Source: an uncultured Eubacteriales bacterium (GTDB lineage Bacteria; Bacillota; Clostridia; Christensenellales; Aristaeellaceae). From it: a stretch of DNA of 64,000 nt. The notes beneath the pieces are model-generated. The model made no database searches. It was not told where the DNA came from and worked only from the letters and a program-made list of their open reading frames with translations. The stretch is from contig CADAHU010000007.1 in the NCBI GenBank assembly GCA_902787835.1, forward strand, positions 19,441 through 83,440. Reading direction: 5' to 3'. Below are positions 1 to 64,000 of this stretch, in pieces (within the stretch, counting starts at the first letter, position 1; every line of letters starts with the position of its first letter). A program made the translations under genes and the position numbers.

Positions 1-629
1 CTGCGGGCCTCCCGGTCCCGGCTGCGCAGCATGCGCATATACACCGTGGCGCTGAGCTTGGCGTCCCGGCCTTTCTCGTCCTTCACATCGGGCAGGGGGC
101 GGTCCACGTCGCTGAGCATGGTATAAATATCATCGGGCGCCTGGGCGATCTCGCCCATCTGGGCCAGCAGCCTCTCCTGATCGGCGGACAGGGTATGGGG
201 CTGATCCCGCAGCAGATCCTCCAGAAAAACGCTGTACTCGCTGAAATCCGCATCCTCCCGGAGCGCCGTCAGCGTCTCCGCGGGCAGGGAAAGCAGCTCC
301 GGCCGCAGGAAGGCCCCGGCGCTGGCCGCTTTGGTGGCCAGGCTCTGGATGCGGGAGAGCAGGGTCTGGGCCGCGGTATCGCCGCCGTCCTCGTCCTGCC
401 GCATGCGGGCATAGGTAAACATGCGCTCCACGGCGCGCTGGATATCAAAATATCCGCGGATGGCGGCGCGGGGATCGGCCGCCACCTGCCCCTGGCACTG
501 CCGCCAGGCGTCGATGTCGCGCTCGGTTTTTTCATATAAGGCGTCAAAGGCCGGGGTTCCGGCCAGGATATCGTTCAGATTCCACATCCAGCGGGGATCC
601 ATCTCCCGCCGTTCCTTGGGCTGCTGCAT
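1..629 (-). CDS. pepF: oligoendopeptidase F (M3 family), N-terminal part; gene runs off the left edge
   Basis: My own minus-strand translation from ATG 627-629 (GGAGGA RBS complement at 641-646) gives MQQPKERREMDPRWMWNLNDILAGTPAFDALYEKTERDIDAW..., typical of PepF N-termini. Absent from the ORF track because it is edge-truncated. Confidence 0.75.
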   Translation of the reverse strand, partial: MQQPKERREMDPRWMWNLNDILAGTPAFDALYEKTERDIDAWRQCQGQVAADPRAAIRGYFDIQRAVERMFTYARMRQDEDGGDTAAQTLLSRIQSLATKAASAGAFLRPELLSLPAETLTALREDADFSEYSVFLEDLLRDQPHTLSADQERLLAQMGEIAQAPDDIYTMLSDVDRPLPDVKDEKGRDAKLSATVYMRMLRSRDREAR

Positions 630-779
630 GGCGTTTATCCTCCGTTCTCTGATGGGTTCAAACGAAAATGTAGCACTTGCCGGCCCGTATGTCAAGGGGC
701 GAACCGGCGCGAATCAAGGCGGATCGGCACACTCCGGGGCGAGCATCCCGTAAATATGCAGGTTTTGCGGGCCGCAGGC

Positions 780-808
780 TTGAAAAAAACGCTGCGATCG
801 GATATAAT
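780..808 (+). promoter_or_regulatory. sigma-70-type promoter of the DUF2461/phosphohexomutase/tkt gene string
   Basis: TTGAAA (780-785), 17-nt spacer, TATAAT (803-808), about 30 nt upstream of the GGGAGG RBS. Confidence 0.6.
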
Positions 809-839
809 TAAGGATGGCTGAAAGATAAGGGAGGAAACC

Positions 840-1526
840 ATGTTCCCAGGGTTCAATAACGATCTGCTCTCCTTCTATGCGGACATCCGCTTCAACAATG
901 ATAAAAGCTTTATGGATGCCCATCGGAAGGAATACTATCAGAAGGTGCGCGATCCATTTTACGCCTTCATCGACGCGCTGGCGCCCACCATGCTGAGGAT
1001 CAATGAGGAAATGGAGGTGCGGCCCCACAAATGCCTGAGCCGCATCAACCGCGACACCCGCTACACCAAGGATAAATCGCCCTACCGGGATCACCACTGG
1101 GTGGCCTTCCGCCAGGCGGCGCGGGACAAGGATGGCGCGCCCTTCTACTGGTTTGAGATCCGGCTGGAAGCGGTCAGCTGGGGCCTGGGCGTGTGGAACG
1201 AAAACCAATCGCTCTTCGACGCCCTGCGGCGGCGCATCCTCGCCCGGCCCGAAGAGGTGATGCAGGCGATGCGCACGGCCTGGGAGCACGGCTTTATCCA
1301 GGGCGGGCAGGTATGGAAAAAGAACATGCAGCCCCCGCCCACCGTGCCGGAAATGCTCAAGAGCGTATACCCGGCCCGCAGCCTGTACTTTGAAAAAACG
1401 GGCATCGATCCCGCCTGGATCTTTGACGAAGGCATTGTGAACCGCGTAGCGGAGGATTTTAAGGCCATCGCCCCTGTATGGCGGCTGCTGCGCGGGCTGA
1501 ACGATATCGAGGGAGGAAATCTATGA
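840..1526 (+). CDS. DUF2461 (TIGR02453) family protein
   Basis: 228-aa ORF with GGGAGG RBS. MFPGFNNDLLSFYADIRFNNDKSFMDAHRKEYY and RINRDTRYTKDKSPYRDH are characteristic of this family. Confidence 0.85.
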   Translation: MFPGFNNDLLSFYADIRFNNDKSFMDAHRKEYYQKVRDPFYAFIDALAPTMLRINEEMEVRPHKCLSRINRDTRYTKDKSPYRDHHWVAFRQAARDKDGAPFYWFEIRLEAVSWGLGVWNENQSLFDALRRRILARPEEVMQAMRTAWEHGFIQGGQVWKKNMQPPPTVPEMLKSVYPARSLYFEKTGIDPAWIFDEGIVNRVAEDFKAIAPVWRLLRGLNDIEGGNL

Positions 1527-3034
1527 TCAACTATCAAACGCTGAAGAGCGGCACCGACGTGCGCGGCTGCGCCATGGGCGAAAAGGCCGTGCTGACCAAT
1601 GAAGTGGCGCTGTGCATCGGCGGCGCGTTCATCACCTGGCTGACCGAAAAGACCGGCAAGCACGCCGAGCAGCTCACCGTGGCCATCGGCCGCGACAGCC
1701 GCATCACCGGGCCCGATCTGCTGGCCGCCTGCGCCGAGGGCATGGCCCGCTGCGGCGCGCAGGTATGGGATTTTGGCATGTGCACCACCCCGGCCATGTA
1801 CATGTGCCTGCTCACCGAGGGCTTCAAGCCCGACGCCTCGGTGATGGTGACCGCCTCCCACCACCCCTCGGACCGCAACGGCCTCAAGTTTTTCCTGCCC
1901 ACCGGCGGCATCAACAGCACCGATCTGAGCATGATCCTGAGCATCGCCCAGAGCACCGCGCCGGTGGCCTGCGACCATAAGCCCATCGAAAAGCGCGAAT
2001 TCCTGCCCGTATACAAGCAGCAGCTGATGGACCGGGTGCGCCGCGGCCTGGATACCGACGTGGCCTGCCCCCTGCTGGGCCTGCACGTGGTGGTGGACGC
2101 CGGCAACGGCGCGGGCGGCTTCTACGAGGAGATGCTGCGGGAGCTGGGCGCGTGGACCGAGGGCAGCCAGTTCCTGGAGCCCGACGGCCATTTTCCCAAC
2201 CATATCCCCAACCCGGAAAATCCCCAGGCCATGGAGAGCGTCAGCAAAGCGGTGCTGAACGCCGGGGCGGATCTGGGCCTGATCTTTGATACCGACTGCG
2301 ACCGCGCCGCCATCGTGGACAAGGCGGGGCGCGAAATCAACCGCAACCGGCTGATCGCCCTGATCAGCGCCATCCTGCTGGATAAGAAGCCCGGGGCCAC
2401 CATCGTGACCGACTCGGTGACTTCCTCCGGCCTGGCGCAGTTTATCGCCGAATGGGGCGGCGTGCATTACCGCTTCAAGCGCGGCTACCGCAACGTCATC
2501 GACGAGGCCATCCGCCTGAACGAGGCCGGCATCGATTGCCCCCTGGCCATTGAGACCAGCGGCCATGCTGCCCTGCGGGAAAACCACTGGCTGGACGACG
2601 GCATGTACCTGACCACCGTGCTGCTGGTGGAGGCCATGCGGCTGAAGCAGGAAGGCAAGGAGCTCAGCGACCTGCTGGAGGGCCTGCGCGAGCCTGTGGA
2701 GAGCGTGGAGCTGCGCCTGGGCATCCAGGCGGAGGACTTCCGCGAGGCCGGACGCCTGGCCATCGAAAAGGTGATGGATCACGCGGCCTTTGCCGAGGGC
2801 TGGCATATTGCCCCGGATAACCGCGAGGGCGTGCGCATCAACTTTGACCTGGAGGAAGGCCTGGATAACGGCTGGTTCCTGCTGCGGCTCAGCGTGCATG
2901 ATCCCGTGCTGCCCCTGAACGCCGAGAGCGACGTGCACGGCGGCGTGGAGGATATGCTCCGCAAGCTGCTGGCCGTGCTGGATGGCACGGAGAACATCGA
3001 TCTGACTCCCCTGAAGGCATACTTAAACAAATAA
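1523..3034 (+). CDS. alpha-D-phosphohexomutase (phosphoglucomutase/phosphomannomutase family)
   Basis: ATG 1523 follows GGGAGG and overlaps the upstream stop (ATGA). It has the phosphoserine loop TASHHPSDRNGLKF and the metal loop FDTDCDRAA. Confidence 0.9.
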   Translation: MINYQTLKSGTDVRGCAMGEKAVLTNEVALCIGGAFITWLTEKTGKHAEQLTVAIGRDSRITGPDLLAACAEGMARCGAQVWDFGMCTTPAMYMCLLTEGFKPDASVMVTASHHPSDRNGLKFFLPTGGINSTDLSMILSIAQSTAPVACDHKPIEKREFLPVYKQQLMDRVRRGLDTDVACPLLGLHVVVDAGNGAGGFYEEMLRELGAWTEGSQFLEPDGHFPNHIPNPENPQAMESVSKAVLNAGADLGLIFDTDCDRAAIVDKAGREINRNRLIALISAILLDKKPGATIVTDSVTSSGLAQFIAEWGGVHYRFKRGYRNVIDEAIRLNEAGIDCPLAIETSGHAALRENHWLDDGMYLTTVLLVEAMRLKQEGKELSDLLEGLREPVESVELRLGIQAEDFREAGRLAIEKVMDHAAFAEGWHIAPDNREGVRINFDLEEGLDNGWFLLRLSVHDPVLPLNAESDVHGGVEDMLRKLLAVLDGTENIDLTPLKAYLNK

Positions 3035-3054
3035 ATCATAAAGGAGCACAAACC

Positions 3055-5025
3055 ATGGATATCCAGCAAAAGACGATCAACACCATCCGCATCCTGTCCG
3101 CCGATATGGTGCAGAAGGCCAACAGCGGCCATCCCGGCGCGCCCATGGGCATGGCGGCCATGGCTTATGCCGTTTGGGCCGACGCCATGCAGCACAACCC
3201 CGCCGACCCCAAATGGCGCAACCGCGACCGCTTTGTGCTGTCCAACGGCCACGCCAGCGCCCTGATGTACAGCCTGCTGCACCTGTTTGGCTACGGGCTG
3301 ACCATGGATGATCTCAAGCAGTTCCGTCAGTGGGGCAGCAAGACCCCCGGCCATCCCGAGATCGAGACCGCGGGCGTGGAAACCACCACCGGTCCCCTGG
3401 GACAGGGTGTGGCCAACGCCGTGGGCTTCGCCATCGCCGAGACCATGCTGGCCGCCAAGTTCAACCGTCCCGATTTCCCCGTGGTGGATCACCGCGTATA
3501 CGCCTTCTGCGGCGACGGCTGCATGATGGAAGGCATTGCCAGCGAGGCCGCCTCCCTGGCCGGCACCCTCAAATTGGGCAAATTGACCCTGCTCTATGAT
3601 GACAACGACATCTCCATCGAGGGCAACACCGATATCGCCATGCGCGAGGACGTGGGCGCGCGCTTTGCCGCCTATGGCTGGCAGGTGCTGCATGTCGCCG
3701 ATGGCAACGATCCCCAGCAGGTGCTTTCCGCCATCGCGGAAGCCCGCCGGGACGACCGCCCCAGCCTGATCGTCTGCAAGACCATCATCGGCTACGGCTG
3801 CCCCGCCAAGCAGGGCACCAGCGGCGTGCATGGCGCGCCCCTGGGCGATGAAAATCTGCTGGCCACCAAGCGCACCCTGGGCATGCCCGAGGAATGCTTC
3901 CATGTGGATCAGGATGTGTACGACCACCTGAAGGACACCGCCGCCCGCGGCGCCCAGCGCGAGCAGGAGTGGAAGGATATGATGGCCCGTTACGCCCAGG
4001 CCTATCCCGAGCTGGCCCAGGAGTATGAGGACTGGTATGCCATGAAGCTGCCCGAGGGCCTGTGCGAGGATCCCGCGCTGTGGGCCTTCGAGGGCAAGAT
4101 CGCCACCCGCGCCACCAGCGGCACCATGATCAACCGCCTGGCGGCCAAGCTGCCCAACCTGGTGGGCGGCAGCGCCGACCTGGCCCCCTCCAACAACACC
4201 TACATCAAGGAAGGCGGCGATTACAGCGCCGAGAACCGCGGCGGCCGCAACCTGCACTTCGGCGTGCGTGAGCATGCCATGGCGGCCATCTGCAACGGCA
4301 TCGCCCTGCACGGCGGCCTGCGCGTATTCTGCGGCACCTTCTTCGTGTTCAGCGATTACATGAAGCACGCCATCCGCATGAGCGCCATCATGAAGCTGCC
4401 CGTCACCTACGTGCTGACCCACGATTCCATCGGCGTGGGCGAGGACGGCGCCACCCATGAGCCCATCGAGCATCTGGCCGGCCTGCGGGCCATCCCCGGC
4501 GTGCAGGTGTTCCGCCCCGCCGACGGCAAGGAGACCACCGCCGCCTGGCTGAGCGCCCTGACTGCCTGCGGCCCCACCTGCCTGGTGCTGACCCGTCAGG
4601 GCCTGCCCCAGTATGGCGAGCAGGGGACCGAAGCCTTTAAGGGCGGCTATGTGCTGGAGGACTGCCAGGGCACGCCCGACGTGCTGCTGATGGCCAGCGG
4701 CTCCGAAGTGGAGCAGTGCGTGGCCGCCAAAGGCCTGCTGGCCGGCGAGGGCATTCAGGCCCGCGTGATCTCCATGCCCTGCATGGAGCTGTACCTCAGG
4801 CAGGACGCAGCCTATCAGGAGTCCGTAATGCCCGCCGCCATCCGCGCCCGCGTGGCCGTGGAAGCCGGCGCCACCATGCCCTGGTACCGTTTCGTCGGTC
4901 TGGACGGCGCAGTGATCGGCCTGGATCACTTTGGCGCCTCCGCCCCCGCCGGTATCCTGTTCAAGGAGTATGGTTTCACCGCCGAGAACGTGGCGGCCAC
5001 GGCCAAGAAGGTGCTGGGAAAGTAA
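3055..5025 (+). CDS. tkt: transketolase
   Basis: 656 aa. N-terminus ...[20 protein letters not shown] and ThDP motif GDGCMMEGI match transketolases along the full length. Confidence 0.97.
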
Positions 5026-5045
5026 TCACAAAGAAGACAGTAAAT

Positions 5046-5077
5046 GATGGGGGCCGCACGGCCCCCATCTTATCCTT
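5046..5077 (+). terminator. probable intrinsic terminator after tkt
   Basis: 10-bp GC stem GATGGGGGCC (5046-5055) / GGCCCCCATC (5060-5069), followed by a weak T-rich tail TTATCCTT. Confidence 0.45.
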
Positions 5078-5100
5078 GATTAAAAAGGGAGTATTTGACC

Positions 5101-6507
5101 ATGTCCACACCGCAAATCCGCGATTTTAAGGGCAAGCGCGTACATATGATCGGCATCGGCGGCAGCAGCATGAGCGGCCTGGCCGGGATGCTGGTGCAGC
5201 AGGGCTATCACGTTACGGGCTCGGACAAGAGCCACAGCCATGCCGTGGAGCGGCTGGAGGCCCAGGGCGTTGCCATCGCCATCGGCCATGACGAAAAAAA
5301 CGTGCAGGGCGCCGACGTGCTGGTGTATTCCGCGGCCATCAAGCCCAATAACCCGGAGCGCGCCTGGGCCTTTGCCCACGGGATCCCGCAGATCGAGCGG
5401 GCGGAGCTGCTGGGCCAGGTGATGGAGGGGCACAGGGACGCGGTCTGCGTCAGCGGCACCCACGGCAAGACCACCACCACCTCCATGCTGTCCCAGATGC
5501 TGATGGACTGCGGTCTGGACCCCGCCGTGCACATCGGCGGTCGGCTGGACGCCCTGGGCGGCAGCACGCGCATCGGCAGCGAGCGGGTGTTTGTGGCCGA
5601 GGCCTGCGAGTACGCCGGAAGCTTTCTGCACATGCACCCCACCATCGCGGTGGTGCTGAACATCGAGGAGGACCATCTGGATTATTACGGCGATATTCAG
5701 CACATTGAGGAAGCGTTCTACAATTTCTGCTCCCTTCTGCCGGAGGACGGCCTGGTGGTGGGCTGGGGTGATGATCCCCGGGTGCAGAAGCTGCTCCGCC
5801 GTCTGGATCGCCGGCATGAGACCTTCGGCTTTACGGCGGACAGCGACTGGTATCCCGAGAACCTGGTAATGGGCGATCTGGGCCGGGCGCAGTTTGACGT
5901 AATGTATCGCGGAGAAAAGCGCTGCCACGCGGCGCTCAGCGTGCCCGGACGCATTCAGGTGGGCAACGCCCTGGCGGCGCTGGCCTGCGCTCACGCCCTG
6001 GGCGCGGATATGGAAAAGGCCGCCGATTCCCTGAATCATTTTATCGGCGCGCACCGGCGGTTTGAGCATACCGGGGATATCGACGGCGTGCACATGTACC
6101 ACGATTACGGCCATAACCCCACGGAGATGCGCAACGCCATCGCCATCGCCAAGGAGCAGCACGCCAATCATGTATGGGCGGTGATGCAGCCCCACACCTA
6201 CAGCCGGGTCAAAACGCTGTTTGACAGCTACCTGACCTGCACGGAGGCGGCGGATTACACGCTGGTCACCGATATCTGCGCCGCCCGGGAGGTTGACCCC
6301 GGGGACATCAACAGCCAGATGCTGGTGGACGGCATGCGCGCCCATGGCGTGGACGCCGTGCTGACGCCCTCCTTTGATGACACCGAGGCTTACCTGCGCG
6401 CCCATTGGCAGCCCGGCGATCTGGTGCTCACCATGGGCTGCGGCGATATCAACCTGCTGAACGAGCAGATGCAGCAGCACGGGGACACGCCCAAAGCGCA
6501 GGCGTAA
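5101..6507 (+). CDS. murC: UDP-N-acetylmuramate--L-alanine ligase
   Basis: GIGGSSMSGLA nucleotide-binding fold and GTHGKTTTTSML P-loop. ATG 5101 sits 9 nt after AGGGAG; the track start at 5095 is a TTG too close to the RBS. Confidence 0.95.
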   Translation: MSTPQIRDFKGKRVHMIGIGGSSMSGLAGMLVQQGYHVTGSDKSHSHAVERLEAQGVAIAIGHDEKNVQGADVLVYSAAIKPNNPERAWAFAHGIPQIERAELLGQVMEGHRDAVCVSGTHGKTTTTSMLSQMLMDCGLDPAVHIGGRLDALGGSTRIGSERVFVAEACEYAGSFLHMHPTIAVVLNIEEDHLDYYGDIQHIEEAFYNFCSLLPEDGLVVGWGDDPRVQKLLRRLDRRHETFGFTADSDWYPENLVMGDLGRAQFDVMYRGEKRCHAALSVPGRIQVGNALAALACAHALGADMEKAADSLNHFIGAHRRFEHTGDIDGVHMYHDYGHNPTEMRNAIAIAKEQHANHVWAVMQPHTYSRVKTLFDSYLTCTEAADYTLVTDICAAREVDPGDINSQMLVDGMRAHGVDAVLTPSFDDTEAYLRAHWQPGDLVLTMGCGDINLLNEQMQQHGDTPKAQA

Positions 6508-6514
6508 CAGCATT

Positions 6515-6912
6515 TGCAAACCGGGATTTGTGGGGAAGGGACGAACGGGAGCGTTCCTTCTTGAAGCCCAAGAAGGAACCGAAGAAAGCTGCGTTGTCGC
6601 CGTAAATGCTGCTGGCTGCACGCCAACTGGCTTTAACGCCCATCCCCGTTCCCTGGCAGCACGGCTCCGCCGTGCACGCGGTGCGCAAAGCGCACCGCTG
6701 AACAAAGAGAGAAATCCGGAAAAATGAGCTCGTTCATTTTTCCGGATTTCTCTCTTTGTTCTTTTGCCAGGGAACTCGCTTGGCGACCGCAACCAAACTG
6801 GCGGAAACAAGTTTGTTCGTCGATTCAAGTTGGTTCGCCCGCTGAGGTCCAGGAGGCGAAGTCTCCTGGCGCAGAGCTCGAGGCCGCGGAGGCCTCGAAC
6901 GTTTTCCTGTCA
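6515..6912 (+). repeat. hairpin-mosaic intergenic repeat, copy A (core 6541-6840)
   Basis: Alignable with 13722-14196 and, reverse-complemented, with 32861-33228. Contains hairpins at 6553-6579, 6659-6675, 6680-6696, 6700-6761 (perfect 28 bp), 6849-6869 and 6879-6897, plus a long-range helix 6648-6658/6765-6775. Confidence 0.9.
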
Positions 6913-6932
6913 CTACAATGCAGCACGCCGCG

Positions 6933-7679
6933 TCATCCCTGCCGTCCCAGTATGCGCCGCAGGAAATCCTGGGTGCGGGGCTGCTGGGGATTGCTGAGCA
7001 GCTGGGCGGGCGGCCCCTGCTCCAGAATGACGCCATCGCACATGTACACCACGCGGGTGCTCACGTCCCGGGCAAAGGCCATCTCATGGGTGACAACCAG
7101 CATGGTCATGCCGCTTTCCGCCAGGCTGCGCATAACGGAGAGCACCTCGCCCACCATCTCAGGATCCAGGGCGCTGGTGGGCTCATCAAAGAGCAGCACC
7201 TCCGGATCCATGGCCATGGCGCGGGCAATGGCCACGCGCTGCTTCTGACCGCCGGAGATCTGGCGGGGCTTGGCGTTTACGTAGGGCGCCATACCCACCT
7301 TTTCCAGGTATTGCATGGCGTGGGCCTTGGCTTCCTCCCGGCTGCGCTTGAGTACCTTGATCTGCCCCACCATGCAGTTGTCCAGCACGGTCATATTGTT
7401 GAACAGATTAAAGGACTGGAACACCATGCCCACCCGGGCGCGATACTTGGCCGCCTTGGTGCCGGGAGCGAGCACGTTCTTACCATTATAAATGATCTCG
7501 CCTGCGTTGGGCGTCTCCAGCAGATTGATGCAGCGCAGCAGGGTGGATTTGCCGGAGCCGGACGCGCCGATGATGCTGATCACATCGCCCTTGTCCACGG
7601 TAAAATCGATATCCCGCAGCACGGCGTTTGTGCCAAAGGATTTGGAAAGGTGGTTGATCTGCAGAATATGCTCCGCCAT
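6933..7679 (-). CDS. amino-acid ABC transporter ATP-binding protein (GlnQ-like)
   Basis: Walker [10 protein letters not shown], signature [14 protein letters not shown], Walker [15 protein letters not shown] 7679 follows GGAAAGGA and lies next to the permease stop; the maximal ORF extends to 7700. Confidence 0.93.
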
Positions 7680-7680
7680 A

Positions 7681-8529
7681 TTAATTGCCATCCTTTCCAT
7701 CTTGCTCGTATTCCTTGCTGCGCTCGTCGAAGGGCGTGCCCCGATCGGGGTGGTTATAGGTACCCGCCGTCATGACCAACTGATCCTCCTGCACCAGCTC
7801 ATAGCTGCTGGAGCCGTCCAGTCTCCGCTCCAGCCAGCGCAGCAGGAAGGATGCCAGCAGCGTCATGGTCAGGTAGCCCACCATCTCCACGGTGGCCGAG
7901 GGGAAATACAGGTAGCTGGCGCCCACAGTGGCGCGGTGCGCGGCAAAGAACTCCGGGAAGCCGATGATGAACATCACCGAGGTATCCTTCACGTTGATGA
8001 TAAAGTTGTTGCCGATCTGCGGCATGATATTGCGCAGCGCCTGGGGCAGGATCACGCTGGTCATGGTCTGCACGTGGGTCATGCCAATGGCCTTTGCGCC
8101 CTCGGTTTGGCCGGGATCCACCGATATGATGCCGCCGCGGACGGATTCCGCCATGTACGCGCCGGTATTAATGGATACCACCACGATGGCTGCCAGCCAG
8201 ATGGAGGTGAACTTGACCGCGTTATCGGTAAAATAGGGCAGGCCGTAATAGAGGAAAACCGCCTGCAGCACCATGGGCGTGCCGCGGAAAACCTCCACAT
8301 ACACGCGGATGATGATGCGCACCACCTTCAGGAAAAACCGCTTGACGGGATGGGTGCCCGGGCCATGGGGAATGGTATTGAGCACGCCGCATACGAAGCC
8401 GATCAGGCAGCCCAGCAGCGTGCCCACCAGCGCCAGGATCAGCGTATTCTGGATGCCGCTCAGGTACGCGCCGCCATATTTTCCCCAAAGCTTGGCGATA
8501 TCCGCCCCAAGCTGCGCAAACTTGCTCAT
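7681..8529 (-). CDS. amino-acid ABC transporter permease (His/Glu/Gln/Arg family)
   Basis: 282 aa, multi-TM, with the conserved loop [31 protein letters not shown]. It has a hydrophilic C-terminal extension of about 45 aa. Confidence 0.9.
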
Positions 8530-8622
8530 CAGGTCTGCTCCTTTGCGTTATAATTGCATATCTGCGCGCTGGAGGACGGCCTGTCCCCCAGCGCGCAGCG
8601 ATTGTTTCTATCCTATTTAATA

Positions 8623-9477
8623 TCAGTCCATCAGGGGCTGGATCTCGATGGCATGGGCCATCAGGGCGTTGAAATCATCCGCGGTCATGGTAGCCAGCAC
8701 GCTGTCGATGGCCTCGCGCAGCACGGTGTTGCCCTTCATCATGGATACGCCGATGTTCACATTCTCAGCGCGCTCTTCCTCGGTGAACTGGAAGTCGCCG
8801 TCGGTGCCGGAGAAGTCCAGGATCACCATATCGGGATAGGCGGCCACAGCGCCCTGGGCGGTGGGCATATCGGTGCACACAAAGTCCACAGCGCCGGTCT
8901 CCAGCGCCATCAGCATGGCGGGAGCGGTCTCGGCGGCGGTCATCACATTGGCGCCGGTGATCTGGGGCAGGCAGGTATCATACCAGATGGTGGCGATCTG
9001 CGCGGTGCAGCTGCCGCCGGCCAGGTCGGCCAGGCTCTGGGCGTTCTCATAGGCGCTGCCGGCGCGGGTCAGGCACACGATGGTGGCGTAGAAGTAGGGG
9101 CCGGCAAAATCCACCTGCTCGGCGCGCTCGGCGGTCATGGACTGGCCGGCGATGACGGCGTCGAAGGTACCGGTCTGCACGCCGGGCACCAGGGAATCCC
9201 AGTCGGACTGGATCACTTCCAGCTGCCAGCCGTTGGCCTCGCAGATGCGCTGGGCGATCATCACATCGTAGCCGTTGGCGTAGGAGCCGGGCACGTTGGC
9301 GATGGGCACGGCGCCGTTGCTGTCGTCAGACTGGGTCCAGTTATAGGGAGCGTAGGCGCATTCCATGGCGATGGTCAGCACGCCATCCTCCACGCCGCTG
9401 GGTACGTCGGCCAGGGCAGCGGTCAGGGACAGGGTCATCATCAGGGCGATCAGTACGGCGAACATTCTTCTCATCAT
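8623..9477 (-). CDS. amino-acid ABC transporter substrate-binding protein (family 3 SBP), secreted
   Basis: Signal peptide MMRRMFAVLIALMMTLSLTAALA, then a family-3 SBP pattern (GYDVMIAQRI..., FDAVIAGQSMTAERAEQVDF). GGAGG lies 8 nt upstream. Confidence 0.9.
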   Translation of the reverse strand: MMRRMFAVLIALMMTLSLTAALADVPSGVEDGVLTIAMECAYAPYNWTQSDDSNGAVPIANVPGSYANGYDVMIAQRICEANGWQLEVIQSDWDSLVPGVQTGTFDAVIAGQSMTAERAEQVDFAGPYFYATIVCLTRAGSAYENAQSLADLAGGSCTAQIATIWYDTCLPQITGANVMTAAETAPAMLMALETGAVDFVCTDMPTAQGAVAAYPDMVILDFSGTDGDFQFTEEERAENVNIGVSMMKGNTVLREAIDSVLATMTADDFNALMAHAIEIQPLMD

Positions 9478-9500
9478 TTTTGCGTCCTCCTTTTTTATAC

Positions 9501-9733
9501 AAGAAAAGCGGTGAATCGGCCTGCGCCATTCACCGCCTGCATCCTTTTAGATCGGCTGATTTTGAATAGCGCTCCATGGCCTTGTACCATGACAGTCAAG
9601 CGGATGTTTTCCCCTTGCCCAACGCGATTGCCCTGCCGTTGCTTTCGCATTTCGGCGGCTTCCCCTTTCGCGTGCGATCCTCGCCCTGGCAGGGGCTCCC
9701 GCGCGCTACTCTTGTCGGCCGCGCCTCTATTCC
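9501..9733 (-). promoter_or_regulatory. lysine riboswitch (L-box) with terminator, leader of the ABC importer operon
   Basis: The minus strand reads GGAAUAGAGGCGC..CAAGAGUA..GAAAGGGGAAGCCGCCGAA..GACUGUCA..CUAUUC, matching the conserved L-box blocks of B. subtilis lysC as I recall them. Aptamer is about 9564-9733. Terminator GCGGTGAAT/ATTCACCGC lies at 9508-9536 with a U-tract, just before the RBS. Confidence 0.85.
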
Positions 9734-9761
9734 ATCCAGGTCCTGCCTGAATGTTGAGGTG

Positions 9762-9790
9762 ACTATACACCCGTTTTTTGCCGCTGTCAA
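9762..9790 (-). promoter_or_regulatory. consensus promoter of the riboswitch/ABC operon
   Basis: Minus strand has TTGACA (9785-9790), 17 nt, TATAGT (9762-9767). Confidence 0.75.
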
Positions 9791-9961
9791 CCGTTTTTTG
9801 ATGATTTTTTATGTATTTTGATTGTATTTACATGCAAAATGCATTCTTTGTCCCAATAATCGCCAGATCCAACAAAGGCATGGGAAACAGCCTTTCCGGC
9901 CCTGGTCCGCGCCCCGGGATGTAAAATAACAACTGTTTTGCGCGAAAGCGGATCGCTTTAC

Positions 9962-9990
9962 TTGACAGAAATGCATGAATCAAGTACAAT
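9962..9990 (+). promoter_or_regulatory. promoter of the surface-protein gene
   Basis: TTGACA (9962-9967), 17 nt, TACAAT (9985-9990). Divergent from the riboswitch promoter. Confidence 0.7.
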
Positions 9991-10050
9991 GTAATTTGAA
10001 ATAATGCCGTTCCGCGCGCATTGGGCGCGTATCAGGAAGGGGGGTCGGGC

Positions 10051-12117
10051 ATGTTGTTTGCCCAGAACAAGAAGAGAATCGCACTGCTGCTTGCGCTGCT
10101 GTTGGCCATGCTGCTGTTTGCCATCCCTGCGCTGGCGGAGGAACCGCTGAGCTTTTCCCTGTCGGTGGAGCCCGCCAGCCTGACGGCGCCCGGGCCGGTC
10201 ACCGTATCCATCCGGGTGGTCAATAACAGCGGCGCCGATATGACCGAGCCTGTCTCCGTGCAGGATCCCGCCGGCGAGGTGGTCACCGCCTTCGGCGATA
10301 ACGGCCAGGCGCTGATCCGGGACGGTGAGTTCCGCACCGCCCAATATACCTATAATGTAAGCCAGGAGCAGCTGGACAAAGGCCAGCTGACCTATACCCT
10401 GAGCTATTACCAGGCCGAGGAGGACGGCGAGGTGGTGGAGCACGCCCAGATGCAGTCCGTGGCCATCGCCTACACCGGCACCAACGTGGATCTGATCGTC
10501 AACCGCAACATCGATCCCAAGGTGGTGCGCAACGGCAGCACGGTCAACGTGCAGTACGAGCTGTACAACGCCGGCAATGTGGAGATCAAAAACATCCGCG
10601 TCCGCGAGAACTCCAGCATCTCCCGCTCCAACCAGACGCTGCCGTCCCTGGCGCCCGGCGAGCGCAAAACCATCCAGTTTACCGCCACCATGGGCAATGC
10701 CGATCTGACCAGCGCGGGCAAGGTCACCTATACGGCGGATGGCGAAACCAGCACCATCACCCTGGCCGAGGAAAAGATCCCCAAGGCCAACCCCGGCCTG
10801 GTGCTGGGCGATGTCCTGACCGCCGATAAAACCTCCATCACCGAGGGCGAAGCCGTTACGCTGACGCTTTCCATCGCCAACAACGGCAACATCACCTATT
10901 CCAACATCACGGTGACCGACCCCACCTATGGGGAGCTGTTCACCAACCTGACGCTGGGCCCTGGTGAAACGCTGGTGCGGGATAAGCAGTTTACCCTGAG
11001 CGAGACCACCACCTTTAAGTATACCATCACCCTGCCGGACAACACCGGCACCACCAACACCGTGACCTCCAACGAGGTCAAGATCAGCGTGTATGATCCG
11101 TCGCAGGTGCTGGTGCTGGCAGTAACCGCCGACAGCGAGAGCGCCACCATCTCCAGCGCCCCGGCGGATGTGAACTTCACGCTGACGGTGACCAACAATT
11201 CCACCTTCGAGGCCAAGGATATCGCCTTGAGCCACGGACCCACCCGCTTTTATACCATCGAGAAGCTGGCGCCCTCCGAGTCGGTCACCATCACCCGCGC
11301 CTTCACCGTATCCCAGGCGGGCAAGTTCCGCTTTACCGCATCGGCCGCCGATCCGCTGAAGAACACCGTATCCTTCGACAGCAACGAGATCGTGCTGACC
11401 TATGCCCCGCCGGTGGTCACCCCCACCATGGCGCCCATCCCCACTGTGGCGCCCCTGGTCACCGTGACGGCTGCGCCCATCGAGGTGCTGGAGCCCGTCA
11501 AGCTGCAGACCAACGGCATTCTGCGCATCGCCGCCTACGTGCTGGGCGGGCTGTTTGCCGCCAGCTTCCTGCTGTTTGTGATCAGCACCGTGATCCGCGC
11601 CAAAAAGCACAGCGCCAGCAAGAACGCCTACGACCATATGGAGCTGGGCGAGAAGCGCGATTATAAAGAGCCCGCCCGCCATCCCGAAAGCTTCACCGAT
11701 CAGGAGGAGCCCGAGGACGGTATGGAAACCATCGCGCCGCCGGCGGCCTCCGAAACGCTCCCCTCGGACAGCATCCTGAACGAGGAGACCCCCGCCGTGG
11801 CGGAAAACGGCGAGGAGACCGTGGCCTACCGCCTGACCCGAGAGGAAAGCTCGCTCTTTGCCCCGCCGGCCCAGCAGTCCCAGACCGCCGAGCCGGAACC
11901 GGAGCAGCAGCCCCAGGCGGACTCTGCTCCCGCCGAGCAGGCCTCTCTGCCCGAGGATATCCCGCTGCCGCCCCCGGTAAAGCCCATCTCCCTGGATCAC
12001 ATCGAGGAGATCACCCCGCAGCTCGTTTCCAAGGCGGATCAGACTCCTATCAAGGAAAAAGCGCAGCGTCACCGCCGCGCCAACCGCAGCGCCGACGCGC
12101 CCAGTGAGGACGAATAA
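10051..12117 (+). CDS. type I membrane-anchored surface protein with four CARDB/Ig-like repeats and an acidic cytoplasmic tail
   Basis: ATG 10051 sits 6 nt after AGGAAGGGGGG. Signal peptide MLFAQNKKRIALLLALLLAMLLFAIPALA, then four modules of about 100 aa (pattern V.V.N.G....I.V.D ... L.PGE.). A P/T/V linker follows, then the TM helix ILRIAAYVLGGLFAASFLLFVISTVI plus RAKKH, then a disordered E/P/Q-rich tail of about 190 aa. Confidence 0.8.
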   Translation: MLFAQNKKRIALLLALLLAMLLFAIPALAEEPLSFSLSVEPASLTAPGPVTVSIRVVNNSGADMTEPVSVQDPAGEVVTAFGDNGQALIRDGEFRTAQYTYNVSQEQLDKGQLTYTLSYYQAEEDGEVVEHAQMQSVAIAYTGTNVDLIVNRNIDPKVVRNGSTVNVQYELYNAGNVEIKNIRVRENSSISRSNQTLPSLAPGERKTIQFTATMGNADLTSAGKVTYTADGETSTITLAEEKIPKANPGLVLGDVLTADKTSITEGEAVTLTLSIANNGNITYSNITVTDPTYGELFTNLTLGPGETLVRDKQFTLSETTTFKYTITLPDNTGTTNTVTSNEVKISVYDPSQVLVLAVTADSESATISSAPADVNFTLTVTNNSTFEAKDIALSHGPTRFYTIEKLAPSESVTITRAFTVSQAGKFRFTASAADPLKNTVSFDSNEIVLTYAPPVVTPTMAPIPTVAPLVTVTAAPIEVLEPVKLQTNGILRIAAYVLGGLFAASFLLFVISTVIRAKKHSASKNAYDHMELGEKRDYKEPARHPESFTDQEEPEDGMETIAPPAASETLPSDSILNEETPAVAENGEETVAYRLTREESSLFAPPAQQSQTAEPEPEQQPQADSAPAEQASLPEDIPLPPPVKPISLDHIEEITPQLVSKADQTPIKEKAQRHRRANRSADAPSEDE

Positions 12118-12127
12118 AGCTTCCCAT

Positions 12128-12154
12128 CCCCCGGTTTTCGCCGGGGGATATTTT
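12128..12154 (+). terminator. intrinsic terminator after the surface-protein gene
   Basis: CCCCCGG (12128-12134) / CCGGGGG (12141-12147), followed by ATATTTTA. Confidence 0.6.
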
Positions 12155-12243
12155 AATGATCCCGCTACGCCAACGCAAAGAAAAAACTGGGCAAACAGAC
12201 CGATTGCTGGTATAATAGGGAAAAACGCATGGAGGCGCGAGCG

Positions 12244-13035
12244 ATGCAATTTGGCATGCCTTTTCTGCTGGAAAACAGCAGCATAGAAGACGCGGCCCGG
12301 CTGGGCGCGGAGCTGAAGCTGGATTTTGTGGAGCTGAACATGAGCTTTCCGCTGTGCGGCCTGGACAATATGAGCGCGGCGGAGCTGACTGACCTGCAGG
12401 AGAAATACGGCGTTTATTTTACCTTCCACCTGCACGAGGAAATGGCCCCCTGCACCTTCTCCAAATACGTACGGGAGGCCTGGCTGCGGGAGGCCCGGGA
12501 GGCCATCACCCTGGCCCGGCTGGCGCATATGCCCGCCGTCAATCTGCATTGGCTGCGGGGCATTTATGTAACGCTGCCCGACCATGTGGATCATCTGTTC
12601 AGCCGCTATCGGAAGGCGTACGAGCAGAACGTGCTCGCCTTCCGTTCCATCTGTGAGGAGGCCAGCCAGGGCCAGGTGCGGGTCTGCGTGGAGAACACCG
12701 AGCGTCCCTGGGAGCCCTTCCAGACCGATACCATCGAGCTGCTGCTGGAATCTGATGCCTTCGGCCTGACGCTGGACGTGGGGCATGAAAAGGTGGCGGG
12801 CTACAAGGACGCCTGGTTTTACGAAAAGCATCCCGGGAGGCTGAACCATATGCACCTGCACGACGCCAGGCCCAACCAATGTCATATGCCCCTGGGCGCG
12901 GGCGAATTGGATATCGCGTCGCTGGTGCACAGGGCGGACACAGCGAACGCCCGGGCGGTGATCGAGATCAAAACGGAGGCTGCCCTGCGCAGCAGCGTGC
13001 AGTATCTGCGGGAAAGAGGGCTGTACCATGCTTGA
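12244..13035 (+). CDS. sugar phosphate isomerase/epimerase (xylose-isomerase-like TIM barrel)
   Basis: Family pattern: ...FVELNM..., HLHEE, VCVEN, LDVGHE, HMHLHD. ATG 12244 is 8 nt after GGAGG. An extended -10 TGGTATAAT lies at 12208-12216. Confidence 0.75.
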   Translation: MQFGMPFLLENSSIEDAARLGAELKLDFVELNMSFPLCGLDNMSAAELTDLQEKYGVYFTFHLHEEMAPCTFSKYVREAWLREAREAITLARLAHMPAVNLHWLRGIYVTLPDHVDHLFSRYRKAYEQNVLAFRSICEEASQGQVRVCVENTERPWEPFQTDTIELLLESDAFGLTLDVGHEKVAGYKDAWFYEKHPGRLNHMHLHDARPNQCHMPLGAGELDIASLVHRADTANARAVIEIKTEAALRSSVQYLRERGLYHA

Positions 13036-13705
13036 TATCCGCGGGCGGCTGCTGGCCCTGGAGGATCCGGCCAACGCTGATCTTCAGTTTAAATTGGCCC
13101 CGGGGCTGCGGCGGGAGGACATGCTGGGCATCCGCTTTCCCGCGCTGCGGCAGCTGGCAAAGGAGATCCAAAAATCCCCGGAGTCTGCGGCTTTTCTGGC
13201 CGATCTGCCCCATCGATACTTTGATGAGAACAACCTGCACGCCGTGCTGATCAGCGGTATCCGGGATCTGGACGCCTGCGTGGCTGCGCTGGACGCCTTT
13301 CTGCCCCACGTGGATAACTGGTGTACCTGCGATACGCTGATCCCCACCTGCTTCAAAAAGCACACCGGCGAAGCGCTGCCGCACATCCGCCGGTGGATGG
13401 GAAGCGCCCATACCTATACCTGCCGGTTTGGCATTGGCGCGCTGATGCGGTTTTATCTGGACGGGGATTTTGACCCGGAATACCTCTCCTGGGTGGCCGA
13501 GATCCGCTCGGAGGAATACTACATCAACATGATGATTGCCTGGTATTTTGCCACCGCCCTGGCCAAGCAGTATGACGCCGCCCTGCCCCTGATCCAATCC
13601 CGCGCCCTGGCCTCCTGGACGCACAACAAGGCCATCCAGAAGGCTATCGAAAGCTTCCGCGTAACCCCGGAACACAAGGAAGCGCTGCGAAAGCTGAAGG
13701 TATAA
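13028..13705 (+). CDS. DNA alkylation repair protein (AlkD-like HEAT-repeat family)
   Basis: 225 aa. ...FPALRQLAKEI..., NWCTCD, YYINMMIAWYFATAL and SWTHNKAIQKAIES are typical of the family. It overlaps the upstream gene by 8 nt. Confidence 0.8.
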   Translation: MLDIRGRLLALEDPANADLQFKLAPGLRREDMLGIRFPALRQLAKEIQKSPESAAFLADLPHRYFDENNLHAVLISGIRDLDACVAALDAFLPHVDNWCTCDTLIPTCFKKHTGEALPHIRRWMGSAHTYTCRFGIGALMRFYLDGDFDPEYLSWVAEIRSEEYYINMMIAWYFATALAKQYDAALPLIQSRALASWTHNKAIQKAIESFRVTPEHKEALRKLKV

Positions 13706-13721
13706 GCTTTTCCTGTCGAGC

Positions 13722-14196
13722 TGCAAATTGGGATTTGACGGGGAGAGGGGTACGAACGGGGGCGTTCCTTCTTGGAGCCCAAGAAGGAACCGAAGAAGGC
13801 TGCGTTTGTCGCCGTAAATGCTGCGGGCTTTTCCGCCAACAGGCTTTAACGCCTGCCACCGTTCCCGGGCAGCACGGCTACGCCGTGCGCGCGGTGCGCA
13901 AAGCACACCGCTGAACAAAGAGAAAATCCCTGAAAAATGAACAAGCTCATTTTTCAGGGATTTTCCCTTTGTTCTTTTGCCCGGGAACTCGCTTGGCGAC
14001 TTAACCAAGCTAGCGGAAACGAGTTTGTTTTCCAATTCAAGTAGTTCGCCCCGTTGGGAGTCCAGAGGGCCCGCAGCGTCCGAAAAATGATCCAGTGGAT
14101 CATTTTTAGCGAGGGCGGGCCGGAAGGCCCCGGACCCGAAGGTCCTTTGGCGCAGAGCTCGAGGCCGCGGAGGCCTCGCCAAATCTCAATTTGCGC
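13722..14196 (+). repeat. hairpin-mosaic intergenic repeat, copy B (core 13752-14051) with terminal inverted repeats
   Basis: Same core as copy A. TIRs are GCAAATTGGGATTTG (13723-13737) and, reverse-complemented, GCAAATTGAGATTTG (14180-14194). Extra hairpins lie at 14083-14107, 14117-14130 and 14132-14145. Confidence 0.9.
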
Positions 14197-14212
14197 AATT
14201 GTTCGTCCCGTC

Positions 14213-15178
14213 TCAATACCCGATTTCCTTCAGAATCCGATCCAGCAGCCGCGCGGTCATCAGGGAGAATTCCCGGGTAACGCGCGGTTTCTCCTCGCCC
14301 AGGATGCAGCGGCCCAGCTGCTCCACCTCCAGGGTGTAATTATCCCGGGCAAACACCGTTTTGACCTGGGTTTCGCCGTCGTGGGTCACCGTATAGGCGA
14401 TCTCGCCGGACTGGTTGAACCGCACGTCGGATACGATGCTTCCCCGGGTGCCGTGCACGCGGAAGCGATCCACCCGCGCATTGGGCAGCGCCATGCCGCA
14501 GTCCAGGCTGGCGAACGCGCCGTTGGCATAGGTCAGCACCGCGGAGGTGAACAAATCCACGCCGCGGTCGGAGAACTGCGCCGACGCGCGCACGTCCTGC
14601 GGCTCCCCCATCATCCACAGCGTCATGCTGGCGGCATAGCAGCCCAGATCGTACAGCGCGCCGCCATATTTTTCCTTATACATGCGGATATCGGTATCGG
14701 GCGTGCGTCCGCCGATGAAGGCCGACTCAAAATAGCAGATATCGCCCACAGCGCCGGCGTCCAGCTCCTGCTTGACCGCATCCATAAAGGGGTTATGCAG
14801 GTAGGCAAAGGCCTCCATCAGGTGCACGCCGCAGCGGTCCGCGGCCTCAACCATCCGCCGCGCCTCAGCCTCGCTGCCCGCCAGCGGCTTTTCGCACAGC
14901 ACATGCTTGCCGGCCTCCATGGCGCGGATGCTCCAGGGCGCGTGCAGGTCATTGGGCAGCGGGATATACACCGCCTCCACCTGGGGATCGTTCAGCAGCT
15001 CCTCATAGCTGCCGTAGGCCTTCTCAAAGCCGAAATCCTGCTGGAATTGCCTTGCCTTCTCCAAACTGCGTCCCGCAATGGCGTACAGCTGGCAGTTTTC
15101 GGCCTTCTGCATGCCGGGAATGGTGGCCCAGCGCGCGATGCCCGCCGTGCCCAATACGCCCCAACGAATCTTTCTCAT
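14213..15178 (-). CDS. Gfo/Idh/MocA family oxidoreductase
   Basis: MRKIRWGVLGTAGIA Rossmann N-terminus and the EKPLA motif. ATG 15178 follows GGGAGGAGGA. Confidence 0.9.
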   Translation of the reverse strand: MRKIRWGVLGTAGIARWATIPGMQKAENCQLYAIAGRSLEKARQFQQDFGFEKAYGSYEELLNDPQVEAVYIPLPNDLHAPWSIRAMEAGKHVLCEKPLAGSEAEARRMVEAADRCGVHLMEAFAYLHNPFMDAVKQELDAGAVGDICYFESAFIGGRTPDTDIRMYKEKYGGALYDLGCYAASMTLWMMGEPQDVRASAQFSDRGVDLFTSAVLTYANGAFASLDCGMALPNARVDRFRVHGTRGSIVSDVRFNQSGEIAYTVTHDGETQVKTVFARDNYTLEVEQLGRCILGEEKPRVTREFSLMTARLLDRILKEIGY

Positions 15179-15238
15179 GGCTCCTCCTCCCATCGTAAAC
15201 AAAGGACCATACCGGTTTTCCCGGCATGGCCATCATCA

Positions 15239-16414
15239 TTAATCCAAATGCTCAAACAAATCCCCGGCGCCGGTGTCCTCGCCCACCTCGCTGTATACCA
15301 GGCCGTAGGCGCTGCCATCGCATACGCCCTCGCCCCAGGTCAGATTGGAGCCCTTCAGCGATTTGCGCTGATAATCCTGCAGGGCATAGGCCTGCTGCGC
15401 CATCTCGTCGGCGGTCTTCCCGCCGTAATAATCCAGGGGCTGATGATAATCGATCACCGTTTCATGATCTCCGTACAAATGCAGATACAGCTTTTTGACC
15501 TTCCAGTTGCCCCAGTTGGCATAGCCATAGCCCACGTCGTACAGCTCGTCCATGGCGGTGGTCAGAGAGCGGATGGCGGCGTCGGCGCATACCTTATGCC
15601 CGCCATCGATGCCCTCGCCGTTTTTGGAGTGGGTCACCAGCACATCGGGCTTGTACATGCGCACGATGCGGGAAACGTGGCGCACAAACTGCACCTCGCT
15701 CCAGTTGTCATACTGGCCCTGCAGGCTGGTGCTCATGCGGGGCTTGAAATAGGCCATATAGGGATAATTGCGCAGCCCCAGCTGCCAGGCGCCGTCCAGC
15801 AGCTGGCTCTTGTAGGCCGCGATGGTGTTGACGCACTCGCAGAGCATGATCTCCTTGCCCTGGGCGATATAGGTGGGCAGCAGGCCGCCGAAAAACAGGT
15901 ATTCATCCCCGGGATCGGTGATCAGCAGCACCAGATCGGCCTTGCCTTCAAAGGCATTCCACCGCTGCACCCAGGCGGGCAGCTCCCCCGCGCCCAGAGC
16001 GTGCAGCTCGCTGACCTTCATCTCATAGCCGTCCTTGGAGGTGTTCACCAGACGAACGGCCTGATAGCCAGCCTCCAGCGGGATATACTGGTGATAAAAT
16101 TCATCCTCGGTGGTATAGATCGCAACCCAATCGCCCGACGCCGCGTCATAGGCCCGTGCCTCCCAGGGTGTGATATGGCCCCAGCAGACGTAAAGGCCGT
16201 ACAGCAGCTCTCCCTCCGGGGCGGTGATCTCCACATAATTGTTCTTGGTGCCCGTCCAGTAGGTGTAATAATCGCCGTCGGTCATGGCCGCAATGTTCTT
16301 TTTATCCTGGGAGACCGCCAGCGCGCATTGGCCCGTGATCTCCTGGGCCTCCTCGGCCAGGGCGGAAGCGCACAGCGCCATCAGCAGGGCCAGCAAAACA
16401 AAAAGCTTTTTCAT
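15239..16414 (-). CDS. secreted PIG-L/LmbE-like deacetylase with N-terminal discoidin (F5/8 type C)-like domain
   Basis: Signal peptide MKKLFVLLALLMALCASALA. N-terminal jelly-roll-like region of about 140 aa (DGDYYTYW...), then LLITDPGDEYLFFGG (an AHPDDE-like motif) and a downstream His-containing motif. Confidence 0.6.
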   Translation of the reverse strand: MKKLFVLLALLMALCASALAEEAQEITGQCALAVSQDKKNIAAMTDGDYYTYWTGTKNNYVEITAPEGELLYGLYVCWGHITPWEARAYDAASGDWVAIYTTEDEFYHQYIPLEAGYQAVRLVNTSKDGYEMKVSELHALGAGELPAWVQRWNAFEGKADLVLLITDPGDEYLFFGGLLPTYIAQGKEIMLCECVNTIAAYKSQLLDGAWQLGLRNYPYMAYFKPRMSTSLQGQYDNWSEVQFVRHVSRIVRMYKPDVLVTHSKNGEGIDGGHKVCADAAIRSLTTAMDELYDVGYGYANWGNWKVKKLYLHLYGDHETVIDYHQPLDYYGGKTADEMAQQAYALQDYQRKSLKGSNLTWGEGVCDGSAYGLVYSEVGEDTGAGDLFEHLD

Positions 16415-16483
16415 CGGTGATCCTTTCTGCGTGAAAAGCCGGCCCGCCCGGAGGGGCAGGTCGGCCAAAATGCGATGGAAAAA

Positions 16484-16798
16484 TTATTCCTCGTCTTCCT
16501 CGTCCATGGACTCCATGAACTTATCGAACACAGCCTGGGATACGTCCTCGTCCTCCACGCTGACGTAGATGTCCTCGCCGTTCTCGTCCTGTTCGATCTG
16601 CAGGATCACCACTTCGCCGTCATCGTCGTCGCCGGGCTCGTTGCCCTCGTCATCCAGCACCAGCAGCACCACGTATTCGCCGCCCTCATGGGAGATGGTG
16701 GTCAGGTATTCAAACTTGGAAACGACGCCGTCCTCGTCGGTCAGTTCCACAATATTGTCTTCCTCTTCGGGGATCTGGTTGTTGATTTCATCGGTCAT
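16484..16798 (-). CDS. DUF1292 domain protein (YrzB-like)
   Basis: Acidic 104-aa protein, ...IVELTDEDGVVSKFEYLTTISHEGGEYVVLL... It holds the conserved position downstream of ruvX. Confidence 0.9.
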   Translation of the reverse strand: MTDEINNQIPEEEDNIVELTDEDGVVSKFEYLTTISHEGGEYVVLLVLDDEGNEPGDDDDGEVVILQIEQDENGEDIYVSVEDEDVSQAVFDKFMESMDEEDEE

Positions 16799-16818
16799 GG
16801 GGTTTTTCCTCCTCGTTA

Positions 16819-17262
16819 TTAATCCACTATGTGGGATGCGTCGATATTGCGCAGCGTATCCAGATACTGCTGCAGGATCACGGCGGCGGCCACCTTATCC
16901 ACGGTGCCGCGGCGCTCCTCCCGGTGCATGCCGCCCTCGATCAGCGCCCGCTCCGCCGTCACGGTGGTGAGCCGCTCATCCTGGTAGATCACATGCAGCC
17001 CGGCGGCCTCCAGCTGCTCGGCCAGGGCCAGCACCTTTTTGGCCTGGAAACCGATGCTGCCGTCCATGTTGCGGGGCAGGCCGCACAGCACGCTGCGGGT
17101 GCCCATCTCATCGCAAAGCGCCTTGATGTGCCGCACATCCGGCCCGAAGCCCACGCGCTTGTATACGCTGTGTGGGGTGGCGATCAGCCGGGTTTCATCG
17201 CACACGGCGATGCCAATGCGCACGTCACCCACGTCCAGCGCCACGATCCGTCCCTGGCTCAT
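16819..17262 (-). CDS. ruvX: Holliday junction resolvase RuvX (YqgF)
   Basis: [19 protein letters not shown]-terminus and conserved ireB-ruvX-DUF1292 synteny. Confidence 0.95.
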
Positions 17263-17522
17263 TGGTCAAAATTCTCCGTCAGGTAGAAGTACACCAGCTC
17301 CTCCAGGATCTCATCGCGTTCCAGGCGGCAGATCATGCTGCGGGCGTTGTTGAAGCTGGTGATGTAGGTGGGATCGCCCGTCAGAATAAAACCCGTGATC
17401 TGCGTGATCGGGTCGTATCCCTTGGCCTGCAGCGCCCGATAGACGTATTCCAGGATCCCCCTGGCGGTGCTGTGGCTGTCCCGGATGGGCTGAAGCTTCG
17501 TGGTATCGTTCAGGTTTGACAA
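17259..17522 (-). CDS. ireB: IreB family regulatory phosphoprotein (UPF0297)
   Basis: ...[30 protein letters not shown]... TTG start 7 nt after AAAGGGGGG. Confidence 0.9.
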
Positions 17523-17614
17523 GGCAGTCCCCCCTTTACTGATAGAATATTATACCCCGTTTTGTTAAAAATGGCAATACCAAAAGCCGGTATTTCGGGC
17601 GAAATCGGCGCACT

Positions 17615-18670
17615 TCACGGCATTTCTTCCCGGGCGGCGCAGCGCAGGGCCCGGGCAGCGCCCCGGACGCATACAAACAGCGGCAGGGACAGCAGCATGC
17701 CGCGCAGCCCCGCCGCCAGGCCGCCCGCCGAAAGCAGCAGCAGCACGTAGGCCGGATGCAGCCCGGTGGCCCCGCCCATCAGCCGCGGGGAGAGGAACAC
17801 GCTCTCGATCTGCTGCACCAGCGCCGCAGCGGCCGCCGCCCACAGCGCAGTGGATACGCCCTGGGGCAGGGAGAACAGAAGGATGGGGATCATGCCCAGA
17901 TACGGCCCCAGATAGGGGATCAGATCGCACAGGCCCATCACCGCCCCCAGCAGCAGCCAGGCGGGCACGCCCACGATCAGCAGCCCCAGGGCAGTCAGGC
18001 AGGCCACCGCCAGGCTGACCAGCAGCTGGCCGCGGAAATAGGCGGCGATCTCCCGCCGCATCTCCTTGAGCGCCGCCAGCAGCCGCCGACGGTATCGGAG
18101 CGGGATCAGCAGCGACGCCTGAAAGCAAAAGCTCTCCCGGTCCCGCAGAAAATAAAAGCCCAGCACCGGGGCCGGAAAGGCGCGGGACAGGCGGTCGCCC
18201 AGCCCGGCCAGGCGCTGCATCACATCGGGCACGGCGTTCAGCGCCTTTGCGCCCGCCCAGTGCAGCAGCTCCTCCGAGGAGTTCAGCCGGATCCCCAGGC
18301 GGGTAAAGAGCGCCATCCCCTCCAGCGCGTCCAGCCAGCTTTGGGTCAGATCGATCAGCCCTGGCACCGCCCCCGCCGCCAGGGAAAGCTGGGCGATCAG
18401 CTGCGGCACCAGCAGCCAGATCAGCCCCACCGCCGCCAGCAGGAAGGCCAGCAGCGACAGCAAGGCGGAAAGCCCGGCGGGCAGCCGCCGCTCCAGCAAC
18501 CGGCACAGCGGCAGCGCCGCCCAGGCCAAAAGCACCGCCAGCCCGGTCTGGAACAGCAGCTGCCCGGCGGCACGGTGAAATACGATCAGCGCCGCCAGGA
18601 GCAGCGCCCCGGCGGCGGCAATCCGGATGCGCCGCGCCGTCAGCCCGCCCCGGGCCGCAGGCGCAGCCAC
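17615..18670 (-). CDS. AI-2E family transporter (PerM-like permease)
   Basis: 351 aa, multi-TM. It has the conserved C-terminal block GLLIVGVPAWLLLGAVMGLCDLIPYLGPYLGMIP. GTG start. Confidence 0.88.
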   Translation of the reverse strand: MAAPAARGGLTARRIRIAAAGALLLAALIVFHRAAGQLLFQTGLAVLLAWAALPLCRLLERRLPAGLSALLSLLAFLLAAVGLIWLLVPQLIAQLSLAAGAVPGLIDLTQSWLDALEGMALFTRLGIRLNSSEELLHWAGAKALNAVPDVMQRLAGLGDRLSRAFPAPVLGFYFLRDRESFCFQASLLIPLRYRRRLLAALKEMRREIAAYFRGQLLVSLAVACLTALGLLIVGVPAWLLLGAVMGLCDLIPYLGPYLGMIPILLFSLPQGVSTALWAAAAAALVQQIESVFLSPRLMGGATGLHPAYVLLLLSAGGLAAGLRGMLLSLPLFVCVRGAARALRCAAREEMP

Positions 18671-18671
18671 G

Positions 18672-18809
18672 TTATATCCCCAGCTTTCTGCGCATCATGC
18701 GCCGCATGCGCCTGGCCGCGCGCTGGGCATACCGGCGCACCGCATCCATCCTGCATCCCACGGCGCAGCCCATCAGCGCGCCGGTCATCATATACTTGCT
18801 CAGCTTCAT
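18672..18809 (-). CDS. small hypothetical protein (45 aa; hydrophobic N-terminus, Arg-rich C-terminus)
   Basis: Not in the ORF track (under 60 aa). My translation is MKLSKYMMTGALMGCAVGCRMDAVRRYAQRAARRMRRMMRRKLGI. ATG is preceded by GAAGGGAGGA, and the TAA lies 1 nt before the AI-2E GTG start. Confidence 0.5.
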   Translation of the reverse strand: MKLSKYMMTGALMGCAVGCRMDAVRRYAQRAARRMRRMMRRKLGI

Positions 18810-18824
18810 CCCGTTGTCCTCCCT

Positions 18825-19256
18825 TCAATTTTGCCTGCACGGAATGGTCACATGCCCGGTGTTCCCCTGCGCCTGCACGGCAAAGGCGGTGGCGTACCAG
18901 CGCCCGGAAACCAGATCGTCCACCGGGCCGGAGGAGATCTCCAGCGCTTTGACGCGCAGGGTGTTTTCATCCAGCAGCACATCGGTCACCAGCCCGATGC
19001 GGGCCCCGTTGGCGTCGGTCACGCGGAAGAGCTGAAAGGCGGCGCTGCGCGGCACGCGGACGGGCTTCCCGCCGCAGATCACCGACAGCCGGCCCAGCAT
19101 GCGGATGTCCGCCGCCTCCAGATACCGCGACGCCCGCAGTCCATCCCGCACCACCAAGCCAGACAGCGCCTTGCCGTCCGCGCGCACCACGCCGCGCACC
19201 ACCGTGCCGATCTGCCGCCCCTCCAGGATCACCGGCAGGCCGATCAGCCGTTTCAT
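18825..19256 (-). CDS. PRC-barrel domain protein (tandem YlmC/YmxH-like modules)
   Basis: MKRLIGLPVILEGRQIGTVVRGVV... and a second module ...RVTDANGARIGLVTDVLLDENTLRVKALEIS. The start is ambiguous (19256, 19265 or further upstream). Confidence 0.75.
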   Translation of the reverse strand: MKRLIGLPVILEGRQIGTVVRGVVRADGKALSGLVVRDGLRASRYLEAADIRMLGRLSVICGGKPVRVPRSAAFQLFRVTDANGARIGLVTDVLLDENTLRVKALEISSGPVDDLVSGRWYATAFAVQAQGNTGHVTIPCRQN

Positions 19257-19337
19257 TCCGGTCATTGCGATCACCACTGCTATTGTTCCGCCGCGGCGGC
19301 CCGGCATGCATGGCAAAAAAACGAAACCGCAGGGCCC

Positions 19338-20489
19338 TCATTGCTCGCCGTTCAGTACCGGCAGCCGAAAAACGGGATAAAAGGCGGAAAAGGCGAAAAA
19401 GGCCACGCCCGCCATCAGCAGAAAGCCGCTGCGCAGTCCCGCCCCGCAGCCGATCCAGCCGCCCAGCAGGCTGCCGGCCACCCGCGCCGCGCCCGCGCCC
19501 GCCGCCGAAACCAGCGTCTGTCCCCGGGCCTTGAAGGGCTCGGGCAGGGCACAATTCACATATTTTGCCATGCAGAACGCCAGCAGTCCCACCCCGGGGC
19601 CCTGCAGCGCCTGGCTGAGCAGGATCACCGGCAGGCTCCGGCCCCAGGCCAATAGCAAATAGCGCGCCGTCAGGCTCAGGCCGGAGAGCAGCAGCAATCT
19701 GCCCACCCCATGGCGGCGGAACAGCCGGTCCCCCAGCAGCAGCCAGGGCAGCTCGCTCACCGAGGCCAGGAACAGGCTGAGCCCCAGCAGTCGCCCCGTG
19801 CCGCCCGGCAGCGCGGTAAAATACAGGGCGTAATAGCTGTAAAAATACCCCAGCGTCAACTGCAGCAGCAGGTACAGCGTCAGCAGGGCGGGCAGCTGCC
19901 CCCGTCTAAACGCCCTCCAGGGGAAGCGCGCCCGCCGCTTCCGGGATGGGACAGCGCCGGACGGCAGCAAAAAAGAGGCCGCCAGCGCAAAGCCCAGGCC
20001 GGCGGCGGTGATATGAGGCACGCTGCCATACCTTTCCCCCAGCAGCCGCCCGGCCAGCAATCCGCTGAGCGCAAAGGCGGCGCTGCCCGCCATGCGCACC
20101 GGGCCGTAGGGCAGCCCCTCCCTGCGCAGGCCGCTCAGGATCACGCTCTCCCCCAGGGGCTGCACGGCGGGATAGCAGGCGGCAAAGGCGCAGCTCATCC
20201 CGAACAGGCCCGGAAAGCTCCGCTGCCGCGCCATCAGCGGCAGCAGCAGCATGGAGAGCGTCATGGCCCCGCGCAGCGCCCATGCCCGCCCCTTGCTCCG
20301 ATCGGCCAGCAGCCCCCACAGCGGCTGGGACACGGCGGAAACCAATGGAAAGGAAACCAGCAGCCAGGCAAGCGCTGATCCGCGCATATCCGACTGCTGG
20401 TAAAATTTGCTGATGTACCCCTGGTAAACGGCGTTTGTACCGTAGGTCAGCGCCAGGAACAGAGCGCCGCCCCAAGAGGCTTTTTTCAA
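19338..20489 (-). CDS. MFS transporter
   Basis: 383 aa, about 12 TM segments, with the loop motif GLLADRSKGR between TM2 and TM3. Confidence 0.85.
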   Translation of the reverse strand: MKKASWGGALFLALTYGTNAVYQGYISKFYQQSDMRGSALAWLLVSFPLVSAVSQPLWGLLADRSKGRAWALRGAMTLSMLLLPLMARQRSFPGLFGMSCAFAACYPAVQPLGESVILSGLRREGLPYGPVRMAGSAAFALSGLLAGRLLGERYGSVPHITAAGLGFALAASFLLPSGAVPSRKRRARFPWRAFRRGQLPALLTLYLLLQLTLGYFYSYYALYFTALPGGTGRLLGLSLFLASVSELPWLLLGDRLFRRHGVGRLLLLSGLSLTARYLLLAWGRSLPVILLSQALQGPGVGLLAFCMAKYVNCALPEPFKARGQTLVSAAGAGAARVAGSLLGGWIGCGAGLRSGFLLMAGVAFFAFSAFYPVFRLPVLNGEQ

Positions 20490-20504
20490 TCCGATCTCCC
20501 CGGT

Positions 20505-20954
20505 TTACTCGATTTCCTCGCCGCGCTCCAGCGCCATGATCATATCCACCCGGGTCTGATGCCGTCCGCCCAGGAACTGGGTGGTCAGGAAGGTGCGGGC
20601 CACGGCCTTGGCCACCTCGCCGCCGATGACACGCGCGCCCATGGCCAGCATATTGGCGTTATTGTGCTGGCGGGACAGGGCGGCGGACACCGTCTCCGAG
20701 CAGGTGACGCAGCGGATGCCGTGCACCTTATTGGCGGCCAGAGCAATGCCCAGACCGGTGCCACACAGCAGGATGCCAAGCTCGCACTCTCCCGAGGCCA
20801 CGGCCTTGGCCGCGCGGGCGGCATAAATGGGATAATGGCAGCTTTCCGGGCTGTCGGTGCCAAAGTCCTTGTATTCCAGGCCCATCTCCTCCAGGAGCGC
20901 CTTGATTTCGGGCTTCAGCGCCAGCCCGGCGTGATCGTTGGCAATGGCAATCAT
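20505..20954 (-). CDS. rpiB: ribose-5-phosphate isomerase B
   Basis: MIAIANDHAGLALK..., LLCGTGLGIALAANKVHGIRC and NNANMLAMGARV match RpiB/LacAB. Confidence 0.95.
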   Translation of the reverse strand: MIAIANDHAGLALKPEIKALLEEMGLEYKDFGTDSPESCHYPIYAARAAKAVASGECELGILLCGTGLGIALAANKVHGIRCVTCSETVSAALSRQHNNANMLAMGARVIGGEVAKAVARTFLTTQFLGGRHQTRVDMIMALERGEEIE

Positions 20955-21115
20955 GGTTTTCTCCCCTCCGATATGCTTGATATATGTAGCATATCACCGC
21001 AAGCGGGCGGCGTCAAACAGTTTTTGCGCGCAGCGCGCAAAATATGCGTCCGCCTTGCCTTTTTCCCCCGCTGCGGGTATAATGATACGGAAAAATGCAT
21101 CGGGAGGGAATCGCC

Positions 21116-23095
21116 GTGCTGGGAATCGTCTATCTGCTGGTGTATCTGCTGGGCGGGTACGCCATCATCCGCGCCCTGCTGCCGGGCCAGCGGCCGCTCA
21201 CCCGGATCTGGCTGGGCGCGTCGCTGGGCATATTGCTGATGATGTGGCTGCCCGCGCTGCTGGCGTTCCTCTTCCGCTTTTCGATCCGGGCGCATATGCT
21301 GGCGCTGATCCCGCTGTGCGCGCTGGTGCTGGCCAGCCATTTTTGTCTGCGGGATAAAAAAACGCCGGTCAAGCCCTTTGGCGATCAGGACAGGCGGCTC
21401 ATGATCCTGCTGGCCTGCGTGGCGCTGCCGCTGACGGCGCTGGGCGCGTATCTGCAGTTTACCCACGTGATCCGCCCGGTGGACGGCACGCTGCACGTGG
21501 GCCAGAGCACCTATGGCGATCTGCCGCTGCACCTGGGCATCATCAGCAGCCTGCGCAACGCCGCCTTCCCGCCCGATTACAGCATCCTGCCCGGCGAGCG
21601 GCTGGTATACCCCTTCCTGATGGACAGCTTTTCCACCAGCCTGATGCTCTTTGGCATGGGCCTGCGCTGGGCGGCGGTCCTGCCCGCCACGCTGATGATG
21701 GCGCTGGTTTTCGGCGGCTATATGATATTGGCCGACCGCATCGCCGAAAAGCGCGGCGTGGTGGTGTTGGCGGCGCTTTTCCTGTTCATCAACGGCGGCC
21801 TGGGCTTTTTATACAGCATCGATACCCTGGGCGTCAGCAACGGCAGCGGGGACCTGAATCCCCTGCAGGCGGGCACCTGGGGCGAACGGCTGAACACCAT
21901 CCTGCAGGGCTGGTATCAGACCCCGGCCAACCATGCCGATTTTACGTATTATAACCTGCGCTGGAGCAATATCATCGTGGATATGTTCATCCCCCAGCGC
22001 ACCTTCCTGGGGGGCTGGTGCATCCTGCTGCCCTGCGTCTATCTGCTGTACGACGGGTTTATGGACCGCCCGGGCGGCGCAGACCTGCGCCAGGCCGCGC
22101 TGCTGGGCGCGATGGCCGGCGGGCTGCCGCTGCTGCACACCCATTCCTTCCTGGCCCTGGGGCTGCTGAGCGCGGGCTGGATCGTATATGATCTGATCCG
22201 CAGCCGGGGAAAAACCCTCCTGCCCTGGGCAGTTTACGGCGGCATCGCCTGCCTGCTGGCCGCGCCCCAGCTGTTTTTGTGGACCTTCCGGCATACCACG
22301 GGCAACAGCGGCTTTGTGCGTCTCCAGTTCAACTGGGTCAACAACTCCGGCGGCTACGGCCTGCGCGACGGCTATCTCTGGTTCTGGATCAAAAACATCG
22401 GCCTTCCCGCGCTGCTGCTGATCCTGTCGCTGGTGGATAAAAACAAAAAGCGACGCATGATCGCCAGCGGAGCCTTCGTGATCTTCCTGGTATCGGAGTT
22501 TGTGCTGTTCCAGCCCAACGAATACGATAACAACAAGCTGTTCTACGTCTGGTGGGCCCTGTGCAGCGTCCTGGCGGCGGATTACGCCGCGGAGATCTTC
22601 CACCGCCTGCGCGGACTGCGCTCCCGCTATGTGCTGGCGGGCATAACGGCGGTGTGCTGCTTCGCCACGGGCACGCTTTCCATTGCCCGGGAATGCGTCA
22701 GCGATTACGAGATGTTTAACCGCGGCGCGGTGGAAACCGCCTCCTTCGTGGAGGAAAATACCCCCGAGCACAGCACCTTTATGTGCTGGACCCAGCATAT
22801 CAACCCGGTATCCGCCCTGGCCGGCCGGGATATCGTATGCGGGCCCGATCTTTGGCTGTACTGGCACGGCTATGATCTGAGCAGCCGGCAGAGCGACATC
22901 CGCGCCTTCTACGCCGATCCCGAGGGCAGCCGGGGAATTCTGGAAAAGTACGGCGTGGATTACATCCTGGTGGGCGATTATGAGCGCAGCAATCTGCAGA
23001 TCGACAGCGAGGCGCTGGAGCGGCTGTATCCCCTGGTGTTTGAAAGCCAGTGGGGCGATACGCGCATCTATCAGGCGGTGAGCGGCGATGATTGA
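21116..23095 (+). CDS. large polytopic membrane protein, GT-C-like glycosyltransferase fold suspected
   Basis: About 660 aa with more than 12 TM segments plus a C-terminal soluble domain. GTG 21116 is 7 nt after GGGAGGG, and a TATAAT lies at 21078-21083. I recognise no specific family. Confidence 0.55.
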   Translation: MLGIVYLLVYLLGGYAIIRALLPGQRPLTRIWLGASLGILLMMWLPALLAFLFRFSIRAHMLALIPLCALVLASHFCLRDKKTPVKPFGDQDRRLMILLACVALPLTALGAYLQFTHVIRPVDGTLHVGQSTYGDLPLHLGIISSLRNAAFPPDYSILPGERLVYPFLMDSFSTSLMLFGMGLRWAAVLPATLMMALVFGGYMILADRIAEKRGVVVLAALFLFINGGLGFLYSIDTLGVSNGSGDLNPLQAGTWGERLNTILQGWYQTPANHADFTYYNLRWSNIIVDMFIPQRTFLGGWCILLPCVYLLYDGFMDRPGGADLRQAALLGAMAGGLPLLHTHSFLALGLLSAGWIVYDLIRSRGKTLLPWAVYGGIACLLAAPQLFLWTFRHTTGNSGFVRLQFNWVNNSGGYGLRDGYLWFWIKNIGLPALLLILSLVDKNKKRRMIASGAFVIFLVSEFVLFQPNEYDNNKLFYVWWALCSVLAADYAAEIFHRLRGLRSRYVLAGITAVCCFATGTLSIARECVSDYEMFNRGAVETASFVEENTPEHSTFMCWTQHINPVSALAGRDIVCGPDLWLYWHGYDLSSRQSDIRAFYADPEGSRGILEKYGVDYILVGDYERSNLQIDSEALERLYPLVFESQWGDTRIYQAVSGDD

Positions 23096-23348
23096 CCGGT
23101 TTCTGCGCTACTCCCTGGAGCATGGACGAAGGATCGCGCTGATCATCCAGGATGAAAAAGGCATCCGCCGGATGAACGTAACGGTGGCGCGGCTGGATGA
23201 AGAAAACGTATACTATACCACCGGCCGCAGCGCAAAGGAAAAGCCGCTCCCCCGCATCTGCATCCTCTCCGCCGCCTACGGACGCGGGGACGACGGGGAT
23301 ACGATGAAGAACGAAAATGATCAATATTTGCGGACTGATAAAATGTGA
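23088..23348 (+). CDS. hypothetical small protein (86 aa)
   Basis: Its ATG overlaps the stop of the upstream membrane-protein gene (8-nt overlap). Codon usage is like the neighbours. No recognised family. Confidence 0.5.
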   Translation: MIDRFLRYSLEHGRRIALIIQDEKGIRRMNVTVARLDEENVYYTTGRSAKEKPLPRICILSAAYGRGDDGDTMKNENDQYLRTDKM

Positions 23349-23377
23349 TTGCATCCAACGGCCACAAATGATATAAT
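23349..23377 (+). promoter_or_regulatory. promoter of fba
   Basis: TTGCAT (23349-23354), 17 nt, TATAAT (23372-23377). Confidence 0.7.
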
Positions 23378-23417
23378 AAACCGAATCGAATTTCCAATTA
23401 AAAGGAGGAATTTTCAT

Positions 23418-24383
23418 ATGGCGCTCGTAACCACTACCGAAATGTTTAAGAAAGCCTACGAGGGCGGCTACGCCATCGGCGCTTTCAACGTCAACAATAT
23501 GGAGATCGTCCAGGGCATCACCGAGGCCGCCAAGATGGAAAACGCGCCCGTGATCCTGCAGGTCAGCAAGGGCGCGCGCGCCTATGCCAACCATACCTAC
23601 CTGGTAAAGCTGGTGGAGGCCGCCATCAAGGAGACCGATCTGCCCATCGTCCTGCATCTGGATCATGGCCCCGATTTTGAGACCTGCAAGAGCTGCATCG
23701 ACGGCGGCTTCTCCTCCGTCATGATCGATAAGAGCGGCCTGCCCTTTGAGGAGAACATCAAGGAAACCCGCCGCGTGGTGGAATATGCCCATGATCACGG
23801 CGTGGTGGTCGAGGCCGAGCTGGGCACCCTGGCCGGCGTGGAGGACGATGTGAAGGTCTCCGCCGAGGACAGCAGCTACACCCGTCCCGAGGAAGTGGAA
23901 GAGTTCGTGACCCGCACCGGCTGCGACAGCCTGGCCATCGCCATCGGCACCAGCCACGGCGCGTACAAGTTCACCGCCGCCCAGTGCACCCGCAACGCCG
24001 AGGGCATCCTGGTTCCCCCGCCGCTGCGCTTTGACGTGCTGGAAGAGGTCAGCAAGCGCCTGCCCGGCTTCCCCATCGTGCTGCACGGCGCCTCCAGCGT
24101 GCCCCAGGAATTCGTGAAGATCATCAACGAGTACGGCGGAAAGATGCCCGACGCCGTGGGTATCCCCGAGGAGCAGCTGCGCAAGGCCGCCACCATGGCC
24201 GTCTGCAAGATCAACATCGACAGCGACCTGCGCCTGGCCTTCACCGCCATGATCCGCAAGCACATGGTGGAGCATCCCGATCACTTCGATCCCCGTCAGT
24301 ACCTGACCGACGCCCGCAACGCCCTGCGCGACATGGTTCGCCACAAGATCGTGGACGTGCTGGGCTGCAACGGCAAGGCCTGA
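23418..24383 (+). CDS. fba: class II fructose-1,6-bisphosphate aldolase
   Basis: ATG 23418 follows AAAGGAGG. GAFNVNNMEIVQGI, LHLDHG and the AIGTSHGAYKF motif are present. Confidence 0.96.
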   Translation: MALVTTTEMFKKAYEGGYAIGAFNVNNMEIVQGITEAAKMENAPVILQVSKGARAYANHTYLVKLVEAAIKETDLPIVLHLDHGPDFETCKSCIDGGFSSVMIDKSGLPFEENIKETRRVVEYAHDHGVVVEAELGTLAGVEDDVKVSAEDSSYTRPEEVEEFVTRTGCDSLAIAIGTSHGAYKFTAAQCTRNAEGILVPPPLRFDVLEEVSKRLPGFPIVLHGASSVPQEFVKIINEYGGKMPDAVGIPEEQLRKAATMAVCKINIDSDLRLAFTAMIRKHMVEHPDHFDPRQYLTDARNALRDMVRHKIVDVLGCNGKA

Positions 24384-24432
24384 TCCTTCCCGTTTTCCGC
24401 ACGCATACATTGATGCCGCAATCAAACAGCAT

Positions 24433-24463
24433 CAGACCGGCAGCTTGCTGCCGGTCTGTTTTT
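24433..24463 (+). terminator. intrinsic terminator of fba
   Basis: CAGACCGGCAGC / GCTGCCGGTCTG stem followed by TTTTT. Confidence 0.8.
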
Positions 24464-24507
24464 ATGTCTTAAAACAAAAATATTTTTGTAATATTTTTGT
24501 AAAACTA

Positions 24508-24536
24508 TTGCAATTATAATTTGATTATTGTATAAT
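24508..24536 (+). promoter_or_regulatory. orphan near-consensus promoter
   Basis: TTGCAA (24508-24513), 17 nt, TATAAT (24531-24536). It sits in an AT-rich island preceded by a tandem ATATTTTTGTA x2 (24480-24501). Confidence 0.6.
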
Positions 24537-24542
24537 AATGGA

Positions 24543-24725
24543 AACAAAGGTAGAAATGCCTGCCGATAAGCAGGGCCCTGACTGCTGATCAGCGGCAAAT
24601 CTCCGTCACTTGGACCTGAAAGCAAAGGAGGTGCTGATCATTTACAACCGCAGCGCGGCGCGAAGCCCGCGCCGCAAAAAGCATTAAACCCCTCAGAAAA
24701 CGGTTTTCTGAGGGGTTGCTTTTTT
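24543..24725 (+). ncRNA. candidate small RNA of unknown family (promoter-to-terminator unit)
   Basis: Bounded by the promoter above and the terminator at 24689-24725. No ORF with a canonical start lies inside. Internal GC hairpin at 24655-24675 and palindrome at 24584-24593. Confidence 0.4.
24689..24725. terminator. bidirectional intrinsic terminator (candidate sRNA on + strand, GH112 gene on - strand)
   Basis: 13-bp stem CCCCTCAGAAAAC / GTTTTCTGAGGGG. T-run on the plus side (TTGCTTTTTT) and A-run on the other side (GCAAAAAGCATTAAA). Confidence 0.75.
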
Positions 24726-24748
24726 ATGCCCTTATGGACGGAAGATCG

Positions 24749-26902
24749 TTATTTTTCCAGCGCGCAGAACTGCATTTCCAGCGGAGCGAGCTGCACACGG
24801 CGCTCCCCGGCAGGGCAGCGCACCACAGCGTCCACCGGCGCCTCGGCGTTGTTCATCATCACCAGCGTGGCGCTGGCCGGGAACCAGGCGACCTCCACCC
24901 GCGGATCCTCGCATACACCCGCTTCCGCAGCATCTTTTCCGGTCAGGTACAGCAGCAGCTCCAGCAGCATGCGGGCCGCCGCGGGGCTGTATTGGAACCC
25001 GCTCAAATACACGGCCTTGCCCTTGCCGAATTCATGCAGCGTCAGCCGCGGGCCGGCGCAGCCCTGATCCAGTACCTTTGTATCGGGATCGGTCAGCCGG
25101 ATGCCGGGCTTATCGGCCAGCGCATCGGCAGGCACGGCGAAGGGCGCGGTCTCGGGCTGGGTCTCCCAGGGCATATGGCAGGCATAGCGCCCGTCGTCCA
25201 TTTCGACGCCCAGCACATGGGCCAGGGCGAACACCGTATCGCCGCCGGGCGCGGCGGTGGGCTCGCCTGCGCCGATCAGGCTGCCGCCCTCGTGAACAAA
25301 TCTCGTCACCTCAGCTGCCAGCGCCGGATCGCGCCAGGCATCGCCGCCGCTCCAGGCGTCGCCCATCCGGCCGGCGTTGATCAGCACGTCGATCTCCCCC
25401 AGCGCCCCGGCCTTCACATCCTCAAAGCTGAGGAAGCGGACCTCCACCGGCAGGCCGGAGAGCGCCTCGTTGATATGGATCAGGATATTGCCGTCGGTCT
25501 CATGGAAATGGCCGGACAGCGTCCAGGAGCGCAGGCTGCCCCAGGTATGCAGCACGCCCACGCGGATATTCAGCGCCGCGGGCTTGCCCTTTGCATGCAG
25601 GGCGCGCAGCTGCCTGAACTGCACCCCCATCCGGGTGATGGCCTCGGTAAAGGCCGGGAAGCCCTGGGTCAGGTGCAGATAGCCGCCCAGGCCGATGCGG
25701 TCCACGCACTGCCGCGCCAGGGCGCGGCGCACATGCAGCCAGTAATCCATGGCGTCCTTCTCCGGATGTCCGCCCTCCATAAAGGTGGGCAGGCCGCCCA
25801 GCCCCACCGGGAACAGGTAGGGATGGAAGCGCAGCTCGTGCACCGGCACGTCAGCCCCGGCGCACAGGCGGCATTCAAAGCCGGAGAACACGCACTTGAT
25901 CAGCCCGTCAAAGCCAATGGAGCTGAAATACTTTCCGTAGGGCTCCATGCCCACCCAGCTGTCGTCATAGAACACATAGGCCTGCTTGCCGTGGCGATGG
26001 ATGATCTCCACCAGCTCCCGGGCCTTGGCGGCCACAAAGCGCTGGATAAAATCCATATAATCGCGCTTGTGCGCCGTGGGCGGGCGATGGGTGGCCTGCA
26101 GCAGGCCCTGATGGATAAAGTCCTCAGCGGTCAGCCGGTAGCCGTATTCCTTTTTAAATTCGTCCAGCGCCGCCGGGCTGACGGTAAAATCATAGCTGCC
26201 CCAATCCACAAACCGCGTGCGGCGGCGCAGATCGCTGCCAAAGATCCACACAAAGTTATAGAACAGCGAGGTCAGGCGGATCACGTTGGTCTGGGGATTT
26301 TCCACGCACCACTTTTCCAGCCAGTCCTTCAGATACGCCCAGGCCAGCGGATGGCGGGGATCCAGCTGACGCAGATGCTCGCTGGTCCAGTGGTTGGTGG
26401 TATGGTTGTACATGTTGATCTCCTCCCAGATGCGCCAGCACAGGAAGGAGGCGGTATAGCGGTGCCAGGGCGCGCAGCCGCGCACGGTGATCCGCCCATC
26501 GGCATAGGTCCACCGGTCCCGGGGCACCTCCGCGCCGGCTGTGCGGTCCCACACCTGCCAATAGGCCAGCGCCTCCGGGGTATCATTCAGCTGGAACTGC
26601 TCCTCAAAATAGCCGGCCAGCGGCTCGATCTCCACCATATCCCCCGCCGCCGTAACGGCATCGGAGGAGAGGAAGCACTGCTGCTGGGTATCGGGATGGG
26701 CCGTGGCAAAGGCATTATGCTCCCGGATGATGCAGATGGTGGAGTAGATACGGTAGCCCGCCTTGACGATCTCCGGGGACAGCTTGGTGCCGTCGCTGTC
26801 GCGGATCACATCGGCGCCCCACTTTTCGGCCAGCTCCAGGGTCAGCTGCTCATAGCCCGCCTCGCCGGGCAGGGTAAAACCGCCGTGACGATAATCTTCC
26901 AT
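24749..26902 (-). CDS. 1,3-beta-galactosyl-N-acetylhexosamine phosphorylase (GH112, lacto-N-biose/galacto-N-biose phosphorylase)
   Basis: From ATG 26902 (AAGGAGG RBS): MEDYRHGGFTLPGEAGYEQLTLELAEKWGADVIRDSDGTKL... This parallels the Bifidobacterium LnpA N-terminus, and the length of about 717 aa is typical. Confidence 0.88.
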   Translation of the reverse strand: MEDYRHGGFTLPGEAGYEQLTLELAEKWGADVIRDSDGTKLSPEIVKAGYRIYSTICIIREHNAFATAHPDTQQQCFLSSDAVTAAGDMVEIEPLAGYFEEQFQLNDTPEALAYWQVWDRTAGAEVPRDRWTYADGRITVRGCAPWHRYTASFLCWRIWEEINMYNHTTNHWTSEHLRQLDPRHPLAWAYLKDWLEKWCVENPQTNVIRLTSLFYNFVWIFGSDLRRRTRFVDWGSYDFTVSPAALDEFKKEYGYRLTAEDFIHQGLLQATHRPPTAHKRDYMDFIQRFVAAKARELVEIIHRHGKQAYVFYDDSWVGMEPYGKYFSSIGFDGLIKCVFSGFECRLCAGADVPVHELRFHPYLFPVGLGGLPTFMEGGHPEKDAMDYWLHVRRALARQCVDRIGLGGYLHLTQGFPAFTEAITRMGVQFRQLRALHAKGKPAALNIRVGVLHTWGSLRSWTLSGHFHETDGNILIHINEALSGLPVEVRFLSFEDVKAGALGEIDVLINAGRMGDAWSGGDAWRDPALAAEVTRFVHEGGSLIGAGEPTAAPGGDTVFALAHVLGVEMDDGRYACHMPWETQPETAPFAVPADALADKPGIRLTDPDTKVLDQGCAGPRLTLHEFGKGKAVYLSGFQYSPAAARMLLELLLYLTGKDAAEAGVCEDPRVEVAWFPASATLVMMNNAEAPVDAVVRCPAGERRVQLAPLEMQFCALEK

Positions 26903-26931
26903 TGTATAGCCTCCTTTGTTATCGCTCGCCG

Positions 26932-28950
26932 TTAAAATGCCTTTTCCAACAAAACCAATCCCCGAAGCCGCAGGCACAGCGCATCGTCGCTGAGCTGGGC
27001 CGTGCGGTGGGTCTGCAGCATCACCCGGGTTTCCTCCGGCGGGATAAGATACCGCTTTTCCCAATCATATTGCAGTTCGCCGTCGCCCCGGATGCGCAGC
27101 CAGGAGCGCACGCCCTCCAGCACCCGGCAGGTCAGCGCCACGCCCACAAAGCAATCGTTCTGATAGATGCCTGCAAACCGGCCTGAGACGCCTTCCATGG
27201 CTTCCAGCGCCCAGCGATGGGCCTGCAGCGCGCGGTCGGTCCACAGGTACGCCTGCAGATCATTGCCCGCCAGCGCATGGACGCAGGCCTGGCCGAAGCT
27301 GTACAGCCCCTCGCAGCCCGCATAGTGGATCAGCCCCTGCAGCTCCAGGGTATCCCGGATGCGCTGGGCATCCGGTTCTTCCGCATCCAGCGCGGCAGCC
27401 CGGCAGGCGTGCACATAATGCTTCCATGCGGCAATACCGGGCTGCACGGTCTCCGCCAGCCGCCGCGCCTGATCGGCCAGCGGCTCATCGCCCGCCGCCC
27501 AGAGCAGTGATTCCACGGGGCCTCTCTCCCCGCGCAGCATCGCCCGGGCCAGCGCCCGCAGCGGAAAATGATAATACTGATCTCCCGCCCGATCGTCCGG
27601 GTTGGGGCCATAGGATACCGCGCACTCCGCATACCGGGTCAGCAGCGCGCCATGCTCCGCACCGCCGTAATAGCGGGCGGCAAAATCCCGTGCGGCGGTC
27701 TCCGGATCGCAATCTCCCGCCGTCCACAGGTGGCGCAGCAGCGCCATCATGAACAGGTGGGGCTTCACCGAGCCCACATTGATGTTCCAGTATTCGCTGC
27801 CGCCCCGGGCCAGCACCGTTTTCAGCTCCTCCAGGATCAGCCCCGGCGGGGTTTGCAGCATGGTGATATGGTTGGCAGCCTGCAGATCATAAAAGCTCAC
27901 ATGATAATAGATGCCGTGCGGCCCGGGATCATCGGCGCCGGGCATGGCGTCGCTGCGGGGATTGTGGTTGTTCTGCCGCCGGGAAACCATTTTTCCGTAG
28001 CCGTTATCGCCCCACACCTTGATGACGCCCTCGGGCACGGCCAGATCTCCCCGGCGGTACAGCGCCATCATTTCGCCGTACAGGTTGGTGGCAAACACCG
28101 CCCGGGGATCGTACTCCCGCACGATCTCCATCTGCCGGCGCATTACCCTGGAGATAAACGCCCCGCGCTTCTGATCGGTATCGTAGGCCGCGTCATCCGC
28201 CCAGAAGGCGCGGTCGCCCTGGCCGCGGAAGCCGATGGTCCATACCACCCGCCGCCCCGCGCGCCTGCGGGCCGCCTCCCGCCAAAGGCCCTCAAATTTG
28301 TCCTTATGCAGGGTATAGGAGGGCTGCAGATCGGGATAGACCCGGCTGAACATGCGCGCCCCCAGGATCTCGGTATGGTGGTGGGTGATCCAAAGGCCCA
28401 TATCCAGCGCCATATCGTACAGCATATCGCCGTCATAGGCGCGGTCTGTGCCGGGGATGATCATGTTGCCGCCGCAGCGCAGCAGGCACTCGAACAGCCG
28501 CCGCCAGACCTCCGCCCGCTGGGCTTCCTCCAGATGCCAGCCGGTAAAAAGCACCTCGTCGTTGGCAAACCAGCCCCGCCAGCGCACGGCAGGACGCGGG
28601 GACTGCCAATCCTGGCAGGAAACGGCGACCGTATCGAATTGCCGGGGCGCAAAGCCCATCCACCAGTCGAAGGGGCCCACTTCCAGCAGCCGCTCGCTGA
28701 CCGACAGCAGGGCGTACACCGCGCCCAGATCGTCGCCGCAGGTCAGCGTGATCCCGTTTTCCCGCACCTGCGCCGTATAATGCTCCGCGCCCAGGCTTTC
28801 ATCCAACGCCACGCGGATGACGTTCTCCGGCCCTTCCGCCTTCAGCCCCTGGCGCATATCCCGGCGCAGGATTTTTACCGCATTCCCAATGGCCGGGATG
28901 CTTTCATCCGCCTGGATCCGGGTGGAAAGAGAAAGCACAAACTCCGCCAT
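26932..28950 (-). CDS. GH115-like glycoside hydrolase
   Basis: Central block WRGWFANDE...LFECLLRCGGNMIIPGT...ITHHHTE...WTIGFRGQGDRAF follows the GH115 catalytic-domain pattern (YRG.F.NDE / LLR...N / H.E / T.G.RG). Confidence 0.65.
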   Translation of the reverse strand: MAEFVLSLSTRIQADESIPAIGNAVKILRRDMRQGLKAEGPENVIRVALDESLGAEHYTAQVRENGITLTCGDDLGAVYALLSVSERLLEVGPFDWWMGFAPRQFDTVAVSCQDWQSPRPAVRWRGWFANDEVLFTGWHLEEAQRAEVWRRLFECLLRCGGNMIIPGTDRAYDGDMLYDMALDMGLWITHHHTEILGARMFSRVYPDLQPSYTLHKDKFEGLWREAARRRAGRRVVWTIGFRGQGDRAFWADDAAYDTDQKRGAFISRVMRRQMEIVREYDPRAVFATNLYGEMMALYRRGDLAVPEGVIKVWGDNGYGKMVSRRQNNHNPRSDAMPGADDPGPHGIYYHVSFYDLQAANHITMLQTPPGLILEELKTVLARGGSEYWNINVGSVKPHLFMMALLRHLWTAGDCDPETAARDFAARYYGGAEHGALLTRYAECAVSYGPNPDDRAGDQYYHFPLRALARAMLRGERGPVESLLWAAGDEPLADQARRLAETVQPGIAAWKHYVHACRAAALDAEEPDAQRIRDTLELQGLIHYAGCEGLYSFGQACVHALAGNDLQAYLWTDRALQAHRWALEAMEGVSGRFAGIYQNDCFVGVALTCRVLEGVRSWLRIRGDGELQYDWEKRYLIPPEETRVMLQTHRTAQLSDDALCLRLRGLVLLEKAF

Positions 28951-29122
28951 GGCCCTGTCCTTCCCGCATCATAAAAATGCATTCTGTCCTTCTTTATACC
29001 AGATTATACCTTATCCCTGCCGGAGCCGCAAGTATGATTTGGGCGGAAACCGGCTTGTTTCAACCATTAATGCAATGATCCGGCCATTCTGCGCCCAAAT
29101 CGTATGGGTTTAAAAGCAATGC

Positions 29123-29151
29123 TTGTCAAAATTCACCATTAATCGTATAAT
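29123..29151 (+). promoter_or_regulatory. promoter of the AraC-family regulator operon
   Basis: TTGTCA (29123-29128), 17 nt, TATAAT (29146-29151). Confidence 0.65.
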
Positions 29152-29177
29152 AGCAGAAAAGTGCAGGGAGGACATCC

Positions 29178-30122
29178 ATGGCCAGACCCAGAGTGACCGT
29201 ATCGGAATACCGCAGCTACGAGCTGCCGGCCGATTTTCCCATGATCCTGCTGCACGGCGAGGAATGGCGCATCAGCCCGGTGCCCAGCACACGCCTGCAT
29301 TTTCATAACTGTCTGGAGATCGGCGTCTGCCTGAACGGCTCCGGCGAGATGGTGATGGAGGAGGAGCAGCTGTCCTTTTCCGAGGGCACGGTCAGCTTTG
29401 TGGCCCCCAATGTGCTGCACACCACCTGGTCCTCCCCGGGCACCATGAGCCTGTGGAGCTACCTGTATCTGGATGTGGAGGCGCTGCTGAAGGAATCGCT
29501 GCTGTCCATCCCCGATCTGCCCAAATTCAACCGCATGCTGCGCACCGGCCGCACGCTCCTGTACCCCGACGCATGTCCCGGCGCCTATGAGATGGTCTGC
29601 GAGATCATCACCGAGATGAGCCAGAAAAAATCGGGCTACCGCGCCTGCGTGCGGGGCCTGCTGCTGGCCTTTATCACCCGGCTGCTGCGCGTATACACCC
29701 GCCAGGAGCACCCCGCCGATAAGCAGATCCTGGCGCTGACCCCGGCGCTGGAATACATCCACCACCACTATATGAACACCTTCCCCATGGAGACGCTGGC
29801 CGCCCTCTGCCACCTGAGCCCCACCCACTTCCGCAGGCTGTTCCACGAGCAGATCGGCACCAACCCGCTGGATCTGCTGCATCAGGTGCGCGTGGCCGCC
29901 AGCTGCACGCTGCTGCGCACCTCCAACGAAAGCGTATCGCACATCGCTGGCCAGGTGGGCTATACCTCGCTGAGCTGCTATAACCGGCATTTTCTGCGCA
30001 TCATGGGCTCCACGCCCTCGGATTGGCGCAAAAGCAGCGACGGCAGCCGAAGGTCGGTGGTCACCTATACCGGCTGGATGAAGGCCGAAACATCGGAAGA
30101 GATCCTGCAAAAAAACGATTGA
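29178..30122 (+). CDS. AraC family transcriptional regulator (cupin sensor + HTH)
   Basis: N-terminal cupin (LHFHNCLEIGVCLNGSGEMV). C-terminal dual HTH (LAALCHLSPTHFRRLFHEQIG...IAGQVGYTSLSCYNRHFLRIMGSTPSDWRK). Confidence 0.92.
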   Translation: MARPRVTVSEYRSYELPADFPMILLHGEEWRISPVPSTRLHFHNCLEIGVCLNGSGEMVMEEEQLSFSEGTVSFVAPNVLHTTWSSPGTMSLWSYLYLDVEALLKESLLSIPDLPKFNRMLRTGRTLLYPDACPGAYEMVCEIITEMSQKKSGYRACVRGLLLAFITRLLRVYTRQEHPADKQILALTPALEYIHHHYMNTFPMETLAALCHLSPTHFRRLFHEQIGTNPLDLLHQVRVAASCTLLRTSNESVSHIAGQVGYTSLSCYNRHFLRIMGSTPSDWRKSSDGSRRSVVTYTGWMKAETSEEILQKND

Positions 30123-30143
30123 TCAACAACGGAGGAAGCAAGC

Positions 30144-30800
30144 ATGGACGAAAGAATTGTTTACCGCTGCCATTACCGCGGGCAGCTGTCCAGGCCCCTG
30201 GACGCGGCGGCGTCATCCGCCTGCGCCGAAGCGGCGCGGCAGCTGATCCGGGAGGGCCAGCTTATGACCGCGGCGCTGTACGCCTATGGGCCGCAGCTTT
30301 TCCTTTACTATGAATCGCTGGGCGAAGTCCTGCCGCCGGAAAGCTTTATGTCCCCGCTGCATCCCTTTTTATCCCCCTGGCCGCAAAAGGAGGAAACGCG
30401 CGACTGGGCAAAAATGTACCATATTTATTGGCACTGCGAGCCCAGGAACGCCGAGGACTGGCGGCGGGATCCCCTGCCCCAGCGCCGCCGCGGGCGCATC
30501 GCCTATCTGAAGCACGATACCCTGTTTGAATATGTGTACCATCATTTTGCCATCGTGCAGGAGGGGCTGCTGAAGGGCGACCGCTACATGTCCATCGCCC
30601 TGCACGAGGACGTGCTGTTCAGCTATTTTGAGGAGCCGCGCTCCGCTGTAAACATCCGCCGGGAGGATGGGGAATCCCAGGCCATCCGCGGCTGGATGGC
30701 GGCGGATCCAGACAGCCACTTTATCCATTTGCCCGGCAGCGAGGGGCAGAACTTCCTCCTGCTGCCGGAGATCTTCGCCCTGGGCCAGGAGGATGCGTAA
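30144..30800 (+). CDS. hypothetical protein, two tandem rhamnose-mutarotase-like (Dabb/DUF718-like) halves suspected
   Basis: Both halves carry a ...LF.YYE/LFSYFEE... strand and a W-containing helix, as in RhaM-type mutarotases. The assignment is by motif memory only. Confidence 0.35.
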   Translation: MDERIVYRCHYRGQLSRPLDAAASSACAEAARQLIREGQLMTAALYAYGPQLFLYYESLGEVLPPESFMSPLHPFLSPWPQKEETRDWAKMYHIYWHCEPRNAEDWRRDPLPQRRRGRIAYLKHDTLFEYVYHHFAIVQEGLLKGDRYMSIALHEDVLFSYFEEPRSAVNIRREDGESQAIRGWMAADPDSHFIHLPGSEGQNFLLLPEIFALGQEDA

Positions 30801-32857
30801 TGCGTTTGCTGGAGCTTTTGAACAATCCGCCCCGGGAGTATACCCCCATCCCCTTCTGGTTTCTGAACGGCGATCTGCGCCGGGAGGAGATCAAACGGCA
30901 GCTGCGGGATTTTTGCGATCACGGCGTTTACGGCGTGGTGCTCCATCCCCGCATCGGCCTGCCGCCGCGCATCGGCTATCTTTCCGAAAGCTTTTTCGGC
31001 TATCTGCGCGTGGCCATCGAGACAGCGGCGGAGCTGGATATGCGCGTGGTGCTCTATGACGAGGGCATGTACCCCTCCGGCTCGGCCTCCGGGCTGGTGG
31101 TGCGGGATCACCCCGAGCTGGCCAGCCGCGGGCTCTGCCATGTGGAAACGCCCGCGCCGGGGGATACGGTGCTGTGCCCCGTGGCGGGCGGATACCTGGT
31201 GGAGCGGTTCAGCGGCGGCAGGCTGCGCGGCCTGCACTACGGCGAGGATGACGGCGAGCCCAACCAGCCCCTGAGCGCCGATATTCTGAATCCCGAGGCG
31301 GTAAACCGGTTTATCCAACTGACCCACGAGGCCTATTACCAGCATTTTGCGCCGCACTTTGGCAAAACCATTATTGGCTTTTTCACCGACGAGCCCAGCA
31401 TACTGGGGCGCAACGTGCGGGATATGCAGCCCTGGACCCGGGGCTTTGCCGATATGTTCTGCCAGGCGGGCGGGAACCCGGCGGGGCTTGCCGGGCTGTT
31501 TGACGGTACGGAGAACGCCGATACCGCCCTCTACCGCCGGCTGATGCTGGAGCGGGAGAGCGAGGTCTATTACGCCAGTCTGTCCCGCTGGTGCCAGGCG
31601 CACGGCATCGCCCTGATGGGGCATCCCCACCAGAGCGATGATATCGAGTTTGAGCGGCATTTCCATGTACCGGGCCAGGATCTGGTGTTCCGCTGGGTCT
31701 CCCCCGAGACCGGCGGCACCGTGGGCATGGACAGCACCATGGGCAAATGCAGCGCCGATATGGCGCGGCATATGGGCGCGCGGCGCAATTCCAACGAGTG
31801 CTTCGGTGCCTGCAACCGCGGCGGCAATCCCTGGCATTTTACCGGGGAGGATATGAAGTGGTTCATCGACTGGCTGGCAGTGCGGGGCGTCAATCTGTTT
31901 ATCCCCCACGCCTTCTATTACAGCCTGACCGGCAAGCGCAGCGCCGAGCGGCCGCCGGACGTGGGCCCCGGCAGCATCTGGTGGCCCCATTATCAGCTGT
32001 GGGCAGGCTACATGACCCGGCTTTCCTGCCTGATGGCGGAGACTGAATACCAGGCCGATATCGCTCTGCTGTGCCGCAACCGGGAGCTGCATGCCGAAGC
32101 TGCCGCGCCGCTTTTTGAAGGCCAGCGCGCCTTTGAATACCTGCCGGAGAGCCTGTGGGCCGACTGCAGGGAGGAAAACGGACGTCTGATCTGCGGCAGC
32201 CGCAGCTATGGCGCGGTGGTCGGCGCGGAGACGCTGTTCCCCACGGTATCCCATGATCCGCAAACCGTCGCGCCGGACTGTCTCTGCGATCCGGCCCAGC
32301 CCGATCTGCGCATCGCCGCCCTGAAATACCAGGGCCAGCCCTGCTGGCTGCTGGTCAACGAGGGCGAAAACGATCTGCAGGCCCAAATCACGCTGCCCGT
32401 TCACGAGCCGCTGGGGCAATATGATCTCTGGCAGAACACCACCTGCGCCTTGCCCGGCCGAAATACGGAGCAGGGCACGCAGTTTCGCCTCTCCCTGCCC
32501 CGGCGGGGAAGCCTGCTGGTCTTTGCCGCCGGGGAGGCGCTGCCCCAGCCGGAAAGCCTGCCGGCGCTGGAGAATATCCCCTTCGCCCTGATCGGCCAGG
32601 ATCCCAAGGCCTGCACCAAAACCTATGCCGCCACGCTGCCCGCCTATGATACCGATGTGATGGTCTCCGTAAACGCGGAGGAGATGGCAGAGCTCTTTGT
32701 CAACGGCCAGCCCTGCGGCGTCGCCTTCTGGGCGCCCCAGCGCTTCCGCATCCCCCATGCCCTCACCGGCGGCCGGGAAGCGGAGCTGCGCCTGGTTATC
32801 ACCGGCAGCCTGGCCAACCGCTACGGGAACCAGCCCGTTCCCTATGGGCTGATCTGA
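30800..32857 (+). CDS. putative glycoside hydrolase (uncharacterised family)
   Basis: 685 aa. Its start overlaps the upstream stop (TAATG). The N-terminal motif TPIPFWFLNGDL...EEIKRQL and a C-terminal beta-sandwich-like region resemble GH106/GH2-sugar-binding-type enzymes. Confidence 0.55.
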   Translation: MRLLELLNNPPREYTPIPFWFLNGDLRREEIKRQLRDFCDHGVYGVVLHPRIGLPPRIGYLSESFFGYLRVAIETAAELDMRVVLYDEGMYPSGSASGLVVRDHPELASRGLCHVETPAPGDTVLCPVAGGYLVERFSGGRLRGLHYGEDDGEPNQPLSADILNPEAVNRFIQLTHEAYYQHFAPHFGKTIIGFFTDEPSILGRNVRDMQPWTRGFADMFCQAGGNPAGLAGLFDGTENADTALYRRLMLERESEVYYASLSRWCQAHGIALMGHPHQSDDIEFERHFHVPGQDLVFRWVSPETGGTVGMDSTMGKCSADMARHMGARRNSNECFGACNRGGNPWHFTGEDMKWFIDWLAVRGVNLFIPHAFYYSLTGKRSAERPPDVGPGSIWWPHYQLWAGYMTRLSCLMAETEYQADIALLCRNRELHAEAAAPLFEGQRAFEYLPESLWADCREENGRLICGSRSYGAVVGAETLFPTVSHDPQTVAPDCLCDPAQPDLRIAALKYQGQPCWLLVNEGENDLQAQITLPVHEPLGQYDLWQNTTCALPGRNTEQGTQFRLSLPRRGSLLVFAAGEALPQPESLPALENIPFALIGQDPKACTKTYAATLPAYDTDVMVSVNAEEMAELFVNGQPCGVAFWAPQRFRIPHALTGGREAELRLVITGSLANRYGNQPVPYGLI

Positions 32858-32860
32858 ACC

Positions 32861-33228
32861 GAAGGATGGGATACGTTACTTTCTTCCAGAAGAAAGTAAC
32901 AAAGAAGCAGCCGGCGAACCGACTTGAATCGGCAAGCAGACTTGCTTCCGCCAGTTTGGTTACGGTCGCCAAGCAAGTTCCCGGACAACAGGAACACAGA
33001 CAAAAACCGTCAAAAGCAAGCTCGCTTGTTTTTGACGGTTTTTGTCTGTGTTCAGCGGTGCGCTTCGCGCACCGCGCGGCCAGCGAAGCTGGCCTTGTAC
33101 GGGAACGGCGGCAGGCGTAAAACCCGGTTGGCGGAAAAGCCCGCAGCATTTACGGCAACAAACGCAGCCCTCTTCGGTTCCTTCTCGGGCTCCGAGAAGG
33201 AACGCCCCCGTCCGTTTTCTCCTCTCGA
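32861..33228 (-). repeat. hairpin-mosaic intergenic repeat, copy C (inverted; core 32911-33216)
   Basis: Its reverse complement aligns with the cores of copies A and B. It fills the whole gap between the two stop codons. An additional 12-bp hairpin lies at 32875-32900. Confidence 0.9.
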
Positions 33229-34062
33229 TTACTCATCCCAGGCGTTGCTCAGATCGGCAAACTGCTGCAGATCCAGCGCCTCGCCGCGGATATTCTCCGG
33301 CAGACCGGCCCGGGCGAGCCAATCCGCCGCCTGATCGCGATCCAGATGGAAGGCGGAAATCAGGTTGTTGCACAGCGTTTTGCGGCGCAGGGCAAACGCG
33401 GCGTTGACCACCTTGAAAAACCGCGCCTCATCCGCCACCGATACGGCGGGCCGTTCCCGCCAGGGCATGCACAGGAAGGCGGAATCCACCTTGGGCGGCG
33501 GCGTAAAGCAGGCCGCCTCCACGATGCGGGCCAGCCTGGGCTGGGTATAATACTGGGCGCGCACCGCCAGGGGGCCGTATTCCGGGGTGGAAGGCGCTGC
33601 CAGCACCCGCTGGGCGGCCTCCTTCTGTACCATCAGATTGATGCTGCGGATGGGCAGATTGCCGCGCAGCAGCAGCGTCATCAGATCGGTGGTCAGGTAA
33701 TAGGGAATATTGGCCACCACATGAAAGGGCGATTTGCCCGCCATGATCTCCGGGATATTGACCCGCAGGATATCGCCCTGGATCAGGGTGAAGTTCTCCG
33801 CCCGCTCCATCACCACCCGCAGGATGGGGATCAGATCTCGGTCCAGCTCCACCGCCGTGACCGTTTTGCACCGGGATGCCAGCAGCCGCGTCATATCGCC
33901 GCCGCCGGGGCCCACCTCCAGGATATGATCCTCCGGCCCCACGCCGCTGTCATCGATCAGCGTTTCCAGCAGCGCCGCGTTGGTCAAAAAATTCTGCCCC
34001 AGGCTGTGCTTGGCCTGAATACCGCCCGGTCCGGAACGTCCCTTTTTATAATTTGGCTTCAC
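33229..34062 (-). CDS. rsmA: 16S rRNA (adenine1518/1519-N6)-dimethyltransferase
   Basis: KHSLGQNFLTN... and the SAM motif ILEVGPGGGDMT. Confidence 0.95.
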   Translation of the reverse strand: MKPNYKKGRSGPGGIQAKHSLGQNFLTNAALLETLIDDSGVGPEDHILEVGPGGGDMTRLLASRCKTVTAVELDRDLIPILRVVMERAENFTLIQGDILRVNIPEIMAGKSPFHVVANIPYYLTTDLMTLLLRGNLPIRSINLMVQKEAAQRVLAAPSTPEYGPLAVRAQYYTQPRLARIVEAACFTPPPKVDSAFLCMPWRERPAVSVADEARFFKVVNAAFALRRKTLCNNLISAFHLDRDQAADWLARAGLPENIRGEALDLQQFADLSNAWDE

Positions 34063-34706
34063 GGCTGCGCCTCCCCGCGGCAGACGCGGATCACCTGGGC
34101 GGGATCCTCAGCGCGCACCAGCGCAGTGCCCATGATCAGCGTATCGGCCCCGGCAGCAACGCACTGCGGGCCTGTGCGCAGATTGACGCCGCCATCCACC
34201 TGCACAGCGCCGGTATAGCCCGCCGTACGTAGGGCGCGGAGCTTCTCCAGCATGCCCTCCATAAACTTCTGCCCGCCAAAGCCGGGCTCCACCGTCATTA
34301 CCAGCACCTGATCGCACAGGGGCAAAAGCGGCAGGATGCGCTCCACAGGCGTTCCCGGCTTGACGGACAGCCCGGCCCGGCAGCCGCTTGCCCGGATCAC
34401 TTTCAACAGCTGCGCCGCGTCCGCCGGGATCTCCGCATGGATGGTCAGGGCGTTTGCCCCGGCCTGGATGAATGTATCGATATACCGCTCCGGGTTATCC
34501 ATCATCAGGTGCACATCCTGGTACACCTGGGGATACACCCCGCGAATGGCCTTGACCAACGCCGGCCCAAAGGACAGGTTGGGCACAAAATGCGCGTCCA
34601 TAATATCCACGTGCAGCCCATCCGCTCCGGCGGCCAGCACGCGATCGATGGCCTCTCCCATGCGCAGCGGATCGGCTGCCAGCACAGACGGCAGGATCCT
34701 AATCAT
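34059..34706 (-). CDS. rpe: ribulose-phosphate 3-epimerase
   Basis: From ATG 34706 (GGAGGG RBS): MIRILPSVLAADPLRMGEAIDRV...HVDIMDAHFVPNLSFG...MTVEPGFGGQKF. Confidence 0.95.
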   Translation of the reverse strand: MIRILPSVLAADPLRMGEAIDRVLAAGADGLHVDIMDAHFVPNLSFGPALVKAIRGVYPQVYQDVHLMMDNPERYIDTFIQAGANALTIHAEIPADAAQLLKVIRASGCRAGLSVKPGTPVERILPLLPLCDQVLVMTVEPGFGGQKFMEGMLEKLRALRTAGYTGAVQVDGGVNLRTGPQCVAAGADTLIMGTALVRAEDPAQVIRVCRGEAQP

Positions 34707-35574
34707 ACCGTTCCCTCCATACTTGCCGCGCCTTCTCCAGCAGCTCGCGATAGCGGCCCAGCCGCGGCGCGCTGATTTTGCCCTCCTGCATGGCCCGCTG
34801 CACGGCGCAGCCAGGCTCGCTGCCATGGTAGCAGGGCTGGAACCGGCACATGCCGGCATAGGGCGCGAATTCCGGATAATACTCCATCAGCTCCACCGGA
34901 TCCATGACCTCCTCGAACTCCAGCAGGCTGAACCCGGGCGTATCCATCACCCGGATATCCCCGCAGGCGATCAGGCTGGCATGGCGGGTGGTATGCTTGC
35001 CGCGCTCGATGCGGCTGATCTCCCCGGTTTGCAGCTGCAGCCCCAGCAGGGCGTTGAGCAGCGTGCTTTTGCCCACGCCGGATTGGCCGGCAAAGCATAC
35101 CGTCTCACCATGCAGCAGCTCCCGCAGGACATCCAGCCCCTCCCGCCGGGCCGCGCTGACGCAGATCACCGGCACATCAGCCCCGGCGTAATCCCGCAGG
35201 GCGCTTTCCGCCGCCTCCGGGGTCAGATCGCATTTATTGACCACCAGCACGGCCCGCATGCCCTGCATGCGCGCTCCCAAAAGCAGCTTATCCACCAGCA
35301 GCCAATCCGGCGCAGGCGCAGCGGCGATCACCGCGGCCAGCAGCGTGATATTGGCCACCGGCGGGCGCAGGCACACGCTGTCCCGGGGCAGGATCTCCTC
35401 CAGCCAGCCGTGCTCCTCGCCAATCCCCGGGGTAAAGCGCACCCGGTCGCCCACCAGGGGCGTCATCCGCTCCCGGCGGAATTTCTTTTTTGCCCGGAGC
35501 ACATAGCCGATGCCCTGCGCGTCCCGCACGGTATACAGCCCGCCCCGGCCTTCCACGATTTGTCCTTCCAGCAT
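34699..35574 (-). CDS. rsgA: ribosome small-subunit-dependent GTPase A
   Basis: From ATG 35574: MLEGQIVEGRGGLYTV... G-motifs VNKCD, GQSGVGKSTLLNAL, DTPGF and the zinc knuckle CRFQPCYHGSEPGC. Confidence 0.93.
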   Translation of the reverse strand: MLEGQIVEGRGGLYTVRDAQGIGYVLRAKKKFRRERMTPLVGDRVRFTPGIGEEHGWLEEILPRDSVCLRPPVANITLLAAVIAAAPAPDWLLVDKLLLGARMQGMRAVLVVNKCDLTPEAAESALRDYAGADVPVICVSAARREGLDVLRELLHGETVCFAGQSGVGKSTLLNALLGLQLQTGEISRIERGKHTTRHASLIACGDIRVMDTPGFSLLEFEEVMDPVELMEYYPEFAPYAGMCRFQPCYHGSEPGCAVQRAMQEGKISAPRLGRYRELLEKARQVWRERYD

Positions 35575-36031
35575 GCCCGCTTCCCGTATCCGACAGCACG
35601 CGCTCGCCCTCCCGGGGCACCTGATCGGCCACGCGATCATATTTGCTTTCGTCCTGGGTGGCCTGCTCAACGATCTGCACGTCGTTGAATCCGGTCTCCT
35701 GGGCAAGCTTCAGCGCCTGGGAGCGGGTCAGATCCACAAACCGCGGCACGGTCACACTGCCGCTGACGGTCACCTGGATGATCTCGCCGTAGGCCAGCAT
35801 CTGCCCGGCTTCTGGCACCTGCTGCAGCACGGTGCCTGCAGGGCGATCGGAAGCCAGCCGCTGGGTAGCCAGCACGCGGAAGCCGTAGCGCTCCGCCTCG
35901 GCCTGGGCGGCCTCCAGCGTTTTGCCCACCACATAGGGCACGCCCTGCTGCTCCGGGCCGGTGCTGACGGTGATCACCAGCACATCCCCACGTTTCATGG
36001 TATATTGATACTCTCTGGACTGGAGGATCAC
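35288..36031 (-). CDS. prkC: PASTA-repeat fragment of the Ser/Thr kinase PrkC (separated from the kinase domain by a frameshift)
   Basis: Contains PASTA-like modules (VPYVVGKTLEAAQAEAERYGFRV..., VPRFVDLTRSQALKLAQETGFNDV...). The last 95 or so codons (35288-35574) overlap rsgA out of frame and look non-coding. Confidence 0.7.
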   Translation of the reverse strand: MILQSREYQYTMKRGDVLVITVSTGPEQQGVPYVVGKTLEAAQAEAERYGFRVLATQRLASDRPAGTVLQQVPEAGQMLAYGEIIQVTVSGSVTVPRFVDLTRSQALKLAQETGFNDVQIVEQATQDESKYDRVADQVPREGERVLSDTGSGHAGRTNRGRPGRAVYRAGRAGHRLCAPGKKEIPPGADDAPGGRPGALYPGDWRGARLAGGDPAPGQRVPAPAGGQYHAAGRGDRRCACAGLAAGG

Positions 36032-37116
36032 CCTTTTTCCTCGCCGATGCGGATGGCGTCCTCCTCGGTCTCGCCGATCAGGAAGGGCGCCTCGGTGCGG
36101 TTCATGATGCCGGAGGCGATCTGTATGCCGCCAAAGGCCAGGCCTGCCAGCACCACCAGGGTCAGCGCCAGCACCAGCAGCGTATCCCGGCGGCGCTTTT
36201 TGCGGCGCTGGCGCTGCAGGCGATCGGTATTGCCCGTGGAGGAGCGCACCGGCTCCTGCAGGCCGGTCACCGGCGTGGCGGTGCCATCCACCTGCTGGGG
36301 ATTTTGAAGCGCCGCGCGGATGGCCCGGGCCATATCGGCGGCGTCTGCATAGCGGCTGCGCATCTCCTTGCCCATGGCCCGGAGCACCACCCGCTCCATG
36401 GCCGGGGAGATGCCCTCCGCCAGCTGGGAGGGCGGCTTGGGGGCCGCCGAAATATGCTGCAGGGCGATGCTCACCGGGGTATCCCCATCGAAGGGTACCT
36501 TGCCGGTAAGCATTTCATACATGACCACGCCCACGCTGTAAATATCGCTGGCGAAGGTCACATCCTCGCCCCGGGCCTGCTCCGGGGAAAAATAGTACAC
36601 GGAGCCCATCACGCTGTCGCCCTTGGTCAGCGTATGGCTGCCGGCCACCCGGGCGATGCCAAAATCGGACACCTTGATCATGCCCTGGGCGTTGACCAGC
36701 ACATTTTCCGGCTTGATATCGCGGTGGATAATGCCGTTATCGTGGGCATGCTGCAGGGCGGAGAGGATGCGGATGGCGATCTCCCCCGCCACCTTTTCGG
36801 GCAGGGCGCCCCGCTCGGTGATGATATCCTTCAGCGTCCGGCCCCGCATATACTCCATGACCAGGTAACGGTAGCCGTCCTCCTCGCCCACATCCAGCAG
36901 ATTGACGATGTTGTGATGGCTCATTTTGCTGGCGGCCAGCGCCTCCCGGCGGAAGCGCTCCAGGAACTCCTCATCGCTGACCAGCTCCGGCCGCAGCACC
37001 TTTACGGCCACGTCATGGCCGGTTCGCAGATCGGTGGCGCGGAAAACCAGCGCCATGCCGCCCTTGCCCACGAACTCCTCCAGCCGGTAACGCTCGGCAA
37101 ACACACGGCCAATCAT
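36028..37116 (-). CDS. prkC: Ser/Thr protein kinase PrkC/PknB: kinase domain + TM + start of first PASTA, truncated by a frameshift
   Basis: GKGGMALVFRA...AVKVL, HRDIKPENVL, SDFGIA, YFSPEQ. TM helix LLVLALTLVVLAGLAFGGI. It stops at TGA 36028-36030 immediately after GAAAAAGGG. Confidence 0.9.
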   Translation of the reverse strand: MIGRVFAERYRLEEFVGKGGMALVFRATDLRTGHDVAVKVLRPELVSDEEFLERFRREALAASKMSHHNIVNLLDVGEEDGYRYLVMEYMRGRTLKDIITERGALPEKVAGEIAIRILSALQHAHDNGIIHRDIKPENVLVNAQGMIKVSDFGIARVAGSHTLTKGDSVMGSVYYFSPEQARGEDVTFASDIYSVGVVMYEMLTGKVPFDGDTPVSIALQHISAAPKPPSQLAEGISPAMERVVLRAMGKEMRSRYADAADMARAIRAALQNPQQVDGTATPVTGLQEPVRSSTGNTDRLQRQRRKKRRRDTLLVLALTLVVLAGLAFGGIQIASGIMNRTEAPFLIGETEEDAIRIGEEKG

Positions 37117-37817
37117 GCGTCCACCTCCACCAGCAGAACGCTCACGTTGTCCTTCCCGCCGTACAGCAGCGCCTTATCCACCAGCTGCTCCACCGCCTCC
37201 TGGCCGGAAAACTGCGCCAGGATCTCCGCGATCTCCGGATCGCGCACCAGGTCGGTGAGCCCATCGGAGCACAGCAGCCATTTTTCGCCAGGGGCTTTGA
37301 GGATCTCCACCACATCGGCGCGCACGCTTTCATCGGTGCCCACGGCCCGGGTGATCACATTGCGCCGGGGATGATGGAAGGCCTCCTCCTCGGTGATGGC
37401 CCCGGCGCGCACCAGATCGGCCACATAGGAGTGATCTTCGCTGATCTGGCGCAGGCGGCCGCCGGCATACAGATAGGCCCGGCTGTCCCCCACGTGGCCC
37501 AGAAGCACATGATCTCCCTCTTCCCACAGCGCGGTCAGCGTGGTGCCCATGCCGCTGAGGCTTTCCTCCCCCAGCTGGCGCTCAAACACCGCGCGGTTGG
37601 CCCGCCGGAAGGCCAGCCGGAGCAGATCCGCCGAGGCCGTTTGCCTCTGCAAGGCGTCCCGCAGCGTTTCCGCGGCCAGCAGGCTGGCCACCTCGCCCGC
37701 GTTATGGCCGCCCATGCCATCGGCCAGGATAAAGATGCCCTGCTGTTCATCCACCAGCACGGTATCCTCGTTCTGCTCCCGCACGAGCCCCACATGCGAT
37801 TTGTAGTACGCTTTCAT
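37113..37817 (-). CDS. stp: PP2C-family Ser/Thr phosphatase (Stp/PrpC)
   Basis: REQNEDTVLV, ILADGMGGHNAGEVAS, LLCSDGL and GGKDNVSVLLV. Confidence 0.94.
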   Translation of the reverse strand: MKAYYKSHVGLVREQNEDTVLVDEQQGIFILADGMGGHNAGEVASLLAAETLRDALQRQTASADLLRLAFRRANRAVFERQLGEESLSGMGTTLTALWEEGDHVLLGHVGDSRAYLYAGGRLRQISEDHSYVADLVRAGAITEEEAFHHPRRNVITRAVGTDESVRADVVEILKAPGEKWLLCSDGLTDLVRDPEIAEILAQFSGQEAVEQLVDKALLYGGKDNVSVLLVEVDA

Positions 37818-38845
37818 TGCTCCTCCAGATAATGCCTGCGCAGTTGGCCGCAGGCCCCGTCGATATCGTCGCCCATCTCCCGGCGGCGGGTTACGGAAAT
37901 ATGCCGTTTTTCCAATTCCTGCATGAACCGGGCGATGGCGGCCTCATCCGCGCCGCGCAGCGCCTTTTCCTCCACGGCGTTCAGGGGGATCACGTTCACA
38001 TGGCACTGCATGCCCCGCAGGCGCGAGGCCAGCTCCGCGGCATGCTCCGGGCTGCTGTTGATCTCGTTCAGCGCGTATTCAAAGATCACCCGGCGGCCGG
38101 TCTTTTCGATATAGTAGCGGCAGGCGTCCAGCACATCCTCCATTTTGTAGGTGTTGGCCACCGGCATCAGCCTGCGGCGGATCGCGTCGTTTGGCGCGTG
38201 CAGCGACAGCGACAGCGTTACCGGCAGCCCTTCCTCCGCAAACCGCCGCATCCGGGGCACCAGGCCGCAGGTGGACAGGCTGATATGCCGAAGGCCGATG
38301 TTCAGCCCCGTATCGAGGCTCACCAGCCGCAGGAAGCGGCACACGTTATCGTAGTTATCCAGCGGCTCGCCGCTGCCCATCAGCACGATATTGCCCACGT
38401 GGCCGTCCGCGATTTGGGTGTTGGCCGCATGCACCTGGCCCAGCAGCTCCGCCGCCGTCAGGTTGCGCACGCAGCCGTTCAGCGTGCTGGCGCAGAATAC
38501 GCAGCCCATGCGGCAGCCCACCTGGGTGGATACGCACAGCGTATAGCCGTGATGATAGCGCATCAGCACGCCCTCGATGCAGTTGCTGTCGGGCAGGGCG
38601 TAGAGCATCTTGACCGTGCCGTCCAGGGCGGAAACCTTCTTTTGAAGGATGGTCACCGGCTGATCGATATACCGCTCCGCCAGCTGCTCCCGAAGCGCTT
38701 TGGGCAGGTTGGTCATATCCGCAAAGCCCGCGCCCCGATGCAGCCACTGGAAGATCTGCTTCAGCCGGAAGCCGGGCAGCTTGTATTCCGCCAGCTCCTC
38801 TGCCAGCTCCTGGGGAAAGAGCCCCAGCAGTTGCTTTTTCTCCAT
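37814..38845 (-). CDS. rlmN: 23S rRNA (adenine2503-C2)-methyltransferase, radical SAM
   Basis: CVSTQVGCRMGCVFCAST radical-SAM cluster motif and C-terminal ACGQL. Confidence 0.95.
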   Translation of the reverse strand: MEKKQLLGLFPQELAEELAEYKLPGFRLKQIFQWLHRGAGFADMTNLPKALREQLAERYIDQPVTILQKKVSALDGTVKMLYALPDSNCIEGVLMRYHHGYTLCVSTQVGCRMGCVFCASTLNGCVRNLTAAELLGQVHAANTQIADGHVGNIVLMGSGEPLDNYDNVCRFLRLVSLDTGLNIGLRHISLSTCGLVPRMRRFAEEGLPVTLSLSLHAPNDAIRRRLMPVANTYKMEDVLDACRYYIEKTGRRVIFEYALNEINSSPEHAAELASRLRGMQCHVNVIPLNAVEEKALRGADEAAIARFMQELEKRHISVTRRREMGDDIDGACGQLRRHYLEEQ

Positions 38846-38848
38846 AAA

Positions 38849-40282
38849 TCAGCCTTTGCGCCTCATGCGCGCCACAAAGAAGCCCTCCACATGATCCCGA
38901 TGGGGCAGCAGCTGCAGGCCATACTCCCCGCACTGCTCCCGCAGGGCGGCGGGGATGGCTTCCGGCAGCGGATCCAGATGAAAATCGGGATGCGCCGCCA
39001 GGAAAGCGGCGATCTGCCGCTCGTTTTCATCCTTGAGCATGCTGCAGGTGGAATACACCAGCACGCCGCCGGGCTTCACATAGCGGCAGCAGGTATCCAG
39101 CAGCTTTTTCTGGGTTTCGCACAGGGCGGCCACGCTCTCCGGCGTGGGGCGGTATTTGACGTCCGGCTTGTCATCCATCACGCCCAGGCCGCTGCAGGGC
39201 GCGTCCAGCAGCACGGCGTCCATGCCGCCCACCAGCTCCTCCCTGAGATCGGCGGCATCCCGGGCGGCCATGCGCACGTTTTCCAGGCGCAGGCGGCGGG
39301 TCATGGCGCGGATCAGCTCCACCCGATGGGCATGCAGATCCCAGGCGTATACCCGGCCCGTGCCGTCCATGCGCTCGGCCATATAGGCGGTCTTGCCGCC
39401 GGGCGCGGCGCAGCAATCCAGCACGTTCATGCCCCGGCGCACGTCCACCGCGGCGGCAGCCACCATGCTGCCCTCCCCCTGGATGCTGAACAGCCCGCCC
39501 AGATAATCGCTGTCCCGGGCGATCTGCATGGCTCCGTACACATACCGCGCGCCGGGCATCCGCGCAGGGGCGGTTTCCCACACCTTTTTGCCGATATGCT
39601 CCTCAAACTCCGCCTCCCGGCCAAAGGTGGGCCGGATGGTGATGGCATGCTTCTCGGTGCGGAAGGCGGCGATCTGTTTTGCCGTTTCCGCACCGTAATC
39701 GTCGATCAGCCTCTGGGCCAGCCACTGGGGCAGGGAGTACATCACGGAAAGGTACTTGGCCCCTTCCCCCTCCTCCGGCCAATGGATCTCATCCTGATGC
39801 TCCACCAGGCGGCGCAGCACGGCGTTGACCATGCCGGAAAAGCCCTCCAGGTTCATGGCCCGGGTGAGCTTGACGGCCTCGTTGACAGCGGCGCTGTTGG
39901 GCACCCGGTCATGCAGCAGGATCTGGCACGCGCCGGTGCGCAGGATATTGCGGATCGTCATATCCAGGGCGTCGGCATCCCGCAGGAAGCCGGACAGCGC
40001 AAAATCCAGATAATACAGGTTTTCCAGCGTGCGGTAAACGATGCTGGCGCACAGCCGGCGGTCCAGCTGATTCAGGTTGACGCTGCTCAGCCGGTCGTCC
40101 AGCGACATGGCGGCATAGGCTTCCTTCTGCAGCACATCGCCCAGCACGTTCACCGCCACCTGGCGGGGATTGGCGTTGCTGCGGGCCTCGGGCCTGCCGT
40201 AGGGGCGCGGGCCGCCCTGATGGGTGCGGTTGGGCTGCGGACGGCCGGTGCCCGGGCGTCCGGTGCGGGGTTTATTCTGCAT
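38849..40282 (-). CDS. rsmB: 16S rRNA (cytosine967-C5)-methyltransferase
   Basis: N-terminal NusB-like domain, DCCAAPGGKT SAM motif and the catalytic motifs DAPCSGLG and YSTCS. Confidence 0.94.
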   Translation of the reverse strand: MQNKPRTGRPGTGRPQPNRTHQGGPRPYGRPEARSNANPRQVAVNVLGDVLQKEAYAAMSLDDRLSSVNLNQLDRRLCASIVYRTLENLYYLDFALSGFLRDADALDMTIRNILRTGACQILLHDRVPNSAAVNEAVKLTRAMNLEGFSGMVNAVLRRLVEHQDEIHWPEEGEGAKYLSVMYSLPQWLAQRLIDDYGAETAKQIAAFRTEKHAITIRPTFGREAEFEEHIGKKVWETAPARMPGARYVYGAMQIARDSDYLGGLFSIQGEGSMVAAAAVDVRRGMNVLDCCAAPGGKTAYMAERMDGTGRVYAWDLHAHRVELIRAMTRRLRLENVRMAARDAADLREELVGGMDAVLLDAPCSGLGVMDDKPDVKYRPTPESVAALCETQKKLLDTCCRYVKPGGVLVYSTCSMLKDENERQIAAFLAAHPDFHLDPLPEAIPAALREQCGEYGLQLLPHRDHVEGFFVARMRRKG

Positions 40283-41216
40283 CGGTCTTATCAGGCGCGA
40301 TCAGCGCGCCCACCTCCATTTGATGTCCGCGAAGGTAATCGCAGGCGTTCATGGGCTTTCCGCCCGCCGCCTGCATGCGCAGGACGCGCAGCGCGCCTTC
40401 CCCGGCGCGGATCCAGAGCCCCTGTTTGGCGTCCGCCTTCAGGATGGTTCCGGGGGCTTCCGTTCCTGCCCAATCCTCCGCCCGGGCCTCCAGCACCTTG
40501 TACGCCCCGGCATAGGCCCCGGGCCAGGGATTCATGCCCCGGGTAAAATCGCACAATTGCCTGGCGGATTTGCCCAAGTCCATGACGCCCATTTCCTTTT
40601 TGAGCAGCGGATAATAGCTGGCCTCGGCCTCGATCTGCGGCCGGCGGGGGCAGGTTCCGTTTTCGATGGCCCGCAACGTTTCGATCAGCAGCTCCGCGCC
40701 GACCCGGGCCAGCCTGTCCACCAGCGTGCCTGCGTTGTCGCCCGGCTCCACGGCCACCTGCCGCTGCATCAGGATATCGCCGGTATCCATGCCCTTATCG
40801 GTCATCATGGTGGTGACGCCGGTAACGGTCTCGCCGTTGATCAGCGCCCAGTTGACCGGCGCGCTGCCCCGGTACTTGGGCAGCAGGGAGGCGTGCACGT
40901 TCACCGTGCCCAGCCGCGGGATATCCAGCACCTCCTGGCTCAGGATATGGCCGAAGGCCGCCGTGACGCACAGATCGGGTGCCAGCTGCCGCAGGGGCTC
41001 CACGCCGTCCACCCGGGTTTTAACGGGCTGGAACACCGGGATGCCGTGGGCGATGGCGCACTGCTTCACCGGGCAGAAGGTGATCTTTTTTCCCCGTCCG
41101 CTGGGCTTGTCCGGCTGGCAGAAAACGCCCGCCACATCATAGCCCGCCTGGATCAGCGCCTCCAGGGAGGGCACGCCGTAATCCGGGGTGCCCATGAATA
41201 CCACGCGCAGGCTCAT
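40272..41216 (-). CDS. fmt: methionyl-tRNA formyltransferase
   Basis: [17 protein letters not shown]..., [21 protein letters not shown]. Confidence 0.95.
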
Positions 41217-41695
41217 TCGGCAGTGTCCTCCTCTTCCTCCTGGACGATCTCGTGATCCTCCACATCAATGTACAGTTTGCCGTCCAGGTGGTCGATCTCA
41301 TGGCAGAAGGCCCGGGCCAGCAGGCCCTCGCCGGTGATCTCAAAGGGCTTGCCGTGCCGGTCCAGGGCGCGGACGGTGACCTTGTTGGGCCGCACCACAT
41401 AGCCCTGACGGCCGGGCTTGCTCAGGCACCCTTCGGGGCCGGCCTGCTCGCCCTCGGCGCTGACGATCTCCGGGTTGATCAATTCGATCAGCCCATGATC
41501 ATCCTGCACATCGATGACCACCACCCGTCGCAGGATGCCGATCTGCGGCGCGGCCAGGCCCACGCCCTCAGCCTCGTACATGGTATCGGCCATATCGCGC
41601 AGCAGCAGCCACAGCCGGATGTTGAACTTCTGCACCGGATGGCAGGTTTTGCGCAGGGTGTCGTTGCCAAACTTGAGGATTTCCTTAACAGCCAT
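41213..41695 (-). CDS. def: peptide deformylase
   Basis: From ATG 41695 (AAGGAG RBS): [15 protein letters not shown] and HEIDHLDG motifs. Confidence 0.95.
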
Positions 41696-41706
41696 TTTGC
41701 TCTCCT

Positions 41707-43935
41707 TTACGCCATTGAGGCGGGATTGATTTCCAATAATACGTCGCAGGGCCATTCCCCCGCGGCCAGCTCGCGCATGAACTCCACCGCCGGATAGCTC
41801 TCCGGATGCTCCAGCAGCTTGACCAGCACCTGGGCGCGGTAGTAGCCCCGCAGGTGGGCCAGCGGCGCGTCATCCTGGCGGATGAACAGCACCCGGCGCT
41901 TCAGGCTGGGCGTGGCCTTAACATAGTCCTGCAGCTTGTCCAGCAGGGCGCAGCTGACGGCCTGGGCCACCTCCATGGTTTTTGCGGTGCACAGCAGCCT
42001 GGCCATCATGGTAAAGGGCGGGTACAGCCCCCGCTTGCGGCGGTCAAACTCCATATGGTAGAAGCTGCGGTAATCCTGGGCCGCCGCCGCCCGGATAGCG
42101 TAATGCTCCGGGGTGTAGGTCTGGATCACCACCTGCCCGGGATGCTGGGCGCGCCCCGCCCGGCCCGCCACCTGGGTGAGCAGCTGGAAGGTGCGCTCCG
42201 GCGCGCGGTAATCGGGCATGTTGAGCGACGTATCCGCCAGCACCGCGCCAACCAATGTGACCTCCGGAAAATCCAGGCCCTTGGCGATCATCTGCGTGCC
42301 CACCAGCACCTGTGCCTCCCGGGCGCGGAAGCTGGACAGCAGCCGCATATAGGCGTTTTTATCGCCGGTGGTATCCACATCCATGCGGATGACGCCCACG
42401 CCGGGCCAGCGCTTTTTGACCTCCTGCTCCACCCGCTGGGTGCCCACGCCGCAGGTGCGGATGTAGGCGCTGCCGCAGCTGGGGCAGGTTTCCGGCATGG
42501 GCAGAATATGGCCGCACCAATGGCAGTGCAAACTGTGATCCACCTCGTGGTAGGTCATGCTCACATCGCAATTGGGGCACTTGATGGCCTCGCCGCAGGC
42601 CCGGCAGTTGACAAACTGGGCGTAGCCCCGGCGGTTGATAAACAGCATGGCCTGCCGGCCGGCGCGGATACAGTCCTCCAGCTTTTGGGTCAGCTCGCCG
42701 GAGAACACACCCTTGTTGCCCAGGCGCAGCTCCTCCCGCATATCCACCACGGTAACCTCGGGCAGCGGGCGATGGTGCACCCGGCTGCGCATCTCCAGCA
42801 GCGTCAGATCGCCGCGCTCCATGCGGGCAAAGGAAAGGATGGAGGGCGTGGCGCTGGCCAGCACCAGGGCCGCGCCTTCCCGCCCGCAGCGGCTCTCGGC
42901 GATCTGCCGGGCGTCGTACTGGGGAAAATGCTCGCTCTGGTAGCTGCTCTCGTGCTCCTCGTCGCAGACGATCAGGCCCAGCTTCTCCACCGGCGCGAAC
43001 ACCGCCGAGCGCGCGCCGATCACCACCCGGGCATGGCCCAGGCGGATGCGCCGCCACTCGTCAAAGCGCTCCCCGGCGGAAAGGCGGGAATGCAGCACCG
43101 CAGCCACATCGCCGAACCGGCCCCGGAACCAGGTGACCATCTGCGGGGTCAGCACGATCTCCGGCACCAGCACGATGGCCCCTTTGCCGTCCTTCAGGCA
43201 CTGGCGCACGGCGCGGATAAAGACCTCGCTCTTGCCGCTGCCGGTCACCCCATGCAGCAGAAAAGCGCCCTTCCCGTGTTTTACGGCAGGCAGCAGCTCG
43301 GCAAGCACTTGCCGCTGCTCCTCCGTCAGCTCGGGATCAGGCGCCTGTTTAAGCGTATCCGGATAGGGGGAACGCAATATTTCCCGTTCAATGAGCTCCG
43401 CGTATCCACGCCTGCACAGGTCGTTCAGCCCCACCCGCGCATCCTTGACCAGCTTGTTCAGTTCGGAAACCGGCTGCTCAGCGCCATCGGAAAGCAGCTC
43501 CAGCAGCAGCCTGCGCCTGCGCGCGTTTTTGCAGTCGGCCAGGGCGGCCTCCAGCGCAGGGCCCGCGATGGTGAGCCGCGCCACGGTTTCGGTCTTTACC
43601 CGCACCCTGCCGCCGCGCATTTCGGCGGGCAGCATCAGCCGCAGAGCTTCCGCCAGGGGGCAATGGGTATTCTCCGCGATCTCCCGGGCCAGATCGATCA
43701 TCTGCGGCAGCAGCGCCGGATAATCCTCCAGCGGGGCGATCACCGATTTGATCTTGCTCTCCTCCAGATCGGCCCGATCGGAAAAGCCCAGGATATACCC
43801 TTCCTTCTGCCGGGGGCCGAAGGGCACGCGCACGCGCATGCCAACCTGCAGCCCCATGCTCTCGGGCACGCGGTAGGTAAACACCCGATCCACCGATTCG
43901 TGCGCGATATCCACGATCACCTGGGCATACATCAT
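41707..43935 (-). CDS. priA: primosomal protein N' (replication restart helicase)
   Basis: 742 aa. Walker [15 protein letters not shown] box and Cys-rich zinc fingers ([13 protein letters not shown]...CHWCG...CPSCGS). Confidence 0.96.
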
Positions 43936-45137
43936 GCTTTGCGCAGCTCCATTACGCGCGTCAGGATGGCGTCCGCCAGGGCGCGCTTGGTCATGATGGG
44001 CAGCTCCCGCCGATCCTCCCGTGTGATCAGCTCGGCGATGTTGGTGTCCACGTCAAAGCCCGCGCCGGGCTTGGTCACATCATTGGCCACGATCATATCC
44101 AGGTTTTTGCTCTCCAGCTTGGCCTGGGCGTGATCGGTGAGCTTTTCGGTTTCGGCGGCAAAGCCCACCAGCGTCTGGCCGGGCTTTTTCTGCTGGCCGA
44201 CGGCCCGGGCCACGTCGGGCGTGGGCACCATATGCAGCGTCAGGCGGCCATCCCCCTGCTTTTTGAGCTTCTGGGGGGCGGCGGCCTCCGGCTTATAATC
44301 GGCGGGCGCGGCGGCCTGGATCACAATATCCTGATCGGGGCACAGCCGCAGCATGGCCGCCAAAAGATCCTCTGTGCTCTGGACGGGAACGGTCTGTACG
44401 CCGGCGGGCACAGCAAGATTCACCGGGCCGGTGACCAGCGTCACCTCGGCCCCGCGCTGCCGGGCGGCCTCGGCGATGGCATAGCCCATTTTGCCGCTGG
44501 AGCGGTTGGTGATAAAGCGCACGGGATCCACAGCCTCCCGGGTGGGCCCGGCGGTGACCAGCACCCGCAGGCCCGCAAGATCCTGCTCCCGGCGCAGCAG
44601 CTCCGCGCACTTTTCCACGATCTGCACTGGCTCGCTCATGCGGCCCGCGCCCACGTCGCCGCACGCCAGCAGGCCGCCCTCCGGGCCGATGAACTGAACG
44701 CCGCGCTTCTTCAGCGTTTCCAGGTTCTCCCGGGTGGCGATGTTCTCCCACATGCCGGTGTTCATGGCCGGGGCCAGAAGCACCGGCGCGCGGGTGGCCA
44801 GCACGGTGGTGGACAGCATATCATCGGCAATGCCGCAGGCCATTTTGGCCATGATGTTGGCGGTGGCCGGGGCGATCAGAAACAGATCGGCCTGCTTGGC
44901 CAGCGCCACGTGCTCCACCTCCCAGCGCTCCGGCCGATCGAAGGTATCGGTCACGCAGGGATTGTTGCTGAGGGTTTCAAAGGTCAGGGGCGCGACAAAC
45001 TGGCAGGCGTTTTTGGTCATGATCACATGCACCTTCGCGCCCGCCTTGCGCAGACGGGATACGACCTCGCAGCTCTTATAGGCCGCGATGCCGCCCGTTA
45101 CGCCCAAAACCACCGTTTTTCCATCCAGTGCGCCCAT
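43932..45137 (-). CDS. coaBC: bifunctional phosphopantothenoylcysteine decarboxylase / phosphopantothenate-cysteine ligase
   Basis: GVTGGIAAYK flavoprotein N-domain, PAMN motif and the CoaB domain ITNRSSGKMG. Confidence 0.95.
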   Translation of the reverse strand: MGALDGKTVVLGVTGGIAAYKSCEVVSRLRKAGAKVHVIMTKNACQFVAPLTFETLSNNPCVTDTFDRPERWEVEHVALAKQADLFLIAPATANIMAKMACGIADDMLSTTVLATRAPVLLAPAMNTGMWENIATRENLETLKKRGVQFIGPEGGLLACGDVGAGRMSEPVQIVEKCAELLRREQDLAGLRVLVTAGPTREAVDPVRFITNRSSGKMGYAIAEAARQRGAEVTLVTGPVNLAVPAGVQTVPVQSTEDLLAAMLRLCPDQDIVIQAAAPADYKPEAAAPQKLKKQGDGRLTLHMVPTPDVARAVGQQKKPGQTLVGFAAETEKLTDHAQAKLESKNLDMIVANDVTKPGAGFDVDTNIAELITREDRRELPIMTKRALADAILTRVMELRKA

Positions 45138-45144
45138 ACTGCCG

Positions 45145-45360
45145 TTAAATCTCCTCGTCCTCCAGGTTGCGGCGATAGGTGAGCAGGCCGCGGTTGATCT
45201 CCTCGATGGCCAGGGTAACGGGCTTCATATCCTTGGGATCGATGAGCGGCTGGGCGCCGGCCACCAGCTGACGGGCGCGCTTGGCGGCCTCGATCACCAG
45301 GGTATAGCGGCAATCCACCTTCTGGGACAGTTCCACGATGCCGGGCTTATTGACAGACAT
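45145..45360 (-). CDS. rpoZ: DNA-directed RNA polymerase subunit omega
   Basis: 71 aa, ...CRYTLVIEAAKRARQL... It holds the conserved position after gmk. Confidence 0.92.
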   Translation of the reverse strand: MSVNKPGIVELSQKVDCRYTLVIEAAKRARQLVAGAQPLIDPKDMKPVTLAIEEINRGLLTYRRNLEDEEI

Positions 45361-45380
45361 GATTTTCTTTCCTCCAAATA

Positions 45381-45983
45381 TTATTCTTCGACCACCGGGA
45401 AATAGCGGCAGGAGCGCTGCTTTTCGGCATCCACGATGCCCTGCAGCGTCCGGTAGGCCACCTCCAGATCGTCGTTGACCACAAGATACTGATACTTGTC
45501 CTTGAGCGCCACCTCGCCCCGGGCGTTTTGAAGCCGGCGCTCGATCTGCTCCCGCGTCTCGGTGCCGCGGCCCTCCAGGCGGCGGCGCAATTCGGTAAAG
45601 GAGGGCGGCAGGATGAACACCGACACACAGCCGGGCATCTTTTCCATCACCTGCAGCGCGCCCTGGGGATCGATATCCAGCATGACGCTGCGGCCCGCCT
45701 CCAGCGCGTCCAGCACGGGCTGGCGCGGCGTGCCGTAAAAATGACCGTGCACCTGCGCGTGCTCCAGGAAGCCGTCCTGCTCCAGCATGGCGCGGAACTC
45801 CCCGTCGCTCACAAAGCGGTAATCCTTGCCGTCCACCTCGCCGGGCCGGGGAGCGCGGGTGGTATAGCTCACCGAAAACGTCATATCCGGGTCGGCGGCC
45901 AGCACCTTGCCGTACAGCGTGCCCTTGCCGGCGCCGGAGGGCCCGGAGATCACCAGCAGCATGCCCTTTCGTGCCTCTCGCAT
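45381..45983 (-). CDS. gmk: guanylate kinase
   Basis: P-loop ISGPSGAGKGT, YTTRAPRPGEVDGKDYRFV. Confidence 0.95.
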   Translation of the reverse strand: MREARKGMLLVISGPSGAGKGTLYGKVLAADPDMTFSVSYTTRAPRPGEVDGKDYRFVSDGEFRAMLEQDGFLEHAQVHGHFYGTPRQPVLDALEAGRSVMLDIDPQGALQVMEKMPGCVSVFILPPSFTELRRRLEGRGTETREQIERRLQNARGEVALKDKYQYLVVNDDLEVAYRTLQGIVDAEKQRSCRYFPVVEE

Positions 45984-46235
45984 TTACTTTTCTCCTTCGT
46001 TTTCGCTTTGCAGTCTGGCGGCCACGGTCTCTGCCTGCAGGGCGCTGAGCGCCACCATGCCGTTCTCCAGCACCAGCACGGAGCTGGCTTTATGCCCCGC
46101 CGTGCCGTCGATCAGCCGCTTTTCCTCCCGGGCGTCCTGCACGGTGCGGCGGGCCGGCGCGCTGTCGGCGCTGACCACGGCCATCACCCGGGCGGCGGCC
46201 ACCATGTTGCCAAAGCCGATATTGACCAGTCGCAT
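45984..46235 (-). CDS. remA: DUF370 / RemA family regulator
   Basis: MRLVNIGFGNMVAAARVMAVVSADSAPARR... Confidence 0.92.
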   Translation of the reverse strand: MRLVNIGFGNMVAAARVMAVVSADSAPARRTVQDAREEKRLIDGTAGHKASSVLVLENGMVALSALQAETVAARLQSENEGEK

Positions 46236-46238
46236 AGG

Positions 46239-47108
46239 TTACTCCACGTTCTGTATCTGCTCCCGCAGCTTTTCGATTTCAGACTTGGCATCCACCACCA
46301 ATTTGGCGATCTCGCCGTCCAGCGCCTTGCTGCCGATGGTGTTTACCTCGCGGTTCATCTCCTGCACCAGGAAGTTGAGCTTGCTGCCGCACTGCTCCCC
46401 CGCCATCAGGGCGTAGGCCTGGGCGATGTGGCTGCTCAGGCGGCTGAGCTCCTCATCGATGGCGGCGCGGTCCGCAAAGAGCGCCACCTCCTGCACCAGC
46501 CGCTGCTCGTCGGGCACGCCGATCTCCAGCTCCGCGATGCGGCTCAGCAGGCGCTGGCGGTAATCCTGCACCACGCCGGGCGCGCGCTCCGCGATCCTGA
46601 CCCGCAGCGCCTCCAGCAATTGCAGATGCTCGGTCAGATCGGCCCTTAACGCCTCACCCTCCCGCAGCCGCATGGCGTTGACCTCGCTTAAGGCTCCGCC
46701 CAGCGTTTCGCGGATCAGATCGCCCACCGCCTGCTGATCCTCCTCGTTTTCGGTGACGGTCAGCACATCGGGCAGCTGGGTATACAGCGACAGCGGCGGC
46801 TCGTTCACCGCGCCGGTGGCGGCGCTGAGCTCCGACAGCGCATCCCGGTAGGCCGCGGCCAGGGCAGTATCGCAGACCACCTTCCGGGCGTCGGGCCGGG
46901 CGTTGCGGTAGGTAATAAACACGTCCGCATGGCCCCGGGCCAGTTCCCCGGCGATCTGCCGGCGCATGGCGTCCTCCGCGAAGGACAGATGCCGCGGCAG
47001 GCGCAGCGCCACATCCAAAAAGCGATGGTTGACGGTCTTAACCTCCACCGTCATCTCGCGCCCATCCGCCGCGCGCGTGCAGCGCCCGTAGCCAGTCATG
47101 CTCCGCAT
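46239..47108 (-). CDS. yicC: YicC/YloC family endoribonuclease
   Basis: MRSMTGYGR...VEVKTVNHRFLD. C-terminal NFLVQEMNREVNTIGSK. ATG 47108 is 6 nt after GGAGGG. Confidence 0.93.
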   Translation of the reverse strand: MRSMTGYGRCTRAADGREMTVEVKTVNHRFLDVALRLPRHLSFAEDAMRRQIAGELARGHADVFITYRNARPDARKVVCDTALAAAYRDALSELSAATGAVNEPPLSLYTQLPDVLTVTENEEDQQAVGDLIRETLGGALSEVNAMRLREGEALRADLTEHLQLLEALRVRIAERAPGVVQDYRQRLLSRIAELEIGVPDEQRLVQEVALFADRAAIDEELSRLSSHIAQAYALMAGEQCGSKLNFLVQEMNREVNTIGSKALDGEIAKLVVDAKSEIEKLREQIQNVE

Positions 47109-47156
47109 GATCAACCCTCCCTTGCCAATAAAATATTATACCATAAAAAAAGCGTT

Positions 47157-47204
47157 ATGAAAAGGGGATACCCGCCTTCCATCCAAAAGAAAGCGCGTAT
47201 CCCC
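47157..47204 (-). terminator. intrinsic terminator upstream of the yicC promoter
   Basis: Minus strand has GGGGATACGCGC...GCGGGTATCCCC (one mismatch) followed by T7. An extended -10 TGGTATAAT for yicC follows (complement at 47135-47143). Confidence 0.75.
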
Positions 47205-47219
47205 TGTTTCCGTTCCGCG

Positions 47220-47507
47220 TCAGCCCTGCAGGCCGCGCGCCTGACGATCCATATCCTCCACGACGATATCGTAGATCTCGCCCAGCCCGGCGCAGTATTC
47301 CAGGATCTCCCAGGGCTTGTTGGTGTGGAAGTGCAGCTTGATCAGCTCGTCATCCCCCACCGCCAGCAGGCAGTCGCCCTCAAAATGGGTGCGGATATAT
47401 TCATTGATCTGATCCTCATCCAGGTCATGGCCTTCGATCAGCATCTGGGTATCATACCGGAATTCGGTTTCGTCCTCGTCCATGTTCATTTCCTTTTCAG
47501 GATCCAT
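47220..47507 (-). CDS. stand-alone YloV-central-domain-like protein (DAK2-fusion-related, 95 aa)
   Basis: ...GDCLLAVGDDELIKLHFHTNKPWEILEYCAGLGEIYDIVVEDMDRQ mirrors the GDSLVVV..KVHVHTN.P...G.L..IKI.NM block of YloV proteins as I recall them. Confidence 0.45.
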   Translation of the reverse strand: MDPEKEMNMDEDETEFRYDTQMLIEGHDLDEDQINEYIRTHFEGDCLLAVGDDELIKLHFHTNKPWEILEYCAGLGEIYDIVVEDMDRQARGLQG

Positions 47508-47530
47508 CGGTTTCGCCTCCTTTCGCGGTC

Positions 47531-47559
47531 ATTATAGCGCGTATTTGCCCATCTGTCAA
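47531..47559 (-). promoter_or_regulatory. consensus promoter of the 95-aa gene
   Basis: Minus strand has TTGACA (47554-47559), 17 nt, TATAAT (47531-47536), then AAAGGAGG and the ATG. Confidence 0.75.
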
Positions 47560-47564
47560 AGCCT

Positions 47565-48190
47565 TCAGTTCATATACTCGCCGTTATAGGTCACCAGCAT
47601 GGCGCTGGTCACGCCCGAGAGGGCCTGCACATCATGCATAAAGGCGGTATCCCCGCCCCGCAGGCGGATATCCACGGTGATCTCCGTTCCCTCCGGCCCC
47701 ACGCGCTTGGATTTGACGCGGCAGCGCTTGGTATGCCCGGCCACCAGCTCCATGGCTTTCTCCTCCGCGGCCCGATCCAAGGCCTGGATCACCAGGATAT
47801 AGGGAACGCCGTTGCTGCGGCCCCGGGTAAGCAGAATCACAGCCAGGCCGATCAGCAGCGAGCCCGCCACGGCCACGCCCGCCATGCCGGCGCCCGCCGC
47901 GATGCCCGCCGCCACCGCCCAGAACATGAACATAATGTCCATGGGCTCGTCAGCACCACGTTGCTGGTGACCACGCACAGGATCATGGCGCTGATCATGG
48001 TGATGGCCACCAACGTGACGCCGTAGGTCATGGTATACATCACGCCCTGATAGGTGGCCTTGTACAGCGCGGCGATAAACAGCCCCAGCAGCCCCGCCGT
48101 CAGCAGGGTCAGCAGCGTATCGGGCAGTGAAAAGGCCACTGCTTTTTCAAAAAAGCTGACGGAGAACAGTTGATTCAGCACTTGGTTCAT
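47565..48190 (-). pseudogene. DUF4956 family membrane protein, disrupted (two overlapping ORFs 47852-48190 and 47565-47978)
   Basis: The N-terminal ORF reads sensibly up to ...ILCVVTSNVV. The C-terminal ORF makes sense from ...DEPMDIMFMFWAVAAGIAAGAGM. The two are in different frames, and the conserved ...SLVGA.S..RFR... block expected between them is missing. Confidence 0.65.
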
Positions 48191-48202
48191 GGCGCGTACC
48201 TC

Positions 48203-48871
48203 TCAATCATAGGTGTGGCAGGCTTCAAACTTGGAAAAGCTCATGCCCCGGCAGCCGCAATCCGTGATATCGCGGATGATATCGGGCAGATAATTGTCAA
48301 ACTTGACCTCCAGCAGCGTAAAATCATCGCTCTGGGTGCGGATGCGGGGCTGGTCGGCGCTCAGAAAATCAGTATTCCACAGCCCGGTGCGGATGTTGGT
48401 ATCCAGCGTCACCCGCACGTTGCCCGGGCCGTACACATAGGCTTCCCGGGTGTAATGCACCTGTACGCTGGGGGCCATCAGCTCCGTGTGCATGCGCAGG
48501 TATACCTCCCGCAGCAGCGGACGGTCGCAGGCGAGCATCCAGTCCACATTCCCCGCCATCAGCTGGTCGATCTCCGCCCGGGTCATGGAGCAGCCCACCT
48601 TATCGCACAGGCTGCCCACCTTGCTTTTGCGCTCCAGACGAAAAAAATCCCGGTTATCGTTATAATAGCGGATGCGGTATTTGTGCCGCACCGGCATGCC
48701 CACCTGCTTTTCGGTCAGCGCCCGGCGGCTGGGAGTATCCAGGTAGACGCTGTGGATCTCATAGGTGCCGTCGGCCCCGGCGTGGGGATCCCGCTGCATC
48801 ACGGCCAGCAGCCGTCCCCGCAGGGCGATCGCCTCCGCCGGCCGCAGCCGGCTTTTGATTTCGTGGCGCAT
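48203..48871 (-). CDS. VTC-domain (polyphosphate polymerase-like) protein
   Basis: From ATG 48871 (GGGGAGGGGG RBS): MRHEIKSRL...YEIHSVYLDTP...KYRIRYYN...LERK...LEVKF, typical of bacterial VTC domain proteins that pair with DUF4956. Confidence 0.8.
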   Translation of the reverse strand: MRHEIKSRLRPAEAIALRGRLLAVMQRDPHAGADGTYEIHSVYLDTPSRRALTEKQVGMPVRHKYRIRYYNDNRDFFRLERKSKVGSLCDKVGCSMTRAEIDQLMAGNVDWMLACDRPLLREVYLRMHTELMAPSVQVHYTREAYVYGPGNVRVTLDTNIRTGLWNTDFLSADQPRIRTQSDDFTLLEVKFDNYLPDIIRDITDCGCRGMSFSKFEACHTYD

Positions 48872-48940
48872 GCGGCACCCCCTCCCCGGATTTTTGCCTA
48901 TTCTACCACGAAACGCCCAAAACCGCAAGCAGACGGCGAA

Positions 48941-49747
48941 TCATCGCCGCCTGCCGGGAAGCAGAATGCGCACCTCCGTGGCGCTTTCGTATTCCCGCAC
49001 CTCGCACTGGGCGTTGAGCCCGGTATCGCGCATCTGCTGCACGATGCCGCGGATGGCGTTCAGGTACAGCCGCGGATCCCGGGCCAGGCTGACCACCCGG
49101 CGGGAAGGCGCGGGCACCGGCAGGCGCTCCAGGGCCCGGGCCACCAGCTGCTCGGTTTTCTGCACGGACAGCTTCTGGGCAGCGGCCAGGTGCACGATGC
49201 GCAGCCGTCCCTCCTCCCCCGGCAGCGGCAGCAGCGCCCGGGCATGGCGCTCGCTGAGTCCGCCCTCCGTGATGGCCTCCCGCACGGCGGGCTCCAGCCG
49301 CAGCAGGCGCAGCCGGTTGCTGACTGCCGATACGCTTTTGCCCAGCAGCCGGGCCAGCGTTTCCTGCCGCATGCCGCCCGATATCAGGCGATTGTACGCC
49401 TCGGCCTCCTCAAAAAAATGCAGGTTTTGCCGCTGCACGTTTTCCACCAGCGCCAGCAGGGCGCTCTCGCTGTCATCGGCGGGCAGCACAAAGGCCTCGA
49501 TGTGGGTATGCCCCAGCAGCCTGCAGGCGCGGTATCGGCGCTCCCCCATGATCAGCTCATACCCGCTGGCCAAGGGACGCACGGTAACGGGCTGCAAAAG
49601 GCCGTTTTCGCGGATGGAGGCAGCCAGCTCCATCAGCGCAAAATCATCAAATGCCGCCCTGGGCTGCATGCGGTTGGGCGCAATGGCGTCCATGGGCAGC
49701 CAGCATAGCTGACGTCCGGCGGTCTGTACGGCGGTGCTTGCGCGCAT
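48941..49747 (-). CDS. ParB/Spo0J/Noc family protein
   Basis: ParB N-domain ...NGLLQPVTVRPLASGYELIMGERRYRACRLLG... and HTH LARLLGKSVSAVSNRLRLLRL. No adjacent parA. Confidence 0.85.
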   Translation of the reverse strand: MRASTAVQTAGRQLCWLPMDAIAPNRMQPRAAFDDFALMELAASIRENGLLQPVTVRPLASGYELIMGERRYRACRLLGHTHIEAFVLPADDSESALLALVENVQRQNLHFFEEAEAYNRLISGGMRQETLARLLGKSVSAVSNRLRLLRLEPAVREAITEGGLSERHARALLPLPGEEGRLRIVHLAAAQKLSVQKTEQLVARALERLPVPAPSRRVVSLARDPRLYLNAIRGIVQQMRDTGLNAQCEVREYESATEVRILLPGRRR

Positions 49748-49847
49748 ATGCGCCTCCCGTTTAAGTTTGGGGACGCGGCGGCCGGAAAGCCGCCTCCCTC
49801 TTGCCGCTCCCCGGCCCTGCGCCGCATCCTTGCCCTTCTGTTTCGAT

Positions 49848-49885
49848 GGAAAAGGGCGGCCCTCCTGCCTGGAGCGCCGCCCTTT
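49848..49885 (-). terminator. possible intrinsic terminator between rsmG and the parB-like gene
   Basis: 10-bp stem AAAGGGCGGC / GCCGCCCTTT (49851-49860 / 49876-49885), followed on the minus strand by a short U-tract. Confidence 0.45.
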
Positions 49886-49909
49886 CGTTCGCGCAAAAAA
49901 GCGCCGATT

Positions 49910-50641
49910 CTATTTGGTTTTTGCTTTTTCGACGGCTTCCCCCAGCGGCTGCCGGGCGGGCATGCCGCTTTTGCGGGGATACTGTCGAACGGTTTTTTCA
50001 GTTTTGAAGAATGGCTGCACATAATGCTCCCGCCCCTCGATGGGCAGGCGCGCCAGCTCCTCCGCCCGCGCGCCCAGGATCCCCGCGGCCCGCGTCCCCG
50101 CTGCGATCTCCTCCCGCACCGCCGGGCCCTTCCAGCACAGGGCGCGGCCGCCCACCCGGACGAAGGGCAGCAGGTACTCGCACAGCACGTTCAGCGGCGC
50201 CACCGCCCGGGCCACGGCGATATCCATCCGCTCCCGCAGCGCTCCGCGGGAGGCGTCCTCCGCCCGCGCATGCAGCACGGTCACGTTGGAAAGCCCCGTC
50301 TTTTCGATCGCGGCCTGCAAAAAATCGCAGCGCTTGCGCTGGGCGTCCAGCAGCGTCACCTGCAGATCCGGCCTTGCGATGGCCAACGGCAGGCCGGGGA
50401 AGCCCGCGCCGGTGCCCACGTCGATGAGCCGCGCGCCTTCCGGGAACCATTCCCGGTGCGCCAGGGGCAGCAGCGAATCGCCGTAATGGCGCAGGGCCAT
50501 TTCCGCCTCGGGCACGTTGGTCAGATCCATCCGGCTGTTCCAATCCAGCAGCAGGGCGTGATAATCCGCCAGCCGCTCCAGGGCCATGGCGTCCGGCGTC
50601 AAGCCAGCGCTCTGCAATATTTTTTTCAATTCCTCAATCAT
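49910..50641 (-). CDS. rsmG: 16S rRNA (guanine527-N7)-methyltransferase
   Basis: ...LLLDWNSRMDLTNV..., IDVGTGAGFPGLPLAI. Confidence 0.94.
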   Translation of the reverse strand: MIEELKKILQSAGLTPDAMALERLADYHALLLDWNSRMDLTNVPEAEMALRHYGDSLLPLAHREWFPEGARLIDVGTGAGFPGLPLAIARPDLQVTLLDAQRKRCDFLQAAIEKTGLSNVTVLHARAEDASRGALRERMDIAVARAVAPLNVLCEYLLPFVRVGGRALCWKGPAVREEIAAGTRAAGILGARAEELARLPIEGREHYVQPFFKTEKTVRQYPRKSGMPARQPLGEAVEKAKTK

Positions 50642-51626
50642 CCCGTTCTCCCGCCCGGATGCGCAGCAGCTGCAGCATCGTTTTTTCCAGGGCTCCTTCC
50701 GCGGGCAGCTGCCCGCTTTTTACGCTGTATTCGGTCTGCATGCACACATCGCACATTTCGCGCAGCTGCTCCTCGGTATAGCGCGTCACCTGGCCCGACA
50801 GCTGGCGCACGGCGAAGGGCGGCGCGCCGATGCGGGCGGCGATGGCGTCGGGCTGCAGGCCCTCCTGGCGGAGCAGACGCACCGCCAGCATGCGGCGGCA
50901 TTCGCCCTGGAGCAGGGCCAGCAGGTACAGCGGCTCCTCGCCGTCCTTCTGCAGGGCGTGGGCCAGGGTAAACGCGCCCTTGGCGTCGCCGCGCATCAGG
51001 CTGTTGGTCAGATCGTATACCCGGTAGGCGGTGGTGCGCACGCATACGGCGTCGATGTCCTCACCGGTCTCGCCATGGAGGGCATACAGCTCCGTCCCGG
51101 CGGTGAAGGTCAGCTTCTGGCAGGTGGCGGAGCTGATCTGCTTGCCCAGCTTTTTGAGCGTCTGGGCGATCCAGCGCGTCATTTCCTTATCATCCAGGGC
51201 GGTAAACTGCACGATCTCCGCGGTCTTTTTCAGCTGGGTATACAGCTTTTTGCGGCCATCCGCCTTATCCCGCACGTAAAAGACGATGCAGGCGGTTTCC
51301 GGCGGATTTTTGAGATACTCCGCCAGGGCCGCGGCGCTGCGGGCCTCATCGTAGCCCTTGGCGCGGCCCTGCAGCATGCCGCTCTCCTGCACCACCACCA
51401 GCCGCTTATCGGCCATAAAGGGCAGCGTTTCGGCGGCGGCGATCAGCGTATCGGCATCGGGATCGATCAGCCGCGTCTCGTTCATATCCTCCAGCCCCGC
51501 GGGCAGCAGAAGGCGGCGCAGGGCGTCCAGCGCCGAGCGCTTGATATACTCCTCCGGCCCCTCCAGCACATAGCAGGGAGCGGTCTTCCCCTGGCCGATC
51601 TGCTCAAAAAACGTGCGGCGTTCCAT
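50634..51626 (-). CDS. holA: DNA polymerase III subunit delta
   Basis: 330 aa, ...YVLEGPEEYIK...TLPFMADKRLVVV... Its 3' end overlaps the rsmG start by 8 nt. Confidence 0.9.
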   Translation of the reverse strand: MERRTFFEQIGQGKTAPCYVLEGPEEYIKRSALDALRRLLLPAGLEDMNETRLIDPDADTLIAAAETLPFMADKRLVVVQESGMLQGRAKGYDEARSAAALAEYLKNPPETACIVFYVRDKADGRKKLYTQLKKTAEIVQFTALDDKEMTRWIAQTLKKLGKQISSATCQKLTFTAGTELYALHGETGEDIDAVCVRTTAYRVYDLTNSLMRGDAKGAFTLAHALQKDGEEPLYLLALLQGECRRMLAVRLLRQEGLQPDAIAARIGAPPFAVRQLSGQVTRYTEEQLREMCDVCMQTEYSVKSGQLPAEGALEKTMLQLLRIRAGERDD

Positions 51627-51635
51627 GAAAGCTCC

Positions 51636-53912
51636 TTACTTCAAATAGCATTGCAGCGCTGCCTGTCCGTCCCGTACGGTCAGCGTCAGCGCGCCGCCTG
51701 CATTGGTATCATAAACCATAACGCCCGCCCGCGCAAGCCTTTCCAGCGTGGCGTCGCTGGCTCGGCGGGTGCTGATCAGGGCGATCTGCGGCTGCACGGC
51801 AGCCAGCAATTCCTCTCCGGTGCTGGAGGCCGAGCCGTGATGCGCCACCCGCAGCGCCTGGGCGGGGCGCGCGGCCCGCAGCTCATAGCTGCCCGATACG
51901 TCGCTCATCTGCAGCATTTTAAAGCCGTCCAGATCGATCCAGAGCGCCATGGCAAAATCATTGGCGTCAGCCTGCGGGTTGGCGGTGTTCTCCTCCGGCC
52001 AGAGCACGTCGATGGCCGCCCGGTCCAGGGCAATGCGATCCCCGGCCCGCAGGGCGCGGATCTCCACGCCCGCCGCCCGCGCCTGCTCCAGCACCTCCAG
52101 AACGGATTGGGCCGCCGGCGTTACCTGCGCCTCGGTGGAAATATACACCGTGCCGATGGGCACGCCCTGACGCAGCAGTTCGCCCAGCCCCAGCGCATGA
52201 TCGGCATGCAGATGGGACAGGATCACCCGATCGGCCCGCCGCCCCTCGGACAGCAGATAGGATGCCAGATCACCGCCGTACTCGCCGGTATCGATCACCA
52301 CGGTCTGGCTGCCGTCCTCCAGCACTGCCGCGTCGGCGCTGCCCATGCTGAATTGGATATAGCGGACGGCGGTATTGCGGGTCAGCAGCATCACCGCCGC
52401 GCTGCAGGCCAGGGCGCTCCCGCCGATCAGCAGCCGCTTGCCCCGGCCCAGCCGGATATAGCGGGTGCACAGCAGAAGCGCCAGCACGATGGCTGCCTGC
52501 ATATGCCAGGGCAGCCGCGGCGCCGGGAGGGAGGCAAAGGGCAGCGAAGCGCTGAGGCGCGTAAGGCCGGTCAGCAGGCCGCACAGCAGCGCGGCCGCCC
52601 GCCCCAGCAGCAGCGCCGGGGCCATCCAGATCAGGCTGACCGCCAGCGCCAGCAGCAAAAGGGGAAGCAGCGCCGTAACCAGCGTCACCGCCAGCGGGCT
52701 GATCAGCACGCCCACCGCCGACAGCCGATGATAATACCAAGCAACCGGCAGCGCCGCGCCCAGGGAGGCGCACAGCGCCGTGCCATAGGCGTTCAGCAAT
52801 TGACGCAGCCAGGGACGCCGGATCTGCCGCAGCGCCCGATTTACCCGGTCCCCCAGCAGCACCAGCCCCAGCACCGCCCCAAAGGACATCTGAAACCCAG
52901 CGGCAAACAGCTCCAGCGGGCGGATCAGCAGGATCACCGCGAAAGCCGCGGCCAGGGAAGTCAGCCGGTCGCGCCTTCGCCGCAGGATGCGACCGGTCTG
53001 GAGGTAGACCATCAGCAGCGCGGCGCGCAGGATGGCGGCCTGCATCCCCGCCAGCAGGCCGTAAGCGCACAGCAGCACTGCCGCCACGGCCAGCACCACC
53101 CACTGGGCGGGAGAAAACCGGTTCAGCGCCCAGAGCACGCAGCCGAACAGGATCATCACATGCAGGCCCGATACGGCCAGCACATGGGCCGTGCCTGTCC
53201 GGCGGAAGCTCTCGGCCACATCCTCCGGCAGATCGCTTTTATCGCCCAGGATCAGGGCGGCAGCCAGCGCGCCGTGCTCCGCTCCCAGCAGCGCATGGAG
53301 CCTGGACCGGATGGCATTCCGGGCGCGCAGCAGCAGGCTGGCCGGCGCGGTTTGCTCCGCCGGATCGAGCGTCAGCCCGTCGCAGCCGGAGATGCCGATG
53401 GTCACGCCCTTCTGCAGCAGATACATGCGGAAATCGAAGCCATGGGGATTGACCTGCCCCATTGGATGATACACTTTACCGGAGAAGGCCACCCGCTGGC
53501 CGTCCAGGAGCAGCGGCTCCTCCGGATCCTGGGGCCAGAAGGTCCAATAGGCGCTGAAGCTGCCCGCCGCTCCCTCCAGCGTGACGCTGCGCAGATAGAC
53601 CGCCCGGCGGTTATCCGTTTCACGCACGGCGGTCTCCCCCTGCACGGTGGCAGTGATGGAAAAAACGCCTTCCGGCGGCAGCGCGGGATGGGCGGCGGGC
53701 AGGCAGCGCGCCAGGCCCAGCAGCACCGCCAGCGCCATGCAGGGGATGTACACAGAATTCCCGCCGCGCCGCAGCAGCGCCATCCACCCCAGGCAGATCA
53801 GCGCGCCCGCAGCCCACAGCGGCGTCCAGGAAACCCGCAGGCCCAGAAAAACGCCCGCGCCAAAAGCCAGTGCCAGATGCACCAGCCAGCGGCGCGGACG
53901 ATAGGACAGCAT
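51636..53912 (-). CDS. comEC: DNA internalisation competence protein ComEC/Rec2
   Basis: 758 aa. Polytopic competence domain (...AHVLAVSGLHV...) plus C-terminal MBL domain (VILSHLHADHALGL). Confidence 0.93.
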   Translation of the reverse strand: MLSYRPRRWLVHLALAFGAGVFLGLRVSWTPLWAAGALICLGWMALLRRGGNSVYIPCMALAVLLGLARCLPAAHPALPPEGVFSITATVQGETAVRETDNRRAVYLRSVTLEGAAGSFSAYWTFWPQDPEEPLLLDGQRVAFSGKVYHPMGQVNPHGFDFRMYLLQKGVTIGISGCDGLTLDPAEQTAPASLLLRARNAIRSRLHALLGAEHGALAAALILGDKSDLPEDVAESFRRTGTAHVLAVSGLHVMILFGCVLWALNRFSPAQWVVLAVAAVLLCAYGLLAGMQAAILRAALLMVYLQTGRILRRRRDRLTSLAAAFAVILLIRPLELFAAGFQMSFGAVLGLVLLGDRVNRALRQIRRPWLRQLLNAYGTALCASLGAALPVAWYYHRLSAVGVLISPLAVTLVTALLPLLLLALAVSLIWMAPALLLGRAAALLCGLLTGLTRLSASLPFASLPAPRLPWHMQAAIVLALLLCTRYIRLGRGKRLLIGGSALACSAAVMLLTRNTAVRYIQFSMGSADAAVLEDGSQTVVIDTGEYGGDLASYLLSEGRRADRVILSHLHADHALGLGELLRQGVPIGTVYISTEAQVTPAAQSVLEVLEQARAAGVEIRALRAGDRIALDRAAIDVLWPEENTANPQADANDFAMALWIDLDGFKMLQMSDVSGSYELRAARPAQALRVAHHGSASSTGEELLAAVQPQIALISTRRASDATLERLARAGVMVYDTNAGGALTLTVRDGQAALQCYLK

Positions 53913-53913
53913 A

Positions 53914-54612
53914 TCAGAAGGCCACGGTGAGCCCGGCCCGGGCCAAAGCCGCCTGGGGGTAAATTGCCCGGGCTTCCTCCAGCAGGGCAGCGCGGTCGCT
54001 GCCCGGGGTGAAGTGGGTCAGCAACAGATGCCCGGCCTGCGCATCCCGGGCGGCCTCCGCCGCCAGGCGAGCGCTCAAATGCGGCTTGCCCTCCGCCCAC
54101 TGGGCATCGGTAAAGCAGGCGTCGGCCAGCAGCAGATCGCAGCCCCGGGCAAACCCGGCCAGCGCCGGGCAGGTATTGGTATCGCCGGTATAGCAGAAGG
54201 CCTTGCCCTCCGCCTCATACCGGGCGGCCCAGCAGGGCGCCGGATGGCGCACGGGCAGCGCGGTCATGGTCAGGCAGCCGATCTGCCCGCCCGCGGCGAT
54301 ATCGTGCAGATCAAAGGCGCCCTCCAGCAGCGCCCGGACACCCGCCGGCTCCATGGGCGCGTACACCGACAGCCGGGGCTTGCCCTGCATGCGGTAGATC
54401 AGCGGCAGCATATCGCTCATATGATCGTAATGCAGGTGGCTGAGCACAATGGCGTCCAGCCTTTCCGGCGGCAGGATGGCCGTCAGCGCGGCCAGCGTCC
54501 CCGTGCCGCAGTCCAGCAGCACGCGGGTATCCCCCGCCTCCAGCAGATAGCCGCTGCAGGCGCCGCCCGCTTCGGGATAGGGGCCGTTACAGCCCAGAAC
54601 GGTCAGTTTCAT
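53914..54612 (-). CDS. MBL-fold metallo-hydrolase
   Basis: From ATG 54612: MKLTVLGCNGPYPEAGGACSGYLLE... with LSHLHYDHMSD. Confidence 0.88.
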   Translation of the reverse strand: MKLTVLGCNGPYPEAGGACSGYLLEAGDTRVLLDCGTGTLAALTAILPPERLDAIVLSHLHYDHMSDMLPLIYRMQGKPRLSVYAPMEPAGVRALLEGAFDLHDIAAGGQIGCLTMTALPVRHPAPCWAARYEAEGKAFCYTGDTNTCPALAGFARGCDLLLADACFTDAQWAEGKPHLSARLAAEAARDAQAGHLLLTHFTPGSDRAALLEEARAIYPQAALARAGLTVAF

Positions 54613-55360
54613 TTTTGAGCTCCTTTCCAAAGAGCAGCCGCAGCGCGGCAAAGCAAAGGAAACAGCAGGCGGCCAGCAGCGCCAGAGTCACCGCAGGCTG
54701 CGCTGCGGAGAGCGCCAGCACGGCAGCGTTGTACAGAACGTGCAGCGCCAGGCTGCCGCCGTAGCCGTATCGGATAAAAACATGCCCCAGCGTGAGGCCG
54801 ATGAGCAGCAGCGCCGGGAATGCCTCCCAGCGGAAGTGCAGCGCCGCGAAGGCGACGGCGGCGATCCAGACGCCCGCCCGGGGCAAGTACCGGCGCAGCG
54901 TCCCCTGCAGCAGGGCGCGGAAGAGCAGCTCCTCGCAGGCGGCAGGGATCAGGGCGACTGCGGCCAGGCACAGCAGCCACTGCCCCAGGGTTTCGGGGTT
55001 GGGCAGCGGATTGGCTTCCGGCACATATCCCCAGGCCTGCAGCAGGCTGCTCCACAGGGAGGCGATCACCGCCAGCGTCACCGCGCCGCCCGCAGCCAGC
55101 AAAGCGAAGCCGCCCAGGGCGCGCAGGGGCACGGGCCGCAGGGACGACCGGAAGGTTTTCCAGCGTCCCGGCCGGGCCAGCAGGACCAGCAGGGCGGGCA
55201 GGCCAAACACGAGGGCCTGCTGCACGGCGTTCAGGCAATAATAGATCAGCACATCGTCCGTCCGCGCCGAAACCAGCATGGGAAAGCGCAGCAAGCCCCA
55301 CAGGATCAGCGTGACCGTCGCCGCCCAGCAGACCGGCAGGCGCAGCTCATTCCAGCTCAT
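54587..55360 (-). CDS. CPBP family intramembrane glutamic endopeptidase (CAAX protease-like)
   Basis: Motifs ACEELLFRALLQG, AFAALHF and ALHVLYNA. ATG 55360 overlaps the upstream stop. Confidence 0.85.
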   Translation of the reverse strand: MSWNELRLPVCWAATVTLILWGLLRFPMLVSARTDDVLIYYCLNAVQQALVFGLPALLVLLARPGRWKTFRSSLRPVPLRALGGFALLAAGGAVTLAVIASLWSSLLQAWGYVPEANPLPNPETLGQWLLCLAAVALIPAACEELLFRALLQGTLRRYLPRAGVWIAAVAFAALHFRWEAFPALLLIGLTLGHVFIRYGYGGSLALHVLYNAAVLALSAAQPAVTLALLAACCFLCFAALRLLFGKELKNETDRSGL

Positions 55361-56147
55361 AAACGCCGCCCACGTGATCCCGCCAGGCCATATCCACCGA
55401 TATGTCGCGGCTGATCTCCAGTCCATGGGCCTCCATGGCCTCGCATACCGTGCGCAGCGCCAATTCGGGCGTGTTGTTCTCATGGCTCAGGTGGCCCAGC
55501 ACCGCGTGCCGCACACCGGTCTGGTACAGCTGCCACAGCGCCTCGGCGCAGGCCACGTTGCTCAGATGGCCGTGCCGGCCCAGGATGCGCGCCTTCAGCG
55601 CGGAGGAATAATGCTCGTTGGCCCGCAGCATATCGATATCGTGGTTGCTCTCCAGCACCAGCAGATCCACGCCGCTGAGGGCGTCCAGCACCTTGGGGCT
55701 GAAAAAGCCCATATCGGTGGCAGTGGCCACGCTGCGCGCCCCGCAGAAAACGCGGAAGCCCACCGGGTCGGCGGCATCATGGGGAATGGCAAAGGGCATC
55801 ACCGAAAAATCGCCGATATAAAAGCTGTCGCCCGTTTCAAACTCCCGGTGCAGCGCCGGCGATACCGCGCCCAGCTGCCGCTCCATGGCGGCCCAGGTGC
55901 GGGCGTTGGCGTAGATGGGCAGGTGATATTTGCGGCTCAGGATGCCCACGCCCTTCACATGGTCGCTGTGCTCGTGGGTGACCAGGATGCCGTTCAGCGT
56001 TTCCGGCAGAACGCCGATGCTGTTCAGCGCCTCGCTGACCGTCCGGCCGGAGAGCCCCGCGTCGATCAGGATGCGGGTATTGCCCGCGCCGATGAACAGC
56101 GCGTTGCCGCCGGAGCCGGAAAACAGGGGACAAAACGTAAATCGCAT
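55347..56147 (-). CDS. MBL-fold metallo-hydrolase (YycJ/WalJ-like)
   Basis: From ATG 56147: MRFTFCPLFSGSGGNALFIGAGNTRILIDAG...VTHEHSDHVKG. A TTGAGT-17-TATAAT promoter lies upstream. Confidence 0.88.
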   Translation of the reverse strand: MRFTFCPLFSGSGGNALFIGAGNTRILIDAGLSGRTVSEALNSIGVLPETLNGILVTHEHSDHVKGVGILSRKYHLPIYANARTWAAMERQLGAVSPALHREFETGDSFYIGDFSVMPFAIPHDAADPVGFRVFCGARSVATATDMGFFSPKVLDALSGVDLLVLESNHDIDMLRANEHYSSALKARILGRHGHLSNVACAEALWQLYQTGVRHAVLGHLSHENNTPELALRTVCEAMEAHGLEISRDISVDMAWRDHVGGVYELE

Positions 56148-56214
56148 GATCGTTTTTCCTTTGGTAAATGGATTCACAAAATATTATATGCGCTTCCCGC
56201 AAAAAACTCAAGCG

Positions 56215-56994
56215 TCAGAACAGCTCGTCCAGCAGCAGGTAATAGCGCAGCCTGTCCGCATCCTTGGGTACGCCCGCCGCGCGGAAAAGATCATCCGCGT
56301 TCACATTGGAATAGAGGCCGTACCGCCCGTCGCTGTTATGCCGGATGCTGCGCCAGCCCAGGGCAAGATCGCGCCAGCGATCCCCCGCGCCGCAGCTGCC
56401 CAGATCGATCATGCCGGAAAGATGCGCGCCGTCGGTAAACAGGTTGGGCAGGCAAAAATCGCCGTGGGTCAGCACCTTTTCCATCGGGGGCTGGTTGCGC
56501 CGCAGCCAGGAGAGCAGCGCCGCCGGATCTTCAAACCCGCCCGGGCCGAAGGTTTCCGGCTCGCAGTCCGATGGATCAAAGCGCCCCGAGGCGATATAAC
56601 GCTCCGCCTGGTCCAGCTCCTGCTCCACGGTGCGGCCAAAGGGCAGGTTCTCCGCCGGTACGCTCCAGAGCAGATGCAGCGCCTCCGCCATGGCGTCCAG
56701 CAGCACATGGGGCCGCTCCATCACCCAGGGATCGCAGAGCATGCGCCCCCGCACCCGGGTCATCAGCAGCCAGTCCGTGCCCTCCTCCACAGCGTGCGCC
56801 GCCACCCTCGGCACCGGCAGCCGGCCCTCCAGCCAGCGCAGGATGCCGGTATCCACCGTATCCCAGCTGTCCGCCGGGCGGATCTTGAGCACATAATCGG
56901 GGAAAACAAGCACCTGCGCGCCGGATTTGCCGGTGTTTTCCGGCTGACAGGCCGCATCCTTCAGGATATCCGCAATGGCTTTGGGGTAGCGCAT
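56215..56994 (-). CDS. aminoglycoside 3'-phosphotransferase-like kinase (APH family)
   Basis: 259 aa. Catalytic loop LTHGDFCLPNLF and IDLGSCGAGDRWRDLAL match the HGD..N / IDxG..G..DR..D pattern of APH(3') enzymes. It has its own TTGACG-18-TACAAT promoter. Confidence 0.8.
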   Translation of the reverse strand: MRYPKAIADILKDAACQPENTGKSGAQVLVFPDYVLKIRPADSWDTVDTGILRWLEGRLPVPRVAAHAVEEGTDWLLMTRVRGRMLCDPWVMERPHVLLDAMAEALHLLWSVPAENLPFGRTVEQELDQAERYIASGRFDPSDCEPETFGPGGFEDPAALLSWLRRNQPPMEKVLTHGDFCLPNLFTDGAHLSGMIDLGSCGAGDRWRDLALGWRSIRHNSDGRYGLYSNVNADDLFRAAGVPKDADRLRYYLLLDELF

Positions 56995-57099
56995 GATCCT
57001 TTCCTCCCTGCATATCGCTGCGCTTATTGTACACGATCCGGACGTTTTTCGTCAAATGCCAGGGATTGTATGCGATTTGTATTTTTATACCGCCGCCGC

Positions 57100-57129
57100 T
57101 TGACAGTGCCGCCAGGGCGGCGGTATAAT
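57100..57129 (+). promoter_or_regulatory. promoter of the T-box/ABC importer operon
   Basis: TTGACA (57100-57105), 18 nt, TATAAT (57124-57129). Confidence 0.75.
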
Positions 57130-57135
57130 CCGCTC

Positions 57136-57394
57136 AGTTGCGATGACTGGGAAACGTGCTGCGATGCAGCGCCTTGCAGAGAGCCCCGGCAGGTGGAAGC
57201 GGGGCAGGCGAACGCGCAGGAATTCCTCCCGGAAGCAGCGGCCTGAAGGATGCGTCTGGTAGGGTCCGCCGGGTTCCCTCCGTTAGCGGGGATGGGCAAT
57301 GATGGTTGCCCTGTAAGGCTTTCCCAGGGAAGCAAAATTGAGGTGGTACCGCGGTTTTTATCCGCCCTCTGCAAGGCAGGGGGCGTTTTTGTTT
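57136..57394 (+). promoter_or_regulatory. T-box leader (tRNA-sensing riboswitch) with terminator
   Basis: Stem I base UGCGAUGA...GCA, AG bulge AGAGAG, distal loop GCAGGUGGAAG. T-box sequence AAAUUGAGGUGGUACCGCGG at 57335-57354. Terminator CGCCCTCTG/CAGGGGGCG at 57363-57385 plus a T-run. Confidence 0.88.
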
Positions 57395-57465
57395 GCGGAG
57401 AGGCGTGCAGACGCGCGCATTCCCGGAGCGATCCGGTAATGAAAAACACGAAGGAGGACAACACC

Positions 57466-58431
57466 ATGAAAAAGCTGACCGCGATCTTTCTTTCCCTGAT
57501 CCTTTGCGCAACCTGTTTTACCGCCCTGGCCGAGGACAAGCCCACCATCGGCATCATCCAGCTGATGGAGCACGTGGCCCTGAGCGCCGCCCGGGAGGGC
57601 TTTATCCAGGCGCTGAATGACAACGGCTATGTGGACGGCGAAAACATCGTAATCGATTACCAGAACGGCCAGGGCGAAAGCAGCAACCTGTCCACCATCG
57701 CCGAGCGCTTTGTGGGCGAAAACGTGGATCTGGTGCTGGCCATCGCCACCCCCGCCGCCCTGCAGATCGCCAGCAAGACCGAGACCATCCCCATCCTGGG
57801 CACCGCCATCACCGATTATGTGGAGGCACGCCTGGTGGAGAGCAACGAGAAGCCCGGCTACAACATCTCCGGCACCTCCGATATGAACCCCATTGCCGAT
57901 CAGATCGCCCTGCTGCAGGAGCTGGTGCCGGAGGCCCAAACCGTGGGCGTTCTCTACACCTCCTCCGAGCCCAACAGCGTGCTGCAGGCCAAGATCGCCC
58001 GGGAGGCCATCGAGGCGCTGGGCATGGCCTATACCGAGGTCACCGTTACCGGCACCAACGATGTGCAGCAGGCCGTGCAGCGCATCGTGGGCCAGTGTGA
58101 CGCCATCTACATCCCCACCGATAACACCTTCGCCTCCTCCATGGCCATGGTGTACGGCGTAACCGCCGAGAGCAAGACCCCCGTGATCTGCGGCGAGGAG
58201 GGCATGTGCAGCGTGGGCGGCCTGGCCACCCTGGGCATCAGCTATTATGATCTGGGCTACCAGACCGGCGTCATGGCCATCGACGTGCTGAACGGCGCGG
58301 ATATCTCCCAGATGCCCGTCCAGTTTGCCACCGGCTTTGAATACTACTTCAACCAGACCGTGGCGGATGAGATCGGCTTTGAGATCCCCGAAAAGTATCA
58401 GCCCTACGCCGTGGAAATGGCCGCTGAATAA
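57466..58431 (+). CDS. ABC transporter substrate-binding lipoprotein/secreted protein (COG2984, putative Trp/Tyr-type uptake family)
   Basis: ATG 57466 follows AAGGAGG. Signal peptide MKKLTAIFLSLILCATCFTALA, then ...KPTIGIIQLMEHVALSAAREGF... typical of the ABC_sub_bind family. Confidence 0.85.
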   Translation: MKKLTAIFLSLILCATCFTALAEDKPTIGIIQLMEHVALSAAREGFIQALNDNGYVDGENIVIDYQNGQGESSNLSTIAERFVGENVDLVLAIATPAALQIASKTETIPILGTAITDYVEARLVESNEKPGYNISGTSDMNPIADQIALLQELVPEAQTVGVLYTSSEPNSVLQAKIAREAIEALGMAYTEVTVTGTNDVQQAVQRIVGQCDAIYIPTDNTFASSMAMVYGVTAESKTPVICGEEGMCSVGGLATLGISYYDLGYQTGVMAIDVLNGADISQMPVQFATGFEYYFNQTVADEIGFEIPEKYQPYAVEMAAE

Positions 58432-58524
58432 CCCCCTGAACGCATCCCCGCTCCGGAGGCAGCCCCTCCGGAGCCTTTCCCCTGTTTTTTTGAAATAATT
58501 ACTGATGAAACGGACGGTTGAACC

Positions 58525-59421
58525 ATGACGCAGGTATTGCTTGGCGCGGTTTCCCTGGGGATCCTTTGGTCCATCATGACCATCGGCGTGTACATCACCT
58601 ATCGGATCCTGGATATTGCCGATCTTTCGGTGGAGGGCACCCTGCCACTGGGGGCGGCGGTGGCCTGCTTTATGATCACCCGGGATATAAACCCCTATCT
58701 GGCATCCTTCTGCGCGCTGCTGGCCGGATGCCTGGCGGGGCTTTGCACGGGGCTGCTGCATACCAAGCTGAAGATCCCCGCCCTGCTCAGCGGCATCCTG
58801 ACCATGATCGCGCTCTATTCCATCAACCTGCGGGTGATGGGCGCGCCCAACCTGTCCATCCTGCGCATGGAAACCGTTTTCCGCCCCCTCGCCCGGGCGG
58901 GCATGAGCAACAGCGCCGCCATCATCACGGTGGGCGGCGTATGCGCCCTGCTGCTGATCGGCATCCTGTACTGGTTCTTTGGCACCGAGCTGGGCAGCGC
59001 CATCCGCGCCACCGGCAACAACCAAAGAATGGTGCGCGCCCAGGGCATCAACACCGATACCATGAAGATCCTGGGGCTGGTGATCAGCAACGGCCTGGTG
59101 GGGCTCTCCGGCGCGCTGATCGCCCAGAGCCAGAGCTTTGCCGACGTGCAGATGGGCACCGGCAGCATCGTCATCGGCCTGGCCTCGCTGATTATCGGCG
59201 AGGTGCTCTTCGGCGGCAAAAGCTTTTTCCGCCGGCTGGTGGCGCTGATCCTGGGCGCGGTGGTCTATCGTCTGATCATCGCCCTGGTGCTGGAGCTGGG
59301 CATGAACCCCAATGATTTGAAGCTCTTTACCGCCATCACCGTGGCGCTGGCGCTCTGGCTGCCCCAGGGCAGGGAGCTGCTGCGCACCTTCCGCAAATTG
59401 CTGGCGAAGGAGGGCAACTGA
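58525..59421 (+). CDS. ABC transporter permease (COG4120)
   Basis: 298 aa, multi-TM, ...GVYITYRILDIADLSVEGTLPLGAAV... Confidence 0.88.
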   Translation: MTQVLLGAVSLGILWSIMTIGVYITYRILDIADLSVEGTLPLGAAVACFMITRDINPYLASFCALLAGCLAGLCTGLLHTKLKIPALLSGILTMIALYSINLRVMGAPNLSILRMETVFRPLARAGMSNSAAIITVGGVCALLLIGILYWFFGTELGSAIRATGNNQRMVRAQGINTDTMKILGLVISNGLVGLSGALIAQSQSFADVQMGTGSIVIGLASLIIGEVLFGGKSFFRRLVALILGAVVYRLIIALVLELGMNPNDLKLFTAITVALALWLPQGRELLRTFRKLLAKEGN

Positions 59422-59422
59422 T

Positions 59423-60118
59423 ATGCTGTACATAAAGGATCTGACCAAGGTATTCAACCCCGGCACCGTAAACGAAAAGACCGCGCTGACCGGGCTCAGC
59501 CTGCACCTGGCCCCCGGCGATTTCGTCACCGTGATCGGCGGCAACGGCGCGGGCAAATCCACCCTGCTCAACAGCGTGGCGGGCGTCTTTCCCGTGGACG
59601 GCGGCCAGGTGACCCTGGACGGGCAGGATATCACAAGGCTCAGCGAGCATCGGCGCGCCCGGTATCTGGGGCGGGTGTTCCAGGACCCCATGATGGGCAC
59701 CGCCGCCGATATGAACATCGAGGAAAACCTGGCGCTGGCCTATCGCCGGGGGCAGCGGCGCACCCTCAAATGGGGCGTATCCGCCGCGGAGCGCGCCCAG
59801 TACAAGGATCTTTTGCACGAGCTGGATCTGGGGCTGGAAAAACGGCTGACGGACAAAGTGGGTCTGCTTTCCGGCGGCCAGCGCCAGGCGCTGACCCTGC
59901 TGATGGCCACGCTGAAGGCGCCCAAGCTTCTGCTGCTGGACGAGCATACCGCCGCCCTGGACCCCAAAACCGCCGCCAAGGTGCTGGCCCTGACCCAGAA
60001 GCTGGTGGAGGAGAACCACCTGACCACGCTGATGGTGACCCACAATATGCACGACGCCATCCGCCTGGGCAAAAAGACCGGCGGCGCGCTGGACAACGAC
60101 CGGCTGCTGCTGTCGTAA
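59423..60118 (+). CDS. ABC transporter ATP-binding protein (COG1101), possibly lacking a C-terminal segment
   Basis: Walker A GGNGAGKST, signature LSGGQRQALTL, Walker B LLLLDEHTAALD, H-loop VTHNM. At 231 aa it is shorter than I expect for this family. Confidence 0.85.
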   Translation: MLYIKDLTKVFNPGTVNEKTALTGLSLHLAPGDFVTVIGGNGAGKSTLLNSVAGVFPVDGGQVTLDGQDITRLSEHRRARYLGRVFQDPMMGTAADMNIEENLALAYRRGQRRTLKWGVSAAERAQYKDLLHELDLGLEKRLTDKVGLLSGGQRQALTLLMATLKAPKLLLLDEHTAALDPKTAAKVLALTQKLVEENHLTTLMVTHNMHDAIRLGKKTGGALDNDRLLLS

Positions 60119-60138
60119 GCGAGATCAGTGCTGACAAA

Positions 60139-60174
60139 ACACGCCCCCGGATCGCTCCGGAGGCGTGTTTTTTA
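60139..60174. terminator. bidirectional intrinsic terminator (ABC operon / leuS)
   Basis: ACACGCCCCCGGA / TCCGGAGGCGTGT stem (one mismatch), flanked by AAAA on the left and TTTTTT on the right. Confidence 0.8.
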
Positions 60175-60181
60175 TGAAAAA

Positions 60182-62698
60182 TTACTTGACCACGATATTG
60201 AGCAAACGGCCCGGGACGAAAATGAACTTGACGATCTGCTTGTCGCCCACGGCCTTGACCACATCGGGATGCTCCCGCAGGGTATCGGCCTGCTCGCGGG
60301 TGAGGCTGGCGGGCACCATGACGCGGCCGCGGATCTTGCCGTTGATCTGGATGGCGATCTCCACCTCGTCCTTGACCATGGCGGCCTCGTCGTATTCCGG
60401 CCAGGACTGGGTGTAGATGGGCGCGCCGAAGCCGTTCATCTCCCACAATTCCTCGGTGACGTGGGGCGCAACGGGGTTGAGCAGCAGCAGCAGGGTCTTG
60501 TATTCGCCCCGGGTGACGCTGCCCTTCTTGACCAGCTCGTTCACCAGCGTCATCATCTGGGCGATGGCGGTGTTGAACTTCAGCGTATCGTAATCCTCGG
60601 ATACCTTCTTGATGGTGGCGTGCACGCTGGCCTTCATATCATTGCTCAGGCCTTCGTCCTCGGTGAGGTTGGCCTGCAGACGCCATACGCGCTCGATGAA
60701 CTTGCGGCAGCCCGCCGCGCCGGTGGTGCTCCACGGGATGGCCTGATCAAAAGCGCCCATGAACATCTCGTACATGCGGAAGGCGTCCGCGCCGATCTCC
60801 GCCACCACGTCGTCCGGATTCACCACGTTGCCGCGGGATTTGGACATTTTTTCGATGATGGGCTTGCCGTTATCATCCAGCAGCAGGATGGGATTGCCGT
60901 TTTCATCCTTCTTGGGGCTGACCTGGCCGTTGGCGTCGCGCTCGGTCTCATAGGCGTAGGCCAGCACCATGCCATGGCTGGTGCGCTTCTTATAGGGCTC
61001 GGATACCGGGCTCACACCGATATCGTTGAGGAACTGGTTCCAGAACCGGCTGTACAGCAGATGCAGGGTGGTATGCTCCATGCCGCCGTTGTACCAGTCC
61101 ACGGGCATCCAGTATTCCAGCGCTTCCTTGGCGGCCAGGGCCATATCGTTCTTGGGATCGCAGTAGCGCAGGAAGTACCAGCTGCTGCCGGCCCACTGGG
61201 GCATGGTATCGGTTTCGCGCTTGGCGTCGCCGCCGCACTGGGGGCACTTGCAGTTGACCCAATCGGTGATCTTGCTGAGCGGGCTCTCGCCGGTCTCGGT
61301 GGGCTCGTAGTTCTTTACCTCGGGCAGCAGCAGGGGCAGGTCCTTTTCATCCAGGGCCACCATGCCGCACTTGGGGCAATGCACAATGGGAATGGGCTCG
61401 CCCCAATAGCGCTGACGGGCAAACACCCAGTCGCGCAGCTTGTAGTTGATCTTGCGCTCGCCGAAGCCGTGCTCCTGGGCATATTCCACGGCAGCCTTCT
61501 TGGCCTCCGCCACGCTCATGCCGTTCAGGAAGCCGCTGTTGACCAGGGTGCCGGTGGCCACGTCGCTGTAGCACTCCTCCTGCACGTTGCGGCCGCCCGC
61601 CACCACCTCGATGATGGGCAAACCAAACTTCTTGGCAAAATCCCAGTCGCGCTCGTCATGGGCGGGCACGGCCATGATGGCGCCGGTGCCGTAGGTCATC
61701 AGCACATAATCGCTGATCCAGATGGGGATTGACGTGCCCGTCATGGGGTTGATGGCGCGCAGGCCGTCGATCTCCACGCCGGTTTTATCCTTGTTGATCT
61801 CGGTGCGCTCAAAATCGCTCTTCCGGGCCGCGGCGGCGCGGTATTCCATCAGCGCGTCGTAATTTTTGATCTGATCCTTGTATTTTTCGATGTAGGGATG
61901 CTCGGGCGAAAGCACCATGTAGGTGGCGCCGAACAGCGTATCGATGCGGGTGGTGAACACGCGCAGCTTATCGCCGGTGCCCTCCAGGGCGAAATCCACC
62001 TCCGCGCCCTCGCTGCGGCCGATCCAGTTGCGCTGGCTGGTCTTGACGCGGTCGATGAAGTCCACCTCGTCCAGGCCGTCCAGCAGCTTCTGGGCGTAGG
62101 CGGTGATCTTCAGCATCCACTGGCTCTGCTGCTTATGCACCACGGGGCTGCCGCAGCGCTCGCAGACGCCCTCCACCACTTCCTCGTTGGCCAGCACGCA
62201 CTTGCAGCCGGTGCACCAGTTGACGGGCATCTCGCGCTTATAGGCCAGGCCGCGCTTGAACATCTGCAGGAAGATCCACTGGGTCCACTTGTAATATTTG
62301 GGATCGGTGGTATCCACCTCGCGGTCGTAATCGAAGGAGAAGCCCAGCATCTGCAGCTGCTGGCGGAAATGATCGATATTCTTTTTGGTGATCTCCGCCG
62401 GGTGCACGTGGTTTTTGATGGCGTAGTTCTCGGTGGGCAGGCCAAAGGCGTCCCAGCCGATGGGATGCAGCACATTATAGCCCTGCATGCGGCGCTTGCG
62501 GGCCACGATATCCAGGGCGGTATAGGGCCGGGGATGGCCCACGTGCAGGCCCGCGCCCGAGGGATAGGGGAACTCGATCAGGGTGTAATACTTGGGCTTG
62601 CTGTAATCGTTGGTGGCGGCAAAGGCCTTGTTGTCCGCCCATACCTTCTGCCACTTCTTTTCGATTTTCGCGGGGTCGTACATCGGAATCTCGCGCAT
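60182..62698 (-). CDS. leuS: leucine--tRNA ligase
   Basis: 838 aa, with [12 protein letters not shown] (HIGH) and KMSKSRGN (KMSKS). ATG is 5 nt after GGAGG. Confidence 0.97.
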
Positions 62699-62704
62699 GA
62701 TTGC

Positions 62705-62945
62705 CTCCTCAAAAATAAATACAGCCCTCCCGTCCTACAAAGACGAAACTGGCTGTTTCGCGGTACCACTTTGCTTGCGGCTTTCGCCGCCCCTCGTTTG
62801 CGCTGTAACGGGCGCGCCCGCGACGCCTGATGATTTCAGCATCGCAGCTCCGGAGCGAGCGGCCCGTCCCCTCCCTCCGCGCTTGCACCCCCGCGCGGCT
62901 CTCTGTACGGACAAAAACGGGCGTTCTCCTTCAAGGCCGAATATG
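62705..62945 (-). promoter_or_regulatory. T-box leader of leuS (Leu specifier CUC likely)
   Basis: Minus strand has AGAGAG bulge, distal loop GGGGGUGCAAG and T-box AAAGUGGUACCGCG (complement about 62759-62772). Candidate specifier CUC followed by G at 62857-62859. Terminator ACAGCC.../...GGCUGU at 62721-62756 plus a U-run. Confidence 0.85.
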
Positions 62946-62950
62946 ATGGT

Positions 62951-62978
62951 ATTATAGCCATAAATCACCGATTTGTAA
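62951..62978 (-). promoter_or_regulatory. promoter of the leuS T-box leader
   Basis: Minus strand has TTACAA (62973-62978), 16 nt, TATAAT (62951-62956). Confidence 0.6.
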
Positions 62979-63032
62979 AGCCTTTTGTATAAAAGATGGG
63001 CGGTAAAAGGAATCAAATTCCATCCTTATTCC

Positions 63033-63061
63033 TTTACTTCCCCGTTCATACATGCTATAAT
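63033..63061 (+). promoter_or_regulatory. promoter of the toxin-antitoxin operon
   Basis: TTTACT (63033-63038), 17 nt, TATAAT (63056-63061). Confidence 0.55.
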
Positions 63062-63112
63062 GATATCAGACCTCAAAAATTCTTTAGATTTAAAGAAAAG
63101 AAAGGAGATCCC

Positions 63113-63364
63113 ATGAATCTTGCCAAAGTATCCTCCAACGGCCAAATCACCGTTCCCGTGGAGATCCGGCGTCTGCTGGGGCTGAAATCCGGCGACAAAG
63201 TGCTTTTTTATCAAAAGCCCAATGGGGATATCGTGCTTTCCAACGCCTCCGCGCAGGCAATCGCAAAGGCGCAGAGCGCTTTCTCCGGAGCGGCCGCGGC
63301 GCTGGGTGTGTCCAATGAAGAAGATGTTCAGCGCCTGGTGGACGAAGTCCGCTACGGGAGATAA
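63113..63364 (+). CDS. AbrB/MazE/SpoVT-family antitoxin
   Basis: ATG 63113 follows AAAGGAG. MNLAKVSSNGQITVPVEIRRLLGLKSGDKVLFY is a SpoVT-AbrB swapped-hairpin domain. Confidence 0.85.
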   Translation: MNLAKVSSNGQITVPVEIRRLLGLKSGDKVLFYQKPNGDIVLSNASAQAIAKAQSAFSGAAAALGVSNEEDVQRLVDEVRYGR

Positions 63365-63370
63365 ACCTGC

Positions 63371-63769
63371 GTGCGTATTCTGATCGATACAAACATCCTG
63401 TTTTCCGCCCTGCTTTTTCCGCGCTCAAAACCGGCGCAGGCGCTCTTTCATGCCTCCGCCAACCATACGCCCGTGCTGTGCGATCAAAACATATCGGAGC
63501 TGCGCAGCATTCTGGAGCGCAAAGCGCCGCAATTGCTGCCCGATGCGGAATTATTCCTGGCGGAGTTCTCCTATGAAATGATTCCGGCCGTGCGGCACGC
63601 GGACAGGCTGATCCGCGACGCCACCGATCTGCCGATCCTGAATGCCGCCATCGTATACGATGTGGATATCATATTGACGGGCGACAAGGACTTTTTATCG
63701 CTGCGCCTTGAGCATCCCCGCTGCCTGACGGCCGCGGAATACCTGAAGGAACAAAGCGGCGGCATATAA
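63371..63769 (+). CDS. PIN-domain toxin (TIGR00305-like)
   Basis: GTG start 6 nt after the antitoxin stop. Acidic PIN residues sit in ILIDTNIL, DATDLPILN and TGDKDFL. Confidence 0.85.
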   Translation: MRILIDTNILFSALLFPRSKPAQALFHASANHTPVLCDQNISELRSILERKAPQLLPDAELFLAEFSYEMIPAVRHADRLIRDATDLPILNAAIVYDVDIILTGDKDFLSLRLEHPRCLTAAEYLKEQSGGI

Positions 63770-63781
63770 TCCCCTGCCATG

Positions 63782-63806
63782 GCGGATCCCCCGGATCCGC
63801 TTTTTT
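63782..63806 (+). terminator. intrinsic terminator of the TA operon
   Basis: GCGGATCC / GGATCCGC stem followed by TTTTTT. Confidence 0.8.
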
Positions 63807-63893
63807 ATGCTGTACTTTTTACCAATAATAAGCTATAATTTATAATTGGTGTTTTATGGACACCGATTCATGCACAAGGAGAGAAAAGCTACC

Positions 63894-64000
63894 ATGTCTC
63901 AGCAACTGTTTTTTATTCTGGCCGGCGTGATGTTCGGCATGGCCAACGTGATCCCCGGCGTATCGGGCGGCACCATGGCCGTGGTATTCGGCGTTTATGA
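63894..64000 (+). CDS. DUF368 family membrane protein, N-terminal part (runs off the right edge)
   Basis: My translation is MSQQLFFILAGVMFGMANVIPGVSGGTMAVVFGVY. The IPGVSGGT motif is the hallmark of DUF368. Confidence 0.75.
   Translation, partial: MSQQLFFILAGVMFGMANVIPGVSGGTMAVVFGVY

Follow-up and report, generated by a model that had tools for sequence, protein, structure and literature searches.

Three convergent gene junctions in the 64-kb stretch of DNA analysed here, referred to as the window (63% G+C), carry copies of one hairpin-rich sequence, and the question raised by this locus is what kind of element that sequence represents. A preliminary description, made from the sequence letters, had proposed a structured non-coding RNA, a bidirectional terminator or insulator cassette, or a REP/MITE-like mobile element. 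The element is real, it is absent from Rfam, and it is a new family of a familiar class. The copies probably represent a family of interspersed repeats of the MITE, BOX, BIME or ERIC kind that is mosaic, non-coding and specific to one lineage, and the family most likely spreads as parasitic DNA. Proteobacteria and streptococci are well-known hosts of such mosaic repeats; for the uncultured, high-G+C Clostridia of the gut, whose genomes are available mainly as fragmented metagenome bins, there are to our knowledge hardly any descriptions. The interest of the finding is modest, and no new kind of system emerges from it.

Copies in the window and their gene context

The nhmmer search of the window with a profile of the core (~305 nt) returned exactly three full matches: copy B at 13752-14056 (E = 6.8e-108), copy A at 6541-6844 (E = 5e-105) and copy C at 33215-32908 on the minus strand (E = 2.5e-103). 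The other profile matches in the window involved self-complementary central hairpins only. The preliminary description had placed three copies with a shared core of about 300 bp at these junctions, each of them convergent; the profile search and the gene context agree with this, and ~305 nt of the core could be aligned with E-values of 1e-103 to 1e-108. Copy A as a whole element occupies 6516-6912 on the plus strand, between murC (5095-6507, plus strand) and the gene of a GlnQ-like ABC ATPase (6933-7700, minus strand); it has a left terminal repeat, and its right one is not significant. Copy B (13723-14194, plus strand) is a complete element whose ends are terminal inverted repeats, and it is situated between a gene coding for a PF08713 DNA_alkylation protein (13028-13705, plus strand) and the gene of a Gfo/Idh/MocA oxidoreductase (14213-15202, minus strand). 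Copy C (about 32858-33232, with the core at 32906-33215, minus strand) lies between the gene of a 685-aa putative glycosidase (30800-32857, plus strand) and rsmA (33229-34062, minus strand), and its terminal repeats are not clear. The junctions are therefore convergent in 3/3 cases.

The homology between A, B and C ends at the borders of the element, and the neighbouring genes are unrelated. This abrupt loss of similarity and the lack of any relation between the flanks show that the copies are not segmental duplications, a possibility for which the preliminary description had allowed. The same observations bear on the idea that the likeness arose by chance among ordinary terminator regions. 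The shared convergent-junction location is the only feature that speaks for duplication or for chance, whereas E-values reaching 1e-108, similarity confined by the element borders, unrelated flanking genes and five further sites with yet other flanks speak against both, and this explanation is regarded as refuted.

The preference for gene ends extends beyond the window. Gene 3' ends were found at 13/13 of the flanks observed, an outcome that would have a probability of 0.5^13 for randomly placed sides. Six of these flanks belong to A, B and C, which contribute two each, five are the left sides of L012-L016, and the other two are formed by rplQ in L020 and by the AI-2E transporter gene in L016. 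The ATPase gene that abuts copy A is the last gene of a three-gene amino-acid ABC transporter operon (ORFs 8623-9477, 7681-8529 and 6933-7700, minus strand), upstream of which a lysine riboswitch is located (9559-9737, minus strand, 105 bits).

Terminal repeats and internal modules

The complete element starts with a terminal repeat, to which the 5' unit (93 nt, with hairpin H1) is joined once or several times; then come a four-way domain closed by the long-range helix P, a 3' domain, variable right-end hairpins and the second terminal repeat. It measures about 470-510 bp, and the copies range from 350 to 510 bp, those in the window from 350 to 470 bp. In the complete form, the ends are 21-36-nt terminal inverted repeats (GCAAATTGGGATTTGRCGGGG...). 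The ends of copy B had been missed in the preliminary description: a 21-nt repeat at 13723-13743 (plus strand, GCAAATTGGGATTTGACGGGG) is matched at 86% by the repeat at 14174-14194 (minus strand, reverse complement GCAAATTGAGATTTGGCGAGG). The left end of B resembles the right repeats of other copies out to about 13758, and its right repeat is ~17 nt shorter than in the strains L017 and L020. In these two strains the right repeat is about 36 nt long (GCAAATTGAGATTTGGCGG(T/G)G(A/G)ATGGGGAACGTTCG) and agrees with the left end of B (GCAAATTGGGATTTGACGGGGAGAGGGGTACGAACG), and L019 provides an independent right end, also with a repeat of about 36 nt. Terminal inverted repeats are thus present in B, L017, L019 and L020, and the right end of A and the left end of C are not significant. 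The left terminal inverted-repeat module of A (GCAAACCGGGATTTGTGGGGAAGGGACGAACG, 6516-6547, plus strand) was recognised by local alignment to the left end of B, with a score of 32 against a shuffle maximum of 21 (0/500), and the left terminal repeat was also found in L012, L013 and L016. It is missing or marginal in C, L014, L015 and at the right end of A; when remnants were sought in C, at the right end of A and in L015, only the right end of C gave a marginal inner-repeat remnant (GGATGGGATACGTT, p = 0.01).

In the copies devoid of clear terminal repeats, the core begins 0-14 nt past the stop codon of the flanking gene. Such a short distance is seen on the rsmA side of C (33229-33245) and next to a rhamnose mutarotase-like gene in L015 (about 2100), and the stop of the glycosidase gene (window 32855-32870) is adjoined by the weak inner-repeat remnant of C. 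The ends of the element may overlap gene ends, for which statistical support was not obtained; for the same reason, the idea that the element ends provide the stop codons of rsmA and rhaM was dropped.

The best-conserved part of the element is the internal 5' unit rather than the ends. In copy A, this 93-nt unit (ACGGGAGCG ... CGCCAACTGGCTTTAAC) occupies 6545-6637 on the plus strand, and it is the module that is tandemly repeated in other strains. At the rsmA junction, the number of units is 1 in copy C of the window, 2 in L021 and at least 3 in L018, and in L014 a decayed 5' unit stands ahead of an intact one. Conservation of the 5' unit above that of the ends is unusual for a transposase-driven MITE, and a host or RNA-level function could constrain it. 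The unit contains H1 (GTTCCTTCTTG/CAAGAAGGAAC; 6553-6579 in A, plus strand, with the arms 6553-6563 and 6569-6579), which is 99% paired and includes one compensatory pair (UA in 8 sequences, CG in 3).

In the four-way domain, P surrounds an AT-rich palindrome of 28-30 bp and two hairpins that are short and GC-rich. In A, P pairs 6648-6658 with 6765-6775 (plus strand) and encloses H3 (6659-6675), H4 (6678-6698) and the central palindrome H5 (6700-6761), the last being a perfect, AT-rich palindrome of 28 bp that is terminator-like on both strands and in which 12/29 pairs are changed on both sides. In B, P and the enclosed hairpins extend over 13861-13988 on the plus strand (13861-13871 with 13978-13988), and H5 (13913-13974, plus strand) has 28 bp and is 96% self-complementary; in C, the arms of P lie at 32977-32988 and 33095-33106 (92%), and H5 (32992-33053) has 30 bp and reaches 97%. 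The coordinates proposed earlier for H1 in A and for P in both A and B are exact inverted repeats, and P shows the T:A to G:C swap between these two copies. H5, which had been listed as one hairpin among three, exists and proves to be a 28-30-bp near-perfect palindrome. Its G+C content is ~36% in a genome of 63% G+C, and it is 96-100% self-complementary despite only ~70% sequence conservation between copies.

Behind the four-way domain of A follow the 3' domain with nested hairpins (TCGCTTGGCGAC ... GATTCAAGTTGGTTCGCC; 6776-6845, plus strand) and the variable right-end hairpins (6849-6898, plus strand), namely CCAGGAG/CTCCTGG at 6849-6869 and TCGAGGCC/GGCCTCGA at 6878-6898. Copy B has an extra hairpin (AAAAATGATCCA/TGGATCATTTTT, 14083-14107) flanked by an A-run and a T-run, which does not occur in A or C and is common to B and L020. 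Copy C carries a right-end hairpin of its own (GTTACTTTCTTC/GAAGAAAGTAAC, 32875-32900) in place of the right-end modules of A and B. The interior and right-end hairpins have been exchanged or lost between copies, and which of the two versions of H3 a copy carries is independent of its other parts. In L013 (1-60, reverse strand), the interior past the 5' arm of P is GGGGCTGTTGCAC...GTGCAGCAGCCCTTTTTTT, a plain intrinsic terminator, after which come ATTCAAG and the contig end.

Two further features of the sequence deserve mention. The tetranucleotide GAAC/GTTC is enriched 4-6 times in the element (6543-6897, 13754-14044 and 32916-33200) and forms closing pairs of H1, P and H5; GAACGTTC is present in the inner terminal repeat as well. 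This enrichment may reflect a recognition motif or the trace of a common hairpin origin. Within the 5' unit, the variable base of GCTGC-N-GG equals that of CCAAC-N-GG in 7/13 units (T/T, A/A or G/G), compared with about 2.9 expected; the N positions are 6610/6625 in A and 13822/13838 in B, corresponding to columns 123 and about 139 of the alignment. Both segments carry C-N-GGCTTT as a short direct repeat, and either one could alternatively pair with the same downstream GCCTGC. The matching bases could result from gene conversion or from switch-like alternative pairing.

Folding and strand symmetry

No conserved ORF was found in the element, and the small ORFs inside it differ from copy to copy. 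Already in its most conserved stretch copy A has 1-nt gaps, and indels disrupt every reading frame, as the preliminary description had concluded when it found no protein conserved between the copies. The concatenated six-frame translations of B and C scored nothing against the protein collection. The claim that the element corresponds to no known RNA family stood as well, and its novelty was not removed by Rfam: Rfam 15 recognised in the window, at the gathering threshold, only the lysine riboswitch and a T-box leader, both outside the element. Permissive scans of A, B and L021 gave only animal and plant miRNA-precursor models on the long central hairpin, far below threshold. A ribozyme, a tRNA-like RNA, a retron, an attC site, a group II intron fragment and an IscB/TnpB guide RNA were all set aside: Rfam gave no match for the RNA classes, and no gene for a reverse transcriptase, integrase or nuclease lies beside any copy. 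The T-box leader (57134-57372, plus strand) scored 100 bits against a gathering score of 93.

Compared with shuffled sequences, the fold of copy A is very stable on both strands (z = -9.5 on the plus strand and -11.1 on the minus strand), and the fold of C reaches z = -12.6. The minimum-free-energy structure of A shows P around three hairpins, H3, H4 and H5, in line with the fold drawn in the preliminary description. Covariation was assessed in a 12-sequence alignment with the RNAalifold structure of five full copies, in which 95% of the cells are paired. Pairs with changes on both sides numbered 18, compared with 10.3 +/- 2.1 in shuffles (0/500) and with 0-3 when the partners were slid, and this supports the paired substitutions that had been noted in the stems. 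The hairpin pairing is maintained, and the compensatory changes are real. Of the pairs changed on both sides, 12/18 are located in H5.

Near-perfect palindromes of 28-30 bp can stay perfect through templated correction of quasi-palindromes in replication, which makes covariation in H5 a weak argument for RNA-level selection. The perfection of the central palindrome may have its origin in selection on pairing, in templated correction, or in both. In the local hairpins, G-U pairs on the plus strand (14) equal A-C pairs, which are G-U on the minus strand (14). These equal counts, together with equally strong folding on both strands, indicate palindromes at the DNA level or elements read in both directions, and not an RNA gene of one strand. 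On the plus strand, G-U outnumbers A-C by 21 to 3 in the three long-range helices, a count biased by the fact that these helices came from plus-strand folding; the excess hints at an RNA fold of the plus strand. In addition, one pair (columns 59/108) runs through G-C, G-U and A-U on the plus strand. The unpaired-looking blocks, which the preliminary description had reported as almost identical between copies, are indeed conserved, but some of them are mutually complementary, as in the case of GTCGCCG and TGGCGAC.

These observations have to be weighed against the explanation that the element is a host-selected structured RNA, in the form of a 3'-UTR module, a small RNA processed from a 3' UTR or a dedicated bidirectional terminator/insulator. 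According to it, protein or RNA would be bound by the four-way domain together with the conserved 5' unit, and multiple copies would exist as many operons use the element. The very stable folds (z from -9.5 to -12.6) and the real compensatory changes are consistent with such an RNA, but the wobble counts of the hairpins are equal on both strands; the 21:3 excess in the long-range helices and the G-C, G-U, A-U series at columns 59/108 point towards the plus strand. The most conserved segments lie outside the stems, the internal 5' unit unusually so, and L013 resembles a 5' unit followed by a plain terminator, both of which would suit a functional RNA, whereas the terminal repeats, the variation in unit number, the module swaps and the assembly breaks are traits of repeats and not of RNA genes. 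The element is always found close behind a stop codon, which is automatic at convergent junctions. Moreover, Rfam gave no match, a consensus scan of A, B and C for a sigma-70-like promoter found none, a relative has dapB 39 bp after murC and no element at this place, and one exact two-anchor pattern, a narrow test, had no true match in 185,579 species genomes. On balance, a host-selected structured RNA is considered unlikely. Wider conservation, a promoter and, in the hairpins, one-strand G-U pairing, which would mark a strand-specific structured RNA, were not found, and no specific support was obtained for a stand-alone non-coding RNA because the covariation is strand-symmetric, Rfam has no match, no promoter was seen and nothing was found outside the lineage.

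The terminator proposed in the preliminary description is compatible with the data as a property of the element, since H5 scores as a terminator and the flanks are gene 3' ends throughout. In the consensus scan, H5 was terminator-like on either strand of A and B and on a single strand of C; a stem-loop with a predicted T-run on both strands, placed at gene 3' ends, thus characterises A and B, and C on one strand. When transcribed, the central palindrome probably stops or stabilises transcripts from both directions. Read as the 3' end of either flanking gene, it would present a stem between an A-rich and a T-rich arm, alike on both strands, by which the transcript would be terminated or stabilised. 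H5 shares the A-rich 5' arm, the T-rich 3' arm and the location between convergent genes with bidirectional intrinsic terminators, but its stem of 28-30 bp with ~36% G+C is far longer and more AT-rich than that of ordinary terminators, and it is embedded in a 300-nt conserved repeat. If two-way termination by the palindrome is true, the element would be a case of terminators carried by selfish DNA.

A related possibility is that a mobile terminator/insulator cassette has been taken up by the host and that the RNA transcribed from its conserved 5' unit and four-way domain has a function of its own, such as protein binding or processing by RNase where convergent operons end, in which case the repeat behaviour would serve to spread the function. 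In a variant of this possibility, the two mutually exclusive C-N-GGC pairings in the 5' unit would act as a switch. Uptake of this kind seems rather unlikely.

Dispersal, rearrangements and related repeat families

Outside the window, a pattern taken from the most conserved stretch revealed five further sites (L012-L016) in one unrelated metagenome, each with a different upstream gene. Nine short-read contigs (L012-L016, L017, L019, L022 and L023) stop inside the element, L019 and L020 imply additional copies, and at least nine or ten distinct sites were counted over the metagenomes. The contig ends and the number of sites establish that the repeat is dispersed and present in many copies. The element is small, non-coding and free of a transposase gene (350-510 bp), and its dispersed copies (3 in 64 kb, 5 sites in one metagenome, 9 contig ends) are as numerous as is typical of MITEs.

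The searches for the element in other organisms returned no copy. The two-anchor pattern GCCGTAAATGCTGN{152,182}GCTTGGCGAC (23 bases), applied to one genome each of 185,579 species, gave no true match; its two matches equal the chance expectation and come from alphaproteobacterial MAGs, of which L001 was read and has the match in a MoxR-like coding region. BLASTN of B in distant mode against plasmids and phages gave nothing, as did three scans of viral contigs with core and terminal-repeat patterns, and the core profile found no element in 21 kb of the related species. A concatenated query of RsmA, the PF08713 protein and the oxidoreductase brought back only fused proteins of similar length and no close orthologues. 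Within these searches, the repeat is restricted to a single uncultured lineage of Clostridia.

Several features together argue for a new MITE/BOX/BIME-like mosaic family: the element has terminal repeats and a core that codes for no protein, folds very stably, occurs in many copies at gene ends, is limited to one lineage and goes along with genome plasticity. Such features have been described for bacterial MITEs (PMC3184786). The MITEs Correia/NEMIS, ERIC, Nezha and Chunjie resemble the element in having terminal repeats and many copies and no transposase gene, and also in their very stable folds, their location at gene 3' ends, the occasional overlap with gene ends and the contribution to genome plasticity; the Chunjie repeats have 21 bp, as the repeats of B have 21 nt (Delihas 2011, PMC3184786). 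In contrast to MITEs, no target duplication was seen at B or L020, both of which are rearranged, no partner IS is present in the window, the length of 350-510 bp is at or over the upper size range, and the interior is better conserved than the ends. The search for a target-site duplication showed no direct repeat flanking B or L020, both with recombinant or rearranged flanks, and the search of the window for a transposase or IS sharing the ends found none, the terminal repeat occurring there only at A and B.

The pneumococcal BOX elements (boxA-boxB(n)-boxC) are likewise non-coding, interspersed, modular and restricted to one species group (PMC3049150). The internal module of BOX is variable in number, being absent or present in several copies, as the 5' unit here varies from 1 to at least 3, and SPRITE has an unusually long, terminator-like duplex followed by a T-rich tract, comparable with the central palindrome (Croucher et al. 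2011, PMC3049150). BOX, SPRITE and the present element have extensive predicted stem-loops in common and, by analogy, may share co-transcription with neighbouring genes (PMC3049150). The host is unrelated (a 63% G+C Clostridia lineage versus pneumococcus with 39.5% G+C), and the sequences are presumably unrelated as well. Furthermore, the present element is larger and includes a four-way domain, and BOX makes target duplications, whereas none was seen at the rearranged B and L020.

BIMEs are mosaics of REP palindromic units and linker motifs, extragenic and located at operon ends, and in this they resemble the element; they consist of a single ~35-nt unit whose orientation alternates, with a link to RAYT, whereas the element consists of unlike hairpins with terminal repeats around the whole. 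A REP/BIME-type array, the hairpins of which would be moved as single-stranded DNA by a RAYT-type (IS200/IS605-like Y1) transposase and not by a DDE enzyme acting on the terminal repeats, has to be considered. The mosaic of several short GC-rich hairpins with a long palindrome, the pairing that is symmetric between the strands, the gene-3'-end location, the 4-6-fold enrichment of GAAC/GTTC at the base of H1, P and H5, and the lack of a visible target-site duplication at B and L020, which is expected of Y1 transposition, would all fit such an array. However, its units should be copies of one 20-40-nt alternating palindrome, and H1, H3, H4 and H5 differ in sequence and length, having only GAAC/GTTC at their bases in common; moreover, the long terminal inverted repeats of the complete element are not a feature of REP/BIME arrays or of IS200/IS605 derivatives. 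This explanation appears quite improbable.

The favoured reading, a MITE/BOX-like mosaic repeat, accords with the REP/MITE-like element of the preliminary description, and it is preferred because of the terminal repeats, the dispersed copies that break assemblies, the modular variation between strains, the breakpoints at the element and the occurrence in one lineage. A trans-acting transposase or recombinase would have spread the copies to many gene-end spacers, where they may persist because insertion between convergent genes is harmless. Later, the copies would have been reshaped by recombination, slippage of units and deletion, and the dispersed copies could act as substrates of homologous recombination that rearrange the chromosome.

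Variation between strains and species was traced in variants of the window loci obtained via 90%-identity protein clusters. In strains of the same species A, B and C are present in all, and a related species has another gene order at murC; none of these loci offered a clean empty site. This related species, whose MurC is 85% identical, is collinear with the window over 1-6489 and breaks at the start of copy A (window about 6508; L003 11398); there, dapB lies 39 bp after murC, and the element is absent. From the oxidoreductase gene through the whole element to window 13724, L020 matches the window at 95.6% identity; past this point it has the rplQ terminator and not the PF08713 gene. The left half of the L020 copy diverges from B much more than the right half, as would be the case in a recombinant between two copies. 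L019 agrees with the window over the PF08713 flank and for ~27 nt into the terminal repeat, after which a different copy follows in opposite orientation. The arrangement in L023 is that of the window. The rearranged L020 and L019, set against the window-form L023, indicate that the copies serve as recombination substrates. L019 was also considered as an inverton, i.e., a site-specific invertible segment; this was rejected, as its interior is another copy and not B flipped, and there is no promoter.

An interspersed mosaic repeat family of this kind has practical effects. Short-read assemblies break at its copies, synteny breakpoints and rearrangements at the strain level are marked by them, and it alters the 3' ends of the housekeeping genes murC, rsmA and rplQ; annotation of the family would help binning, strain typing and terminator prediction in the lineage. 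With regard to the murC locus, the amino-acid ABC operon is missing at the matching place in the related species, and dapB and dapA come after murC there. Proteins similar to the MurC of the window come from MAGs labelled 'Clostridia bacterium'.

Follow-up and report, generated by a model that had tools for sequence, protein, structure and literature searches.

The 62-base palindrome studied here is the central hairpin, H5, of an undescribed MITE-like repeat of about 420 bp, which is intergenic and non-coding and belongs to uncultured ruminant-gut Clostridia; its copies A, B and C lie in the 64-kb stretch of DNA that was analysed (hereafter the window). The preliminary description missed this context of the palindrome, and H5 proves to be the core of a MITE-like unit bounded by terminal repeats (TIRs). 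H5 is probably an inherited hairpin of this unit, with arms that are kept paired jointly by selection on both strands and by copying of one arm from the other. Between convergent genes, selection would act for a hairpin that forms whichever strand is read, and intrastrand template switching or flipping of the palindrome would carry a change over to the opposite arm at a single stroke, with the copying of arms occasionally inverting the loop. Recombinational swaps of H5 types between copies would add to the apparent rewriting of the arms.

H5 of copy A (6700-6761, plus strand), located by an inverted-repeat scan and a DNA fold, consists of two 28-nt arms paired at 28 of 28 positions around a 6-nt loop, has a GC content of 39% and is directly followed by TTTTG. 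H5 of copy B (13913-13974, plus strand; inverted-repeat scan) forms 27 of 28 pairs with a single A·C mismatch, and H5 of copy C (32992-33053, minus strand; inverted-repeat scan, clamp scan and DNA fold) forms 29 of 30 pairs with a 2-nt loop and one A·C on the element strand. The coordinates and arm sequences previously given for these palindromes are exact, as are the pairing values of 28/28, 27/28 and about 29/30. An independent inverted-repeat scan of the 64-kb window placed the three H5 hairpins at the top, as the longest inverted repeats present, namely 32992-33053 (30 nt, 97%), 6700-6761 (28 nt, 100%) and 13913-13974 (28 nt, 96%), and the clamp pattern GAACANAG...CTNTGTTC occurs three times in the window versus zero times in 100 shuffles. 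The folding energies predicted for the DNA hairpins are -30.8, -24.9 and -29.2 kcal/mol (z-scores: -12, -9 and -10). A and B differ in H5 by four mirrored changes and a fifth one, located in the 3' arm only, which gives the A·C mismatch of B, and not by three mirrored changes and a fourth, as first counted. The interior of C, described as unrelated, is in fact recognizable, with the 5' arms being 68% (A-C) and 75% (B-C) identical in ungapped comparison, against 79% for the rest of the element. Nor is the outer clamp the only conserved part, as was supposed, since the A-runs and motifs including GGGATTTTCCC and AAGCGAGCTT are common even to a sister family of the repeat.

The full copies are 405-426 nt long, with a GC content of 56-57%, and are bounded by TIRs of 19-26 bp (CAAATTGGGATTTGRCGGGG...). 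In L036a, L036b, L034a, L034b, L040, L042 and B the 5' TIR reads CAAATTGGGATTTGRCGGGGAGGGG, with its complement at the 3' end. The 5' TIR is followed by H1, a mostly unpaired stretch, a closing stem of 11-12 bp which encloses H3 (7 bp, triloop), H4 (9 bp, triloop) and H5 (28-30 bp), three further hairpins and the 3' TIR. Copy A, delimited by nhmmer against the full-length copies and by alignment, spans 6517-6911 on the plus strand (about 395 nt) and fills the spacer between the murC stop at 6507 and the stop of a convergent ABC-ATPase gene at 6933. It has lost the 3' TIR, and its 5' TIR (6517-6540, plus strand), reading CAAACCGGGATTTGTGGGGAAGGG, is degenerate, with four mismatches to the TIR consensus in the alignment. 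H1 (6553-6579, plus strand; 11 bp, 5-nt loop) is 100% paired in 12 copies, with 7 of its 11 pairs changed on both sides. The four-way-junction module (6648-6775, plus strand), recognized from folds and covariation, is built of the stem 6648-6658/6765-6775 around H3, H4 and H5. H3 (6659-6675, plus strand; 7 bp, 3-nt loop) and H4 (6678-6698, plus strand; 9 bp, 3-nt loop) were both defined by alignment and covariation, which is seen within as well as between families, and the loop of H4 is flipped in L037 and within the second family (family 2). The copy alignment thus bears out the compensation noted earlier for H1 and H3. Two hairpins of the 3' domain, found in folds and in the alignment, lie at 6849-6869 and 6877-6898 on the plus strand.

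Copy B (13724-14193, plus strand, 470 nt) has an intact 5' TIR at 13724-13750 and a remnant of the 3' TIR at 14177-14193, and its neighbours are an AlkD-like gene with the stop at 13705 and a convergent gene with the stop at 14213. It contains a nested insert of about 66 nt (14072-14137, plus strand), which consists of the hairpin AAAAATGATCCAGTGGATCATTTTT plus GGGCCGGAAGGCCC and falls outside the family consensus in the alignments. The same module was detected inside the TIR elements L041 and L066, and this recurrence inside other elements suggests that it is a second, smaller mobile or modular unit. Copy C (32860-33226, minus strand, about 367 nt) is placed in the reverse orientation, has lost both TIRs and abuts the stop codons of both convergent genes, at 32857 and 33229. 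An antisense frame is free of stops in all three copies (5080-6828, minus; 12968-14182, minus; 32924-33334, plus) and is frameshifted from one copy to another, so the element has no coding capacity, as is the case for MITEs. Gene callers derive spurious proteins from this frame, namely P0001-P0008, with lengths of 116-178 aa and without any Pfam domain.

In total, 13 distinct full or near-full copies were collected, comprising the three in the window and ten from related assemblies, besides six contig-end fragments. An exact-pattern scan of species-representative genomes gave no matches to a 23-base anchor taken from the 5' domain, and the same anchor cut to 20 bases found the six contig-end fragments, all lacking H5, in the JGI metagenomes. 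The ten further copies were reached by comparing the translation of the antisense frame with a protein database, which returned eight spurious ORFs and thereby their contigs. Copies are hard to collect because short-read assemblies break in the repeat, and the sample of 13 copies, plus eight of the sister family, comes mostly from short metagenome contigs. The ODAI01 contigs ending inside the element are L005, L010, L012, L017, L019 and L031; the end of L012 coincides with the exact start of H5, and L010 carries a truncated copy consisting of the 5' domain only, followed by an ordinary terminator.

The 13 copies contain 11 H5 haplotypes, most of which can be assigned to three classes: class I with B, L036a, L036b, L034b and L040, and A as a variant, class II with L035 and L042, and class III with C, L034a, L037 and L039, leaving L041 alone outside the classes. 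In fixed register they give 346 Watson-Crick, one G:U, seven A·C and seven other cells, most of the last stemming from shifts of register in the two copies that diverge most, as well as three gapped cells; Watson-Crick pairs make up about 95-97% of the H5 cells, with the MAFFT register affecting a few cells in L037, L039 and L041. Alignment of 12 copies shows changes on both sides in 16 of the 28 H5 pairs, with 97% of the cells paired. For the six helices taken together, 97.1% of the cells are paired compared to 88.5% in column shuffles and 39-52% with slid partners, and 27 pairs are compensated against 13.9 expected in the same 12 copies. The compensation by Watson-Crick pairs only, which was the central claim about H5, is therefore real and holds for all helices of the element, with G:U occupying just 12 of 871 cells. 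Neither of the two patterns named beforehand as speaking against the claim, frequent unpaired positions in the interior or a few fixed sequence classes without compensation of their own, was observed in the window family: such positions are rare, and each class contains mirrored changes.

The arms do change together, as implied by the earlier statement that the palindrome is rewritten in each copy, but this wording is overstated, since the H5 arms are on average 72% identical compared to 79-80% for the unpaired regions and 76% for H1. The interior is thus only modestly more diverse than its flanks while pairing stays at about 97%, and judging by the sequences, H5 was inherited from a common ancestor and has diverged at a rate just slightly above that of the remaining element. 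Hypermutation of H5 was considered and rejected, as the H5 of locus B is identical in two strains. At this locus, an 18-nt indel, CGAACGTTCCCCATTCAC, in the 3' TIR of copy B is present in L001 (11150-11167) and absent from the window at about 14176, the rest being identical. The idea of a guide RNA with the H5 interior matching the flanking target DNA was also rejected, the longest shared words being 6-8 nt, which equals chance.

The class of H5 is uncoupled from the similarity of the backbone: L035 and L040 are 93% identical in the backbone versus 64% in H5, and L036b and L040 are 77% identical in the backbone versus 96% in H5, which argues for exchange of H5 types between copies. In L035 (1-584), the 3' end and the adjoining flank are those of copy A and are joined to another 5' part and flank, the 5' part having a class II H5 and a variant H1, so that L035 arose either by recombination between copies or through chimeric assembly. 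Such mosaicism could be taken to mean that there is no ongoing compensation at all and that the H5 variants are a few fixed subfamily blocks reshuffled by recombination, a reading which agrees with the three main classes and their uncoupling from the backbone, with the identity of H5 between strains at locus B and with the resemblance of L035 to a recombinant of copy A and another copy. It is nevertheless highly improbable, as 11 haplotypes among 13 copies are too many for a few fixed blocks and mirrored changes are also found within classes: there is one between L034b and L036a, five between A and class I, and several among C, L034a, L037 and L039. Unmirrored single transitions are found in B, C, L034a, L039 and L040, and since these mismatches sit at a different position in each copy, mutation must be continuing. 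Furthermore, uncorrected arms would be predicted to mismatch at about 20% of positions at the divergence of the element, compared to about 3% observed.

Pairing could be held at the level of one RNA strand or, as in the preferred reading of both-strand selection and arm copying, on both strands or in the DNA. Over the six helices of the 12 copies, 12 G:U and 15 A·C cells were counted (p=0.70), together about 3% of cells, and as G:U is not favoured over A·C, this symmetric spectrum of mismatches carries no sign of selection on one RNA strand. In H5 alone, seven A·C stand against one G:U on the element strand (p=0.07), a skew which is at most a weak hint of RNA read from the opposite strand. It is conceivable that the element is a strand-specific gene for a structured non-coding RNA, with H5 under ordinary compensatory selection at the RNA level. 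This seems unlikely, despite the fact that seven of the eight transition mismatches in H5 would be G:U on a minus-strand RNA, that the fold z-scores of the element range from -9 to -13 and that the four-way junction is kept between families of very different sequence. Against it stand the G:U count over all the helices, the equally good predicted folding of the two strands (-172 versus -175 kcal/mol) and the occurrence of TIRs, truncation, nested inserts and reshuffled modules, traits that belong to repeats and not to genes. Moreover, no Rfam 15 family was found on the element at either gathering or permissive thresholds, and no promoter-like site was found in copy A.

Generic miRNA-hairpin matches of the element, at about half the threshold, and a 29-bit P4 match in L091, which was not reproduced in other copies, were discarded. 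The Rfam threshold was passed in the window only by a lysine riboswitch (9559-9737, minus strand, 105 bits), located upstream of the ABC-transporter operon which converges on copy A, and by a T-box leader (57134-57372, plus strand, 100 bits) elsewhere.

The loops provide a further indication of the level at which the arms are matched. The apex of copy A, ATGAGCTCGTTCAT, is the reverse complement of the apex of copy B, ATGAACAAGCTCAT, at 13 of 14 positions, and the loops themselves, GCTCGT in A and ACAAGC in B, are reverse complements at five of six. Likewise, the H4 loop is TTT in L037 and AAA or GAA elsewhere, and the sister family shows a similar contrast, TTC (one copy) versus GAA (three copies). 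Because loops are sometimes reverse-complemented, a DNA-level event is indicated, be it a template switch or recombinational flipping; recombination that flips a hairpin, through its own arms or through copies in opposite orientation, would leave the same picture as template switching. The suspicion voiced in the preliminary description, that one arm is copied from the other, is thus strengthened in the form of arm copying or hairpin flipping in DNA. The footprints of template switching set out by Mönttinen and Löytynoja (2022, PMC8794818) are compensation at several bases, perfect stems and complete inversion of loops, each produced by a single event, and all three patterns predicted there are seen in the element. 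That study dealt with rRNA and miRNA genes and called its evidence for the maintenance of short stems circumstantial, whereas the substrate here is a repeated intergenic palindrome, for which template switching is a likely mechanism. At the same time, the long-range closing stem co-varies, which suggests that real selection for structure also acts, and its covariation between families is easier to obtain by selection than by local template switching. Overall, the evidence favours a constraint that acts on the palindrome as DNA or on the RNAs of both strands, as in a bidirectional hairpin of the terminator type, and speaks against one on a single RNA strand.

The sister family includes eight elements from other MAGs, namely L051, L081, L088, L089, L091, L047 and two in L082, which have the TIRs and the whole architecture in common with the window family. 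The central modules of the two families align column for column, and the closing stem, H3 and H4 differ in sequence between them and are yet paired, with 15 of 28 pairs compensated and 97.4% of the cells paired. The sister H5 is homologous to that of the window, both containing GGGATTTTCCC and the apex AAGCGAGCTT, which points to an old and structurally conserved hairpin. It has a higher G+C content, no T tail and two conserved 1-nt bulges. A perfect palindrome is accordingly a property of the window family and not of the superfamily, and these bulges also mean that arm copying does not always perfect the hairpin.

Such conservation of position in two families with common TIRs is also what would be expected if H5 were a DNA hairpin or cruciform serving the mobility of the element, for example as a site where a transposase acting in trans binds or processes single-stranded or extruded DNA. 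The pairing by Watson-Crick pairs only, the high predicted stability of H5 as DNA and the presence of GGGATTT both in the TIR and in the H5 arms of class I and family 2 are in line with this. Despite that, we regard such a role as very unlikely, as copies without one or both TIRs, which are presumably immobile, keep H5 perfect: A and C, having lost TIRs, retain pairing of 28/28 and 29/30, so that the maintenance of H5 is independent of competence for transposition. In addition, class III has not conserved the interior, GGGATTT included, many elements bounded by these TIRs carry entirely different cargo and no H5, and no transposase-like ORF was found inward of 12 singleton TIRs, with housekeeping ORFs only. 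A more speculative reading, to which we likewise give very little weight, is that the four-way-junction module, which is compensated completely in at least two element families of different uncultured Clostridia, is a structured nucleic acid which the element itself needs, its hairpins being kept perfect by a dedicated palindrome-copying process; the module could then be a cis-acting RNA or single-stranded DNA structure, possibly of a non-canonical mobility system without target duplications.

As for the both-strand selection assumed in the preferred reading, the genomic setting suggests where it might come from. Both flanks are known for seven copies, and six of these have convergent neighbouring genes (p=0.0013, with 25% expected); A, B and C are found 3-20 nt from the neighbouring stop codons, often filling the whole spacer, in which H5 is the sole T-tailed hairpin. 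The GC content of H5 is 36-42% in a 63% G+C genome, and in its layout the 5' arm is rich in A, the G+C core is short and the 3' arm is rich in U and runs into TTTTG; being a palindrome, it reads alike on both strands. A terminator scan, the calls of which are consensus matches only, flagged both strands of H5 in copies A and B and the plus strand only in C. With 28-30 bp, the stem exceeds the typical terminator stem length of about 5-15 bp and is about twice as long as the ordinary terminators of this genome, which have 11-14 bp in the window (24433-24458, 24687-24717). A role of H5 as a bidirectional terminator or insulator is favoured on the basis of this layout and setting. Termination cannot be the conserved role of the hairpin, since the sister H5 is richer in G+C, bulged and devoid of a T tail.

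The closest known counterpart is the pneumococcal SPRITE, described in 2011 (PMC3049150), which is also a small interspersed repeat with an unusually long duplex core followed by a U-rich tract. SPRITE has an 18-bp duplex and is enriched near the 3' ends of genes, with co-option by the host as a terminator having been proposed, and target duplication was not established there either (PMC3049150). It differs in being shorter than 200 bp and AT-rich throughout, with a single hairpin and only AAAA/TTTT termini, compared to about 420 bp, TIRs of 19-26 bp, a multi-hairpin four-way junction and a stem of 28-30 bp in the element. If H5 indeed terminates convergent transcription, it would be another selfish repeat co-opted as a terminator.

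The element resembles BOX, RUP, Correia and other prokaryotic MITEs in being shorter than 500 bp, non-coding, intergenic and multi-copy with TIRs, as well as in the very stable stem-loops predicted in transcripts and in a modular or mosaic composition, with units inserting into one another (PMC10969869). Its size below about 500 bp, lack of coding capacity, TIRs within the range of about 4-30 bp and many dispersed copies are those of a MITE, and the TIRs and copy number are what suggests that it is mobile. MITEs are typically AT-rich, with detectable target duplications and a cognate IS, whereas the element has 56-57% GC and neither of the latter was found, and its internal architecture is conserved with full compensation across families. 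The element ends read Y|AAATT...AATTT|R in about 21 copies, and no direct repeat was detected at 21 element ends; a palindromic target duplication of AATT or AAATTT would be indistinguishable from the TIR, as it would be hidden within the inverted repeat. A scan of viral contigs for the TIR and a BLASTN search of the element against plasmids and phages gave no match. Imperfect palindromes in which the structure and short outer core sites are conserved and the interior is variable are also known as the attC sites of integrons, which act as a single folded strand that requires extrahelical bases, carry RYYYAAC/GTTRRRY cores and are located in cassette arrays beside an integrase. This identification was rejected, as H5 reads CGCTGAACA...TGTTCTTTT and is perfectly paired between ordinary convergent genes, with neither the cores nor the extrahelical bases, and the cassette array and integrase are absent as well. 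The element is an undescribed family of a known kind, working in the manner of SPRITE and BOX, with hairpins that evolve as the template-switch model describes, and its less ordinary feature is a four-way-junction core that is maintained in different families through complete compensation by Watson-Crick pairs. With dozens of diverged copies in which a 28-30-bp palindrome and smaller hairpins show covariation by Watson-Crick pairs only and exact loop flips, it is a compact natural test bed for weighing template switching against selection in the maintenance of hairpins.

The TIR sequence was not found in a literature search, and the repeat family appears to be undescribed and confined to uncultured ruminant or gut Clostridia MAGs. 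A TIR scan of species-representative genomes gave 49 loci, about 39 of which belong to such MAGs, including RGIG, RUG, red-deer Oscillospiraceae and Christensenellaceae, and Vescimonas, and the remaining ones fit the approximately nine chance matches expected. In these roughly 39 loci, one and the same pair of TIRs surrounds numerous unrelated cargos of 100-550 bp, which points to a MITE superfamily mobilized in trans. L062, L077, L078 and L083 are TIR elements of about 190-220 bp with a different cargo on these TIRs and subterminal tandem repeats of the AATTAGGAATGAGGAATT type.

Homologues of MurC and of the AlkD-like protein were used to look for empty sites, and no clean one was found. In relatives, the murC and AlkD-like genes are followed by spacers of 37-39 nt without the element; these are not clean empty sites, because the downstream gene differs too. 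The intervals compared were 6507-6933 and 13705-14213 of the window against 5398-5438 of L092 and 3681-3719 of L098, and a different convergent gene is present in the relatives at those loci. The repeats may mark breakpoints of rearrangements. Recognizing the repeat should be of help in annotation, as it breaks short-read assemblies, attracts spurious gene calls and coincides with synteny breakpoints. The gene order shared with the relatives, transketolase-murC in one case and AP endonuclease-AlkD-like gene in the other, ends exactly at the elements A and B.
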